Of a DNA stretch of 56,400 bases, positions 1 to 56,400 are shown in pieces. Positions within the stretch are counted from its first letter, which is position 1. Each line of letters starts with the position of its first letter. A program made the translations under genes and the position numbers. The notes beneath the pieces are model-generated. The model did no database searches and was not told the DNA's origin. It saw only the letters and a list, made by a program, of their open reading frames with translations. Source of the DNA: a virus. Taxonomy: Duplodnaviria > Caudoviricetes. The stretch spans positions 1-56,400 of IMG/VR virus record IMGVR_UViG_3300037488_002133. One strand, written 5' to 3'.

Positions 1-312
1 CCCGTTGGACCCGTTGGAGTCACTGGACCTGTCGGACCCGCTGGAGTCACTGGACCCGCTGGAGTGACTGGACCCGTTGGACCCGTTGGAGTCACTGGAC
101 CTGTCGGACCCGCTGGAGTCACTGGACCCGCTGGAGTGACTGGACCCGCTGGAGTCACTGGACCTGTTGGGGTCACCGGACCCGTTGGACCCGATGGAAT
201 CACAGGGGTCACTGGACCTGTCGGACCTGCTGGAGTGACTGGACCCGCTGGAGTCACTGGACCTGTTGGGGTCACCGGACCCGTTGGACCCGCTGGAGTA
301 ACCGGAGCCTCT
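1..312 (+). repeat. Collagen-like Gly-X-Y coding repeat (9/18-bp units)
   Basis: Tandem ggacccgctggagtcact / ggacccgttggagtcact variants. Confidence 0.95.
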
Positions 313-2364
313 GGCACCGTTTTCACCGCCAAGACAACTCTTGGGCCTGCTCGTCGCCGTTATCTTGACGGCACTACTGGCTCAACTACCCAAGACGTAT
401 TTTATCGGGACGTTTTCAACGTCAAGGATTACGGGGCGTATGGAAACGGGACTAACGACGATACCACGTCGATAAACGCAGCTATTGCAGCATTACAATC
501 CGCAGTTATTTTTGGTAATACGTTAGGGACACTCTATTTTCCGCAAGGGGTGTACAAGATATCCAATAACCTGACTATTACTTTAACCGGAACTCTGAAT
601 TGCACTGTTAAAGGCGATGGAAAATTTTCATCGATAATTTATCAAACCGGATCTGCTAAAAACGGTCTTACGGTGTCGATGACTACCGATCAATGCCCGT
701 TAGAGATTTTTAATCTGGGTTTTACAACCGATACGACAGCGGCTTGCGCGATTAGCGTAGTGGTTACCTCTCCGAACAGTATGGAGAGCATTGCTGGAAT
801 TACTATACGAGATATAAACATAACCACTACTGTTAACGGAGCATCGCCCTCATTGGGGTGGAATAATGGGGTATATCTCGATGGTCCTTGGAAAGTTGTG
901 CTGAATAATATCGATGGAATCGGAGGGTTGTTGCAAACCACCGCATCAATTAGTTCAGCGAGTTCTAATTACTCGGGGTCCGGAGACGAGGCAACGGTTA
1001 CAATAGACACTGTTACCCCGCACGGTTTGGTAACCGAACACCGGGTGACGGTGTATGGGTTAACTCCCGTGCCTCCGTCAATTCCGAATCCCCCGAATAC
1101 TGGTTCGGACCCTAACGGGTATCACTCAATAATTGTTACGAGCACTACGCAATTTACATATGTAATTAAGAGCCAGATATCCGTTGCGTCGTATTCTGGG
1201 TCGGGAGCGTTCTACCGTCAGCAAAACCCTGTTGGCTACGCCTCGACAGGTGCCGCTACTCTGTACGATTCGACTACTCAAAACGGACCAACTATTAACG
1301 GTACCAAACCGGGCAACGGTGCGTTTATAACCATGTACGGGGGAATAAACGTAAACGCTACGAATTTGTACGGGGCTTTTTGGGGTTGCGGGATGTTCTT
1401 AGGGAATTTTAATCTCGGCGGGGTTCAAGCGAATAATCTTGGTCAGCAAACCATAAATGTAACTAACGTGGTTTTTGTAGGAGTGAATGTGGGATGTTTC
1501 AGGGCCGCTGGATATGCCTTCTCGGATTTGGGGTTTACCAATTGGCAAAACGATCAGGGGAACCCCATAACTGATATTAACGTAGTAAACTACAATTTGT
1601 TTATTAACGGGGACACCCGCAGTGCGGAAAATCCAAGTATATGGGGGAGGAGTACGCTTACCAACATTGGTTGGACTCCTCCGGGAGGATCTTCAGCTCA
1701 ATATGGCGTCTATTTAAGTTACATAAGTTACTTTGTTTTTCTTGGGGCACGAAATTTTCCAACTTCAAAAACAGTAGTTTACATTACTGGGACCAGTGTA
1801 GGAAATGTATTTGACAGTTGTGTCTTCGGTAACGGCGCTATTTTTCTCGGTGCTGACACAAGTTTTAATCAGATCAACAACACGAAGGGATCTACCGTCA
1901 CTGATAACTCATCGCTAAATAGGGTTAGCAACGTAGTAGTTGGTGGCGTCAATACTAGCCTTTATCTTGCCACGAGTCAGACGATTCCCAATAATACCGA
2001 AACCGTTGTAACGTGGTCGGGGGAACGGTATTCCGGAGGATTTGGTATTTGGTCTGCCGGTACACCTACGCGTGTTAACGTACCTTCAGGAGCTAAACGA
2101 GTTAGGGTTAGTGCGGGAACATCTTGGGACGCAAGTTCAGATGGCCAGTTTGTTGCGCGGATTCGGTCAAACTCGGGCGTTAATTGGGCTAAAGATAATA
2201 GGTACGGAACAGCTTCCAATGGTAGTGGGAGTGCCACGTTTATTACCCCTATAATAGATGTGAGCTCGATAACCTATTTTGAATTGTATCTGATCCAAGT
2301 TACGGGTGGAAATCTTGATTTATTAGCTACAAATGCCACATACTTAACCTTGGAGGTCCTCTAA
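1..2364 (+). CDS. Tail fibre/spike: N-terminal collagen-like repeats plus pectate-lyase-like beta-helix domain (5' partial)
   Basis: Frame is open from base 1 ([12 protein letters not shown] repeats). [30 protein letters not shown] is the typical start of tailspike/Pectate_lyase_3 domains. Confidence 0.8.
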
Positions 2365-2366
2365 TT

Positions 2367-3056
2367 ATGAGCTGCGGATGCGGAAACAATAACTGTAACG
2401 GGAACTGCGGTGGCGATTGCAACCAAGCTGGTGACATGTGCGCTCCTCCAGTGCCCATTGTCACCATCGTGGCTGGACCGGTTGGACCTACCGGAGCCAC
2501 CGGCCCATCGGGTCCGGCGGGGTATGGCGTGACCGGCCCCACTGGCCCCACGGGTCTTCAGGGCATCCCCGGACCCATCGGCGCGAACGGCACCACCGGC
2601 GTAAGCGGAGCTACTGGTGCCAGCGGAGCGCCCGTTGCGCTGTTTACGGGAGTCATCTGGAACCCGAGCGTCCCCACCGATGGGATCGAGGCATTGCAAG
2701 GGTCTAGGGTGCTCGATTTCGGCACGGTCAACTTCAACAGCGGTGACTACCTCTTCAGTCTGAAGATGCAGATCGGCTGGAACGCCGGTGCCGTCGGACC
2801 CAACAACCTCAACGGCTCGGTCGACTTCATCGACGGCACCGTGACCCGCAACGTCTTCAAATGGGGCCGATCCAAGTCCGAGGCATCTGGATACCAGTAT
2901 GGTGTGGCCGAAGCCTACGACTTCTGGTTCATTGCCACCGTCACGAACGGTCAAAACGTCCGGCTGGTCGCTTCCGATCAGTTTTACCTGCTCGGAGCGC
3001 AACTCGTGGCGTTCCCACTTCCCACCAACACGATCACGTCTCCCGGATTCATTTAA
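2367..3056 (+). CDS. Collagen-repeat virion protein with Cys-rich N-terminus
   Basis: [14 protein letters not shown] start, [10 protein letters not shown] triplets, C-terminal globular region; 2 nt after upstream stop. Confidence 0.7.
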
Positions 3057-3058
3057 TC

Positions 3059-3478
3059 ATGCACGACCAATTCCCCATCTCCATCGATCTGGCCATTCAT
3101 CCCGAGGAAATGGGTGTGATGCCCATGCCCGCGCCCCCTTCTAAGGGTAAAAAGTCCAAACCGATTTACCCTTCGCTCTACATTTCGGGGGCCAAGAATC
3201 TTGAGGCGCTGCCCCGCGAGGGCTACGCGTTGATCCACTTCAAGCGCCGTAGCGTGACGCTCGGTGACCGCGACGGCGAAAGCTGCTGCTCGGCGGATCT
3301 GGAAGTTCACGAGATCAGTCTTGCCGAGGCAGGCTCCGACGAGGACAGCGGCGACATGGCTGACGCATTCAGAGCTCTCGCCAAGGACCGTGGCTATGAT
3401 ACCGGCTCTCAAACTGACGATGAGGACTACGACGAGGAATCCGAAGAGGACGATCTCGACGAAACCGAGGAGAAATAA
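3059..3478 (+). CDS. Hypothetical protein with acidic C-terminus
   Basis: ATG at 3059 (MHDQFPISID) 2 nt after upstream stop; fills the operon gap. Confidence 0.7.
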   Translation: MHDQFPISIDLAIHPEEMGVMPMPAPPSKGKKSKPIYPSLYISGAKNLEALPREGYALIHFKRRSVTLGDRDGESCCSADLEVHEISLAEAGSDEDSGDMADAFRALAKDRGYDTGSQTDDEDYDEESEEDDLDETEEK

Positions 3479-3481
3479 TTT

Positions 3482-4462
3482 ATGCAGGTAACTCTTGGCC
3501 GAATCATCAACGCGTCGAAGTCTAACGACATTCTCGGCATCTCCGACCGCGCCAAGATCATCGACTACATCCAGCGTGCGATTGAGATCGCGGCGTATCG
3601 CGCCAATTGGGACCCATACGTCGGCACCCTCGACGTCTGTTCCAACAACAGCGGGTGCATCACGCTGCCCGATTTCGTCGAGACTGTTTTAGCCGCCAAT
3701 ATCGGTGGGTCTCCAGCTTTGGGACGGTCCAGTTGGTTTGAATACCACATCAACGGCATCGGTTCAGGCAACTGTGGCAGCGCGTGCGGGGTTTTCTGGG
3801 ACGACAAGATGTGGAGCCCGACCTTTCAAGATCTCCATGGTTGGAGCTTGGTCGCTGCAATCTGCGAAGACCCCATCGACGGCAACGGATCGCTGGAATT
3901 GATCGTGCAGGGCGAGACGATGGACGCGAGCTACAACCAGAAGATGGCACTGACCATTCCGGTGACTGGCCCGTCGTCGCCCGGTGTGCGCGTCCCCATC
4001 CTCACGGGGTATGCCGCTACCGACCCGAGCGCGACGTTCTTCAAAAAGATCACCCAAGTCACGAAGCCAGTCACCCGTGGGTACATCAAGCTGATCGGGT
4101 TCCGCCCCGAGCAGCTCGCTCAGGCAGTCACCATCGGCTACTACGCTCCGCACGAAACCAATCCGATCTACAAGCGGATGAAAGTTTCATGCACCTGCGA
4201 ATGGGTGCGGATAAAGTATCGCCGCAAAACTCTAGAACTCGTCAATGATTACGACCTTGTCCCGCTGGATTCGTATCAGGCAACGCTGGATCTTCTTAAA
4301 GCTATCCGACTTCGTGAGACGAACAACATCGACATCGCCGAGAAGTACGAAGTCAAAGCACTCCAGCTTCTGAACGATATCCAGACTATCAAGGACGCCG
4401 CAACGTGGACCCCCATACAGGTCGATCCTTCGTTTGGCATCGGCACGATTGATTACCGTTAA
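3482..4462 (+). CDS. Putative head-tail adaptor / tail tubular protein A-like
   Basis: 326-aa ORF directly before a 681-aa nozzle-sized gene; function inferred from podovirus gene order. Confidence 0.45.
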   Translation: MQVTLGRIINASKSNDILGISDRAKIIDYIQRAIEIAAYRANWDPYVGTLDVCSNNSGCITLPDFVETVLAANIGGSPALGRSSWFEYHINGIGSGNCGSACGVFWDDKMWSPTFQDLHGWSLVAAICEDPIDGNGSLELIVQGETMDASYNQKMALTIPVTGPSSPGVRVPILTGYAATDPSATFFKKITQVTKPVTRGYIKLIGFRPEQLAQAVTIGYYAPHETNPIYKRMKVSCTCEWVRIKYRRKTLELVNDYDLVPLDSYQATLDLLKAIRLRETNNIDIAEKYEVKALQLLNDIQTIKDAATWTPIQVDPSFGIGTIDYR

Positions 4463-4464
4463 CC

Positions 4465-6510
4465 ATGTCTGAAACAGTCACACCGGGCAGGATTATGATC
4501 GAGGGTGGCCTCGACGGCGGGCGCTTTGCCGGTTTTCCGGAAGGCGTGGACAGTTTCGTGCATCCGCTCGCCGTACGACAATCTCAGATACGGTGGATGG
4601 AGAACGGGGTCACTCAGGGGGCGTTCCTTCAGACGCGCCCCGGCTACAAGACCCAGCTCACGTTCGATGTGTCCGTCGTGGGTTCCGCAGCAAACACATG
4701 GTGGGTCGCAGCGGGCAATCCCATCATCCACCCCCAAATGATGGCAGATTTCGTACCATCCAATGGGTCTCCCCAGAAGATCTTTGCGGTCAGTGGGTCC
4801 GTCTGGTTCTGCACGATCAACCCCAACGGATCGCTCGGGGCTCCGCAGCGTATCCCCAATTTCTCGTTCGATCAGAATGCCGACCAGCTCACGGGTACAC
4901 TCTGCACCCAGACAAATACCATCAATTCTGGGCTCTATGTGAATAACATCGTGCCCAGAAACCTGTTGGTGATTCAGGATGGGATTAACCGAGCAGGGGT
5001 TTGGGATGGATTGTCGGGGGTACACCTTAACCCCGAAAAAAGAATCTCCACCGACGCTGGAGGGAATACGTTGTACGATACTGGATACAACGAAACCCGC
5101 ATCGGTTTATGGTGCTCGTGGAGCGGAGACCGACTGTTCGTGTTCAACGGTCGATTGGGGTTTGCATCGGATCTCGGAGACCCCCTGCACTTCACCGAAG
5201 AACTTAATCTGAATAGTTTTCAGGTGATGGTGTTCCCAGACGACGTCATGGGTGCGATTGATCGAGGGACTTCCGGCAACAACGAGTCGGCAGTCGTGGT
5301 GTGTACCCGAACCACGACGTGGACCCTCTTCAGCGGCGTGCGTAATCGCATCCCATCGTCTTTTGGAGCGGGATGGGCCAACACCCCCGGCTGGATGACC
5401 AAGATTTTTAGTGGGGTTGGCTGCATTGCTGGGAAGAGCATGATTGTTCATCGTGGACTGCTTTACTGGAAGTCACTCGATGGGGTCGTGGTCTTTGACT
5501 CCGTCAACACCACCAACGCCACCCAGAATCTACCGATCATCGACAAGGAGATGGCGTACTCCAAGCGCCTCGTGTGCCCACCCAATAATCCCTCTGGGGA
5601 TCTGTCGTGCGCTGGCAAATACGCGAGCTATGTCTTCTGGAGCGTACCAGTGGGTCCGGTTAACCACGGGCGCTGCTATTGCCGCCACACTCAAGTGCTG
5701 GACCGTCAAACTACCAGTTTGGGGACCACGGGTTGGCAAGGAGTCTGGACCGGCATGCGCCCCGTGGAGTGGTCGGCCATCCAAGTTGCGGCTCCGCACA
5801 GTTATGCCCTGTCGTTGGACATGGATGGGGTTGTTCGCATTTGGGAGGCTTTTCAGTCCAATCGGGCCGATAATGGACGACCCATCAAGTGGCTGGTGGA
5901 AACTCGGCTCGACCGCGTTCAGAACTCGGTATTTGAGTACGCTAATTTCCGTCATTTCCGCCTGTTGGTAGACCAAGTGTTGGGCAACTTTTTCATCAAG
6001 GGATATTGGCGAGGCATGCGTGGATCATACCACAAGCTGTTGGACAACTACATCACGGCGACTCCGGGGTCGGTGTTGACCCCTATTCCGGGGTTCTCGG
6101 AGGTCGTCAACAACACGAAGCATTACGCGTTTATGATGCAGACCCGCACGGTCATTTCCGAAGACTTGCGCGGGGCCAACGACGAGTGCTCGTCGGCTGG
6201 AGTCGAATCTCAATACGAGGATGGGACCGACCACGCGTTCAGCCTACTTCTCAAACTGGAAGGTCGCGGAGCCATCGTGGCTTACCGGATCGCGGTCGAC
6301 TCTCGGCCCGATAACACCGAAGGCCAAGCGGTCCTTAATACCGGTGTCGATGAGCTGGGTTTCAACATCATCAGCGCAACAGATTGTCCGCAGCACATCG
6401 CGGGTGGATTTACTGAATACCAGTTATACGATCAGCCGGTTCAGCTTGCTTTGTCCCCCTACCAACCGGTATATGACGACTCGTCCAACTATCAATCGCC
6501 ACTTTCATAA
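4465..6510 (+). CDS. Putative tail nozzle/stabilisation protein (tail tubular B / P22 gp10-like)
   Basis: Size, beta-rich composition, N-terminal MENG..LQTRPG motif, position. Confidence 0.55.
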   Translation: MSETVTPGRIMIEGGLDGGRFAGFPEGVDSFVHPLAVRQSQIRWMENGVTQGAFLQTRPGYKTQLTFDVSVVGSAANTWWVAAGNPIIHPQMMADFVPSNGSPQKIFAVSGSVWFCTINPNGSLGAPQRIPNFSFDQNADQLTGTLCTQTNTINSGLYVNNIVPRNLLVIQDGINRAGVWDGLSGVHLNPEKRISTDAGGNTLYDTGYNETRIGLWCSWSGDRLFVFNGRLGFASDLGDPLHFTEELNLNSFQVMVFPDDVMGAIDRGTSGNNESAVVVCTRTTTWTLFSGVRNRIPSSFGAGWANTPGWMTKIFSGVGCIAGKSMIVHRGLLYWKSLDGVVVFDSVNTTNATQNLPIIDKEMAYSKRLVCPPNNPSGDLSCAGKYASYVFWSVPVGPVNHGRCYCRHTQVLDRQTTSLGTTGWQGVWTGMRPVEWSAIQVAAPHSYALSLDMDGVVRIWEAFQSNRADNGRPIKWLVETRLDRVQNSVFEYANFRHFRLLVDQVLGNFFIKGYWRGMRGSYHKLLDNYITATPGSVLTPIPGFSEVVNNTKHYAFMMQTRTVISEDLRGANDECSSAGVESQYEDGTDHAFSLLLKLEGRGAIVAYRIAVDSRPDNTEGQAVLNTGVDELGFNIISATDCPQHIAGGFTEYQLYDQPVQLALSPYQPVYDDSSNYQSPLS

Positions 6511-7212
6511 ATGAGCGCGACCATCCCAATTACTCTGACTCCAGTGCCTGTTCCGGTAGGCGTAAAAGCCACGGACATCAACCAGCTAGTTACGATCATC
6601 ACCCAGTACATCGCTGGGTCGATCAATCAGGATGTGTCGTTTTTCCAGATCGTCAGCGTGGACCCCACTCAGCAGACGACGCCCATCATCTTCAACACCT
6701 CCCAAGGTGTGTTCAAGTACTGGGACACCACCGTGGGCAGATACAGTCCGGTGACTCCGTTTCAACCGGGTGATATCAAAAACACGTTTTCAGGTGGAGA
6801 TAGCCCTCAGACCGGCTGGATCGACTGTGATGGTCGAGTCATCTCGACGATCCCCAACATCAGCGCCAACCAACAGGGTGTGCTCAATGCCCTTTTCGGC
6901 ACTGGTGGGACTCTTCCGACACTCACCCCGCTTCAGGGTGTCAGCGATCTGCCCGCGTCGAATGCGTTTTCGGACGTGCCGGTCTTGGCCACGACTCCCC
7001 CCACCAATCAGATCGCGAACCTTCCGTTTTCGTCCGAGTACAATCCGGTCGAGCCCCAGAATCTCGCGGCCAACACCGAGCAGCTACGGGGGAGTCAGAA
7101 CGATCTCCGTACTTCGGTCACGTCGATGCAGGCACTGTCGAATCAGTTGCTCAACGCCTTCACCGCGCCGGTCAATGGGCTGGTCGCCCAAGTATTTGTT
7201 GGATATCCGTAA
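6511..7212 (+). CDS. Tail protein with tail-collar-like motif
   Basis: PGDIK....PQTGWIDCDGR resembles the phage tail collar domain. Confidence 0.5.
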   Translation: MSATIPITLTPVPVPVGVKATDINQLVTIITQYIAGSINQDVSFFQIVSVDPTQQTTPIIFNTSQGVFKYWDTTVGRYSPVTPFQPGDIKNTFSGGDSPQTGWIDCDGRVISTIPNISANQQGVLNALFGTGGTLPTLTPLQGVSDLPASNAFSDVPVLATTPPTNQIANLPFSSEYNPVEPQNLAANTEQLRGSQNDLRTSVTSMQALSNQLLNAFTAPVNGLVAQVFVGYP

Positions 7213-7691
7213 TGATTATTTCAGTACAACCGTCCGACGACATGGAGTTCTTCAACCGCATGGTAAATCATCCGGATATCGCTCCATTTGTGCGGGACGA
7301 CTCGTCGACCGGCTACATTGATTGCTCGCTACTGGACGACTCCAACAGCGTGAGATTGAAAATTCTAGCCGATGACGTAGATGCGGGGTTCGCCATTTTA
7401 ATCAATACTAGGACCGGCGAGTATGAGCTTCACTCGGGGCTCCTCCCTCAATATCGAGGTCGCCTTGCCGTTGCGGCTGGTCTTGCAGTTATTGCATGGG
7501 CACGGGCATCCAAAGTTTGCTCTCGCTTGACTACTTGGGCGTGGGAGAATGCACGCCACGTTCTGTTGATCACGCGCCGAGCCGGATTTCAGGAAGAGCG
7601 CCGAGAGGATTGGCCCAACACGGTCAACGGTATGCCGGTTCGACGGGTGCTATTCGCCATCAATTTTAATCCCCTCCTACCATGCCTATAG
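7212..7691 (+). CDS. GNAT-fold protein (DUF2824 / P22 gp14-like)
   Basis: YELHSGLLPQYRG..RRAGFQEE GNAT-like motifs; lies just before ejection genes. Confidence 0.65.
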   Translation: MIISVQPSDDMEFFNRMVNHPDIAPFVRDDSSTGYIDCSLLDDSNSVRLKILADDVDAGFAILINTRTGEYELHSGLLPQYRGRLAVAAGLAVIAWARASKVCSRLTTWAWENARHVLLITRRAGFQEERREDWPNTVNGMPVRRVLFAINFNPLLPCL

Positions 7692-8518
7692 CTGCTGCAT
7701 TACCGTACATAGCTACTGCCGCCAGTGTCGCCGGTGCAGTCAGTAGCGCGGACACTTCGCGCAAGTCGATCAACGCCCAGAAGGACGCCCTCAAATCTCA
7801 GCGGGACATCGCGGCCAATCTCAAGTACGAGCCCATCGACATCAAAAACCTGACTGAGCAGGCCCGCCAGCAGGCGGTGTCGAACGCGGTCAATTCGCTG
7901 GCCATGGAGCGTGAGTTGAGCCCTGACGTGGCCGCAAGCCGACAGATGGTCGCGCAACGGGTCAGCCAAGATCTCGCGCTCGGTGGTCAACTCTCTCCTG
8001 ACGTTGCCAACCAAGTCGCTCGTGCCTCTCGCACGCAGGGGGCGCGGAGCGGTGCCCCTGCTGGTCCCATCACTGCGGCTCAGATCGGGCTCACGGGTGA
8101 GCAGCTCCGCAATTCTCGGTTGGCCGAGGGCATGCAGTTCCTTAATCAAAACAAGCTGCCGGTCTCGGGGCTTGATCCCGGTGCGTTGGCTTCGCTCATG
8201 GTCTCGCAAAATTCCGCTTTGAATCAGTTCAACGCCGCCAAGGCTGGGGTGGATGCGAATCTCGCCCAGAGCACTGGTCAGGTGAACGCCGGTATTGCTG
8301 CACAAGAAGGGGCGCAAAATCAGGCGTGGATTAACGGTTTCACTAGCTTGGCTGGAACTATGGGTAGTTTCGGTGGTAACAATGTCCCTTCATCTGGGCT
8401 CAGTCTAGGCCAACAGCCTAGTTTCCTTGGTAATGCGAAACCCTTCGACATGGGCGGGCTCCCGATTGGCAACGTCATGCCCACCCCCTTCAACTACTCG
8501 ATGAATCCTACGACCTAA
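7682..8518 (+). CDS. Putative internal virion/DNA ejection protein
   Basis: Hydrophobic Ala-rich N-terminus, Ala/Gln/Gly-rich; follows GNAT gene as in P22 gp7. Confidence 0.55.
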   Translation: MPIAAALPYIATAASVAGAVSSADTSRKSINAQKDALKSQRDIAANLKYEPIDIKNLTEQARQQAVSNAVNSLAMERELSPDVAASRQMVAQRVSQDLALGGQLSPDVANQVARASRTQGARSGAPAGPITAAQIGLTGEQLRNSRLAEGMQFLNQNKLPVSGLDPGALASLMVSQNSALNQFNAAKAGVDANLAQSTGQVNAGIAAQEGAQNQAWINGFTSLAGTMGSFGGNNVPSSGLSLGQQPSFLGNAKPFDMGGLPIGNVMPTPFNYSMNPTT

Positions 8519-8522
8519 TCCC

Positions 8523-10031
8523 ATGGCACTCGAAACCTCTGGATTTCAACTCTCGCAGTTCGACCGAGCCCCGAATATACCGGGGAATGTCGGCGTTGTG
8601 GATACCAAGTCGATCTACGACAGTGTCACGAGTGCCCTCAAACAGCAGGAGGTGTTCCGCACGCTACAACAGGTTCAGGGGTTGAACGACGCCTCGATGG
8701 CGTACCAGACTGCACAGGCGCAAGGGCTGCTGTCCAATTTGCCGGATACTCTGGCTGCACAGAGAGCCCAGTCCCGATTGCTGTCTTCTCAATCGACTGA
8801 GGGACTTCGTGGAGTCAGCCCCCAAGTCGATGCCCAGATCGCGAAATATCTTTTGTCGTCTGCTTCGGACACTGCCAGCATGCCATTGGTTCCGAACAGG
8901 GCCGCTGCTGAGAAAGCCAAATTGAAGAGTGAGGAGGTTATGTCGGGAGTTATGGCCGATCCTGAAATTGCTCGGCGAATCGCCATGTCCAAGACTCTGG
9001 GAACCGGCACCAATGCGTCTCGCGAAAAAGCGATAGCGACTTTGGCAGACCCCAGTGCTCCGGAGTTTGCCAAAAGAGCTGCTGAGATGTATCTGGGGCT
9101 CACGGCCAAAGCGGCTGCTCCCGGCATTGGATATATGACCGTGACTGGTCCAGATGGGTCCAGTGAAGTTGTTGCGACAAACAAGAATGCGGTTGGTGTC
9201 ACGAGGCTGAGTACGGGTGAAACAATTGGAGTCGCTCCCGGAACGCGGCCCACTATGGCCCCTCAACAACTGTCGTTGTTGCCGACGCCTGCGGCTGCGG
9301 CTCCTGCGGCTCCTGCGGCTGCGGCTCCTGCGGCTCCTGCGGCTGCGGCTCCTGCGGCTGCGGCTCCTGCGGCTGCGGCTCCTGCGGCTGCGGCTGCGGC
9401 TCCTGCGGCTCCGTATGTGCTAGTCAATGGGGTTCCGACTGGGTCTCCTGCGGCATCCAATTCGTTCTGGTTGGGTCAATCAGCGGGGGAAAAAGTCAGC
9501 GAGAAGGACATCTCCCAAGTAAAATCGGAGTGGCTCAAAAAACTTCCGGCGCTTGAAGGCTCTATCCGAGACATGGAGTCAAAATTAGTATTGAATGAGA
9601 AATTTCTTGATAGAGCGGTATCCCAAATATCTGGGTGGAGTACCGGTTTGGGGGGTCAAGCGTTTCGCGGGATGGGGGGTACGGATGCCTTTAATCTACA
9701 GACAACTTTGTTGCCGGTTCGCACCAACATTTTTACTGGCGAGCTGTCTCAAATGCGGGCAAATTCCCCGACTGGTGGTGCAGTTGGCAACGTGACGGAC
9801 GTTGAGGGTAATAAGTTAGAAAGTACGTTTGGGTCTCTCGATACTGCTCAAAGCGCCGACCAACTCCTCCAAAGCATCGAGGATGTCCGGCTTGCCCGTC
9901 GAGAATTGCTTCAAAATATGAGGAGGACCGTGTCGGAGTACCGTCAGTATCTGAACGGCTATGGGGCAACACCGGCCAAGTCTGCGCCATCTGGTCCATC
10001 TTTGGAAGATCGACTGAACAAATACAAGTAA
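8523..10031 (+). CDS. Putative internal virion/ejection protein with Ala-Pro linker
   Basis: 502-aa ORF with PAAAAP low-complexity linker and C-terminal GGAVGNVTDVEG motif; operon position. Confidence 0.55.
   Translation: MALETSGFQLSQFDRAPNIPGNVGVVDTKSIYDSVTSALKQQEVFRTLQQVQGLNDASMAYQTAQAQGLLSNLPDTLAAQRAQSRLLSSQSTEGLRGVSPQVDAQIAKYLLSSASDTASMPLVPNRAAAEKAKLKSEEVMSGVMADPEIARRIAMSKTLGTGTNASREKAIATLADPSAPEFAKRAAEMYLGLTAKAAAPGIGYMTVTGPDGSSEVVATNKNAVGVTRLSTGETIGVAPGTRPTMAPQQLSLLPTPAAAAPAAPAAAAPAAPAAAAPAAAAPAAAAPAAAAAAPAAPYVLVNGVPTGSPAASNSFWLGQSAGEKVSEKDISQVKSEWLKKLPALEGSIRDMESKLVLNEKFLDRAVSQISGWSTGLGGQAFRGMGGTDAFNLQTTLLPVRTNIFTGELSQMRANSPTGGAVGNVTDVEGNKLESTFGSLDTAQSADQLLQSIEDVRLARRELLQNMRRTVSEYRQYLNGYGATPAKSAPSGPSLEDRLNKYK
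9288..9412 (+). repeat. cctgcggct/gcggct coding repeat (Pro-Ala linker)
   Basis: Directly visible tandem units. Confidence 0.9.
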
Positions 10032-10032
10032 G

Positions 10033-11919
10033 ATGCCCACGCTTCAAGAACTCGAAGGTGCGTTCATAAAAGCTGATGACGCAGGCAATGCCGAAGACGC
10101 GAAAGCTTTTGCGGACGAGATTCGTCGCCTCAAAAGCCAGACTCCGACTCCCGCAGTTGCTACTGCATCCAAGCCGTACTCAGGTACTCGATACGACATA
10201 GCTGGTGTCCCTCAAGTGCGGGCGGAGTCTCCCGGTTCCTTGGACATGTTGCGAGAGATGGCTACGAGTGCCGGTGGCGCTACTGCCGGTCAAATGATTG
10301 GAACTGCCATTCTTCCCGGCGTCGGAACATCTATCGGTGGTGCCATCGGCGGTGGAGCATCCAATCTCGTCAATCAGCTCCAACGGATGGCCGCAGATCC
10401 GGACTACAAATTCCAGTACGGGGAATTAGCCGCAGACGTTGGAACGGGCGCGATCCCCGGTGCGCCCATGGCTGCTGCCGTTGGTAAAGCGGGCCTTAAA
10501 GCCGCCGCAAAAGAGGGTGTAAAACAAGGGTTGGGGGCTTTTGCGGGCGCTGAAACTCAGTCTATCATAGATAAGGGAAAAGTGTTGAGCCCCACAGAAT
10601 CTCTCACCGCTTTTGGCCTTGGTGGAGTAGGCGGCGTTGCGGGGCAACAGATTCAAGCGCGATCCGCGCCGATGCAGGCAGCGGTTCGAGATCAAATGGC
10701 TGGTCGGTCAATCCGCAGCAAAACCGCAGACGCAGGTGCGGAGCTTGGCCTCAAAGCCCCTCCAGCCGACATCGAAAAAGTAGCCGAGGGTGGCGTTGGT
10801 TTTGGCACCAAGCAGTTGTCCAGCGCGGCTGGTGCAGACGCCTTGAGATTCGAGACTCAACTGCAAAACCAAAAAGCCGTGAACCGAGCGGTGAAGGATG
10901 AGCTGAAGCTCCCCAAAGACACTGAGGTCGACATCAACACCCTTCGCGGCATTCGCGATACCGCTGGTGAGACCTATTCCGAAGTAGGGCAAATCGGTGC
11001 AAAAGGGAAAAAGGATCTGGCGGATATCAAATTCTTTCAAGACCGGTACACTCGGAGTTCAAATCCGATGGAGCGAGCCCAGCTAGAAGATGAGTTTGAG
11101 GCCGCGTTCAGGACTACAAAAAACCGAGCTGACATTGAGTCGATGGCCGACGTGGAACAATTGCGTAGTTTGCGGGCAGAGTCCCGAAAACAGCGCGATC
11201 TGTACTACTCTTCGGAAGGCAAGAATCCGGAAGCCCTTCAAAAATCTCTAGCGGCCCGCGAGCAGGCTCAGGCTCTTGAATTGGCTATTGAGGATGCCGT
11301 TACCAGAGCTGGAAAACCGGAGTTGGCTGCGAAGCTTCGGAAGGCTCGGGAGACCATCGCAAAAAGCTACGATGCTGAAGATGCGCTTAATCTGGGAACC
11401 GGAGATTTCGACGCCCGAGTTTTTGGCCGCAAACTGGATCAGGGAAAACCGCTGACTGGAAATTTCGAGACTATTGGGAAATTCCAGCAGGCTTTCAAAT
11501 CTTCGTTCGGAGACATCACGACTAAAAGTGCCCCCGGAGTAAGCAAGCTGGGGCTTCTCGGACGAGTCGTAACAAGTGGCACCGTTTACGGCGGAACCCA
11601 GAGCGTCCCACTGGCTGTAGCTGCCGCAGTAGCGCCCGAGGTGGCTGGAGAGGCATCTCGCCGGTATCTGTTGTCCAGTGGACGGCAGGCTGCGTCATTG
11701 GAGAGGCTTCGCCCCAAGATCACGCGGACTGCTCCCATTGCGTCGGTAGGCGCACGTATGGTCGGTCAAGAGGCCGGTGAGGCGGGGGCTGAATCGGCTC
11801 CTATCACCCGATCTGCGGTGGATTACCTGATCGCCAATCCCGGTACCGCCAAAGCTTTCGACGAGAAGTATGGTGCAGGGCTCTCAAGTCGGTTCCTAAA
11901 GGCCAACACGAAAAAGTAA
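10033..11919 (+). CDS. Putative internal virion/ejection protein
   Basis: 628 aa with glycine-rich hydrophobic segments; operon position. Confidence 0.55.
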   Translation: MPTLQELEGAFIKADDAGNAEDAKAFADEIRRLKSQTPTPAVATASKPYSGTRYDIAGVPQVRAESPGSLDMLREMATSAGGATAGQMIGTAILPGVGTSIGGAIGGGASNLVNQLQRMAADPDYKFQYGELAADVGTGAIPGAPMAAAVGKAGLKAAAKEGVKQGLGAFAGAETQSIIDKGKVLSPTESLTAFGLGGVGGVAGQQIQARSAPMQAAVRDQMAGRSIRSKTADAGAELGLKAPPADIEKVAEGGVGFGTKQLSSAAGADALRFETQLQNQKAVNRAVKDELKLPKDTEVDINTLRGIRDTAGETYSEVGQIGAKGKKDLADIKFFQDRYTRSSNPMERAQLEDEFEAAFRTTKNRADIESMADVEQLRSLRAESRKQRDLYYSSEGKNPEALQKSLAAREQAQALELAIEDAVTRAGKPELAAKLRKARETIAKSYDAEDALNLGTGDFDARVFGRKLDQGKPLTGNFETIGKFQQAFKSSFGDITTKSAPGVSKLGLLGRVVTSGTVYGGTQSVPLAVAAAVAPEVAGEASRRYLLSSGRQAASLERLRPKITRTAPIASVGARMVGQEAGEAGAESAPITRSAVDYLIANPGTAKAFDEKYGAGLSSRFLKANTKK

Positions 11920-11920
11920 C

Positions 11921-14900
11921 ATGGCAAATATCTACGATCAATTCGACGCACAGTCTGAAGTCAAAGATCTGGCCACCAGTTTTGGCGTGGGCTCCAATCA
12001 GTTGCTGAAGATGGCTGGGGACGTGTACGGGCTCGCGACCGGCAACATGGATAACGTCGTGTCGAGGCAAGGGCAGGAAAACATCGACTACCTCCAGCGG
12101 GGGAAATCCCAAAAACTTATTGATTCTGAAACGAGGCGTAAAGCAGCGGTCGACATGGAGGAAGGCACCCTCAACCAAGCTCTGGCCTACGTCCGAGAGA
12201 CGTTCACCGATCCGCGTCTGTTCCTCTCCACCACTGCGGAAGCCGCCCCATCGTTGGTCGGTGCCGGTGGTATTGGTGCCGGTGCCCGCGTTGCTACTGG
12301 AAAAGTGCTCGCTAAAGTCGGGGCGGAGAAAGCCGCTGAAACTGCCACTAAAGTCGGTGTCGGAACCGCTGTAGCCGCCGGTGCAGGTATGCAGGGCACT
12401 TCTGTGGGTGCGGACCAATATAAAGAAATAGTCGAGCTCCTGAGCAACATGCCTGAAGATCAGGCTCTGAAAGTCCCTCAAATTGTACAATTGGTAGTCG
12501 AAAAAAATGCCACTTTGGAGGAAGCCAAGACGGCTCTCGCACTGGACTTGGCTCGATCTACAGGAGCTTTGTCGGCATTGGCCTCGATAGGTACTCAAAT
12601 GCTGCCCGGAGGCCGCACGATTGAAAAAGCCCTTGTCGGTGGGGCAGGTAAAAAAATCGCAGGAGCTGCTCTTACCCGTGCGGGCGTGGGCGCTATTGGC
12701 GAAGGTCTTCAAGAGTCGCTTGAAGAGGGTTCCGGAGCAGGAGTGAAAAACTTGCTGGCTCGGGCCGTTGATCCGGAGCGCGAGATCACCAAGGGTGTGG
12801 GAGAAGCCATGGGTGCGGGCTTTGCTGGAGCTGGACCCATCGGTGCCGCAGCGGGGGCTGCATCACGTCCTTCGCGTCCGGTGCTGGCGAGTGAAACTAC
12901 GGCGGGCATGTCTAGCGAGCCACTGGCATCGGACGCGATCCCCCAAGAAACTCGTACATCTACTACGGATACGCCTGATTTGAGCCTTGAAGGGGCAGGA
13001 GAGATGAACACCCGAGAAGTTGGATCGGTGCTCAGTGCTCGTGAATCTGCGGCCCGTGGGTTTACTCCCGATCCTTCTGATATCGCGACCGCAGAGAATG
13101 TCCGTCGCCCCCAGATCGAAGTATCTGAAGAAGCGGCGAAAGCGGCGAATGCGCCCGTTCAAGAAGCTCTCGACGAATGGCGCACTCAAAATCCCGATGT
13201 GGGAGTTAACATCACCGTCATTAACGATCCGAATATGCGGAACACCCGCAACTACGGGATTCGCGGGTACTTCGATCCGAACACTGGAGAAGTGGTCATC
13301 AACTCCGCGTTCACCAAACCTTTCGAGGTCGAGTCGGTCGTCAACCACGAGTGGTCTCACCACACCCTGTCGTCGGAAGAGGGTCGGGCGGCACTGGTTG
13401 AGTTTGCGACCCGAGACATCCCCCAAGAGGAGCTCGCCGCCCTCGCCAAACGCTATCCCAACGCTGACAATCTGACGTTGGTCGAAGAATGGATTGCCCG
13501 TAATCAGGAAAAATCTCCCGGCACTTTTGCACGCATCATCGCCAAGATCCGCGAGTGGTTGAACGGCAAGCTTGGCATCAACATGAGCAACGAGGAGGTT
13601 GCGCGGGTCATGCTGCGTACGCTTCGCGAGCGTGGTGCTCCGGTCGCCGAGGGAAGCGGAGAAATGCGCCAGAGCACGACCGAACAGCCGTTGGCGAACG
13701 ATGCGACCTCCAGATCTTCCGGTATCATGGCCAGCCCCAGCATCACCGACATCGATTATTCCCGCGCCAGACAAAATCTCACTTCCAGTGCTCAGGCACG
13801 GTTCCGTTCTCAGGTTAAAGATTACGCCCCAGACGCGGTTATTTACAACGCGGTGGGCGATTGGAAGGACGGCGCGGAGAACTCGGTAGCCGCGATCTTC
13901 GACACTGCGATGCCCACAGCGGATTTGGAGCAACTTGCCGCCAAGGCGGGACTGGCGGGGGACCAAAAGGCGGTGCTCTGGTGGACGACCGACCCAAATG
14001 GGGCAGACGCGATCCACCGAGTTACTTGGCCCAAAGACGTTACGATGGATCAGGCGCGTCAGGCGATGATTGATGCAGGACTGGAAAACCGAACGCTTAT
14101 CGAGACCCCCGATGGCGTACAGGGTTTTGTGTTTGACCAAGGGCAACAAAATCTTAATAAGATTTCTAACTTACATGAAAACTCAACAGAACCTTCTATC
14201 AACACCCAGCCAGCAACCGGCAACTTCCTCGGATCTAGCTGGGACAACACCAAGTCTCCCCGAGCCGAAGCCAAGCGGGCCTATCGGGCCGTACTGGGAC
14301 GGGCTGAGAAAACTGAAACGGGTGACCGTGGGGGGCAGTCTGACCAGCGGACTGGTGTTCAGCCAGAAGTCGAGCCCGAGCGGTCGAGCGTCCTAGCCAA
14401 GCAGCCGATCCGCGAGAGCGTGACCGAAGAGCCCATTTCCGAAGGGTCTGGATCAAAACCCTCCGATGCCCTGAAGCTCCTCTCCGCCGACGACAGGGAG
14501 AGCATCGTCGAGGCCGCGCAATTCCTTGCCAGAAACGCGGGAGATGACGCACTTGCAACTCGCCTTAATTCGGTCAAGGACGTGCTCCGTTTGCAGGGTG
14601 AGGAGGGTCTCGAAAAGGCTGGTGACGCGGCTGGGCTCGTGTTGAAGACGGTCATTGACAACGCCAAGGCACCTGCTCAGAAGTTGACCAATGCAACAGA
14701 AACGGACATCGCCAATAGACTTGGAAGAAATCGGACGGACGCGGGCGAAAAGTTGGACGCCAGAGATGTTCAAAAGCGTAGTAAAAAGCTGGAGCACACC
14801 GTCCCCGACGAAGTCATCGACCTTGTCCACTACTCGTCGAACGGCGACCTCGCCACGGTCGATCCAGCGAGTCTTGGAAAAGGAGTAGCTACGCGCAACG

Positions 14901-17428
14901 ATAGGCGCGGCCTGCTGAAATCGTTCTACTTTGTGCGGGGCTCGCCTTTGAGCGGCGACCGCAACCTCGTTAGCGGCGCGGGCAAGACAGTCTATGAGGC
15001 TAAGGTTGCCAGTGACCGTATCTACGACGCCAATACGGATGCCCTCGGATATTGGGGGATCATAAACAGGTACGATGCAGATCAGATGTTGGTGAAGCAG
15101 GGTTACGCGGGGTTAGGCGTCACGGGTGACGACGGGCGTCAAACCGTCACCATGTATGAGCCCCTCGCCGTCAATAATACTGGTCAGAGTGGCGACGAGA
15201 TGCGGGCAGGAGAGGGTAGAGAAATGCGATCTAAAAAGCCGATCCGCGAGAGCGTGACGGACGAGCCCGTGGGACAGACGAAAAAGCAGACCGAGTCCCC
15301 AGAGTTTGAAAAGTGGTTTGAGGTTTCCAAGGTAGTCAACGAAGATGGCACACCCAAGGTGATGTTCCACTCTACTACCGCTGGCGACGTTCTTACTGCG
15401 TTCAAACGTAACCCCAAGGACGTTGGGTTTCACTTTGGGACTGCCGGACAGGCCGAGGATCGGTTTAACTTAAAGTTGGAAAGAGATCCGTATGGTCCAA
15501 ACCTGCGTGGGGTTAGTCACGCCACCATCCCTGTTTTCCTTAGAATAAACCGCCCGCTCCGCATGAATGATCTTGGAAGCTGGTCTGGGGATAACATTTT
15601 CTACGCACTCAAAGACAATCCGGAGTTTAAGGGCAAGCTATTCCAAAATTCGACCAGTGCTGAAGCTCGGGACGCGATTAAAGCTGCCGGGTATGACGGC
15701 ATTGTGTACGCCAACACCGGAGAGTCTGAAGGAGCTTCGGTGTATCGAAAGGCTCAGGACGAGGCATGGGCGGATTATCAATCCACAGATTGGTATCGAG
15801 CTCAACAGGCCAAGCGTAGACCATCCGACCGGTTTCCATCCGAGGAGATGAACGCATTGCCGGAATATCAAGCCTACAAGAAGGCTTCAGAGGCTGAGAA
15901 AGCTTTCCGAGAGTCAAACCCACAAGACAGCTACATCGCGTTTGACCCCAACCAAGTTAAATCTGCCACCGGCAACACCGGCGCGTTCGACCGGAATAAA
16001 AAAGATATCCGTTTCAGCGTGACCGATAAACCGGTTGGCGAGACGGCGTTGGAAGACGCTAAAACGCTCACGTTCAAGAACCAGATCGAGGTCTCGAAAT
16101 ACCTCGGCGATCTGCTGAAGAAGGAATTTCCGAATGGTCTTGATGGGCGCTCATCAGAGGACCGAGCCAATCTCGCAGACATGTTCGACCGAGAGCTGTC
16201 TCTGGCACTGACCATCCCAGAAAACGCGGACGCAATCGGATGGTACAGTCGGGAGATGCAAAAGGTCTTTGAGGTGCTGCGCTCGCCCGAGCTGGACTAC
16301 AAGCTGGACGATCCAACCAATCGCGGAATTTTCAACGCGATTCTCGCAGTGACGTCGAACGGACAAAAGGTCGTACCTCAATTCCTGAAGACGGCTCAAC
16401 TGTACGAAAAATGGTTGAAGACCGGCAAGATTCCGCCAGTCGGAAAATGGGGCGGCGAACGTAACTCGGCGATCAAGGGGCACCTCAAGTTTCTGAACCA
16501 ATTGATCGAAGCCGTCGGCCCCGAACAGACTGTCGGTTTCCTGACCTCAGAGCAATCGCTGGGTGACCATCTCACCAACCTTTACGGCATGGTGGCCGAG
16601 GCGCAAAACCTGCCTGCGGAAGCTAGTGTCGCCGATCAAAAGGCTGCGGTGAAGAAGTACCTGAAGACCACGATGCCTTCGGGCGAGCTGGTCGACTACA
16701 ACACTGTAGGCGCGGCGGTGCTCGGCCCGAAACTGGGTGGCGGGTTCTTCGCCAATCTGTATGGCAAATTCGACCGCCTGACCATGGACCGTTGGTTCAT
16801 GCGGACGTTTCACCGACTCACTGGTCGTCTGGGTCTTCAGCGCACTGACACGATTGCTGGTGTGTTGCAGGAGGCGCGATCCGAAGCTGCCGACGTTTTG
16901 CCGGAAGACGTATCAGACGAAGAAATCCTGCAAGAGATCAACACCACTGGAAAACAGGCTTTCAAGAACTACAAGAGCATCCAGAACCGGCTGAAAGAAA
17001 ACCCCGACGACACCGAGGCTCTATCTCAGGACTTGATGCGCCGTCTGTACAACCGCTACACCAAGGCTCGGAGCGGTTTGTTCGACGCGCCCGACAACGG
17101 GGGGCATCGCAATTTCATTCGCGACGTGGTTAACGACGTGCAGAAACTGCGGGCCGAACGTGGCGAAGAGCCCATCGACACTTCCGACATTCAGGCGATC
17201 CTGTGGTATCTGGAGAAGGACATTTGGAACCAGCTCCGCAAGAAAACCGAAGTTGACGAGGTCGCAGACGCAGACGCGCAAGCCGACGAAGAGGATGGCG
17301 ACACCGAGGACACTGCTGGCCGAGTTAGTTACTCCGACGGTGCGCGAGAACTGTATCGACAGAAGACTGGCCGCGAGTTTCAGTTTCAAAATGAGCCCGC
17401 AAAAAAACAAGTACTCGGAAAGGAATGA
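11921..17428 (+). CDS. Large polyvalent virion-injected protein (zincin-like HExxH, ADP-ribosyltransferase-like and other modules)
   Basis: NHEWSHH motif; SPEFEKWF..SKVVNEDGTPKVMFHST and FDPNQVKSATGNTGAFD resemble the ART-PolyVal domain; C-terminal GWYS..LAVTS..TMDRW..QAILW module. Confidence 0.7.
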   Translation: MANIYDQFDAQSEVKDLATSFGVGSNQLLKMAGDVYGLATGNMDNVVSRQGQENIDYLQRGKSQKLIDSETRRKAAVDMEEGTLNQALAYVRETFTDPRLFLSTTAEAAPSLVGAGGIGAGARVATGKVLAKVGAEKAAETATKVGVGTAVAAGAGMQGTSVGADQYKEIVELLSNMPEDQALKVPQIVQLVVEKNATLEEAKTALALDLARSTGALSALASIGTQMLPGGRTIEKALVGGAGKKIAGAALTRAGVGAIGEGLQESLEEGSGAGVKNLLARAVDPEREITKGVGEAMGAGFAGAGPIGAAAGAASRPSRPVLASETTAGMSSEPLASDAIPQETRTSTTDTPDLSLEGAGEMNTREVGSVLSARESAARGFTPDPSDIATAENVRRPQIEVSEEAAKAANAPVQEALDEWRTQNPDVGVNITVINDPNMRNTRNYGIRGYFDPNTGEVVINSAFTKPFEVESVVNHEWSHHTLSSEEGRAALVEFATRDIPQEELAALAKRYPNADNLTLVEEWIARNQEKSPGTFARIIAKIREWLNGKLGINMSNEEVARVMLRTLRERGAPVAEGSGEMRQSTTEQPLANDATSRSSGIMASPSITDIDYSRARQNLTSSAQARFRSQVKDYAPDAVIYNAVGDWKDGAENSVAAIFDTAMPTADLEQLAAKAGLAGDQKAVLWWTTDPNGADAIHRVTWPKDVTMDQARQAMIDAGLENRTLIETPDGVQGFVFDQGQQNLNKISNLHENSTEPSINTQPATGNFLGSSWDNTKSPRAEAKRAYRAVLGRAEKTETGDRGGQSDQRTGVQPEVEPERSSVLAKQPIRESVTEEPISEGSGSKPSDALKLLSADDRESIVEAAQFLARNAGDDALATRLNSVKDVLRLQGEEGLEKAGDAAGLVLKTVIDNAKAPAQKLTNATETDIANRLGRNRTDAGEKLDARDVQKRSKKLEHTVPDEVIDLVHYSSNGDLATVDPASLGKGVATRNDRRGLLKSFYFVRGSPLSGDRNLVSGAGKTVYEAKVASDRIYDANTDALGYWGIINRYDADQMLVKQGYAGLGVTGDDGRQTVTMYEPLAVNNTGQSGDEMRAGEGREMRSKKPIRESVTDEPVGQTKKQTESPEFEKWFEVSKVVNEDGTPKVMFHSTTAGDVLTAFKRNPKDVGFHFGTAGQAEDRFNLKLERDPYGPNLRGVSHATIPVFLRINRPLRMNDLGSWSGDNIFYALKDNPEFKGKLFQNSTSAEARDAIKAAGYDGIVYANTGESEGASVYRKAQDEAWADYQSTDWYRAQQAKRRPSDRFPSEEMNALPEYQAYKKASEAEKAFRESNPQDSYIAFDPNQVKSATGNTGAFDRNKKDIRFSVTDKPVGETALEDAKTLTFKNQIEVSKYLGDLLKKEFPNGLDGRSSEDRANLADMFDRELSLALTIPENADAIGWYSREMQKVFEVLRSPELDYKLDDPTNRGIFNAILAVTSNGQKVVPQFLKTAQLYEKWLKTGKIPPVGKWGGERNSAIKGHLKFLNQLIEAVGPEQTVGFLTSEQSLGDHLTNLYGMVAEAQNLPAEASVADQKAAVKKYLKTTMPSGELVDYNTVGAAVLGPKLGGGFFANLYGKFDRLTMDRWFMRTFHRLTGRLGLQRTDTIAGVLQEARSEAADVLPEDVSDEEILQEINTTGKQAFKNYKSIQNRLKENPDDTEALSQDLMRRLYNRYTKARSGLFDAPDNGGHRNFIRDVVNDVQKLRAERGEEPIDTSDIQAILWYLEKDIWNQLRKKTEVDEVADADAQADEEDGDTEDTAGRVSYSDGARELYRQKTGREFQFQNEPAKKQVLGKE
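14175..14396 (+). CDS. Candidate nested +1-frame ORF (73 aa) inside the polyvalent gene
   Basis: ATG preceded by TTGACC (14133) and a perfect operator palindrome (14149-14165); stops just before a module linker repeat. Confidence 0.4.
   Translation: MKTQQNLLSTPSQQPATSSDLAGTTPSLPEPKPSGPIGPYWDGLRKLKRVTVGGSLTSGLVFSQKSSPSGRAS
14691..14888 (+). CDS. Candidate nested +1-frame ORF (65 aa) inside the polyvalent gene
   Basis: TTGACA at 14655, 36 nt before the ATG, same geometry as other putative leaderless promoters here. Confidence 0.35.
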   Translation: MQQKRTSPIDLEEIGRTRAKSWTPEMFKSVVKSWSTPSPTKSSTLSTTRRTATSPRSIQRVLEKE

Positions 17429-17618
17429 TTCCGCGCTGGGCCAACCGCCCGCGCTGGGGGAGGCTTACGCCAAGGCGTTGGACATGCTTCCCCCCGAGCG
17501 GCGTAAGGTCTGGGCAAACAAGATCGCTCAATCTGAGCAGCCCAACAGGGCTAAGACGCGCCCTCTGGCAGCTCGCCGCATGTCCGGCAAAGGCAGCTCC
17601 TCGTTGCTCTCTCGCTAG
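17391..17618 (+). CDS. Small protein (75 aa) overlapping the 3' end of the polyvalent gene
   Basis: MSPQKNKY..; TCGACA 35 nt upstream; fills the gap to the convergent methyltransferase. Confidence 0.5.
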   Translation: MSPQKNKYSERNDSALGQPPALGEAYAKALDMLPPERRKVWANKIAQSEQPNRAKTRPLAARRMSGKGSSSLLSR

Positions 17619-18160
17619 CCCTTGGTGATGCCCCATTGACGCTTCCCATAGACCGCCACTCGGTCTTTGCCGAAGATCTCTTCGACTGCCTGAACCACTC
17701 CGGGCCACGCGGGCTCGAAATCGTCGCCCCCGATCATTCCACCGTTACGGATTCTTGGATACCAGTGGACGATGTCTTGGGCGACGTTCCAATAGTCGTG
17801 TGATGCGTCGATGAATACAAAGTCCAGCGAGTTGGGCTCGTACAGTCGGGACGCTTCTACCGACGTCATTTCGTGGACGTAACCGATCACGGACTTGACC
17901 GGATCGACGTTCCGCAAGAACTCCGCCTTTAACGCCGTCGAATCGACCGTCCCATGCTCGGTTGAACCTTGGAAGGTGTCCACGACGTCGAGTTTGATGT
18001 CTTTCCCACTGTTGAGGATTTCGACACCCATGAACGACGTTGACCGGCCCTTCCAGCAGCCGACCTCAACAAACCGAGCATTGTTGTATCGTAACACCGC
18101 TTCTCGGTAGAGTGGTCCGTACTCGAACCACCCCTCAACCGACGTGTAGTAATGCTTCAA
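17615..18160 (-). CDS. Class I SAM-dependent methyltransferase (Methyltransf_24-like)
   Basis: VEVGCWKGRS, VDTFQG, FVFIDASHDY, GGDD motifs. Confidence 0.88.
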   Translation of the reverse strand: MKHYYTSVEGWFEYGPLYREAVLRYNNARFVEVGCWKGRSTSFMGVEILNSGKDIKLDVVDTFQGSTEHGTVDSTALKAEFLRNVDPVKSVIGYVHEMTSVEASRLYEPNSLDFVFIDASHDYWNVAQDIVHWYPRIRNGGMIGGDDFEPAWPGVVQAVEEIFGKDRVAVYGKRQWGITKG

Positions 18161-19350
18161 GGGATTCGATGGCTTTCGGAGGTGTACCAGCCCTTGCGGT
18201 CGATGTCCGATACCTGCTTGAACGCTCGATCATAGAGCTTGGCACAAGCTTCGAGCGAATACCGCTCCCGAGTGATCGACGCAACCTTGGCTCGGTCGAG
18301 GTGCTTGCTGGCTTCAATCCCAGCGATCCAATCGCCAAGAGTGTTGCAGCGATATCCGGTGACTCCCTCGATCACGGTGGACGTAAACGCCCCGTAATCG
18401 ACCGAAAGGAGCGGAGTCCCACAGATCATGGCTTCAACGCCCGATCCTGCGAACGGCTCAATGAAATTGGTCGGCATCAGCATGCAACGCGCGTTGCCGA
18501 TAAGGTCTGAACGAGCCCGACCATGAACCGGACCGACGTACTCGATGTTGAGACAGTGGTCTTCGGGTTTGGGGTCTGAAAGTACGTGCCTCATTACCTC
18601 GTGATCGAAATTTCCCTGACCGGCAAAAACGAACCGAGGCGGAACTTCGCCAGTCTTCTTGCAGCGGTTCGCTAGCTCCCGTATCATCGCGGCAATTACA
18701 GTCATGCCTTTCTCTGGCGTGATTCGACCCATGTAGACGACGTAGTCGCCCTTGCCGGTGCCTACGGTCCAGTCGTCGAGGTCGAAATAATTTGGCACGA
18801 CCCACGAATAGTAGCGGTTGATCCCCTTGTCGTCCCGAGGAACGGAGCCATCATGGTCCCAACGCCCCCAGTGGTAGTGACGCCACGTCTCGGACTCGTA
18901 AATGCGCCAGCAATTGAACGGCTTGTCGGAGTAGCCGATGCCAGACTCAACATGGTGAGCGTGTGGGAAGTGGGTCACCAGTGACTCATGGGCACGACCA
19001 AACGGGTGGAGAATGAAGTCCCCCTTTTTGACCCGCTTGGACAGTTCAACGATCAACCGATTGTTGAACGCTGGCCAGCCACGGTCCCCGATCACGGCAT
19101 GGTTGCCGTGAAACTCCGTCTTGTCTTTGCGGGGGTAGAAGTGGGCAAATTCCTCGGCACTGAGGAGGTGTACCATTTCCGAGGCGTCGGGAACGTCGCT
19201 GCCCTCGTTGGTGTAGACGACCGTTTTCCATCCGAGGGGCTTCATCATCTTGGCCCATCGGCGGCACTTTCCGCTAAAGGCACAGTGAGAGTAGTCATCC
19301 GTCAAAAGCGTGTGAAAACACGCGACCATGTGAAAGGTGGGCAAGTCCAT
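18157..19350 (-). CDS. Glycosyltransferase, GT-B (family 4-like)
   Basis: YMGRITPEKG and EPFAGSGVEAMICGTP (E-x7-E) motifs. Confidence 0.9.
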   Translation of the reverse strand: MDLPTFHMVACFHTLLTDDYSHCAFSGKCRRWAKMMKPLGWKTVVYTNEGSDVPDASEMVHLLSAEEFAHFYPRKDKTEFHGNHAVIGDRGWPAFNNRLIVELSKRVKKGDFILHPFGRAHESLVTHFPHAHHVESGIGYSDKPFNCWRIYESETWRHYHWGRWDHDGSVPRDDKGINRYYSWVVPNYFDLDDWTVGTGKGDYVVYMGRITPEKGMTVIAAMIRELANRCKKTGEVPPRFVFAGQGNFDHEVMRHVLSDPKPEDHCLNIEYVGPVHGRARSDLIGNARCMLMPTNFIEPFAGSGVEAMICGTPLLSVDYGAFTSTVIEGVTGYRCNTLGDWIAGIEASKHLDRAKVASITRERYSLEACAKLYDRAFKQVSDIDRKGWYTSESHRIP

Positions 19351-19360
19351 TCTCTGAGGG

Positions 19361-19385
19361 GTGTCTTGTTAAGATTTCACGTCAA
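19361..19385 (-). promoter_or_regulatory. Putative leaderless promoter (-35 TTGACG) overlapping an operator copy
   Basis: TTGACG 35 nt upstream of ATG 19350; GTGTCTT-GTT-AAGATTT at 19361-19377. Confidence 0.45.
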
Positions 19386-19432
19386 GTCTATACTTGTCAG
19401 GGTAGGGGATCGAATTTAACTGTCTGTCATAA

Positions 19433-19870
19433 ATGAGCCTTACCGAGATCCTATTTAATGCCGCCAGCGGTGGTGTAGTGGGTTCGCTGTTACACTTGGG
19501 CACAAGTTTCTTTGAAACTTGGCGCAAGCGTAAGGATGCCGAGGTGGAAATCATGCTGCTCAACGCAAAGCTTCAAGCAGCAGAGAAAGAGGCGGCATGG
19601 ACTGCATTCACCGCATCGCAAAAAACAGGCGACAACACCCTCGTAATTCCTGTTGGGACGTGGCCATGGGTCGGCTCCATTTACGTTTTGGTCGACGCCT
19701 TTCGCCAAATGACGCGTCCCGGTTTGACGTGGGCTGGGTTCATTTTCTTGACCACGGTTTACTTCTCATCGTCTCCTGAAGTTCGCGCTACGATGTCACC
19801 AGAGATTCAATTCGGGTCTTGGACATTGATTTTCTGGTGGGTCGGCGCGAGGTACAACAAATCCAAATGA
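19433..19870 (+). CDS. Holin-like membrane protein
   Basis: Hydrophobic segments; FRQMTRPGLT..FWWVGAR pattern of 3TM-holin-like proteins. Confidence 0.55.
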   Translation: MSLTEILFNAASGGVVGSLLHLGTSFFETWRKRKDAEVEIMLLNAKLQAAEKEAAWTAFTASQKTGDNTLVIPVGTWPWVGSIYVLVDAFRQMTRPGLTWAGFIFLTTVYFSSSPEVRATMSPEIQFGSWTLIFWWVGARYNKSK

Positions 19871-20061
19871 CCCCCGACAACGCCAAAGCCCTGCTCACCG
19901 CCGCAACGCCAGCCGCTGCAATGTTGAGCCTATCACAAATCAACGAGGTCGCAGGGCTTGTCGGCACTCTCCTCGGCATTGCCTTTCTCCTATGGCGGTG
20001 GCGCAAGCAATGGAAGGCCGGACACGTCAAAAACTCCGAAGAGCGGATGCACCAAGATTAA
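19867..20061 (+). CDS. Small membrane protein (possible holin)
   Basis: ATGA overlap with upstream stop; TM segment VAGLVGTLLGIAFLLW followed by a basic tail. Confidence 0.55.
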   Translation: MTPDNAKALLTAATPAAAMLSLSQINEVAGLVGTLLGIAFLLWRWRKQWKAGHVKNSEERMHQD

Positions 20062-21389
20062 GAAGAAGAAATGAGTTTGCGGTAGTTCAGCATCACGTCG
20101 GCCATCTCGCGCTGGTCGTCGCCACGCTCACGCAGGGTCTCGACGATAGCCTCGTCAATGGTGCCCGAGCACAGTATTCGGTAGATCAGGGGGTCTTTGT
20201 CCTGACCCTTGCGGGCCACACGGGCGTTGAACTGATCGTAGAGTTCTCGGCTCCACGTCGGACTGTACCAGACCACCGTGCGGCCACCCTGTTGCAGATT
20301 GAGACCATGCCCCAGTGAGCGGGGATCGGCTACAAGGGTCCGAATGGTCCCCGAGTTCCAAGCCTGCTCGATGTCGCCCTTGAACTCGGATGCGTTGACG
20401 GGCCACAGCCCCGCCTTGTTCAGTGCAGCGCAGATCCGATCCCGTTCGTGGATGTAATTGCACGCCACCAACGCCGGTTCGTTTAGCTTCTTCAAAAGGT
20501 CGATCAGGGCGTCGATCTTGGCGTTGTGGATCGGGAGCGCAGTTCGATCTTCGGAATACAGGTTTCCACCACATAGCTGATGGAGCTTTCCCGCCAGAAC
20601 GGCTGCGTTTTTAGCCGTTACGACGTCATTGGCGGTGAGGGTAAGGAAATCCTTTTCAAGCTCGTCGTACGCGGTCTGGGCGGCAGGCGGCAACGTCACC
20701 TCGATGTCCTCCAAGACCGTGTCGGCGATGTTGAGGTAGTCGGAACTGCGAAGGGTTACGGTGATGTCCGAGATGCGCTGATAAATGCGATCTTTGGAGC
20801 CAGCTTTGGCCACCCAGTTGTAGCGCATGTAGTCGGTCGGGTAAAAGTAGCAGTCGCGGTAGCCTGAGAACGTCCGGCCAAGGCGAACACCGTCGTCGAT
20901 CAGCCGCACTTGGGCGAAAAGCTCCAGCATCGAGTTGGGGCGGGGCGTCCCCGTTAACCCCCAGCGTCGGTGGTGCCTCATTAAGCCCGCAATCGCCTTG
21001 ATCCGCTTGCTCTTCGGGTTCTTGGCTTTGGTGATCTCGTCGAACACCACCACATCGCAGAACTTGAGGTCGGTCAGTTGCTGCAAACGCTCGTAGTTAA
21101 TGAGGTAGACCTGCGCTTTACCCGATGGCTTTTTCCCCGCCAGAATCTCGACTTTCATCCACTTGAACTGGTCCCATTTCGCAATCTCGTTCGGCCATGC
21201 AATCCGAGCCACCCTGATGGGGGCCACGACCAGTACGGATCGAATCGACCCAGCCATGAACAGCTCGTTCAGGGCTAATAATGTGGACGCTGTTTTACCA
21301 AGTCCGAGCCCCACGTTGGAATAGGCTCGGTCGTTGGCGAGCAAGTGATCCGCCATCACGGTCTGATATGGTTCGGGGGTAAATTTCAC
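20058..21389 (-). CDS. SNF2-family helicase
   Basis: GLGLGKT, VFDE, LTGTP, GHGLNLQ, QFNARVARKGQ; GTG start overlaps the upstream stop. Confidence 0.92.
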   Translation of the reverse strand: MKFTPEPYQTVMADHLLANDRAYSNVGLGLGKTASTLLALNELFMAGSIRSVLVVAPIRVARIAWPNEIAKWDQFKWMKVEILAGKKPSGKAQVYLINYERLQQLTDLKFCDVVVFDEITKAKNPKSKRIKAIAGLMRHHRRWGLTGTPRPNSMLELFAQVRLIDDGVRLGRTFSGYRDCYFYPTDYMRYNWVAKAGSKDRIYQRISDITVTLRSSDYLNIADTVLEDIEVTLPPAAQTAYDELEKDFLTLTANDVVTAKNAAVLAGKLHQLCGGNLYSEDRTALPIHNAKIDALIDLLKKLNEPALVACNYIHERDRICAALNKAGLWPVNASEFKGDIEQAWNSGTIRTLVADPRSLGHGLNLQQGGRTVVWYSPTWSRELYDQFNARVARKGQDKDPLIYRILCSGTIDEAIVETLRERGDDQREMADVMLNYRKLISSS

Positions 21390-21694
21390 GACGTGACCTG
21401 AAACAGGAGAATGATGGAACTGGCGGTGTCGTAGTTGTCGGCCCAATCGGCTTTGCAGCCCGCTTCGCGCAATCGATTGATCTCATGCATCTGAAGTCGG
21501 GTGGGCTTTTGTCCCCGCCGTTTCAGCTCCAAGAACAGTACCGACCCGTTGCTGATGATGATGCGGTCGGGAACGCCCCGATTGGACGGCGATGAAAATT
21601 TGTAGGTAGTTAATCCATACAATTTGCACAGCTTGACCACCTTGGATTCAATTTGAGCTTCCAACATCGGGGGTAGGCTCTTCAGCGGTTTCAA
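21386..21694 (-). CDS. VRR-NUC domain nuclease
   Basis: EAQIE..GVPDRI..FLELK..PTRLQ; true start may be MLEAQ. Confidence 0.88.
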   Translation of the reverse strand: MKPLKSLPPMLEAQIESKVVKLCKLYGLTTYKFSSPSNRGVPDRIIISNGSVLFLELKRRGQKPTRLQMHEINRLREAGCKADWADNYDTASSIILLFQVTS

Positions 21695-21836
21695 AGACTT
21701 CTAGTCCGGTGGGTTTGGGTTGAAGCGTAAACCGTTTGGACAGGTACTTTTGAGCTTTCTCCAGAGCCTGTTGGGGAGTGTCGGCTTTGATTTCGACGGC
21801 TCCGATAATGCTGGCTGCGATGTAGTATTTTTTCAT
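21648..21836 (-). CDS. Hypothetical protein
   Basis: 62-aa ORF coupled within the operon. Confidence 0.55.
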   Translation of the reverse strand: MKKYYIAASIIGAVEIKADTPQQALEKAQKYLSKRFTLQPKPTGLEVFETAEEPTPDVGSSN

Positions 21837-22102
21837 GTGGTAGCTTTTGTGATACGGGCAAGATATTTCTGACGTTCTAGCTTGGCCAGCCGACCAAGCA
21901 ATCGAGCGATGATGACGCGGCGTTGGCCCCCCATAAGCTCCAGCACGACCATCCGGCGAAGGTCATGCGCGTTGAGCCCTACGAGAAAGATCTCGTTGAG
22001 TTTGTTCCACCCTGTGAGGTGGGGCTTGAGGCTGGCTGCGTCTTTTTCTAAGATCTCCACGGGGGAGTCGAAGATTTGATATTTCAGAGGTATGCGTATC
22101 AT
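21833..22102 (-). CDS. Hypothetical protein
   Basis: 89-aa ORF with ATGA overlaps on both sides. Confidence 0.65.
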   Translation of the reverse strand: MIRIPLKYQIFDSPVEILEKDAASLKPHLTGWNKLNEIFLVGLNAHDLRRMVVLELMGGQRRVIIARLLGRLAKLERQKYLARITKATT

Positions 22103-24057
22103 TTTGAGTAGTACGGTGCGATTTTGGTTTCAACTTTCAGTGGTAGCCCTTTCGCCCACGATGGGAGAGTAGCGAGAGCGTCAGAAAAACCTTCAGCGGT
22201 TTGCCCCGATAATTTAAGGGCAAGACCTTGGTCGTGGATCAGTGCGAATGGTAACATCCACCTCGACTCAGCCGTGCGGGAGCCATGCGCCATGATGTCG
22301 GCGGCGATGGCTTGGCAGATGTTCTCAAAAGCTTTCGCTCCGTATAGACCGATTCGACCCCACTGAGTGGAGAGAGGAATTTGGCCCCAGTACGTGACCT
22401 TCGTCCCAAATATGGCGTCGTCCTCAATCATGGGCCATGGATAAGCGAGCGAGCGCCCAGATGGCAGTTTGATGAACAAGTAGGGAATACCTGCGGAGGC
22501 GTGACAGTAGACCACAATGCCCGGTCCAAAAGTGTGAACCGATCCCGCGAGTTGAATTGCACGCCGAATCGCCCGATCAAGCACTTTCCATGTCTCGACG
22601 ATCTTCGGATGCTTTTCTCGGAAAGAGTCCTTGGCCAATTCCGCCACCTCCCTCGAAATGTTAATGCCGTACTGGTCGCGGCAAGAGGACTGAAACTTTT
22701 CAGCCCCCATGCCGTAGCCCAGCCCAAGGATCGCCCGCTTACCGACTTCCCTCTCGTCTGACGTTACGAGCCGGATTGGTTTATCGTAGATATACGCTGC
22801 CATCGTCTTGTAGCGGTCCACTCCGTTGCGGTACTCTTTCAAGGCGCTTTCTTCTCCAGCGACCCAGCACGCGATGCGGGCTTCAATGGCGTTGTAGTCG
22901 CCGTCCAAAAGCTCGGAACCGGGAGCGTGAACGAAATGGCGGATGCACGACGCCAAGATCTCAATCGGCTCCCCGTAAACCGCTCGCAGCCCTTCGATGG
23001 TCCCCCCATTCGCGACGTACTTGTAGGCAGCGTGCGTGATCGGACGCATCTCGGGAGTCGCCTTCTTGGCGTTGTGCAACTGCGGACCACCCGCCGACCA
23101 ACGTCCGGTGCTCGCGCCATAAAATTTGAACACTCCATGGAGCCGGTCATCGGGGCAGACCCAGTCCAGCATCGTAGTGATCTTCTTGGTCGCGGCGTAT
23201 GAGAGTTGGCAATACAGCTCAATAGCGCGGGATGCCTCCGCCGATCCAAGCATCTTCAGGCTCGTCGCAGCCTCGATCAAGGTCTCTGCCTGCATGTTGG
23301 GCAGATCCAGACCTCGAGCCGCCAGCCAGTCTTTCACCTTGGCCCGCTGGGTGATGTTCAGCTTGGTGAGCTGGCGGAACTCTGCGCCAGCCGTCGCCTC
23401 CACGACGTCGATCATCTTCTGGGCATTACGAAGGGCAGGCACGTTGACCGGAATGCCCGTGTCGTTCATGCGGATCGTGAACTGAAACGTCTCAAGGTTC
23501 ACGCCCTTCAGGCTGAAATGATCCTTGAGCAATCCGTGGATCTGCATCTCGGACCTGACATCCTGTTTGCAGTAGTCGCAAAACTGACGCCACTTTTCTT
23601 GATGGTCGCGGGGCTCGTTGAAGGTGCCGTCCTCCTGTGGGATCGAGAAAAACTTGATGAGGTCTTTGCCCTTCTTGTCCTTCTTGCTGTCGATGTTCAG
23701 TGCATCGCCGCACTTCTCGAGTGAGTCGGGCAGGGCGGCGATGCGAGCCATGGCGGCAGTGCAGCGCCACTGCGTGAGTTGGATGGAGACCTCGAACTGA
23801 GTGCGGTCCAGCAGCTCCCGCTCGAAGTCGGCGTTATGCGCGTGGACCTCGTCCGCTTGGCGCAGCAACGCCAGCGCCTCGGGGTCAGAATCGATCCCAG
23901 CATCACGGAACCTAGGGTTGATCCACAGGTAGATCTCGGACCCATCGCTGACCGCAGCCATGAAGATCTCAGTCGAGGGGTCAGCAGCGTACCGTGCCGC
24001 ACCTACACTGGGTAGGTCGGCTCGGCTGCGGGTCTCGATGTCTAGGAATACGTGCAT
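22099..24057 (-). CDS. DNA polymerase, family A (phage type)
   Basis: Exonuclease LDIET / AHNADFE / YCKQD; polymerase STGRWS, DYNAIEAR, R..GK..ILGLGYGMG, IHD. Confidence 0.93.
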   Translation of the reverse strand: MHVFLDIETRSRADLPSVGAARYAADPSTEIFMAAVSDGSEIYLWINPRFRDAGIDSDPEALALLRQADEVHAHNADFERELLDRTQFEVSIQLTQWRCTAAMARIAALPDSLEKCGDALNIDSKKDKKGKDLIKFFSIPQEDGTFNEPRDHQEKWRQFCDYCKQDVRSEMQIHGLLKDHFSLKGVNLETFQFTIRMNDTGIPVNVPALRNAQKMIDVVEATAGAEFRQLTKLNITQRAKVKDWLAARGLDLPNMQAETLIEAATSLKMLGSAEASRAIELYCQLSYAATKKITTMLDWVCPDDRLHGVFKFYGASTGRWSAGGPQLHNAKKATPEMRPITHAAYKYVANGGTIEGLRAVYGEPIEILASCIRHFVHAPGSELLDGDYNAIEARIACWVAGEESALKEYRNGVDRYKTMAAYIYDKPIRLVTSDEREVGKRAILGLGYGMGAEKFQSSCRDQYGINISREVAELAKDSFREKHPKIVETWKVLDRAIRRAIQLAGSVHTFGPGIVVYCHASAGIPYLFIKLPSGRSLAYPWPMIEDDAIFGTKVTYWGQIPLSTQWGRIGLYGAKAFENICQAIAADIMAHGSRTAESRWMLPFALIHDQGLALKLSGQTAEGFSDALATLPSWAKGLPLKVETKIAPYYSK

Positions 24058-24104
24058 GTAAATTGGTGGGCCACCACTACGCAGGTTGCCCAGTCGCGTG
24101 TTCC

Positions 24105-24317
24105 TCAGTCCTTGGTAGCGCCGTCTTCGCAGGGATCTGCGGGGACGGGAATGTTCATTACCGCGCACATATCGGACTCAGAGATGTCGAACAGTCGGAG
24201 GATCTCCCCGACTGACAGATGCTCCTTAACCAGACCTGTTGCCACAGGATCGGCTCGAAGCAGCTTGGCGATTGCCGCCGACGTCATCAGCACTGATTGA
24301 TTAGACGGGGGATTCAT
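24105..24317 (-). CDS. Hypothetical protein
   Basis: Small ORF filling the gap between SSB and polymerase; start uncertain. Confidence 0.45.
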   Translation of the reverse strand: MNPPSNQSVLMTSAAIAKLLRADPVATGLVKEHLSVGEILRLFDISESDMCAVMNIPVPADPCEDGATKD

Positions 24318-24837
24318 CTTCGTCCTCGATGTTGGTGAACAGCTTGTTCACGTCGACCTCACCCTCGCCAAACGGCTTGCCATCCTTGAAGAACTGCACA
24401 GCGCGGAGCTTCGCGTTGATCCGCTTGCCGTACTGGTTGTCCTGACCCCAGAGCTGGATCACGGCATTGACGTGGCACCCAGCGTAGGGCTTGCCGTCCT
24501 CCTCAGTGAGGGGCGACATATCGCGGCCAATGACTTGAGGGCGCTTCTCGCTGCGACAGCCGATAAACATTACGCCGTCGCCGTAGCCGTCGGTCTCGGC
24601 CTTTTCTTCACCATCACGCAGACAGACCTTGGGCGGGCGCTTGCCCTTGAAGACCTCGCGGACGATGTCGTTGATCGCGGCATTCACTGCGGCGATTTCC
24701 TTGGCGTTGATTTTCTTGTCGAGGATGAAGGTCGCGGAGTACGCGCCCTTGGCATCGGTGGGTGCGAATTTCTTCTCCCGAAAAAGGGATGGGAACGAGA
24801 GTCGCACGTTGTTGAGTTTGATGTTTTGATTTTCCAT
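24301..24837 (-). CDS. Single-stranded DNA-binding protein (DUF2815)
   Basis: NVRLSFPSLF, LRDG, YAGC, VQFFKDGKPFG, acidic tail. Confidence 0.88.
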   Translation of the reverse strand: MENQNIKLNNVRLSFPSLFREKKFAPTDAKGAYSATFILDKKINAKEIAAVNAAINDIVREVFKGKRPPKVCLRDGEEKAETDGYGDGVMFIGCRSEKRPQVIGRDMSPLTEEDGKPYAGCHVNAVIQLWGQDNQYGKRINAKLRAVQFFKDGKPFGEGEVDVNKLFTNIEDEDESPV

Positions 24838-24838
24838 G

Positions 24839-25993
24839 TTAGATGACGTCGATGTTTTCTAGCGGGTTAGCGAGTTGAAGCGCCGGACGATTGTCCGACT
24901 CCGGTACAAGCGTTGGTTTCCCTTCCGGCTTTGTGATGAGAGACTGAAAGCGCGATTCAAACCGCGCCGACAGCTCCTTCCCTTTGAGAGCTTCTTCCGC
25001 CTTGTGGGGCGAAATGAGGTCTGCTCTCGGCCTCGTAATATCTAGTGTCAGGTGATTGCTCAGAAGAGTCTGAGCGGCTTCTGGGTCACTCCACTGTCGG
25101 TTGCTCTTGCCCTCGACGAGCTTGAAGCCTTGCGGCTCTTTGCCCGCCATCAGGTCGGCGACCTCTTGGTCTTCGACCGCTTCGAGCCAGTCGCGCAACA
25201 CCTTCTTTGCCCCCAGTACCTTGACCCGCTGATCGCGAGTAAGGACACCGGGATCTGGGAGGGTGATGATGCGTGCCTCTTCTGGAAGAGCCACCAGCCC
25301 CTGCGTGGCGTATGCCGAGCAGATGCCTTTGGCTGGACAGAATCGGCACGCCTTGTCGCAAGGGCCGAACAGCCCTGCTCCCCCCAGTGCCTGACGCGCC
25401 TTCGCGCCAAGCGTTGTCGTGAACACTGACAATTGTTGGCGAGTCAGGGTCCACGTCCTGACAGGTTCTGGGTTGTTCCGGTCCCTCGGTTGATAGATCG
25501 AGAGGTGGATCGGGAGATCGTGCGCGATGTCCGAGATCTGCTCCCACTGGCGGATCAGAGACTCGGCATAGATCGCGATCTGTTCGTTGTCCTCGGCCTC
25601 GACACTCACGCCGACACCATACTTGAGGTCGTCGATATAGATGCCGTCGGTCCGCATGGTGGCAGCGTCCACCATGCCGTTGCGCTCGGGGAGATAAAAC
25701 AGGGGGATCTTTTTCTCCACGTAGCGCCGAGAGTTCGGTGCTTCGTGCGAGCGTACAAAGGCCACGTAGCCGTTGACGTATTGCAGCATGATGTCGTCGA
25801 TCCCCTCGGGAACAGGTTTCCCAGTGAGGATCATTGCTGCTACGTCGTGGGCTTTGGTGCCTTCGTCCGCGAAGAAACTGGAATCGTCTGGCAGCTCAGA
25901 TGCGTGATCGATGATGAACTGCGGTGAGGCAGTGCATCGAGACCAGCGATGAGCCGAGGACGGTCCGACGTCGATGCGGGTGCGTTTAGCCAT
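24839..25993 (-). CDS. DUF2800 / Cas4-like PD-(D/E)XK nuclease
   Basis: PSSAHRWSRC, ADEGTKAH, DLKYG, NEQIAIYA, CRFCPAKGIC. Confidence 0.88.
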   Translation of the reverse strand: MAKRTRIDVGPSSAHRWSRCTASPQFIIDHASELPDDSSFFADEGTKAHDVAAMILTGKPVPEGIDDIMLQYVNGYVAFVRSHEAPNSRRYVEKKIPLFYLPERNGMVDAATMRTDGIYIDDLKYGVGVSVEAEDNEQIAIYAESLIRQWEQISDIAHDLPIHLSIYQPRDRNNPEPVRTWTLTRQQLSVFTTTLGAKARQALGGAGLFGPCDKACRFCPAKGICSAYATQGLVALPEEARIITLPDPGVLTRDQRVKVLGAKKVLRDWLEAVEDQEVADLMAGKEPQGFKLVEGKSNRQWSDPEAAQTLLSNHLTLDITRPRADLISPHKAEEALKGKELSARFESRFQSLITKPEGKPTLVPESDNRPALQLANPLENIDVI

Positions 25994-26375
25994 TGAGGAG
26001 AGCGGTCAGATCAGCGTGGAGGTCGGCAAACTTATCTTCGGTGGCTTCACCGATCTTGCGGAGACCGTATTTCTTGTTGATGCCGATGACCCCACTGAGC
26101 TTGTCGTTGTCGAGGCAGCTCTGAGCGACTTCGCGAATGTCTTGAAGCGTGAGCTTCTTGACGGGCTTGGGCGCTTCGACCTTGGCAGGCTCTTCGACCT
26201 TGGCAGGCTCTTCGACCTTGGCGGGCTCTTCGACCTTGGCGGGCTCTTCGACCTTGGCGGGCTTAGTAGCCTTGGCGGGCTTGGCTGCGGCGTCAGTCTT
26301 GACGCCGCCAGATTGGATGACCTTCGTGAGGGCTTCGACTGCTGCGGTGAGGGCTGCGATTTTTTCTTCTAGCAT
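25986..26375 (-). CDS. Hypothetical protein with PAKVEE repeats
   Basis: Five 18-bp repeats (~26174-26262); usual neighbour of DUF2800. Confidence 0.75.
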   Translation of the reverse strand: MLEEKIAALTAAVEALTKVIQSGGVKTDAAAKPAKATKPAKVEEPAKVEEPAKVEEPAKVEEPAKVEAPKPVKKLTLQDIREVAQSCLDNDKLSGVIGINKKYGLRKIGEATEDKFADLHADLTALLNG

Positions 26376-26399
26376 TTGGATGTTGGTTGATGGTTGTTT

Positions 26400-26633
26400 T
26401 TAGATGACGTCCCGCTCCACCGGAGTGGCGTAGCAGGGCGAAAGGTTGGGCCATTCAAGGATGATCTGGATAATATCCTGACCACGGTAGCAGCGACCCT
26501 TGTCCTCGTCGTTAGACGAGACCACGTAGTCGCTGATTTCCTTGAATAGCTCTGGACGAAGCTTGGACTCCCAGTTTTTGAGGTGCTGTGTTTGGAATCC
26601 AAGAGCCTCCGTAAAGTTGGTTGTGGGTATCAT
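26400..26633 (-). CDS. Hypothetical protein
   Basis: MIPTTNF start at 26633, ATGA-coupled to an upstream small ORF. Confidence 0.55.
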   Translation of the reverse strand: MIPTTNFTEALGFQTQHLKNWESKLRPELFKEISDYVVSSNDEDKGRCYRGQDIIQIILEWPNLSPCYATPVERDVI

Positions 26634-26758
26634 AGCGCGATTACAAGGGCCATAATCATAACTCCCATCGCGAACCCGACCGCTATCGCGGCGGCAATCG
26701 TGGGCCAATTGATAATGTCGTCAGATTGAAATTTAAGTCTGCCGTAGTTTTTATGCAT
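26630..26758 (-). CDS. Small single-TM protein (42 aa; not in ORF track)
   Basis: MHKNYGRLKFQSDDIINWPTIAAAIAVGFAMGVMIMALVIAL*, ATGA coupling to the next gene. Confidence 0.55.
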   Translation of the reverse strand: MHKNYGRLKFQSDDIINWPTIAAAIAVGFAMGVMIMALVIAL

Positions 26759-26810
26759 ATGGGTGGGGGGGGACTGGGACTAATACTGTTTATGTTTAGG
26801 TTGACGAGCG

Positions 26811-26830
26811 AAAAATGACCCCGAGGTCAT
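26811..26830 (-). terminator. Intrinsic terminator after primase
   Basis: ATGACC-TCGG-GGTCAT followed by a T run on the minus strand. Confidence 0.55.
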
Positions 26831-26835
26831 AAATC

Positions 26836-29280
26836 TTAAAGGGTGTCCATGCGGGCCTGAGCACGGGCCTCGATGTCGGGTGTGATCTGCTTGGCCCACA
26901 GCGTGTGGCGGGTACCGTCCACAAGATGTCTGCCTGCCGAGACCAACCCCAGCGAGCGCAGGACTGCGCCCAGAGCTTGATCGGAAAACGGAGGCAGCTT
27001 CTCGGTCGGTAAGACTGCGCGTAGTGCCGTGATTGATACGAGGTCTTTGCGGACCAGAGCGTGCGGCTCGTCTTCGAGGACGTCCGCAATCGCTGACGCC
27101 AGTGGGCTCGTCGTCTGCTTGGCCAACTCCTGAAGGAATGGAGTGGCGGGGGCTCGACCCTCGGGATTGAAATCTGGCGAGATCGGCCAAGCCTCGAGGA
27201 AGGCGCGGATGCCGCCCGCAAGCCGCGTGCATTCGCTGTAGAAATGATTGAAGTAAGCCTCGCCGCCGATGGCATCGATGTCTGGCTTGGTCTGGAGAGG
27301 ACTGTTGATGACCCAGTACCGACGGTCATCGTCGTGAACCGCGAGAGCGTCGTGATGGTTCGTGAACAGGATGTAGTTCGTGACGTTAGGCACGGTCTGG
27401 ACTGGCTCGTACAACTGACGGACCGAGACCTTGTCGTCCGAGATCAGGGGCTTCATCTTATCCATGACCCTGTAGCGATTCGTGCCCATCACGCGCACCT
27501 CGTCGAGAATGAGGAGCTGCGAACCGCTCGCCCAGCCGTTGCTGGTGCCTTCCATAATGTGTTCGGCTGCGAGCCACTGGACGTTGCTGTGCCCGAGTGC
27601 CAGCGTCATCACGTAGCCCCAGCCACCTTTGCCTGCACCGGGTGCGGACATAAGCATCGGAGCCCAGCGGATTTTCTTGCCGGGGTGTTGAACCTGATAA
27701 GCCGCCCAGTCCATCGCGGTCACCCAGTACTGCCTGCCGTGCAGGTTGCACGCATGGATGCAGAGCAGCTCGCCCGCCTCCAGTGCCTGCGACTTGTCGG
27801 CCTTTGCGTACGTCGGTCGGTAGGTGTTGATGAACGGCACCCCGCCCGAGATGAAGACCCGCTTGGGTTCTGCCGGATCGTAGCGCACGTTCTCGACGAC
27901 TGGGATGTTGGCTTCGTGTATCAGGTATTGTGATGCGCTGACCTCGGGGTTGGGGCTTTGATAAATTAGATCGACGACCTCTCGACGCATCTTGCGGTTG
28001 TCGAGATAACGGTAAAACAGGTTGGGAGCAGTCAGGAAGACGATGCCGCTCGTCCACGGGGGATGCACTGCCGTGGCCTTCACGGCTGCGTTGGTGATGC
28101 GTTTGACCTCCTTGGCGAGGTCGCCGACGGTCGGCCCGCGCAAGCCTCTGGACTTCGTCGCTCCGAACAGGTCAGCAACCAGCACCTTCTGCTCAATGGG
28201 GCCGACGACATCGGCCAGCTTGGCGATGCGTCTGGCTCCTTCGTCGAGGAGCTCTTCGGACGACCGCGCAGGGCTTTGAATCCAGTCGCGCGTCTGTTGA
28301 AAGACGCGGTTCGACATCGGGCGATTGTCCCAGCCGCACTTCACCGCTTCGCGGATCACGGTGCGGATCGTGACCGGAACGCGGTCACCGGGATTGGCTT
28401 TGAACGACTCCCAACGAGTGAGCAGGGTGTCGGTGTCGGTGTACTTGTCGGAACTCTGGGAGGACCACGCGTCCCAGATCTCGAACCCCGCGTCACCCAG
28501 TTGATGCTTGATGCCCATGCCGATCTCGACCCATTGCTTCATCGAACACGACGCATCGATGACCTTGAGCGCCGACTCTACATCATCGGCGGTGACGCTA
28601 TCGACGGGCTCGCGCAGGTTCGCGATATCGCCGACGTCCGCGTCGGATGGGTCGACTGGGTCCACGCCCTTGAGGCTCGCGATCTGCGCGATCTGAGTGT
28701 GATCGAACTCCTGACCGTCGGTCTTCTGATAGGCGATGGGACTCTCGGTTGAGTCCGTGTATTGCACGGGCAAATACATCGGCTGCACGGCGACTTTCGA
28801 CTCGCTCGTGACGGCATTCATGCCGAGCAGTCCCGCAAGGGCCGTGACCGCTGCTGGGTAATGTGCCACGGGGACGCTGTTGACGGGCACCATCACGCGC
28901 AGTCGGGGCTTCTCGGGCGTCGAGCGTGCGGTGTGCCAGATGACCGCGCTCAGGTCACCCAACAGGGTCTCGGGACCGACGCTGAGAATGCGGGCGCTCT
29001 CCTTCCCGTCGTCGACGTCAATGAACAACACGTTGCAGTGCGTCGCCTGCGAAGTCTGGCGGGGGCTGGGGCTCGCCTTGAACACGGCGGGCACGAGGTA
29101 GTCGGTCCTCTTGCGTTTGTTCTGCTCCTCGTCGGGCAGGGCGAACATCTCGGGACGGGTGAGCGCCAACTGCACGGGGCTTGCCACGGTTGCCTCTACC
29201 AGTTCCGCGAAGGTCTGGTGAGGCAACGCTTGGACCTGCCCGAGTTGACTGGCGAGGCCGCTGAAGTATCGCGGGCTCAT
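26836..29280 (-). CDS. Primase-helicase (prim-pol-like N-terminus, PriCT-2, DUF5906-like helicase)
   Basis: FIDVDD, WHT..S..PRLR; WVEIGMGIK..WDAWS..KY (PriCT-2); APGAGKG and ILDE Walker motifs. Confidence 0.85.
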   Translation of the reverse strand: MSPRYFSGLASQLGQVQALPHQTFAELVEATVASPVQLALTRPEMFALPDEEQNKRKRTDYLVPAVFKASPSPRQTSQATHCNVLFIDVDDGKESARILSVGPETLLGDLSAVIWHTARSTPEKPRLRVMVPVNSVPVAHYPAAVTALAGLLGMNAVTSESKVAVQPMYLPVQYTDSTESPIAYQKTDGQEFDHTQIAQIASLKGVDPVDPSDADVGDIANLREPVDSVTADDVESALKVIDASCSMKQWVEIGMGIKHQLGDAGFEIWDAWSSQSSDKYTDTDTLLTRWESFKANPGDRVPVTIRTVIREAVKCGWDNRPMSNRVFQQTRDWIQSPARSSEELLDEGARRIAKLADVVGPIEQKVLVADLFGATKSRGLRGPTVGDLAKEVKRITNAAVKATAVHPPWTSGIVFLTAPNLFYRYLDNRKMRREVVDLIYQSPNPEVSASQYLIHEANIPVVENVRYDPAEPKRVFISGGVPFINTYRPTYAKADKSQALEAGELLCIHACNLHGRQYWVTAMDWAAYQVQHPGKKIRWAPMLMSAPGAGKGGWGYVMTLALGHSNVQWLAAEHIMEGTSNGWASGSQLLILDEVRVMGTNRYRVMDKMKPLISDDKVSVRQLYEPVQTVPNVTNYILFTNHHDALAVHDDDRRYWVINSPLQTKPDIDAIGGEAYFNHFYSECTRLAGGIRAFLEAWPISPDFNPEGRAPATPFLQELAKQTTSPLASAIADVLEDEPHALVRKDLVSITALRAVLPTEKLPPFSDQALGAVLRSLGLVSAGRHLVDGTRHTLWAKQITPDIEARAQARMDTL

Positions 29281-29408
29281 TTCAGCCACCTCCGCTTGCG
29301 AGCCTCTGCGAGCTGCTTGGTCCGTCGGGCTATTTCAGCCTTCGACAGGGTCTTCTTCTTGCCCTTGGACAGGCGTCCAAGGGCTGCTGCGAGTTGGGAG
29401 GGAGTCAT
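29277..29408 (-). CDS. Small basic protein (43 aa; not in ORF track)
   Basis: MTPSQLAAALGRLSKGKKKTLSKAEIARRTKQLAEARKRRWLK*; ATGA overlap with primase; TTGACA upstream at 29449. Confidence 0.65.
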   Translation of the reverse strand: MTPSQLAAALGRLSKGKKKTLSKAEIARRTKQLAEARKRRWLK

Positions 29409-29456
29409 GGCGGGCGTGGAGGACGATCACGAGATCGCATTCGTGTCAAGCGACGA

Positions 29457-30041
29457 CTACTTGATGAACCCTTCGGTCCGGAGGTAGTCGACGAGCTTGA
29501 CGCCAAGGCGAGCGGCAGCTTCTGCCGACGGTTGTCGTGCAAGTGCGACGTTAACCTCATTTAGAAGCGTCGTGTCAAAGCGCATCGACTGAAACGAGCC
29601 ATCATCGAGCCTGCCCGAGCCGTGAAGGTACTGACTGTTGCTTGTGATTGCATCGAGTTGCGCTCGGTGCTCTTCCAATCGTGCCGCTTTTTTCTTATGC
29701 GTGTGATCGCGCTCGGCGTACTTGGCTCGGAGCTCGGCGACCTTGAAGGTCGTGGCAGCGTGCCACCTGAACAGGCGATTCTCCCAATGGGGGTTGTCGA
29801 GGTTGATCGTGATGGACTTGATAGAGTCGGCGTAGACCGCGTCCTTGTCGTCGCAGCCGAGCACAAATTTCGAGGCGCTTACGGAGGTGCGATGGCCACC
29901 CTTGGCCCTTACGCCGCGCAGGTACATCGAGGTCTCGGTCTTCGAGCGGAAGTACCAATGGTTATTGACGATGCTGGTGTCTTGGATTCCCCAGCCGAGG
30001 CGGGTGAGTATGTCGCGTAATCTATCGGTGATGTTGAGCAT
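29457..30041 (-). CDS. Hypothetical protein
   Basis: 194-aa ORF in the early operon. Confidence 0.65.
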   Translation of the reverse strand: MLNITDRLRDILTRLGWGIQDTSIVNNHWYFRSKTETSMYLRGVRAKGGHRTSVSASKFVLGCDDKDAVYADSIKSITINLDNPHWENRLFRWHAATTFKVAELRAKYAERDHTHKKKAARLEEHRAQLDAITSNSQYLHGSGRLDDGSFQSMRFDTTLLNEVNVALARQPSAEAAARLGVKLVDYLRTEGFIK

Positions 30042-30045
30042 GGTG

Positions 30046-30333
30046 TTAATCGGTTATGGATTTGGAAAAAACTTTCACGGCGAAGCAGGGTTTGGTGACG
30101 GACTCCACGGAGTAAAGTTCGTCACCCATCAGGAAAAAAGGGTGCATCGGAGCGCCCGCTTGTATCGCCTTCCACGGCGACTTCTGCGACAACACCGTCG
30201 GGGGCGTCGTCGAGTCATCCCACGCAATGTGCGACAAATTCTTTATGCGACGGAGCCCGCGTTGCGAACGCAGTTTGACCTCGGATTTATGGTGTTTGTT
30301 GAGGACGGTTTTGGCCCAGTAGGTGGTGATCAT
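30046..30333 (-). CDS. Hypothetical protein
   Basis: MITTYWAK start at 30333, 5 nt after upstream stop. Confidence 0.55.
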   Translation of the reverse strand: MITTYWAKTVLNKHHKSEVKLRSQRGLRRIKNLSHIAWDDSTTPPTVLSQKSPWKAIQAGAPMHPFFLMGDELYSVESVTKPCFAVKVFSKSITD

Positions 30334-30338
30334 AGTGA

Positions 30339-30557
30339 CTAGAACGAGGGTTGGACGGCATCTTCTCGCGTATCGACGCGGTCGATACCGTGGTGGGGAG
30401 TGAACCGATAGAACGAACGACCGTCGAGGCTTTCGAGGGCATAGACGTCGGGACGGAAGTCGCCGGGCGTGGCGATGGAGCAAAGAACGCGGAGGCGTAG
30501 GAAGCCGACGCGAACGACGGAGCCTGCGCTCCAATTCTGGCGGGAACGTGTGATCAT
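30339..30557 (-). CDS. Hypothetical protein
   Basis: 72-aa ORF (QNWSAGSVVRVGFLRL..FTPHHG) resembling small phage early proteins. Confidence 0.6.
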   Translation of the reverse strand: MITRSRQNWSAGSVVRVGFLRLRVLCSIATPGDFRPDVYALESLDGRSFYRFTPHHGIDRVDTREDAVQPSF

Positions 30558-30596
30558 GTTGTGTAGTTGGATGTTGGTTACTGACGTGGAAAGTTA

Positions 30597-30623
30597 ACCA
30601 CCCTCCCCCGAGGGGAGGGTGGT
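30597..30623 (-). terminator. Perfect 12-bp hairpin after the VWA gene (terminator or processing site)
   Basis: ACCACCCTCCCC-cga-GGGGAGGGTGGT. Confidence 0.55.
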
Positions 30624-30629
30624 GGTCGG

Positions 30630-31892
30630 TCACAGCTCGACGTGGACCGTGCGCCCCGTCTGAGCGACGGTGTCTGTAGTGGACAACCAGAGGGTGGCGA
30701 CATCCACGCTCTCTGGCTCGTCACCGCAGAGGTCCGTGAGGTAGACCAAGCCCGCCACCGTCTCGCCCGCCTCGACCAACTCCGCCACTCGGGCGAACGG
30801 CTCGTGGAAGTCGGTGCCGCCGCCGCCCTTGGCGTGCAGTGGCGCGTCCTCGCCCGGTGCGAGGCGATACTCGGCGTGGATGATCGTGTCGCAGTCCATG
30901 ACGAGCGCCTCGCAGTTGAGGTCGGCGCAGCACTGCGAGATGAGCGCCGTGAACTCCGCCGTGAGCTTATCGTCAATCGATCCGCTGGTGTCGCGGACGA
31001 ACACCACGAGGCCGGTCGACTCGACCTTGCGGCGGGGGTAGATGACCGGAGCACCCGCGAAACGGCGGGCGCTGCGGGTCCAGTCGTTGCGGGTCGCGAT
31101 GCTGGACTTGAGGAAGTCGGCGGTCTCGTCCTTCCAGTGGAGCTTCACGGGTGCCTTGAGGGCATCGAGCAGGCGCTGGAGCTCGGCGGGCGCGGTACCC
31201 TTGCCGAGCGCACGGGAGGCTTGGTCGGCCTGCACCAGCGCCCTATCCCACTTTTCCTTCACCGAGGGCGGGGGCGTCTTGCCGGGGAGCGGTGCAGGGG
31301 TCGGCGCTGGAGCCTCGAAGCCACCGCACCCGCCAACGTCTGGCGGGGGCTGACCGTTGGGGTCGGGCTGACCGTTGGGGTCGGGCTGACCGTTGGGGTC
31401 GGGCTGCGGCTGACCACCACCCTGCGGGGGCTGACCACCCTGCGGGGGCGGCGGGGGGTCGCGGCGAATGGCGGCGAGGATCTCTTCCTCGGCGAGACCG
31501 TCGTACTTGGTGTCACGCAGTCCGCCTTTGGGCATCATTACGCCCGCCAACTTCTCGAGGACGGCGTTGATTGCGTAGTCGCCCGCCATGTTGCCTTCCT
31601 CGTTGAGCGGGAGACGGTGAAAGTGGTCGTGGGCGCAGTGGAGGGTCTCGTGGAAGAGGACGAAGCGGACTTCCTCGGTCGTGAGCTTGGCGACGAAATC
31701 GGGGTTCCAGCGGATCACGGCACCGTCGGTGCAGGCTGTGGGGACCGTGGGGTCGATGACGTCGCGGAGGTTAGATGCGAGCGAGCCGTAGAAGGCGGCG
31801 TGCGGGGTCGTGAGGCCCCAGTAACGGGCCTTGTCGATTTCGATGGGGATCGGGATGTTGGACATGGTGATATCGGTTGTGGGATGATGCAT
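30630..31892 (-). CDS. DUF2201-like metallopeptidase + VWA domain protein
   Basis: TACTDG, FVLFHETLH (HExxH), DTSGS (MIDAS), GGGGTDF, YLTD; QPDPNG linker repeats. Confidence 0.88.
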   Translation of the reverse strand: MHHPTTDITMSNIPIPIEIDKARYWGLTTPHAAFYGSLASNLRDVIDPTVPTACTDGAVIRWNPDFVAKLTTEEVRFVLFHETLHCAHDHFHRLPLNEEGNMAGDYAINAVLEKLAGVMMPKGGLRDTKYDGLAEEEILAAIRRDPPPPPQGGQPPQGGGQPQPDPNGQPDPNGQPDPNGQPPPDVGGCGGFEAPAPTPAPLPGKTPPPSVKEKWDRALVQADQASRALGKGTAPAELQRLLDALKAPVKLHWKDETADFLKSSIATRNDWTRSARRFAGAPVIYPRRKVESTGLVVFVRDTSGSIDDKLTAEFTALISQCCADLNCEALVMDCDTIIHAEYRLAPGEDAPLHAKGGGGTDFHEPFARVAELVEAGETVAGLVYLTDLCGDEPESVDVATLWLSTTDTVAQTGRTVHVEL

Positions 31893-32692
31893 TACAGGCT
31901 GAACAGGGAGCAGAGGTCGGTAGCGCGTTGCGCTACGTTGGCGCGGGCGATGGGGTCGTCGCGCAGGGTCTCGGCGTCGAACTCGGTGAGCTCGGCGGCT
32001 TGGGCCGCAAGGGCGGCGATCTGGGGGTCGTCGCGCAGGTTCAGGTCCGGTACCAGAGCGAGAATCTCGCTCAGGTTACTGACGAGCGTGTCCCTGAAGA
32101 TGCCTTTGGGATCGCGCAGCTTCTGGGCGACCTTGAGGATCGCCTCGGCGAGGCGCTCGCGGAGCTCGTCCTGAGCCGCCTTGCTGGCCTCGTCGATCCA
32201 CTCGGCCCACTGCCCGACGTCGGGGACGGGGAGGTAGCGGGTCGCAAAGGAGAACCGAGCCGCCACGACGTCGTGGGCGGGCCATTGGCTGGCGACGTAC
32301 AGACCATTGAGGCGGGCTGGGGCGTCGGCACGCACGCGGTCGTAATCGGCGAGGAACTGGGAGACGAGGGTGTCGATCCGTACGCCGAACGACTGCATGA
32401 GCGCCGAGTGCTCGAACTGGCGGGCGGCGGGCAGGAGGCGAAGACCCTTGTCGGCTGCGGGCAAGGTGAGCCGGTAGTGCTCGGCGCGGGCCTCCGTGTG
32501 AAGGCGGGCGATCTCTTCCAAGGCGGGGTGGTTGCAGATCTTGACGTCGACCCGCGCTTCGTCGCGCAGACCGTGGCGGGCATTCTCGGCGGCAGTTTCG
32601 GCGGCGTGGCGTTTGACGGTGCGCCAGGCGCCCACGTTCAACGTGGCGATGACGGCTTTTGATGACAGGCGGGCGGTGGTGGGAGCATTCAT
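31892..32692 (-). CDS. Hypothetical protein (DUF3150-like) of the AAA/VWA module
   Basis: Helical 266-aa protein between AAA and VWA genes; LNLRDDPQI motif. Confidence 0.6.
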   Translation of the reverse strand: MNAPTTARLSSKAVIATLNVGAWRTVKRHAAETAAENARHGLRDEARVDVKICNHPALEEIARLHTEARAEHYRLTLPAADKGLRLLPAARQFEHSALMQSFGVRIDTLVSQFLADYDRVRADAPARLNGLYVASQWPAHDVVAARFSFATRYLPVPDVGQWAEWIDEASKAAQDELRERLAEAILKVAQKLRDPKGIFRDTLVSNLSEILALVPDLNLRDDPQIAALAAQAAELTEFDAETLRDDPIARANVAQRATDLCSLFSL

Positions 32693-32734
32693 GGTTATAT
32701 CTGTTTTTGGTTGTTATGGATTGAGAACTGAAGA

Positions 32735-32775
32735 GAGCCGCCCCCAGCACTATTGGAAAGTGCTGGGGGCAGCTC
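32735..32775 (-). other. Long intergenic hairpin (about 16-17 bp)
   Basis: GAGCTGCCCCCAGCAC-loop-GTGCTGGGGGCGGCTC; one G-U pair forms on the minus strand only. Confidence 0.65.
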
Positions 32776-32790
32776 GATGAGGTCTCAGGG

Positions 32791-33825
32791 TTACGTGGTG
32801 AAGAGCGCCTGATTGGCGAGCCACCATTCCTGCCATGCTTTGTTGCCCACGAGCTTGGCACCGAGGCGGGCAAAGGCATCGCGGGCGCAGTACGCGCCCA
32901 TCACTCGCGGCAGGCGGGCGATGTACGTGACGAGCTGCGAGGCGTACTTGGCCTCGACGGCGCGACCGAGCATGGCGGCGATCAGGTACTGGGCTGCTGG
33001 GTCCGTGGGGACCGGAGCGCCGTGGGGGTCCATCCAGACCTGCTGGGGGGTCGGGAGCTGATCGGCGAGCGCGGCAAACGCGAGGAACTCCGCAGCGGCA
33101 GGTTTGCCGATTGCGGCGGAGACCGTCGCGAAGTCCCGCAGGCCAGCCTCCCAGAGGTGACCCACGGTCTCCCACGAGCGGAAGTCGGGCATACGGAGGG
33201 CGGGGTCCGCTGCGGGCTTCCACGCGTAGAGCGTGCGCCCCGTGGTGCTGCGGTGCCACGCGATGAGCTCGGGGCAGAACCCCTGCTGGCCTGCCCAGTT
33301 GGCCCATGCGTCGACCTCGTCACGCCACGTCGTGAGGTAGGTGGGGCCATCGGCCTTGTCCTCCGTCAACGGCGTTGCAATCGCAAATGCAACGTGGAAG
33401 CGGGAGCGGAGCGGCTCGCAGAGCGAGGTCACGCCTGCCTTGTCGCCCGGTCGATTGGTGGCACCCCAGATGACGACCGACTTGCTGATCGCGCCGTCGT
33501 CGAAGAGGGCCATCGCTGCGGCCTGCACGTCGACAGGCGCTTGGCCGAGGTCGTCCAAGAAGAGCAGGGTGGGGGTGGTGGTGTGCCGCAAGTCCCAGAG
33601 CAGTTGCAAGGGGAGCGACTCCGTGACGCCCTTGGCTTGGTTGGGCACGTAGCAGCCGCCTAAATCGACCCTCTCTGCCAGAGCAGAGCGGAACACGATG
33701 AGCTTGCGATTGCAGTCGAGGGCGGCGGCGGCTACGCGGGCCGTTTTGGCACAGCCGGGCGGGCCGACGAGGAGGACGCGGCGATTGGCATTGAGGAGCT
33801 GGGTGAGGCGGGATGATGAGGACAT
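32791..33825 (-). CDS. MoxR-like AAA+ ATPase
   Basis: GPPGCAKT Walker A, LFLDD Walker B, GATN sensor, LRSRF Arg finger. Confidence 0.85.
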   Translation of the reverse strand: MSSSSRLTQLLNANRRVLLVGPPGCAKTARVAAAALDCNRKLIVFRSALAERVDLGGCYVPNQAKGVTESLPLQLLWDLRHTTTPTLLFLDDLGQAPVDVQAAAMALFDDGAISKSVVIWGATNRPGDKAGVTSLCEPLRSRFHVAFAIATPLTEDKADGPTYLTTWRDEVDAWANWAGQQGFCPELIAWHRSTTGRTLYAWKPAADPALRMPDFRSWETVGHLWEAGLRDFATVSAAIGKPAAAEFLAFAALADQLPTPQQVWMDPHGAPVPTDPAAQYLIAAMLGRAVEAKYASQLVTYIARLPRVMGAYCARDAFARLGAKLVGNKAWQEWWLANQALFTT

Positions 33826-33853
33826 AGGAGGACTGGGTTGGGTGAGGCGGGCT

Positions 33854-33907
33854 GGACTCGTCAGCAGTGCAGAGAGCACTGGACGCCCCGTGGGGGGCGT
33901 TTCGTCC
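33854..33907 (-). ncRNA. Hammerhead ribozyme, type II (copy 1)
   Basis: GGAC-GAAA-CGCCCC(CCAC)GGGGCG-UC^CAGUGC(UCUCU)GCACUG-CUGACGA-GUCC; full core and three helices; predicted cut between 33882 and 33881. Confidence 0.9.
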
Positions 33908-34239
33908 TATTGGCGGCGGTCGGCGGCGTCGGTCCCTAACCACCACTGCGGAAGCCGGTGGTCGGTGGTGAATGCACCAGTGGTGGCGGTCGTGTAGTCG
34001 AGGGCCGCGACCGTAGCGGCGTCCCACGCAGTGAGGGCCGCTTGGCGGGCGGCGAAGGTGAGGGCGGATGCGGCATCGGCGGCATCGGCCTCGGCGATGG
34101 CAGCGGAGAGGGCGGAGCGAGCGGCGTCGACTGCAGCCGCCGCCGCGATGGCGCGGTCGTAGGCAGCGCGGTCGGCGATGCTGGCGGCAGACCATGTGGC
34201 GTAGGTTAGTGCGGAGGCGTTTTCGTAGGTGGTTTTCAT
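33907..34239 (-). CDS. Ala-rich helical protein (110 aa) flanked by two hammerheads
   Basis: MKTTYENA..; TAG overlaps the first base of ribozyme copy 1; paralogous to 34326-34742. Confidence 0.7.
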   Translation of the reverse strand: MKTTYENASALTYATWSAASIADRAAYDRAIAAAAAVDAARSALSAAIAEADAADAASALTFAARQAALTAWDAATVAALDYTTATTGAFTTDHRLPQWWLGTDAADRRQ

Positions 34240-34264
34240 AGGAGGAACAGGAGTGAGGCGGGCT

Positions 34265-34317
34265 GGACTCGTCAGCAGTGCAGAGAGCACTGGACGCCCC
34301 GTGGGGGCGTTTCGTCC
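34265..34317 (-). ncRNA. Hammerhead ribozyme, type II (copy 2)
   Basis: Identical to copy 1 except one C fewer in loop III; predicted cut between 34293 and 34292. Confidence 0.9.
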
Positions 34318-34325
34318 TGTGGGGG

Positions 34326-34742
34326 TTAGTAGTCGGCGAGGACGGCAAGTGGGGACACATACGCTGGCGCGGTGCGCGGTGCGGCGTAGGCGCTGCGGGC
34401 CGCGACCTCGGCGCGTGCGGTGGTGAGTTTGTCCCACGCGTCGAACGCCGCTTGGCGGACGGCGAACGAGCGATCCGATGCGGCGATGGCCGCGTCGTTC
34501 TCGGCCCGAGCGGCGTCGTAGGCATCGTAGGCGGCTCGAGCCGCTTGGCGGAAAGCGAACGAGGGGTCCGAGGTGGCCCACGAGACTGCGTCGATCTCGT
34601 CCGACACCTTGGTGGCGGCGGCGAGGGCGTGATAGCTCGTGGTGCGGCGATCGTACGCAGCGCGGTCTGCGGCGGCGGCTGCGACGTAGACGTTGAAGGC
34701 GAGTTCGGCGGCTTGGCTAACGATGGAGTAGGAGGATGACAT
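34326..34742 (-). CDS. Ala-rich helical protein (138 aa), first gene of the early operon
   Basis: MSSSYSIV..; shares ADRAAYDR and FAxRQAAxxAWD with the downstream ORF. Confidence 0.7.
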   Translation of the reverse strand: MSSSYSIVSQAAELAFNVYVAAAAADRAAYDRRTTSYHALAAATKVSDEIDAVSWATSDPSFAFRQAARAAYDAYDAARAENDAAIAASDRSFAVRQAAFDAWDKLTTARAEVAARSAYAAPRTAPAYVSPLAVLADY

Positions 34743-34747
34743 AGGAG

Positions 34748-34774
34748 GACTGGGTTGACTGGGTTGACTGGGTT
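34748..34774. repeat. 3x GACTGGGTT tandem repeat
   Basis: Directly visible; one more copy at 33831 upstream of the AAA gene. Confidence 0.85.
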
Positions 34775-34783
34775 GATTGAAGC

Positions 34784-35169
34784 GTGAGTGCTTCCTACAG
34801 GGCTCACGGGGAGCGTGGGCGCTGTAGGAAACACTCACTGGAGTGTTCCTGCCCGATTGTCCCCCACGTCGGTTAAGAGCGTAGTTTTGTCGGGCGATGC
34901 ACGGCTGGCGGGGGGATGACCAGTGTGTCCCTCGGTGCGCTGGTTGGAGCGCGTTTGTCGAGGGCAGCTATTACGACCAGATGAAGGGTCGAGGCGGGGG
35001 AGATAGATCAGTCGGAGGGAGTTACCCCTGCAGTCGATCACTTCCTTTACGCTTGGCTCACCATCCCCCATCGCGGCGTAGCGCGACTTTCGGAGCCCTT
35101 GGAGTGGGAGTGAGGGGGGAAGCGTTTGGCTCGTTGAGCCGCTCGCTTTCTACCGTCCTCGCTGCCACT
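34784..35169 (-). ncRNA. Candidate ~390-nt structured RNA / 5' leader of the early operon
   Basis: No credible ORF; many nested helices; starts ~35 nt after TTGACC. Confidence 0.5.
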
Positions 35170-35204
35170 GAAAACAAGCTGCTGGATGATGGGGGCTCGG
35201 TCAA
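35170..35204 (-). promoter_or_regulatory. Putative early promoter
   Basis: TTGACC-N17-CAGCTT on the minus strand. Confidence 0.45.
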
Positions 35205-35480
35205 GCGCATAAAACAGAATCTGTTTACGATTGTTCACAAAGTGTTGGAGATGAGGCAATTAAAGTTTCGTCGATTTTTGAGGGTTTTGGGATATCCAAG
35301 GCGTGGATACGAAATTAGGAGCATCCTTATGGGTAGGTTATCTCTATAATTGTATGGAAAAAAATAAGAGAGTAAGGGTAGGGATACAGTATATAAATAT
35401 TAGAGAGGGGTTTCCCCATTGACCTACCCATAAGTCTGTCGAGAGTTGACTCGGCGGCGACGGAGCGCACACTGGTCGGC

Positions 35481-35756
35481 ATGGAGACGATCTACGACCA
35501 CCACTACCACAACCCCGACTTGAATCCGAAAAAGCGATACAGGGAGCGGCAGCGTGATCGGTTCCTCTGCGTGCATTGTCCGCAGCCAACGGTGCCCGGT
35601 TACGTCCGGTGCCAGCGCCACCTAATGGTGAGGCGGGCTCGGCGAGTCGGCGAGTCGGCCAAGGCTACGGCTCGAAAGCATGAGCGGGAGCGGCAGGAAA
35701 TGTGGATGCTGATGCTCGCGGCTCGGGTCCGTCGTGGTCAGGCCGATGTCATCTGA
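35481..35756 (+). CDS. Small basic protein with possible Zn-finger
   Basis: CVHC..C..H motif; TTGACT 35 nt upstream. Confidence 0.55.
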   Translation: METIYDHHYHNPDLNPKKRYRERQRDRFLCVHCPQPTVPGYVRCQRHLMVRRARRVGESAKATARKHERERQEMWMLMLAARVRRGQADVI

Positions 35757-36045
35757 GACTGGGTCTCAATAGGGTCAAAAACAGGGCTTTCGTAAGTGCC
35801 TGAAAACAGGTGGTTTACGTGAGTCGAAACAAACGGGTCGAAATCGATTCTAAGGCCCATTGCGGCCAATCCTCGGGGGGTCGGGCAAAAACGAGGGCAC
35901 TGGTAGCGGTTGTCAGATGATTTGTTGGGGGACCAATGAGTTAGGTGATTTCGGAATTTCGGAATAGGGGCCGCAGAATCGATTTAAACGGGGGTGGGCG
36001 ATTTAAGGCTTGATTTGAGGCTTATTGCGACTGAGTCTCAGTCTC

Positions 36046-36699
36046 ATGTCGAATCTGGGGATAGCGCCGTCGCGGCGTCGAGTGGCGAGCGTTGATTGGC
36101 TTGCTGCGCGTAAAGCATTCATTGAGCGGGCAGAGCGCCCGACGGTCACGGAGTTGGCGGCTGAGTTCGGCTGCACCGTGGAGCGGATGAACCGCGCCAA
36201 CGCTGATGAAGGCTGGGCCACGCTCCGCGCTGCTCATCTGGAGAAGCAGTTGCGGAGTGGGGATGCCGCTGTGGCGCTGATGCGGGCCGCGCAGGCCGAT
36301 AGCGCCGTGACCCATGCCGTGAGCAACTTGGCATTGGAGGTGATCCAGCAGCTCCACGAGGTAGTGGCGAAAGCGGCGACCGTGAGCAAGGCCGAGAACA
36401 CCAAGGCCAACACCTTGAACACGGTGACCTTCGCCCTGCGGAACCTTACGGGAGCACTCAAGGAGGTGGGCATCGTGGGGGTGCCCAAATCCTTAAAGGA
36501 GTCGGCTGGGGTCGATAGCGGCAACGGTCGCTGGAACCCCGCGATGCTGGCCAGCCTGAACGTCACGGTCCAGAACCTGATGGCCCCGCCCGCGCCAACG
36601 GCTGCGATTCTCGGGGGGTCCGAGCGTCGGATCGGTCTCGACGCCACCAATCTGGTGCAGGCCGATGCCGTGAGGGTCGCCGCCGACGACGTTCTGTGA
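36046..36699 (+). CDS. Putative terminase small subunit / HTH protein
   Basis: N-terminal DW..RKAF..RPTVTELAAEFG..RANADEGW HTH followed by helical region; inference. Confidence 0.55.
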   Translation: MSNLGIAPSRRRVASVDWLAARKAFIERAERPTVTELAAEFGCTVERMNRANADEGWATLRAAHLEKQLRSGDAAVALMRAAQADSAVTHAVSNLALEVIQQLHEVVAKAATVSKAENTKANTLNTVTFALRNLTGALKEVGIVGVPKSLKESAGVDSGNGRWNPAMLASLNVTVQNLMAPPAPTAAILGGSERRIGLDATNLVQADAVRVAADDVL

Positions 36700-36760
36700 C
36701 GACCGTCACCGAACCGGAGGCGGCGACAGGGGGTTGACGCCGCAACCGGATGTCAGGCGT

Positions 36761-36820
36761 GATCTGAACCACGATCTGAACCACGATCTGAACCACGATC
36801 TGAACCACGATCTGAACCAT
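36761..36820. repeat. 5x 12-bp tandem repeat GATCTGAACCAC
   Basis: Copies at 36761, 36773, 36785, 36797, 36809 (last ends in T). Confidence 0.95.
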
Positions 36821-36836
36821 GATATGATACAGAGAT

Positions 36837-36889
36837 TGAGACTCAGTCTCAGTGCGATTGAGACTCAGTCTCAGTGAGATTGAGTCTCA
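36837..36889. repeat. Cluster of TGAGAC-N3-GTCTCA palindromes
   Basis: 36837-36851, 36859-36873, 36875-36889; related copies at 35754-35768 and 36026-36046. Confidence 0.85.
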
Positions 36890-36991
36890 ATATCAACGCC
36901 CCACCCCCCCCCGCCCCCGCCCTGCATAAGCATATACCCCTCTCAGATTCCGCTATAGTTTTTCACTATTCACGAATAAACAAATTCTGTT

Positions 36992-37885
36992 TTATACGAT
37001 CATCCAGCCGTCTGTCCGGTAGCAATCGGGCAACGGATAGTCGTACCGGACGTGTTTCCGGCGATTCCAACTTGCAGGAATTACTTGCAGGTTTCTGTGG
37101 CAGTGCGATCCACCCAGTGCAAGCGGAACGATGTGGTCTACTTCGTGGGTTACTCCGAGGCACTTAGATACCCGAGAGGCAATGACGTAAAACCCCGCTA
37201 CAAACGCCTTGTTTACGTCTGGGGACAATGCCTTCAACTTGGCGGCACGACGTCGAGCCTTAAACATTCGCTTTTTTTCGGGGTTGGCCTTGTTCCACGC
37301 ATTGGCCATCGCCCGTATTTTTTCGCGATTGGCCTTGCTCCACGCAGCATTTGCCGCCCGCTTTTTTTCGGGATTGGCCTTGGCCCACGCAGTGGATGCC
37401 GCCCGCTTTTTTTCGGGGTTGGCCTTGGCCCACGCAGCGGATAACGCTTGCCTTTTTTCGGGGTTGGCCTTGTTCCACGCGGCTGTTGACGCTTGCCTTT
37501 TTTCGGGATTTGACTTTCTCCACGCAGCGGATGCCGCTCGGACCCTTTCGGGGTTGGCCTTGGCCCACGCAGCGGATGCCGCTCGGACCCTTTCGGGGTT
37601 GGCCTTGGACCACGCAGCATTTAACGCCCGCTTTTTTTCGGGATTGGCCTTGGCCCACGCGGCTGTTGACGCCCGTTTTCTTTCGCGATTAGCCTTGAAC
37701 CACGCAGCGTTTGACGCCCGTTTTCTTTCGCGATTGGCCTTGGTCCACGCAGCGTTTGACGCCTGTGTTTTTTTTAAGAGGTTTGCAAACATTTCTGGCA
37801 AGAGCCAGTACTCTTGTCCGGTACCACTCTGGTGACTCCAAAAAATCATCCCATCTTCCCGGATAATGCCTCGTCTCAGTTTCAT
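36992..37885 (-). CDS. HNH endonuclease with eleven 15-aa tandem repeats
   Basis: HEVDHIVPL..GGSH...NLQVI...N..K; repeats like EKKRAASAAWAKANP. Confidence 0.88.
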   Translation of the reverse strand: MKLRRGIIREDGMIFWSHQSGTGQEYWLLPEMFANLLKKTQASNAAWTKANRERKRASNAAWFKANRERKRASTAAWAKANPEKKRALNAAWSKANPERVRAASAAWAKANPERVRAASAAWRKSNPEKRQASTAAWNKANPEKRQALSAAWAKANPEKKRAASTAWAKANPEKKRAANAAWSKANREKIRAMANAWNKANPEKKRMFKARRRAAKLKALSPDVNKAFVAGFYVIASRVSKCLGVTHEVDHIVPLALGGSHCHRNLQVIPASWNRRKHVRYDYPLPDCYRTDGWMIV

Positions 37886-38739
37886 GCCAGAATAGTTTCC
37901 AACTTAGCCCGAATCTCAGGCGTAACGCCTCTACGGGACCAGAAGTAATGCACAGGCGACACCAACGGTCCATGCGTAGACACGTCATCCCCAAACAGGT
38001 TGTAGTCCGTCTCACCAATTGGCTTCCCATCTTTGCCCCGTTCCAAGGGCGTTATGCCGTGATCCCGCCAGTACTCGCTTGGCGTCACGACCCGCGTGAC
38101 CACAGCGTACCGTTCACGCCATTGCCCTGATCCCAAGGCAAACCCACCGATGGTTGGAAACTCTGCAAAGGTCTGAGGAAACTCGTTACGTTGCAGCAAC
38201 ACGTATTGAGTAAATGGATATCCGTGGCGGTCTTCGATCCACGTCCGCATCTCGCGGTACATCTCGGTCCAAAAGACCCCCGGATGTCTGACCATGGTCT
38301 CCCACGGCATTTCAAACCCAAGGGCATGCTCGACGCATTTCTGCCATGATGCCCTTGCCGGGTAATGCTGAAAGTCCGAGTACCGCTCACGCAGCAAGAT
38401 CGGCCTATCGTCACGCATGAACGTCTCCACCGAGAACGGCTCCTTGAAGACGCAGTCGGAGTCGATGTGAACCACCAGATCCGTGCCCTTGGGCACCCAC
38501 AGGTCAGCTTCGCACTTCACGACCTGATGATGGAGAAAACCCTTCCCAGCGGCCTCGTAGAACAACCGCAGATTGCATCCATGCTTCTTCGCCAACCGTT
38601 CAAATAGTTCACCATCCTTGTACGGCACCACAATGGTGACCCCCGCGAACCCCCGCCCGAACTTGGCAATTGAACGAAGGGTGTACGACGTGAAGTCGAA
38701 GTCGGGGGCGTAGGTGACGAGAAGGATCTCAGCTTTCAA
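37882..38739 (-). CDS. GT-A-like glycosyltransferase-related protein
   Basis: ILLVTY start, HQVVK..D..HIDSD (DxD) motif. Confidence 0.6.
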   Translation of the reverse strand: MKAEILLVTYAPDFDFTSYTLRSIAKFGRGFAGVTIVVPYKDGELFERLAKKHGCNLRLFYEAAGKGFLHHQVVKCEADLWVPKGTDLVVHIDSDCVFKEPFSVETFMRDDRPILLRERYSDFQHYPARASWQKCVEHALGFEMPWETMVRHPGVFWTEMYREMRTWIEDRHGYPFTQYVLLQRNEFPQTFAEFPTIGGFALGSGQWRERYAVVTRVVTPSEYWRDHGITPLERGKDGKPIGETDYNLFGDDVSTHGPLVSPVHYFWSRRGVTPEIRAKLETILA

Positions 38740-39488
38740 GTGCGTAAGAAAAAATCAGAGTTGTAATTGGAAGATCGGGAAATCAATTCGCCATGGTTTT
38801 CGTAATCTTTTCGGTCCAATACAAACCTATCGTAAACGCACCCATTGTTGGCCGATTCAAGATCTTTTATGTCGCAGCAAATGTGGAATTTTTGCAAATC
38901 CAGTTTAACTCCGTTGCGATGCAAGGATGAAAAATCGGCATCCGACGAGATTGGGAGATACCCAAGGTTTTTTACTCGGGGCTTCAAAACTTTAGTATTT
39001 CTCCATAACGCTTGAGAGCACCAAAACTCGGCATTGAGCCGAGTCCCAAAAGAAAGTGATTGGGGGTCTTCAAGGGTTTTTACGTAGGAACTTCTAAACC
39101 AAAAAAAATTCCCTTTGAAATGTCTATACCACATGCATCCGACTAAGTCTGCCCCACGTTCAAGATGGATGCGGCAAATTTGATGGTTATCCAATACTCC
39201 ATCAGCCATGTAGTTTAACCACGCCAAACCGTTTTCAATCTCGGCATCGTCAATTTTGCTCGAGCTTTTGCAGTGAAGGTAGAGCCCGTGGAAATCCTCA
39301 ACGTGACTATCGAGCCACAGCCGTTGAAGAGCTGGGTACTCAAACTCTGAGGGGAGCGAGTCAACAATGACTAGGTTGCTTCTAGGTATTCCAGACCGCT
39401 CAACCCGATCCATTAACGTGGACAAAGATCGTGCGAGATTGGGTAGCCCACGGTTGGCACTGATGTAAATTCTAACAGGTTTGTTCAT
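38736..39488 (-). CDS. Putative glycan-modifying / glycosyltransferase-like protein
   Basis: FEYPAL..LYLHCK..GNFFW..AEFW pattern seen in phage sugar-related proteins; AT-rich. Confidence 0.5.
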   Translation of the reverse strand: MNKPVRIYISANRGLPNLARSLSTLMDRVERSGIPRSNLVIVDSLPSEFEYPALQRLWLDSHVEDFHGLYLHCKSSSKIDDAEIENGLAWLNYMADGVLDNHQICRIHLERGADLVGCMWYRHFKGNFFWFRSSYVKTLEDPQSLSFGTRLNAEFWCSQALWRNTKVLKPRVKNLGYLPISSDADFSSLHRNGVKLDLQKFHICCDIKDLESANNGCVYDRFVLDRKDYENHGELISRSSNYNSDFFLRT

Positions 39489-39497
39489 AAATTGAAT

Positions 39498-39645
39498 GGG
39501 TTAACGGGATTGACCCGTCGGGAGGCCGCCTGAACAGATATTACTGTTCCTACGCCAGCGCGGAAATTGCCTTAGATGTCCATCCCGACAGAACGGGACT
39601 TCAGCTTCCTGCTGGAGACTGTCACGCGCACCGTGCCAGTAACCC
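39498..39645 (-). ncRNA. Candidate 148-nt structured RNA with tRNA-like end
   Basis: GGGUUA...UAACCC closing stem, T-arm-like GACGG-GUCAAUC-CCGUU, three internal hairpins. Confidence 0.5.
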
Positions 39646-39654
39646 AAAAGTTGT

Positions 39655-39864
39655 CTATTCTTCGCGGGCTTCGATCATGGCGTCGGCCAAAGCGTATGCG
39701 TTTTGGGCATAGTCGATCCTATGCAGTAGGTTTGGAAACTTTCCATCCGGTGCAGCCAGTAATCCAGACAACGCTTTTGCAGCGAAGTAATCGCGGATGG
39801 TCATGCCGCGAGAATCATTCTCGGGGTCGTATGGAAATGCGTGGGAGGTATAGTTTTTAGCCAT
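39655..39864 (-). CDS. Small conserved phage protein
   Basis: AFP...GMTIRDYFAAKAL...AYALADAMIEAR motif. Confidence 0.8.
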   Translation of the reverse strand: MAKNYTSHAFPYDPENDSRGMTIRDYFAAKALSGLLAAPDGKFPNLLHRIDYAQNAYALADAMIEAREE

Positions 39865-39868
39865 AAAT

Positions 39869-40126
39869 TTAGCAGTTCCAAGCCTTCCTCGACCAATAGT
39901 TGGCCGAGAGTTTGCCGTCACCGCCCTCAATGCCGCCGCTGCGGGCGCAGTACGACTTCTTGCGTGATGGCTGGTCCTTCTTGATCGACATCTTGGGGTC
40001 GCCAAAACGGACCAGCTTTACCTTGCTGCCGGACTTGGCCAGCACCGCTGACTTTTTCGTCGCACCCGGAGTGCGCTTGGGGGCATTGTATCCAGCAAAG
40101 ACCATCCCTCGATATTTGATGCTCAT
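39869..40126 (-). CDS. Small basic conserved phage protein
   Basis: GYNAPKRTPG..KLVRFGD..RKKSYCAR..SANYWS. Confidence 0.75.
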   Translation of the reverse strand: MSIKYRGMVFAGYNAPKRTPGATKKSAVLAKSGSKVKLVRFGDPKMSIKKDQPSRKKSYCARSGGIEGGDGKLSANYWSRKAWNC

Positions 40127-41028
40127 AGTGATGCCGATTTGAAGAACTCCTGCCACTGTGGCAAGACCTCTGGCCAATCGAATCGTTTCATGGCTTCACG
40201 GCCCCGTTCACACCGGTCGGTAAAAGCATTGGGATTATCTTTGTACCACAGCAGACGTTCGACCGCAGCCTTCCGAAAGTCATCGATGTTGGACGGTAGT
40301 AACTCTGCGATGCCGAGTGCCGCCAGTTCGGCAGTGTTACCAACCGCAGACGTCAGCACCAGCCGTCCGCTTGCAGCCGCCTCCAATTGCGGGATCGGAG
40401 CCGTTTCGTAGAGCGCACTCGCCAGAATGCAATCCACGGTCTGCCAGTATTGGGGGACGGCGAGGTAGTTGTAGGAGTGGGCAGGACGAAACTCCAACCC
40501 AGCCGAGGTGGCACATTCCTGCGCCAGATACCCGCGTTTGAACTCCACTCCGAAATGATTCTTTCGATCCATTGCGGTGCCGTATCCGACCGTCTTGAGC
40601 TCCTTTGGAATCGACCCAACATATCGGGACAACGTCAGCCCGATAGGGAGGACTTGCGGAATGCGTCGGACACCCATCGAAAGCGAAATTGAGAGCAGGT
40701 TATGGCTGGGGACGGCGTAGCCAGCTACTTTATCAAACAGCGCGTCCACCTTTTCGTTCTTGGCTTTCGTGATGTCGTAGTCGCTGTAGCAGAACACGAT
40801 TATTTTTTCGGGTGGGACTTGGTACTGATTGACCAGCACATCCAGCCCAGAAGCGATTGTGACCACTCGGTCGTACTGACTCGCGATGAGGGCTACTTCC
40901 TCACGGCTGTAACTAACCAGCCACGACAGTACGTCAGACTGCCAACCGCGAGCGCAGAGGTGCTTGACCAGTTCTTGATGGATGAGCCCGAAAGCCCATT
41001 TTGGATCTACGAAGAATAGAATTTTCAT
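40123..41028 (-). CDS. Glycosyltransferase, GT-B (family 4-like)
   Basis: KRG.. and ETAPIPQLEAAASG (E-x7-E), C-terminal FDW. Confidence 0.75.
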   Translation of the reverse strand: MKILFFVDPKWAFGLIHQELVKHLCARGWQSDVLSWLVSYSREEVALIASQYDRVVTIASGLDVLVNQYQVPPEKIIVFCYSDYDITKAKNEKVDALFDKVAGYAVPSHNLLSISLSMGVRRIPQVLPIGLTLSRYVGSIPKELKTVGYGTAMDRKNHFGVEFKRGYLAQECATSAGLEFRPAHSYNYLAVPQYWQTVDCILASALYETAPIPQLEAAASGRLVLTSAVGNTAELAALGIAELLPSNIDDFRKAAVERLLWYKDNPNAFTDRCERGREAMKRFDWPEVLPQWQEFFKSASL

Positions 41029-41582
41029 ATTTTGTTTAGTTTGTGGAGCAGGTTAAAGATTGGGACAACGATCCATCGGGGAATCCAAGGCCACGGGAAG
41101 ACAAACTTGTACGGCCCAGAATCCGGTATCAGCATCGGCGTATCGCCGTTAATGACTCGGACGTAGACCGGCTCTCCATCGGAGCGAGAGATGTCGAGCA
41201 TCACGCCAGTGGTGGGCTCGGACGATTGGTCGGACCAGTTGCCAATGTCGACGTCGGTCTCCTTGCCGTGACCTTTGCAGTCGTGCGCCGTGACTCGGAT
41301 GTTTGTCGACCCGCCTTTGATCGTAACCCCCATCGTGCCACGGAACACCAACTCGTCGACCGTGATGTTGACGAGGTTGCACTGGTTGTTGACGTCGATG
41401 CAGTCCTCCATGCCCGAGGTCACTGATGGGAATTTCCCGTAGAAGTTGGTCAGTCCGGTGGAGAACTTTAACGTATCCGAAATCTCAGGACCGGGCACGA
41501 TGGCTCCGTCGGGCGTGAGATCGACCGACTGCCCGTTATCCTGCGGACCGTTAAAGCTGATGAGGTTGATGTCTTTGTTCAT
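41025..41582 (-). CDS. Hypothetical protein (possible short beta-helix)
   Basis: EDCIDVN..GVTIKGGSTNI pattern. Confidence 0.55.
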   Translation of the reverse strand: MNKDINLISFNGPQDNGQSVDLTPDGAIVPGPEISDTLKFSTGLTNFYGKFPSVTSGMEDCIDVNNQCNLVNITVDELVFRGTMGVTIKGGSTNIRVTAHDCKGHGKETDVDIGNWSDQSSEPTTGVMLDISRSDGEPVYVRVINGDTPMLIPDSGPYKFVFPWPWIPRWIVVPIFNLLHKLNKI

Positions 41583-41595
41583 TTCGGGTTTTCCT

Positions 41596-41883
41596 TCATA
41601 GCCTCGTCGATTGCTGCGCGGCAACTTTCTGCCATTTCTCTACATCAGCGCGGAGGCGGGCGACCACCTCCCACGGTGCTTCAAGCTGATTGTCGGGTTG
41701 CTCGCAAGCTGGACGCGGTTCACATTTCAAGACCTCGGCAATTATCTTAATGTAGTCACTTTCTTGAGCGCGGATTCGGGCGAGTTCGATTTCGAGCGTG
41801 CGGGCGAAGTCGGCGGGGACCACTTCTTCCGAGTCTATCAGGCATCCGGCGATGTCATCCGTCCGTGGTGTTGGTGTGCTCAT
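41596..41883 (-). CDS. Hypothetical phage protein
   Basis: TPRTD..VPADFARTLEIEL motif. Confidence 0.65.
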   Translation of the reverse strand: MSTPTPRTDDIAGCLIDSEEVVPADFARTLEIELARIRAQESDYIKIIAEVLKCEPRPACEQPDNQLEAPWEVVARLRADVEKWQKVAAQQSTRL

Positions 41884-42113
41884 TTCGCGCCCTCCGTTGC
41901 GGCTTTCCGCATTTTTATGAGCATGGAATGCTCTTCATCAGTGATGAACACTTTCCTTATGCCCATGCTTATGAGCATCCTACTGGTACTGCTTGCGTGT
42001 AGGGAGCTGAACGATTTTGCGAGACCTCCCGAAAGGATGTGTTTTCGGAGTTCGGTTCTCATTTTATCCTCCGGAGTTTTTTTCTTACCGTAGGTGTATA
42101 TTCGCGTGCTCAT
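41880..42113 (-). CDS. Hypothetical protein
   Basis: MSTRIYTYG start, ATGA coupling downstream. Confidence 0.5.
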   Translation of the reverse strand: MSTRIYTYGKKKTPEDKMRTELRKHILSGGLAKSFSSLHASSTSRMLISMGIRKVFITDEEHSMLIKMRKAATEGAK

Positions 42114-42121
42114 TTGTTGGT

Positions 42122-42499
42122 CTATGTTTCGTAAGCGATAAAGTAATTTTCTACGCGTTGCGCGTAATCGTCTCGGTCGGAATTTTTTCTGCGGACCAAT
42201 GCTCCACTCCAACCGCGATTCCACATTAACGCCAAAAGGTAGGGGGTGGGTCGAATGTCCAAAACGTGTAGACGGCGAATAAACTTGGTCAGACGTTGTT
42301 CTGCCAGTTCACGGGAAAATTTTGGGTCAGTGGCTTTCTTAAAATCTTCCTTGGTCTCCTCTGACCAAGTGGCTTTTGACCATTGTAGCCCACCCCCCGT
42401 CGAGGTCCACGAAGAGTTTTCAACCGCTTCGATGGCTCGAACCAATCGGGGGACGTCAGGGTTTCCTGCAAAACTTAAAATAATCGCGAGGCCGATCAT
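42122..42499 (-). CDS. Lysozyme-fold / lytic transglycosylase-like protein
   Basis: AIEAVE (catalytic Glu), GGLQ, WNRG and YAQRV motifs; short hydrophobic N-terminus. Confidence 0.6.
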   Translation of the reverse strand: MIGLAIILSFAGNPDVPRLVRAIEAVENSSWTSTGGGLQWSKATWSEETKEDFKKATDPKFSRELAEQRLTKFIRRLHVLDIRPTPYLLALMWNRGWSGALVRRKNSDRDDYAQRVENYFIAYET

Positions 42500-43104
42500 A
42501 TGGGGCTGTTTGTCCTCGCGGTCTGAGCCAGTCGGAATGCCGTTGATACTGACACCCCGCCCAAACGATTGGCCAACTCCCGCACTTGAGTCGCGCCTTC
42601 CTTGAGCCACTGGGATACGATTTCGCCATGGTTCTCGGGCAGGCGCTTTGACGGCTTGCCGAGCTTTACGCCTCGGGCTTTTGCCGCTGCAAGGCCCGCC
42701 TTGGTGCGCTCAATGATGAGCGAACGCTCAAACTCGGCCACAGCAGCAAGGACGTGCATCTGGAGCCGTCCTGCGGGATTGGCTTTGGAGGTGTCGATGC
42801 CTTGACCGGGGCACACCAGCGCCACCCCGTGTTTGTCGAACTCCGCCACGAGCTGGGCGAAGTGAGAGAGCGACCTAGCCAACCGGTCCAGCTTCACAAC
42901 AAGGACCGCGTCGTACCGCTTCTGACGGACTTGTGCCAGCATCTTGTCCAATGCCAGACGAGTGGACTTGGAACCCGAGATCGTATCAACGAACGTGTCG
43001 GCCACAATCCAGCCACGTTGGGCGGCGTAGGCTTGAAGCTCCATCTTCTGAGGATCAGTTGTCTGATCGTCAGTAGAGACCCTGAGATACAATGCAATTT
43101 TCAT
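42496..43104 (-). CDS. Small serine recombinase (resolvase/invertase family)
   Basis: YLRVSTDDQ, KLDRLARS, AEFERSLIIERTKAGL, C-terminal HTH. Confidence 0.95.
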   Translation of the reverse strand: MKIALYLRVSTDDQTTDPQKMELQAYAAQRGWIVADTFVDTISGSKSTRLALDKMLAQVRQKRYDAVLVVKLDRLARSLSHFAQLVAEFDKHGVALVCPGQGIDTSKANPAGRLQMHVLAAVAEFERSLIIERTKAGLAAAKARGVKLGKPSKRLPENHGEIVSQWLKEGATQVRELANRLGGVSVSTAFRLAQTARTNSPI

Positions 43105-43144
43105 GGACCACACTCTGGTTCGATGACCACTCATGTGTAAAGAA

Positions 43145-43161
43145 AAATCTTATTAAGATTT
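43145..43161. promoter_or_regulatory. Palindromic operator AAATCTT-N3-AAGATTT
   Basis: Perfect palindrome; identical (reverse complement) copy at 14149-14165, variants at 19361, 43356, 45362. Confidence 0.6.
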
Positions 43162-43341
43162 GAATTTAGGAGGAGAAAACTCTTCGGGCTTGATCGATTT
43201 ACCCTGAGTCTCCACGACTAATAGCCGTACGACATCGAACAGGCTTCGGAGTTTTCGCTCGCGAGCGACTCGCAAAAGTACTTCCCGCTCGCGAGGGTAG
43301 ACCGAGAAGGTCATGGGTGCGGCAAGATGCTTTCCGTTCAT
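43153..43341 (-). CDS. Small ribbon-helix-helix-like DNA-binding protein
   Basis: MTFSVYPREREVLLRVARERKLRSLFDVVRLLV strand-helix-helix pattern. Confidence 0.5.
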   Translation of the reverse strand: MNGKHLAAPMTFSVYPREREVLLRVARERKLRSLFDVVRLLVVETQGKSIKPEEFSPPKFKS

Positions 43342-43371
43342 TGATTTAGGGATCACAATCTTAATAATTTG

Positions 43372-45357
43372 TCAATCCTTCATCATGTCTCCGGTCGATG
43401 CGATACCGGAGTCCATGCCCGACATGCTGGCACCACCAAAAGCCATCTCGAACCCCTCCCAATCGGAGGAGTGGTCTCGCCGGACTTCGCCGACCACCTT
43501 GGTGTCTTTGGCTCTCGGTACGAGGGAAGGCACGCGCATTCGAGCGACGTGAAGCATGATGAGGAAAGAGTCGGCTCGGTCCGGAGAGGTCTCGCCCGTG
43601 CGGGCCTTGTAGGCGTCTTTTGGCTCGACCGATTGCCTCTTGCCGATCCCGACTTTCATTCCGCCGCGACGACCCGCGAGTTCGTCACTGGTCTTGATGT
43701 CTACGCCTCGGCCAATCCGGACGATGTCGTACTCAAATAATTTCGCGCCTGCCATCCAGAGTTCGGTGGCGGTGCGGTCGTAGAGTTCTTTTGGAGTCTC
43801 GGTGTCTTCGTCGGCGATCTTTACTTCCGATGGGCTGGAGGCGTACTCCACTCCCAGAATCGGAGCCAATCCCTCGGCATCTTCTGGCAATGGACCGACC
43901 TTGTTTTCCCATTGACGACGTATGACGTCATGCACTCCACGACCCGTACCCGTTTTATCAATACCAAAATTCTCCGGAAGCAGATGTAGGACTTTGCACC
44001 GGCTCATGTTCTCGTCCGCGACGTCCTGAGTATCGCCATGCGGCAGGATCGCCGTGGCGTCGGCTTGGATCTTGATTGCGGGCTCGGGCAAGTCGTGCCG
44101 GTCACCCTTGTAGTCGGTCCAGCCCACGGCTCGACCCACGCGACCGATGGTCATGGCGGGCAAGTCGCTCGTGAACGCTGGGTCGGACCCAGCAATGGTC
44201 TGAGTCGGACCGTCGAAGATCCACTCGCCCTCGGCTCGACGAAGGTGGGCCGAGTTGATAATCGATGTCTGCACACCCGTCTTTGGGAATCGACCGTAGA
44301 CGTACGTGTAGACGTTGGGGTGCTGGTCGTTGCCACCGGCCTGTGAGCGGATAATTTTTTGCACGCCCTCGTACGTTATCATGCGGGGGAAGATTGTCTT
44401 TTTCGCCAGTACGTTCTCTGTCCGCATGGCGTTAATCGAGATGACGTGCCAACCGGTTTCCGATTCCCACTCGTCTTGGTCGTCGGCCACTGCTTCCCAT
44501 CCACCCACTGGTTTGCAGTTCATTCCGTAGCGGGACCACTCGTCTTTCGGATTTGCCGCCGCCATGATCTTGATGTGCTCAACCGAGTCGTCGACCGACG
44601 ACAACAAGTTGGGGGTATCGTCGAAGATGTTGGCAGGAATTTCCTGCGCCTCGTCGAGAAGGATTCGCAGCCGAGAGTTGTCGCCGAACAACGGGTGAGT
44701 CGGACGGTTCTTGATCTTGGCACCCTTCAGTTTACCACGCGACTTGGGTCCGCCCGGTATAACCAACACGAAAATCCCCATGCCTCGCTTCTTGTCGAGT
44801 GAGATGGACTCGGAGTCTATGTTACCCGGCAACGGCAAGACCGACTCCGTGTGCAGTCGAACGATATCGGCGAAAAGGTTCTTCTCAACGTGGTCTTGGG
44901 AATTGGACGCAACTTCGATGCGCGTCCACTCGGGGTCGAGCAGCCAGTCGAGGACACACCACGCGGATGGGGTGAAGGTCTTCCCAACCGACCCGCAACC
45001 CATGACGTTGATGAGATTTTTTGTGAACAACGCGTTCCACATCTGTTGCGCGGCTTTGGGCTCGGGCGTAAAAGTCTTCGGACCCCACAACACAAATGCG
45101 GCTGCTACGTAGTCTCGGGCGTACAAGAGGGAGTAGACGTAGGCCCAAGCCATGGCCTGCATGTCTGACGGCTTCTGCATCGGCTTGCGAAGCGTCGGGT
45201 TGTTCTGGACGTACCGCATAAACTCCGCGTCTTGAAACATCCGTCCGACCGCATTCGCCAAGGCTGCGGCGTCACTATTCTCACGATACAGAAACAGGTT
45301 CTGGTGAATGTAGCGGAGGCTGGCTCGACGGACCTTGTCAGGAAGTATTACCGGCAT
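43372..45357 (-). CDS. terL: Terminase large subunit
   Basis: GCGSVGKT Walker A, ILLDEAQE Walker B, ANP coupling motif, GSDPA / IDKTG / SPDRADS nuclease motifs. Confidence 0.85.
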   Translation of the reverse strand: MPVILPDKVRRASLRYIHQNLFLYRENSDAAALANAVGRMFQDAEFMRYVQNNPTLRKPMQKPSDMQAMAWAYVYSLLYARDYVAAAFVLWGPKTFTPEPKAAQQMWNALFTKNLINVMGCGSVGKTFTPSAWCVLDWLLDPEWTRIEVASNSQDHVEKNLFADIVRLHTESVLPLPGNIDSESISLDKKRGMGIFVLVIPGGPKSRGKLKGAKIKNRPTHPLFGDNSRLRILLDEAQEIPANIFDDTPNLLSSVDDSVEHIKIMAAANPKDEWSRYGMNCKPVGGWEAVADDQDEWESETGWHVISINAMRTENVLAKKTIFPRMITYEGVQKIIRSQAGGNDQHPNVYTYVYGRFPKTGVQTSIINSAHLRRAEGEWIFDGPTQTIAGSDPAFTSDLPAMTIGRVGRAVGWTDYKGDRHDLPEPAIKIQADATAILPHGDTQDVADENMSRCKVLHLLPENFGIDKTGTGRGVHDVIRRQWENKVGPLPEDAEGLAPILGVEYASSPSEVKIADEDTETPKELYDRTATELWMAGAKLFEYDIVRIGRGVDIKTSDELAGRRGGMKVGIGKRQSVEPKDAYKARTGETSPDRADSFLIMLHVARMRVPSLVPRAKDTKVVGEVRRDHSSDWEGFEMAFGGASMSGMDSGIASTGDMMKD

Positions 45358-45385
45358 GGGTAAATCTTGTTAAGTTACTTTTCGA

Positions 45386-45420
45386 TTGCCCGCAAGCGTT
45401 TTGAAAAGTAGACTCCGTCA
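45386..45420 (+). promoter_or_regulatory. Sigma70-like leaderless promoter of the structural operon
   Basis: TTGCCC-N17-TAGACT-N6-ATG. Confidence 0.6.
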
Positions 45421-46020
45421 ATGAAACTTGGTCGTGGTAGAGTTCCTCCGAGGGGTTGGCATTTCGTGGTCGCACCCAACGTGAAGTTGGAAGCGATAAA
45501 CGAGGAGACGTTGGTAAAACAGATTTTTGAATACCGACTGAGAAACAACATTCCAATCGGGGACATTGAGCGGGACATAGATAATTACTACTGCAAGCTC
45601 TGGCCCGAGGCTTGTCATAAGGAACCCAAAGATTTTGATAATAATTCCATCGGTTCGTCCCCGCCTTCGGAGCCACTCCTCAATCGTGTGACTCGATGGG
45701 CCGCAATGATGATCTACGGTCAGTCGAAGGGGGGCTACACCACGTTGTCGATAGATGAAGCCAACAAGCGGGCAGATATTTGCGTTGGGTGCCCATCCAA
45801 TCAACCGTGGCGAGTCGGATGCTCCGGTTGCAGCAGCTCGACGGCTACGGTGCTGGCTCAACTTCGCAAGCTACAGTCCACTCGCCAACAGGGCAATTTG
45901 ATGGCGTGTAGCGTGGGTGGATGGGACAACGCTACCGCAGCGTTCGTCCCCAAAGAGGCTCTAGGTCTGACCGAAGATCAGTTGCAATCGCTCCCAGATA
46001 GGTGTTGGAGGAAGCCATGA
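45421..46020 (+). CDS. Cys-rich hypothetical protein
   Basis: Several CxxC motifs. Confidence 0.7.
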   Translation: MKLGRGRVPPRGWHFVVAPNVKLEAINEETLVKQIFEYRLRNNIPIGDIERDIDNYYCKLWPEACHKEPKDFDNNSIGSSPPSEPLLNRVTRWAAMMIYGQSKGGYTTLSIDEANKRADICVGCPSNQPWRVGCSGCSSSTATVLAQLRKLQSTRQQGNLMACSVGGWDNATAAFVPKEALGLTEDQLQSLPDRCWRKP

Positions 46021-46301
46021 TTATCAGATGGTCTACCCCCGTTAACGCCCTAAAATCCGTTTATCGTAGCGTTCGGCACTTGGTGCAACGTCGACCGGTG
46101 TTTGCGCCTCAAGACGTGCAAGACGAGCGTTACGCTGCTTGCAGGAAGTGTCCGTGGCATCTCGACGGACAATGCACCGTCTGCACCTGCTTTATCAGCA
46201 TGAAGGTGGTTTTGTCGGCGGAAAGCTGCCCCGATCACCCCCCTCGATGGAAAAAGTTGACTTTCAGTAAACAGATATCCACAACAACGACAGTCGCGTA
46301 A
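46017..46301 (+). CDS. Small Cys-rich protein
   Basis: ERYAACRKC..CTVCTCF..SCP..W; ATGA overlap. Confidence 0.7.
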   Translation: MIIRWSTPVNALKSVYRSVRHLVQRRPVFAPQDVQDERYAACRKCPWHLDGQCTVCTCFISMKVVLSAESCPDHPPRWKKLTFSKQISTTTTVA

Positions 46302-46306
46302 TTGCA

Positions 46307-48646
46307 ATGACAACTGACATTCAACCGAACAACCAAGATATCGTAGGTAACGGCAGTCCGTTGCCATCTATTGGTATCGCGACCATTGACGCTCCCGAAC
46401 GTACTGACAACGGGTATGGCAATCAGCTAAAGCTCGAGGCCCGCTCAGTAAAAACGGTCGATCAAGCGTGGAATATCTGCAAAGCAACCGAGCAGAACAA
46501 CCGGAGCCGAGCAGCTCGAACGGCTGACATCCAAGCCCTGCACGATGGTGAACCCCCACGGTCATCGGCAGGCATGGCCGAACGCGGAAAATCTTGGCAG
46601 TCTAACGCATCCACCAACTGGTTGTCCGGTATCGTGGGTCGAGTCAGCCAACGGTTCGTCAACTCGACGATTACGCAGATTTACGTCACATCCAGTTCCC
46701 TCCCGTCTAACCTGAATTTTGCGAAAGCCAAGACCGATCTACTCAGGTCCAAGTTTACCAAATTGATCCGGTCTTGGGATGGCAACACCGGCATGATCAA
46801 CAGCCTCGCGGTCGAGACAGCCCTTCAAGGGTACTCGTACGCGGTCTTCCTTGATCCCTACACCTACAAGCCGACGATGTTCAAGCAGGACCGAGCATTC
46901 TGTCCGGAACAGTCCGGACAGCATGCCCGCGACCTGCAATTCTTCGTGGCCAAGATGGACTACCGGCTCGACGAGTTTCTCGCGCTGTTCAAGGACGAGG
47001 AAGCCGCCAAGGAAATCGGGTACGACCTCGACAATTGCGTCTACGCGGCGAACAACGCAACGATGATGGACCCTCGCGAGGACGCGACCACCACTCAGTT
47101 TCGCAAGTTTGTTGAGATGATTAACGAGGGCGTTCTCGGTTTAACATTCACCAGCACCGGTGCCCGTATCGTCTCATGCTGGCTGCTCTTCAATCGCGAA
47201 TACGACGGCAGCGTGTCGTTCTGGCTTATCCACCGCGATTCGGGTAAAATGCTTCGATTCAGTTTCAAGCTCTTCCCCCAAATGGAAGACGTGCTTGCCA
47301 TATTCAGTTTTGAGCCCGGCAACGGATGCATTCACTCGTCCAAGGGTCTGGGCCGCAAGCTCGCATCGCTTACAATTATGAAGGAGCTGTTTCGCAACGG
47401 CATCATCGATAACAGCCGCATGAGCGGGTTGATGATCTTGCGAGCGGACGCGAAAGATAAATCCAAATTCGCTCCAGCAGTGATGGCTCCGTTTATCGTA
47501 ATCGATAAGTCGGTGGAGATCCCTCAACAGCAATTTATCGCCAATGGCGAGTCCTACCGAATAACCGACACTCAAATCGATGGTTGGGCAGAGCAGTCGG
47601 TCGGGGCATATTTAGCCAATCAGATATCGCCCGAAGGGCGCACAGAGAAGACCGCTACCGAGGCCAACATTGACGCTCGTCGAGACTCAGAAGCGGCAGA
47701 TATTATGATCCGTCGTTGGGTCGACCAGTTTGCGAACCTCACTCAGATTCAACAACTCCGTGCGTTTTCGGATGACTATATCTCAGAGTCTCGTCGCCTG
47801 TCGAAGAAGCTGATGGAAGATCCGGCACTGGACGCCCCCAAATTCTACGAAGGTCACGGTGACTCAGACCCCGAGGTTTTGAGGACGTTGGTTGAGGTCA
47901 TGCTAGACCCGTTGCAGATCTCCGATGACGAGATCAAGACGTGGCGCACGTCCCCAGCCAGTCCGCTGGCCCATACCGCTGACTCTGCGCTCGCTCAGGG
48001 CGTCTCGGTGGTGGTGCAGAAGTACGCAGGCAATCCGAATCTCGACATGTCCAAAGTCATTCAGCGTGACGTTGAGAATATCGTCGGAGCGGAACTGGCG
48101 TTGGAGTTCCTCGTACCAAATCCCGATCAGACGATTCAAGCCGAGGCGCAACGGATGCAGCTCATGGAGTCGAGCATTATGACCAGTTCCCAAATGGATC
48201 TTCCGGTCAGCCCTCGTGACAATCACTTGGTGCATGGTCAGACGGTGCAGCAACTGTTGACGGAGTACGCAGCTCCGGTGCTGAGTCAGCCCAATCCGCC
48301 CCCTGAAGTTCTCAAAGCTTCCGAATTGAACCTCAACCATTTGCTGGCCCATCTTAAAATGGGAGAGTCGATGGGCCTCAATAAGAACCCCCAGTTCAAT
48401 GAACTCGAAAAGTTTGCTGAAGGGTTTAAGAAGCAGTTGAGCCAAGTCGTGCAGATCAATGCCCAGATGCAAGCCTCGCAGTCGGCGGTGATGGATGCCG
48501 TCCGACGTGAGGGTCTGCCTCCCGACGAAGCATCGGCAGGAGAGGCCGCTCCCGATCAATCTCTGGAGACCGCGTTAGCGGTTCCATCCATCCCGACAGC
48601 ACCACCACAAGGCGAAGCGCCCGCACTCGCTAATGTACCTTCGTAA
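46307..48646 (+). CDS. Putative portal protein
   Basis: 779 aa, KTATEA motif, late DNHLVH motif, position before scaffold and capsid. Confidence 0.7.
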   Translation: MTTDIQPNNQDIVGNGSPLPSIGIATIDAPERTDNGYGNQLKLEARSVKTVDQAWNICKATEQNNRSRAARTADIQALHDGEPPRSSAGMAERGKSWQSNASTNWLSGIVGRVSQRFVNSTITQIYVTSSSLPSNLNFAKAKTDLLRSKFTKLIRSWDGNTGMINSLAVETALQGYSYAVFLDPYTYKPTMFKQDRAFCPEQSGQHARDLQFFVAKMDYRLDEFLALFKDEEAAKEIGYDLDNCVYAANNATMMDPREDATTTQFRKFVEMINEGVLGLTFTSTGARIVSCWLLFNREYDGSVSFWLIHRDSGKMLRFSFKLFPQMEDVLAIFSFEPGNGCIHSSKGLGRKLASLTIMKELFRNGIIDNSRMSGLMILRADAKDKSKFAPAVMAPFIVIDKSVEIPQQQFIANGESYRITDTQIDGWAEQSVGAYLANQISPEGRTEKTATEANIDARRDSEAADIMIRRWVDQFANLTQIQQLRAFSDDYISESRRLSKKLMEDPALDAPKFYEGHGDSDPEVLRTLVEVMLDPLQISDDEIKTWRTSPASPLAHTADSALAQGVSVVVQKYAGNPNLDMSKVIQRDVENIVGAELALEFLVPNPDQTIQAEAQRMQLMESSIMTSSQMDLPVSPRDNHLVHGQTVQQLLTEYAAPVLSQPNPPPEVLKASELNLNHLLAHLKMGESMGLNKNPQFNELEKFAEGFKKQLSQVVQINAQMQASQSAVMDAVRREGLPPDEASAGEAAPDQSLETALAVPSIPTAPPQGEAPALANVPS

Positions 48647-48893
48647 AGAAAATCAGGAAGCCCTAGCCAACCTCCTCAATTCATCGCTCTGGGCAGACAT
48701 CAAACGGTGTCTGCAACAGCGTCGACCCGAGTCTCCGGTATCCGGTGATCTGGTACACGTCGCAGCAGCGAAGGGGTTTGAGAGAAAAGGATATGAACAG
48801 GCGATCTCGGATATCGAGATCTTGCCGTTCGATCAGCCCTTAATTCGGGCCGACCCATTTGATCGCCCGTCCGTAAACGCAACTGAAGATTAA
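48633..48893 (+). CDS. Hypothetical protein
   Basis: Small ORF between portal and scaffold. Confidence 0.65.
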   Translation: MYLRKENQEALANLLNSSLWADIKRCLQQRRPESPVSGDLVHVAAAKGFERKGYEQAISDIEILPFDQPLIRADPFDRPSVNATED

Positions 48894-48894
48894 C

Positions 48895-50361
48895 ATGCCC
48901 GACCCTACGTCACCCATCCCGTTTGATCTTGCCGGTCTTGAAGATATTGTTCGCAATGCCAGCCCTGAACTTGCCAAGCAAGTAGATGCTGACACTGATT
49001 CAGCTCCCGAACCCATTCAGCAACCCGGAGAAGTAATCCCAGATTCGGCACCCATTACTGAACCAGTGGTAGAAGCGGCTCCAGAGCCAGAGCCAGAGCC
49101 AGAGCCAGAACCGGAAGCCGACAAGTCTGGTGCCGAAGAAACGTCAATTAGCGATGAACTGGAGGAATTGAATCGCCAGTCTGCCGCCGTCAAGACCAAG
49201 CCCGCCGCAGTTCCAGAAACCAAGCCCGAAGAAGTTGCTAAACCTGCTCCGACTTCTCCGCGTGATTCCGACTTGGGTCTGGATACTCGCCAAGCGTCGG
49301 CGATGCACCCCAAGACGAAAAAGATCATCGAAGAGCGTAATCAAAAGATCATCGCCGAGCGCAACAAGGCCGAGTCTTTGGCGAAGGAGAAAGAGGCTTT
49401 GGCGACCCAGCTTAATGAGGCGAGGGAGGCGTTAAAGAAGGGGGTGATACCCAAAGAGGTGGAAGAAGAGTTGGCCAAACTCCGCGAGACCGTTCGGGAG
49501 GTGGACATTCAGCGCGACCCGACGATCCAAACCAAATACGACGCCCCAATTGCCAAAAACCAAGGACAGATCCTCAAGGTGCTGCAAAGTTTTGGCGTGG
49601 GCAAGACCGTCGAGGGAAAAGACGATCCCGAAGCGGTCGCCAAACTCACCAAAGACGGTCTGAACTTCAAAACAGTAACCCCCTACATCAAGAAATTGTC
49701 GGATGAGGGGTTTGAAGAGGAGGCCGAGCAGCTCCGCGAACTTTTGCGGGACAATATCCGCATTAAAACAGCCAAGGAATCGGAAATTTCAGAGTGGAAA
49801 ACGAATTTTGCATCTAAAAAAGAGCAATCCGCCGTTGAACAGCGTCAATATCAAGAGCGAAACATCTCGGACGTACGCGAACATTCCCAACGTATCCTAA
49901 ATTCGGATATTGCTACGTTGTCGAAAGACTTCCCCATGTTGCAACGTCCGGCTGATCCGCTTCCGACCGACTCGTCGGCAGTGATTAAATCCAAGCAAGA
50001 CTCGCTCGCTGCTTACGACGCGATGGCCAAGCAAGTGGGCGAGGCTATTGCTCAACTGGACTCCTCTAAAGTGACCCCCGACAAGGTTGCAGAGGTCAGT
50101 GGACGAGTCAGCGCCAATGCGGTGCAGAGCATTATTCTCAAGCAACACGTTTTGCCCAAGCTGATGAAGGATTTGGCAGAGTTGCGTGCTCGCAACACTG
50201 AGCTGGAGTCCAAATTTGGGAGAATCAAGACTGCTGGCACCCTTTCCCGTGCCCATTCGGCAGCAGCGTCAGCTCCAGCAGGCGCTAAAGCTCCCCTACC
50301 TGAGAGTAATGAGGACGCAGCCAAGCAAATTGCCCGAGAGATGGGGCTGTCGGTCGAGTAA
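48895..50361 (+). CDS. Putative capsid scaffolding protein
   Basis: Acidic Pro/Glu-rich N-terminus, long coiled coils, position. Confidence 0.6.
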   Translation: MPDPTSPIPFDLAGLEDIVRNASPELAKQVDADTDSAPEPIQQPGEVIPDSAPITEPVVEAAPEPEPEPEPEPEADKSGAEETSISDELEELNRQSAAVKTKPAAVPETKPEEVAKPAPTSPRDSDLGLDTRQASAMHPKTKKIIEERNQKIIAERNKAESLAKEKEALATQLNEAREALKKGVIPKEVEEELAKLRETVREVDIQRDPTIQTKYDAPIAKNQGQILKVLQSFGVGKTVEGKDDPEAVAKLTKDGLNFKTVTPYIKKLSDEGFEEEAEQLRELLRDNIRIKTAKESEISEWKTNFASKKEQSAVEQRQYQERNISDVREHSQRILNSDIATLSKDFPMLQRPADPLPTDSSAVIKSKQDSLAAYDAMAKQVGEAIAQLDSSKVTPDKVAEVSGRVSANAVQSIILKQHVLPKLMKDLAELRARNTELESKFGRIKTAGTLSRAHSAAASAPAGAKAPLPESNEDAAKQIAREMGLSVE

Positions 50362-50364
50362 ACC

Positions 50365-51276
50365 GTGATTGACCTCGTCAATCTCCCTCAAACCTACATC
50401 AACAGATATGGTCGGGACAAAGTGATCGAAATTATCGGTCAGGGTCCAGCCATGGTGTCGATGTGGCTCTCGCGGAAGCGATTTCCGGTCGAAGCGATTC
50501 AAAAACTGATCGATTTTGACCCGTCGCCACTGCACGACATAAAACCGTTCTACACGAACCCAGAACCCGGCAAAAAACTCGTCATTCTGATGCCGCTGAA
50601 CGGTCCTCCCGAGCCAGAAGTGCTCGATGCGTTTGCACGGCTCTACGACCCCAAGGAAATGGACTTTCGCAGGGTTGCGTTCAATAATTTATCGGTAGCT
50701 CGCAACGCTTTGGCGGGCCAGTTCCTTCGTGGGCCGTGGGACACCGCGATTTGGTGGGACGGAGACACTATTCCTCCCTATGGAGATGCGGTTGCGTTTA
50801 AGCGGCTCTGCCAGACGCCCAACATGCCCGATGTCTTTGCAGGAGTTCACTCGATCTACCGCATGTTGGTTCACCGAAAGACGTTCGTGAGCGCCGTCTA
50901 CGTCGGGCGTCGAAAAGGTGCCGCCCCGCAATTTGGGGGAGGGGAATCTGAAACCACCAAGATGGTAATCAAGCGTGGGCCACGTAATGAACTTCGCGAT
51001 ACGGACTGGTCGGGGTTCGGATTTGCCCTGACCCACCGACAAGTTTTTGAGGACATCATTAAAACCCAAGGCGAAGAAATTCGCGTAACCAACGAGGGTC
51101 TTCGTAGCCGGTTCGGCTACGATTACGCCTTTTTCACTCCGACAGGAGTCGATATCCCCGGCGACGACATCCCGTTCTGCATCCGTGCGGCCAAGGCCGG
51201 TCACAAGGTGCAGCTCGATATGTCCGTTTTCGCGGCTCATATCGGCAATCACGCCTACACGTATCAAGATCTGTAA
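50365..51276 (+). CDS. GT-A glycosyltransferase (family 2-like) with possible N-terminal HTH
   Basis: ARNALA, WWDGD, GFGFAL, GDDIPFC, HIG motifs. Confidence 0.75.
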   Translation: MIDLVNLPQTYINRYGRDKVIEIIGQGPAMVSMWLSRKRFPVEAIQKLIDFDPSPLHDIKPFYTNPEPGKKLVILMPLNGPPEPEVLDAFARLYDPKEMDFRRVAFNNLSVARNALAGQFLRGPWDTAIWWDGDTIPPYGDAVAFKRLCQTPNMPDVFAGVHSIYRMLVHRKTFVSAVYVGRRKGAAPQFGGGESETTKMVIKRGPRNELRDTDWSGFGFALTHRQVFEDIIKTQGEEIRVTNEGLRSRFGYDYAFFTPTGVDIPGDDIPFCIRAAKAGHKVQLDMSVFAAHIGNHAYTYQDL

Positions 51277-51288
51277 ATAAATATCACC

Positions 51289-52764
51289 ATGCCCGCTCCA
51301 AACAACATTCAGTCCTTCACGTCCGGTCCAACCATGATGATGATGAATGACGGGACGTATGTCCCAGTGTCTCGGCCTAGTCGTGTGCAACACGGTAATC
51401 ATCAAAAACTGTTGATCGTACTTCAGTACTACGACGGGGATAAATCCGCTGCCGAGGATCTCGGTGCGCTCATCGCTGGTCTGGAGCGAGTCCGCAACCA
51501 CACGGCGGATATTATGATTTTCCGGCGATTCGACGCCTCGGATTACAGCAGTGAAATTATCACTCGTTTGCGCGACAAATTTGACAAAGTCTTCGTAGAG
51601 ACCAGTCGACGTAGGGACGCGAAAGGATATCCGTTTGGACCCAACCAGATGTGGGCGGATATCGTAGGTATGGTAGGTCAGATGCCGCAGTGGAATGACA
51701 ACTATTTTGCGTTCTTACCGTTGGAGTCCGATTGCGTGCCGGTTCATCCCAACTGGATCAACGAACTTTCGGAGGAGTTTAGACTTTCTAAAGCTCGAAA
51801 TTACTCGGCCATCGGCCACATCCACGATGCACCGTTGAAGCACATGAATGGCGTGGGGGTCTACGATAGCCTGCTTTGGTCAATCGTGGGTGGGAATAAG
51901 TTGAATGGCGCAGACCCTCAAGTGGCCTATGACATTCACCATCGGGGCGACATCCTACCGTTGGCGTATGACACCCCCTTGATAATGATGCAATATCAGC
52001 GTCCGACAATTACTCCGTCGGACCTGTTTAAGAAATGGAAAAATGGGGTTGAGCCAGCCCTGTTCCACGGGGTAAAAGATGGATCTGCACGAGCGGCTGT
52101 CCGAGCAAAGTACATCACGTTTTCAGATGAATTGGACATGTCGAAACGCACGGTGTTTACGTATGAACACCAACGCCCCAACAATCCATCGGTCAATGCC
52201 GTCTACGAAATGTGGGCAGACGGATGGAAGAGCCGAGGATGGAATCCGGTGAAACTATCATTAAGGGACGCAGCTCGGGAGACTCGGTATTCCGAGGTTA
52301 TGAAAAACGTCGAGCGAATGAAGTTTTTTGGATCTGCTACCGATGAGGTGGCTCGGCTGATCCGTTGGGTAGCGTTGGAAGCGGTTGGTGGGGGGCTTAT
52401 GGTCGACCCCGATGTCCTTCCAACCAATTTCAATCCGGTAGATTTTAAGCGGACTCCTGCACTCCTGAACGACGAAAGCAGCTTTGGGATTATTGCGGCG
52501 TATTTCGATATGAAGTCTCTGGGGGTTTTCCTCGATGCCATGAAGAAATATCCCGTCGACGACGAGGTTCGTCTGGCGTATGCCGATTCACTTATCCTCA
52601 AGAAAAGCGGGGCACTAAAGAAGACCACGGTCAAAGTTGCAATCAGTGGGTCGAAAGAATGGAGGTCGTCCCCCATGGTATCGTTCAACCAGTTTGAGAT
52701 GCAGCGTTTGGGCATAGGCGGGATGGCTCCGCGAGCCATGGAGCGGTTCCTGCGAGAGAACTGA
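51289..52764 (+). CDS. Two-domain glycosyltransferase-like protein
   Basis: LESDCVP..HMNG..FHGVK N-terminal domain; W...W...GW..RW..GGLMVDPD (GT32-like DxD) C-terminal domain. Confidence 0.65.
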   Translation: MPAPNNIQSFTSGPTMMMMNDGTYVPVSRPSRVQHGNHQKLLIVLQYYDGDKSAAEDLGALIAGLERVRNHTADIMIFRRFDASDYSSEIITRLRDKFDKVFVETSRRRDAKGYPFGPNQMWADIVGMVGQMPQWNDNYFAFLPLESDCVPVHPNWINELSEEFRLSKARNYSAIGHIHDAPLKHMNGVGVYDSLLWSIVGGNKLNGADPQVAYDIHHRGDILPLAYDTPLIMMQYQRPTITPSDLFKKWKNGVEPALFHGVKDGSARAAVRAKYITFSDELDMSKRTVFTYEHQRPNNPSVNAVYEMWADGWKSRGWNPVKLSLRDAARETRYSEVMKNVERMKFFGSATDEVARLIRWVALEAVGGGLMVDPDVLPTNFNPVDFKRTPALLNDESSFGIIAAYFDMKSLGVFLDAMKKYPVDDEVRLAYADSLILKKSGALKKTTVKVAISGSKEWRSSPMVSFNQFEMQRLGIGGMAPRAMERFLREN

Positions 52765-52814
52765 GATAAAAAAGATTGACCACTCACACCAACCGGTTAT
52801 TGCGTAAGTTAACC

Positions 52815-52970
52815 GGAGGTTATTAGCGCGAAAGCGCCGGTCCCCCTGCGAGAGCAGGGACATCTGCCGGGGACGAACGGGTGTGTCGCAAGACCGAACC
52901 TGAGAGGGAACTACCCACCTTCGACTGAGTGTAACCCGCCTCCGTGGCGGAAAGTTCAACTATAAACCTC
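52815..52970 (+). ncRNA. Candidate structured RNA leader of the capsid gene
   Basis: Four GNRA-capped hairpins enclosed by GAGGUU/AACCUC. Confidence 0.6.
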
Positions 52971-52977
52971 TTTTAAC

Positions 52978-54210
52978 ATGTCTTGCACACCGATTCCAAT
53001 TGATCTGGCTACGCAACTTTTCTCTCGCGATCCCCAACGCCTCTACGGCCCAATCGCCAAGTCCCTGCTCACGCAGGTTCCATACATTTCGGTCCTCAAG
53101 TCGGGTACTTTCCCGTCGGCAGTCGCGGCCACACTCTTGAGCGTTGCTCAGGGTCGTCCGTACCTGCAAAGCTCGCTGGCTAATCCGTCGTTCACCACGA
53201 TGCTGAACCTCTGTGGTTCTTGCAATTTGAACGTCGACCAAAACGGTACGAATCAATACTCGTACACGGCTGCGATCAATCAGGGTATGTCCGACAAAAT
53301 CTGCTTGAACCAAGGGTTCAGCGCATTTCTTGGCTCCCTGACTGCCCAGCTTGAAGCCTACCAGACCGGTGTGACTGAGCTGATCAACGCGGACATCCGC
53401 TGGCAGCTCTTCCTCCGTTCCGGCGTCAAGATGTGCGTGCAGACCGGTATTGGCGTCACTAGCCAGATCACCGGTGGCGAGTACAACATCGACCAAGCCG
53501 TTCCGGCTGTTCAGTCCAACGCTGAACTGACGTTCGCCACTCTTCAAAGTGCGAACCGTTATATGCGTTCAGCCCTTCGTACCAAGCCCTTTGGCTCTGG
53601 TGCCAATGCCCACGCTCGGTTCATCGGTTCCCCCGATATTCTCGATGCTCTCCGTAACGATCTCGGCGGTGCGGCTGGTCCCGGTGGTGCGAACATCGTT
53701 CCCCTCGGTCAAGTCGCCGCTGGTGGCAACAAGATGGCTCAGGACGCCATCACGGGCTACATGTTTGAGCCCCTCTATCGTGGCATTCAGTTCGGAGAAG
53801 ACCCAATCCCGCTTCGCCTCAATTGGAATGGTGCTGGCTACGATCCCGTTGACCCAAATTCAGCCTACGCACCTACCGCAGGAGGCTCGGTCTCCATCGT
53901 GTCGAACGCTTGGCTCAATGCGTCTCACGAGGTCGCGTTCCTCATGTATGATGGCTCGTTCGAGCGTCAAGTCCCAGCCCCGTTCACGGGCGAGGGCAAG
54001 ATCAAGTTCCAACGTCAGCTCTTCGGCGGTGAGATTCAGTTTATGAACCACCCCGACATGTCTACCAACATGTTTGGTGACTATGGCGTGATGGCTTACC
54101 GCATTGGTCGCGCCCTGCGCCCAATGTACCCATGGTTCGTGCTGCCGATCATCTATAAACGGTGCCGCGACACGGGCGATCTGACGACCTGCACTGGCGT
54201 CAGCGGTTAA
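52978..54210 (+). CDS. Putative major capsid protein
   Basis: 410 aa after portal/scaffold, own leader, followed by a strong hairpin; positional inference. Confidence 0.7.
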   Translation: MSCTPIPIDLATQLFSRDPQRLYGPIAKSLLTQVPYISVLKSGTFPSAVAATLLSVAQGRPYLQSSLANPSFTTMLNLCGSCNLNVDQNGTNQYSYTAAINQGMSDKICLNQGFSAFLGSLTAQLEAYQTGVTELINADIRWQLFLRSGVKMCVQTGIGVTSQITGGEYNIDQAVPAVQSNAELTFATLQSANRYMRSALRTKPFGSGANAHARFIGSPDILDALRNDLGGAAGPGGANIVPLGQVAAGGNKMAQDAITGYMFEPLYRGIQFGEDPIPLRLNWNGAGYDPVDPNSAYAPTAGGSVSIVSNAWLNASHEVAFLMYDGSFERQVPAPFTGEGKIKFQRQLFGGEIQFMNHPDMSTNMFGDYGVMAYRIGRALRPMYPWFVLPIIYKRCRDTGDLTTCTGVSG

Positions 54211-54227
54211 TCCAGTAGTGAAAAATC

Positions 54228-54263
54228 AGCCACCTCGGGGATATCCCCCGAGGTGGCTATTTC
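54228..54263 (+). terminator. Terminator-like hairpin after the capsid gene
   Basis: AGCCACCTCGGGG-ATATC-CCCCGAGGTGGCT then ATTTCT; A-run on the 5' side. Confidence 0.75.
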
Positions 54264-54288
54264 TACATAATTAGGGAAAACCAATATC

Positions 54289-56400
<2,112 letters not shown>

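Follow-up and report, generated by a model that had tools for sequence, protein, structure and literature searches.

Two near-identical type II hammerhead ribozymes lie on the minus strand of a 56.4-kb phage sequence, which is a whole virus record and was analyzed over its full length (the window), and together they bracket one small gene. The elements (HH1, positions 34265 to 34317, and HH2, positions 33854 to 33907) are probably functional and would cut a long minus-strand message co-transcriptionally into three independent mRNAs. This processing into single-gene mRNAs is the best-supported reading of the locus, based on precedent, on covariation in stem I among relatives and on a weak hint from RNA ends. 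It was one of two readings offered in an earlier note on this DNA; the other, a circular RNA, gained no support from our analysis.

Both ribozymes were identified by reading the core directly, by a match to the Rfam type II model, by a strict structural descriptor and by fold prediction. Read 5' to 3' on the minus strand (34317 to 34265), HH1 begins with GGAC and GAAA, continues with stem III (CGCCCC and GGGGCG, closed by the loop CAC) and UC, after which the predicted cut falls, and then runs through stem I (CAGUGC and GCACUG, closed by the loop UCUCU) and the core strand CUGACGA to a final GUCC that pairs with the initial GGAC as stem II. HH2 has the same three stems and the same loop I and differs by a single extra C, its loop III being CCAC versus CAC in HH1. 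In both copies, all of the core nucleotides are canonical (C3, U4, G5, A6, C7, G8 and A9; G12, A13 and A14; and C17) and the core-adjoining pairs A15.1–U16.1, G10.1–C11.1 and C1.1–G2.1 are Watson–Crick, in line with the acceptance rule of Perreault et al. (2011, PLoS Comput Biol, PMC3088659). The permutation is that of type II in both cases, with stems I and III loop-closed and the 4-bp stem II open in the minimum-free-energy (MFE) folds. Besides these two hammerheads, an Rfam search of the whole window at E values up to 1 revealed no further ribozymes.

Cleavage is predicted 3' of C17 in each copy. For HH1 the cut falls between 34293 (C17) and 34292, the first base of the 3' product, and for HH2 between 33882 (C17) and 33881, again the first base of the 3' product; both are on the minus strand, and the piece between the two predicted cuts is 411 nt long. 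As read from the sequence and its predicted fold, cleavage at HH1 would leave a 53-nt leader in front of the bracketed gene (34240 to 34292, minus strand), composed in order of the stem I hairpin, the core strand, GUCC, a conserved tail (AGCCCGCCUCAC) and a C/U-rich stretch that ends in UCCUCCU, followed by the AUG. Cleavage at HH2 would leave a 56-nt leader of the same build (33826 to 33881, minus strand) in front of a gene for an AAA ATPase. Past their 5' hairpin, the cleaved leaders are predicted to be unstructured. The two copies share an exact direct repeat of 55 nt (33842–33896 and 34253–34307, spacing 411), and, the extra C in loop III aside, the ribozyme and the next 12 nt (AGCCCGCCUCAC) are 100% identical between copies, compared with ~55–75% for the flanking coding DNA. 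Identity of this degree, confined to the ribozyme and its 12-nt tail, is a sign of either selection acting on the element or a recent gene conversion.

These observations agree with the earlier note, which had described two near-identical minus-strand hammerheads with a complete core that differ only in loop III, and had assigned them to type II in the sense direction of the operon, flanking a 110-amino-acid open reading frame (ORF). Its two cut positions, the 411-nt unit and the leader lengths of 53 and 56 nt check in every figure. It had also remarked on the 4-bp stem II and the lack of an evident tertiary contact, and this held: neither the tail (AGCCCGCCUCAC; AGCCCGCC) nor the 5' flank of either copy offers a complement to the UCUCU of loop I, so that the loop I-to-tail pseudoknot is absent. 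A pairing of the CGCCUC within the conserved tail with GGGGCG, the 3' strand of stem III, is conceivable.

Next, we considered how readily such elements arise by chance. The strict descriptor, defined as the core plus stems I and III of at least 4 bp and a stem II of at least 3 bp, matched twice in the window compared to no matches in 300 dinucleotide shuffles of the window, and no matches in 1000 shuffles of the surrounding 6-kb GC-rich region. A loose pattern made of the core only was not significant (2 matches versus a shuffle mean of 1.56, with two or more matches in 45 of 100 shuffles). When folded in isolation, the 53- and 54-nt RNAs adopt the hammerhead as both the MFE and the centroid structure (–24.4 kcal/mol for HH1 and –25.3 kcal/mol for HH2), and only four (HH1) and one (HH2) of 200 shuffled sequences were as stable (z = –2.96 and –3.68, respectively).

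A search with the Rfam type II model, a check that the earlier note had proposed, recovered both copies, although at scores of 29.9 bits (HH2) and 27.7 bits (HH1) that fall below the gathering cut-off of 37; the window therefore contains no match to RF02276 (Hammerhead_II) at the gathering score. The model aligned stem II poorly, with one non-standard pair marked. Of 14 control genomes, 6 gave sub-threshold RF02276 matches as well, and the Rfam scores therefore carry little weight by themselves. In structure, the window copies share with RF02276 the circular permutation, the core and nearly the same stem III sequence. They depart from its consensus in having a stem II of 4 bp instead of 2–3 bp, a loop I of 5 nt instead of ~10 nt and no pairing between tail and loop I.

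The bracketed gene, ORF-B (110 amino acids; 33907 to 34239, minus strand), encodes an Ala-rich, predicted helical protein, and its TAG stop codon (33909–33907) shares its G with the first base of HH2 stem II. ORF-B has no Pfam or PHROG family and no usable Atlas feature match; its Atlas model resembles a long helix, and the structure neighbors are generic long helices. It is nonetheless a coding sequence, since substitutions relative to its counterparts in related viruses concentrate at the third codon position (8/6/20 and 16/7/31 for the first, second and third positions) and no gaps occur. Upstream of HH1 lies ORF-A (138 amino acids; 34326 to 34742, minus strand), a weak paralogue of ORF-B with which it has the motif FAxRQAA..AWD in common (E = 9e-4 over 18 residues). 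The two units of the window look like a tandem duplication with a period of 410–411 nt.

The first gene after HH2 encodes the AAA ATPase (32791 to 33825, minus strand; PF00004 and PF07728; phrog_1297, E = 1.6e-42), an identity that the earlier note had given correctly. The minus-strand genes below the ribozymes comprise this ATPase, a DUF2201 VWA/metallopeptidase-like protein, a primase and a DUF2800 exonuclease, and the same block also encodes a family A DNA polymerase and an SNF2 helicase; it is thus the replication module of the phage. Between 32500 and 36500, we found no terminator-like sites on the minus strand and no sigma-70-like promoter, noting that the sigma-70 consensus may not be that of the host, and the window contains no tRNAs. 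A further candidate gene, up78 (34835–35071, minus strand), was rejected: tblastn matched it in six of eight related viruses, yet its pattern looks non-coding. Its substitutions are even across codon positions (for example, 11/9/4, 11/12/9 and 13/13/16), indels of 1–14 nt occur and two of the tblastn matches are split between frames, all of which makes a conserved non-coding leader more likely.

To look for comparable arrangements in related phages, as the earlier note had also suggested, we examined eight viral loci that carry the same AAA ATPase at 75–97% identity. One hammerhead is located upstream of the ATPase gene in four of the eight (L122, L123, L124 and L129), and in a metagenome contig (L130) a hammerhead directly precedes the ATPase gene and follows an unrelated ORF. 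These relatives have a single copy there, and in the remaining four loci (L125–L128) no hammerhead was found before the ATPase gene by Rfam (E values up to 5) or by the descriptor. The leaders of L125–L128 are CA-rich instead. Since half of the eight relatives do without the hammerhead, the ribozyme is dispensable in part of the lineage.

The relatives differ from the window most clearly in stem I, which is UCGGCG/CGCCGA in L122, L124 and L129 versus CAGUGC/GCACUG in the window and L123. All six of its base pairs are exchanged in the first three loci, with core and stem II unchanged. A full exchange of stem I around an unchanged core is strong evidence for selection on the RNA fold. The surroundings of the ribozyme vary. 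Just upstream of it, the window has ORF-A and ORF-B, L122 a gene resembling ORF-B and L130 an unrelated ORF; L123 has an extra ORF after its ribozyme, which there stands before a block of two genes. Judged from this comparison, the ribozyme marks a border between variable small ORFs and conserved replication genes.

Such a border could also be read at the level of DNA, with the hammerhead-shaped sequence serving as a joint whose homology allows small genes to be swapped as cassettes, or persisting as a slow or relic ribozyme. The differing gene content just upstream of the ribozyme in the relatives fits this idea, as does the apparent tandem duplication of the window units with its 410- to 411-nt period, and the lack of any detected tertiary contact would suit a relic. 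A DNA joint, however, does not account for the retention of all core nucleotides in the copies of this lineage or for a stem I that is exchanged with its pairing kept, which indicate selection on an RNA fold; in addition, the element is always sense-oriented and lies between a stop codon and the next start. We therefore regard a cassette joint or relic as unlikely.

A second alternative emerged when the ribozymes were folded together with their flanks. In this case, the MFE structure swaps stem II for a 6-bp distal helix, ACAGGA/UCCUGU in HH1 and AUAGGA/UCCUAU in HH2, which is situated 5 nt ahead of the start codon of ORF-B in HH1 and adjoins and overlaps the ATPase start codon in HH2. According to these models, the distal-helix conformer would be inactive, and cleavage might then be conditional and coupled to translation, with the 5' strand of stem II and the bases that precede it drawn into the distal helix, the ribozyme and the start region competing for the same bases and cleavage freeing the start region. 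That the helix forms in the flanked MFE folds of both copies, with one compensatory difference between them (C–G in HH1 versus U–A in HH2), is what such a switch would predict. Its conservation is poor, however: by eye, the pairing amounts to 5 bp in L122 and L130, 4 bp in L124 and none in L123. A C/U-rich start region that faces a purine-rich GGA could explain the pairing by itself, and the ensemble frequencies of the distal-helix folds are low (0.045 and 0.0096). A translation-coupled switch is accordingly a doubtful proposition, with perhaps a slim chance of being right.

To gauge how widespread the element is, we scanned IMG/VR with a stem III-specific pattern, which matched at least 119 contigs, and applied an exhaustive parse to the 119 matched loci and the window (120 sources). 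Among the matches listed and the window, the parse revealed 160 hammerheads, with at least one in 111, at least two in 23 and at least three in 9 of the 120 sources; the stricter stem rules of the parse gave no match in 9 of the 119 pattern-matched loci. As many as eight hammerheads occur in one locus among the matches listed. Adjacent same-strand pairs within 3 kb numbered 47 among these matches, including 31 spaced by at most 700 nt, and 27 of the 31 enclose a single sense ORF that fills at least 60% of the gap.

The form to which the window copies belong is recurrent; it combines a 4-bp stem II with a stem I of 6–7 bp and a loop I of 3–5 nt, and it lacks the pseudoknot. We aligned 41 sequences (40 distinct) having a 4-bp stem II and a short loop I. 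In this alignment, pairing is intact in 98.0% of cells and both partners vary in 13 of 18 pairs, figures that are inflated by the prefiltering of rows for their stems; the observed covariation score was reached in none of 500 shuffles, for the same stem-prefiltered rows. The hammerhead core columns are invariant in the 41 sequences, and an A immediately precedes stem II in all 41 correctly registered rows. Given its invariance, this A may provide the missing tertiary contact.

The arrangement has clear precedent. Type II hammerheads are common in bacteria, and multiple hammerheads in prophages flank single genes or short gene blocks, for which processing into single-gene mRNAs was proposed (PMC3088659). 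Three such tandem sets cleave in vitro, and the Agrobacterium tumefaciens set cleaves in Escherichia coli (PMC3088659). The window resembles the clusters described in that study in having same-orientation hammerheads between genes of a phage operon and in that the flanked genes are not constant; it differs in being an uncultured 56.4-kb phage instead of a prophage of a named bacterium and in having two copies only. The novelty implied by the earlier note does not stand, since the layout and both of its readings are already present in PMC3088659.

In Desulfovibrio vulgaris, in vivo cleavage of three type II hammerheads was reported on the basis of cyPhyRNA-seq, which captured 5'-OH and 2',3'-cyclic phosphate ends; two of the three are separated by ~313 nt and lie close to phage-like genes (PMC8782182). 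The window is like this case in its paired type II hammerheads beside phage-like or hypothetical genes, and unlike it in organism and sequence and in that cleavage in the window is predicted from sequence. A loop I-to-tail pseudoknot is found in most type II hammerheads and was predicted for ~40% of all hammerheads, and its loss slowed cleavage 20- to >100-fold in a tested construct (PMC3088659). In contrast to most type II members in that survey, the window copies have no such pseudoknot, and fast cleavage at physiological Mg2+ is for this reason not assured.

We then turned to RNA evidence from the environment, which consisted of contigs from four runs and not of reads; contigs cannot prove an RNA end. 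In one metatranscriptome (X23), a 187-nt contig (contig 14) covers 34114–34292 with no mismatches, and a 444-nt contig from a related strain (contig 13) starts at 34292, has 317 differing letters and rejoins the window sequence where the ATPase gene begins. Both of them end exactly at 34292, the first base of the predicted 3' product of HH1, with no loose end. No contig lies upstream in X23, where 34293–34713 is uncovered, and the summed depth of 2.68 in the bin 34279–34365 is fully explained by contigs 13 and 14. In DNA, by comparison, a contig (contig 21 of run X3) crosses the HH1 site uninterrupted (34197–34362). In X16, a run belonging to the study that also produced X23, contig 10 stops at 33884 and thereby overshoots the predicted HH2 end by 3 nt, an inexact fit. 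RNA cover was sparse, and ORF-B was uncovered in X16. By our own arithmetic, the chance that one of ~10 contig ends falls on either of two named positions in 2601 nt is ~1%.

The contig ends at 34292 are a weak hint of an RNA 5' end produced by cleavage. All three RNA contig ends come from one study and fall at most 3 nt from the base of the GC-rich stem III, and the ends at 34292 may instead reflect the stopping of reverse transcriptase at a GC-rich hairpin. From this weak RNA hint, together with the precedent in other species, we infer that the ribozymes are cleaved in vivo.

The same contigs bear on the second reading of the earlier note, in which the 411-nt fragment is closed into a translatable circular mRNA for ORF-B. 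The 5' GUCC of the fragment would pair with its 3' GGAC and rebuild a hammerhead, and the ends would be joined by the reverse ribozyme reaction or by an RtcB-type ligase of the host. Geometrically this is possible, because stems I and III each lie wholly in one half of the ribozyme and the two copies have an identical stem II. The 5'-OH and 2',3'-cyclic phosphate ends suit such a ligation (PMC8782182), and Perreault et al. raised the same possibility (PMC3088659). They looked for circular or spliced products of their tandem sets and detected none, with data not shown (PMC3088659). A 4-bp stem II that is not clamped by a tertiary contact should also favor release over religation, and relatives with a single hammerhead before the ATPase gene cannot excise a unit, so that the conserved role of the element needs no circle. 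No back-joining joints were listed in the four runs, in which a circle junction would be invisible because the exact repeat of 55 nt exceeds the 31-letter words and leaves the junction unresolvable.

A unit bounded by two hammerheads, and in principle releasable and circularizable, is also what the window has in common with retrozymes. Retrozymes and viroid-like circular RNAs are mostly non-coding. Those with hammerheads were reported in eukaryotes (PMC4918200), and viroid-like agents and plant retrozymes mostly carry type III hammerheads and metazoan retrozymes type I (PMC13725137). The window is unlike them in its type II ribozymes, its protein-coding gene and its location in a DNA phage genome (PMC13725137, PMC4918200). 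If true, a protein-coding circular RNA from a DNA phage would constitute a very stable early message; on balance we consider it highly improbable.

Under the favored reading, processing into single-gene mRNAs, a long minus-strand transcript would start from an AT-rich promoter region near 35200–35400 and run through ORF-A, ORF-B, the ATPase gene and the replication module. Each ribozyme would cleave itself co-transcriptionally 3' of C17, giving an upstream product that ends with the stem III hairpin and a 2',3'-cyclic phosphate and a downstream product that begins with a 5'-OH and the stem I hairpin. The 4-bp stem II would then be the sole link between the two products, and quick separation is expected. 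The outcome would be separate mRNAs for ORF-A, for ORF-B and for the AAA ATPase onward, with stability and translation independent of the neighboring sequence. RiboJ-type synthetic insulators are engineered along similar lines: with a self-cleaving ribozyme in front of the gene, the upstream RNA context is cut away and the message keeps a hairpin at its 5' end. The likeness to them is functional only. For the phage, the benefit would presumably be insulation or differential stability. We also considered leaderless translation from a GUG located 2 nt past each cut (33879 and 34290) and in frame with the annotated AUG, and discarded it for lack of conservation, as the UCGGCG strand of stem I in L122 has no start codon there.

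The role of such ribozymes, whether in processing, in stability control or in the formation of circles, has been a recognized problem since 2011, and the locus opens no new question in this respect. What it adds to the hammerheads that punctuate phage genes, in a layout known since 2011, is a single clean case from a phage lineage of freshwater or sediment. It also draws attention to a pseudoknot-free subclass that occurs commonly among phage contigs and is scored too low by the Rfam model, and to environmental RNA contigs that stop exactly at one of the predicted cuts (34292).

At the head of the operon, we identified a stretch of ~240 nt on the minus strand (34835-35071) that was kept, at 80-89% nucleotide identity, in six of the eight related viral loci carrying the same AAA ATPase. 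The stretch spans a 78-aa ORF, which is probably not a gene because differences from the relatives were spread evenly across codon positions, indels were present and two of the tblastn matches to the ORF in the relatives were split between frames. A conserved non-coding leader RNA is more likely than a gene at this position.

Downstream on the same strand, the starts of ORF-A, of ORF-B (the small ORF bracketed by the two type II hammerhead ribozymes) and of the AAA ATPase gene share the motif UCCUCCUAUG (34749-34740, 34246-34237 and 33832-33823, respectively), a stretch of pyrimidines opposite in character to a Shine-Dalgarno site. Scanning the whole window revealed only these three minus-strand copies and none elsewhere. 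Using a crude scan, a Shine-Dalgarno-like motif was found before just 11 of 51 long ORFs. The phage's host is unlikely to depend on Shine-Dalgarno pairing. Two of the starts also follow CA-rich repeats of CAACCCAGU on the minus strand, with three tandem copies directly before ORF-A (34749-34775) and one before the ATPase gene (33832-33840). Similar CA-rich repeats (CCAACCCAAA...) occur downstream of hammerheads in L097, an unrelated phage contig. The replication-gene head as a whole (30000-36000) is richer in GC (0.61-0.67) than the sequence elsewhere (~0.55), and its plus strand is strongly skewed towards G over C (0.16-0.23), so its coding (minus) strand is unusually C-rich.

The 11-nt tail motif that follows stem II of both ribozymes, GCCCGCCUCAC, has a third minus-strand copy at 35628-35638, upstream of the AT-rich promoter region and with no hammerhead alongside. 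In the relatives, the CGCCUC part of this motif is retained after stem II despite changes in adjacent bases, with one locus (L123) having GCCUC only.

Four other phage contigs contain rows of six to eight type II hammerheads in succession (L102:7294-9695, L075:7226-11157, L118:2918-5359 and L089:1326-4507), amounting to almost one per small gene. Many of these are followed, 3' of stem II, by a (G/A)UCAG motif, and its pairing with the CUGA(U/C) core strand could possibly form a post-cleavage or inactivating hairpin. At intergenic spots without a hammerhead, a related viral locus (L125:3950-3985) and a metagenome contig with a ribozyme before its ATPase gene (L130:470-500, minus strand) instead contain a GC-rich hairpin followed by a U-rich or CA-rich run. 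These hairpins may represent alternative punctuation, for example terminators or processing sites.
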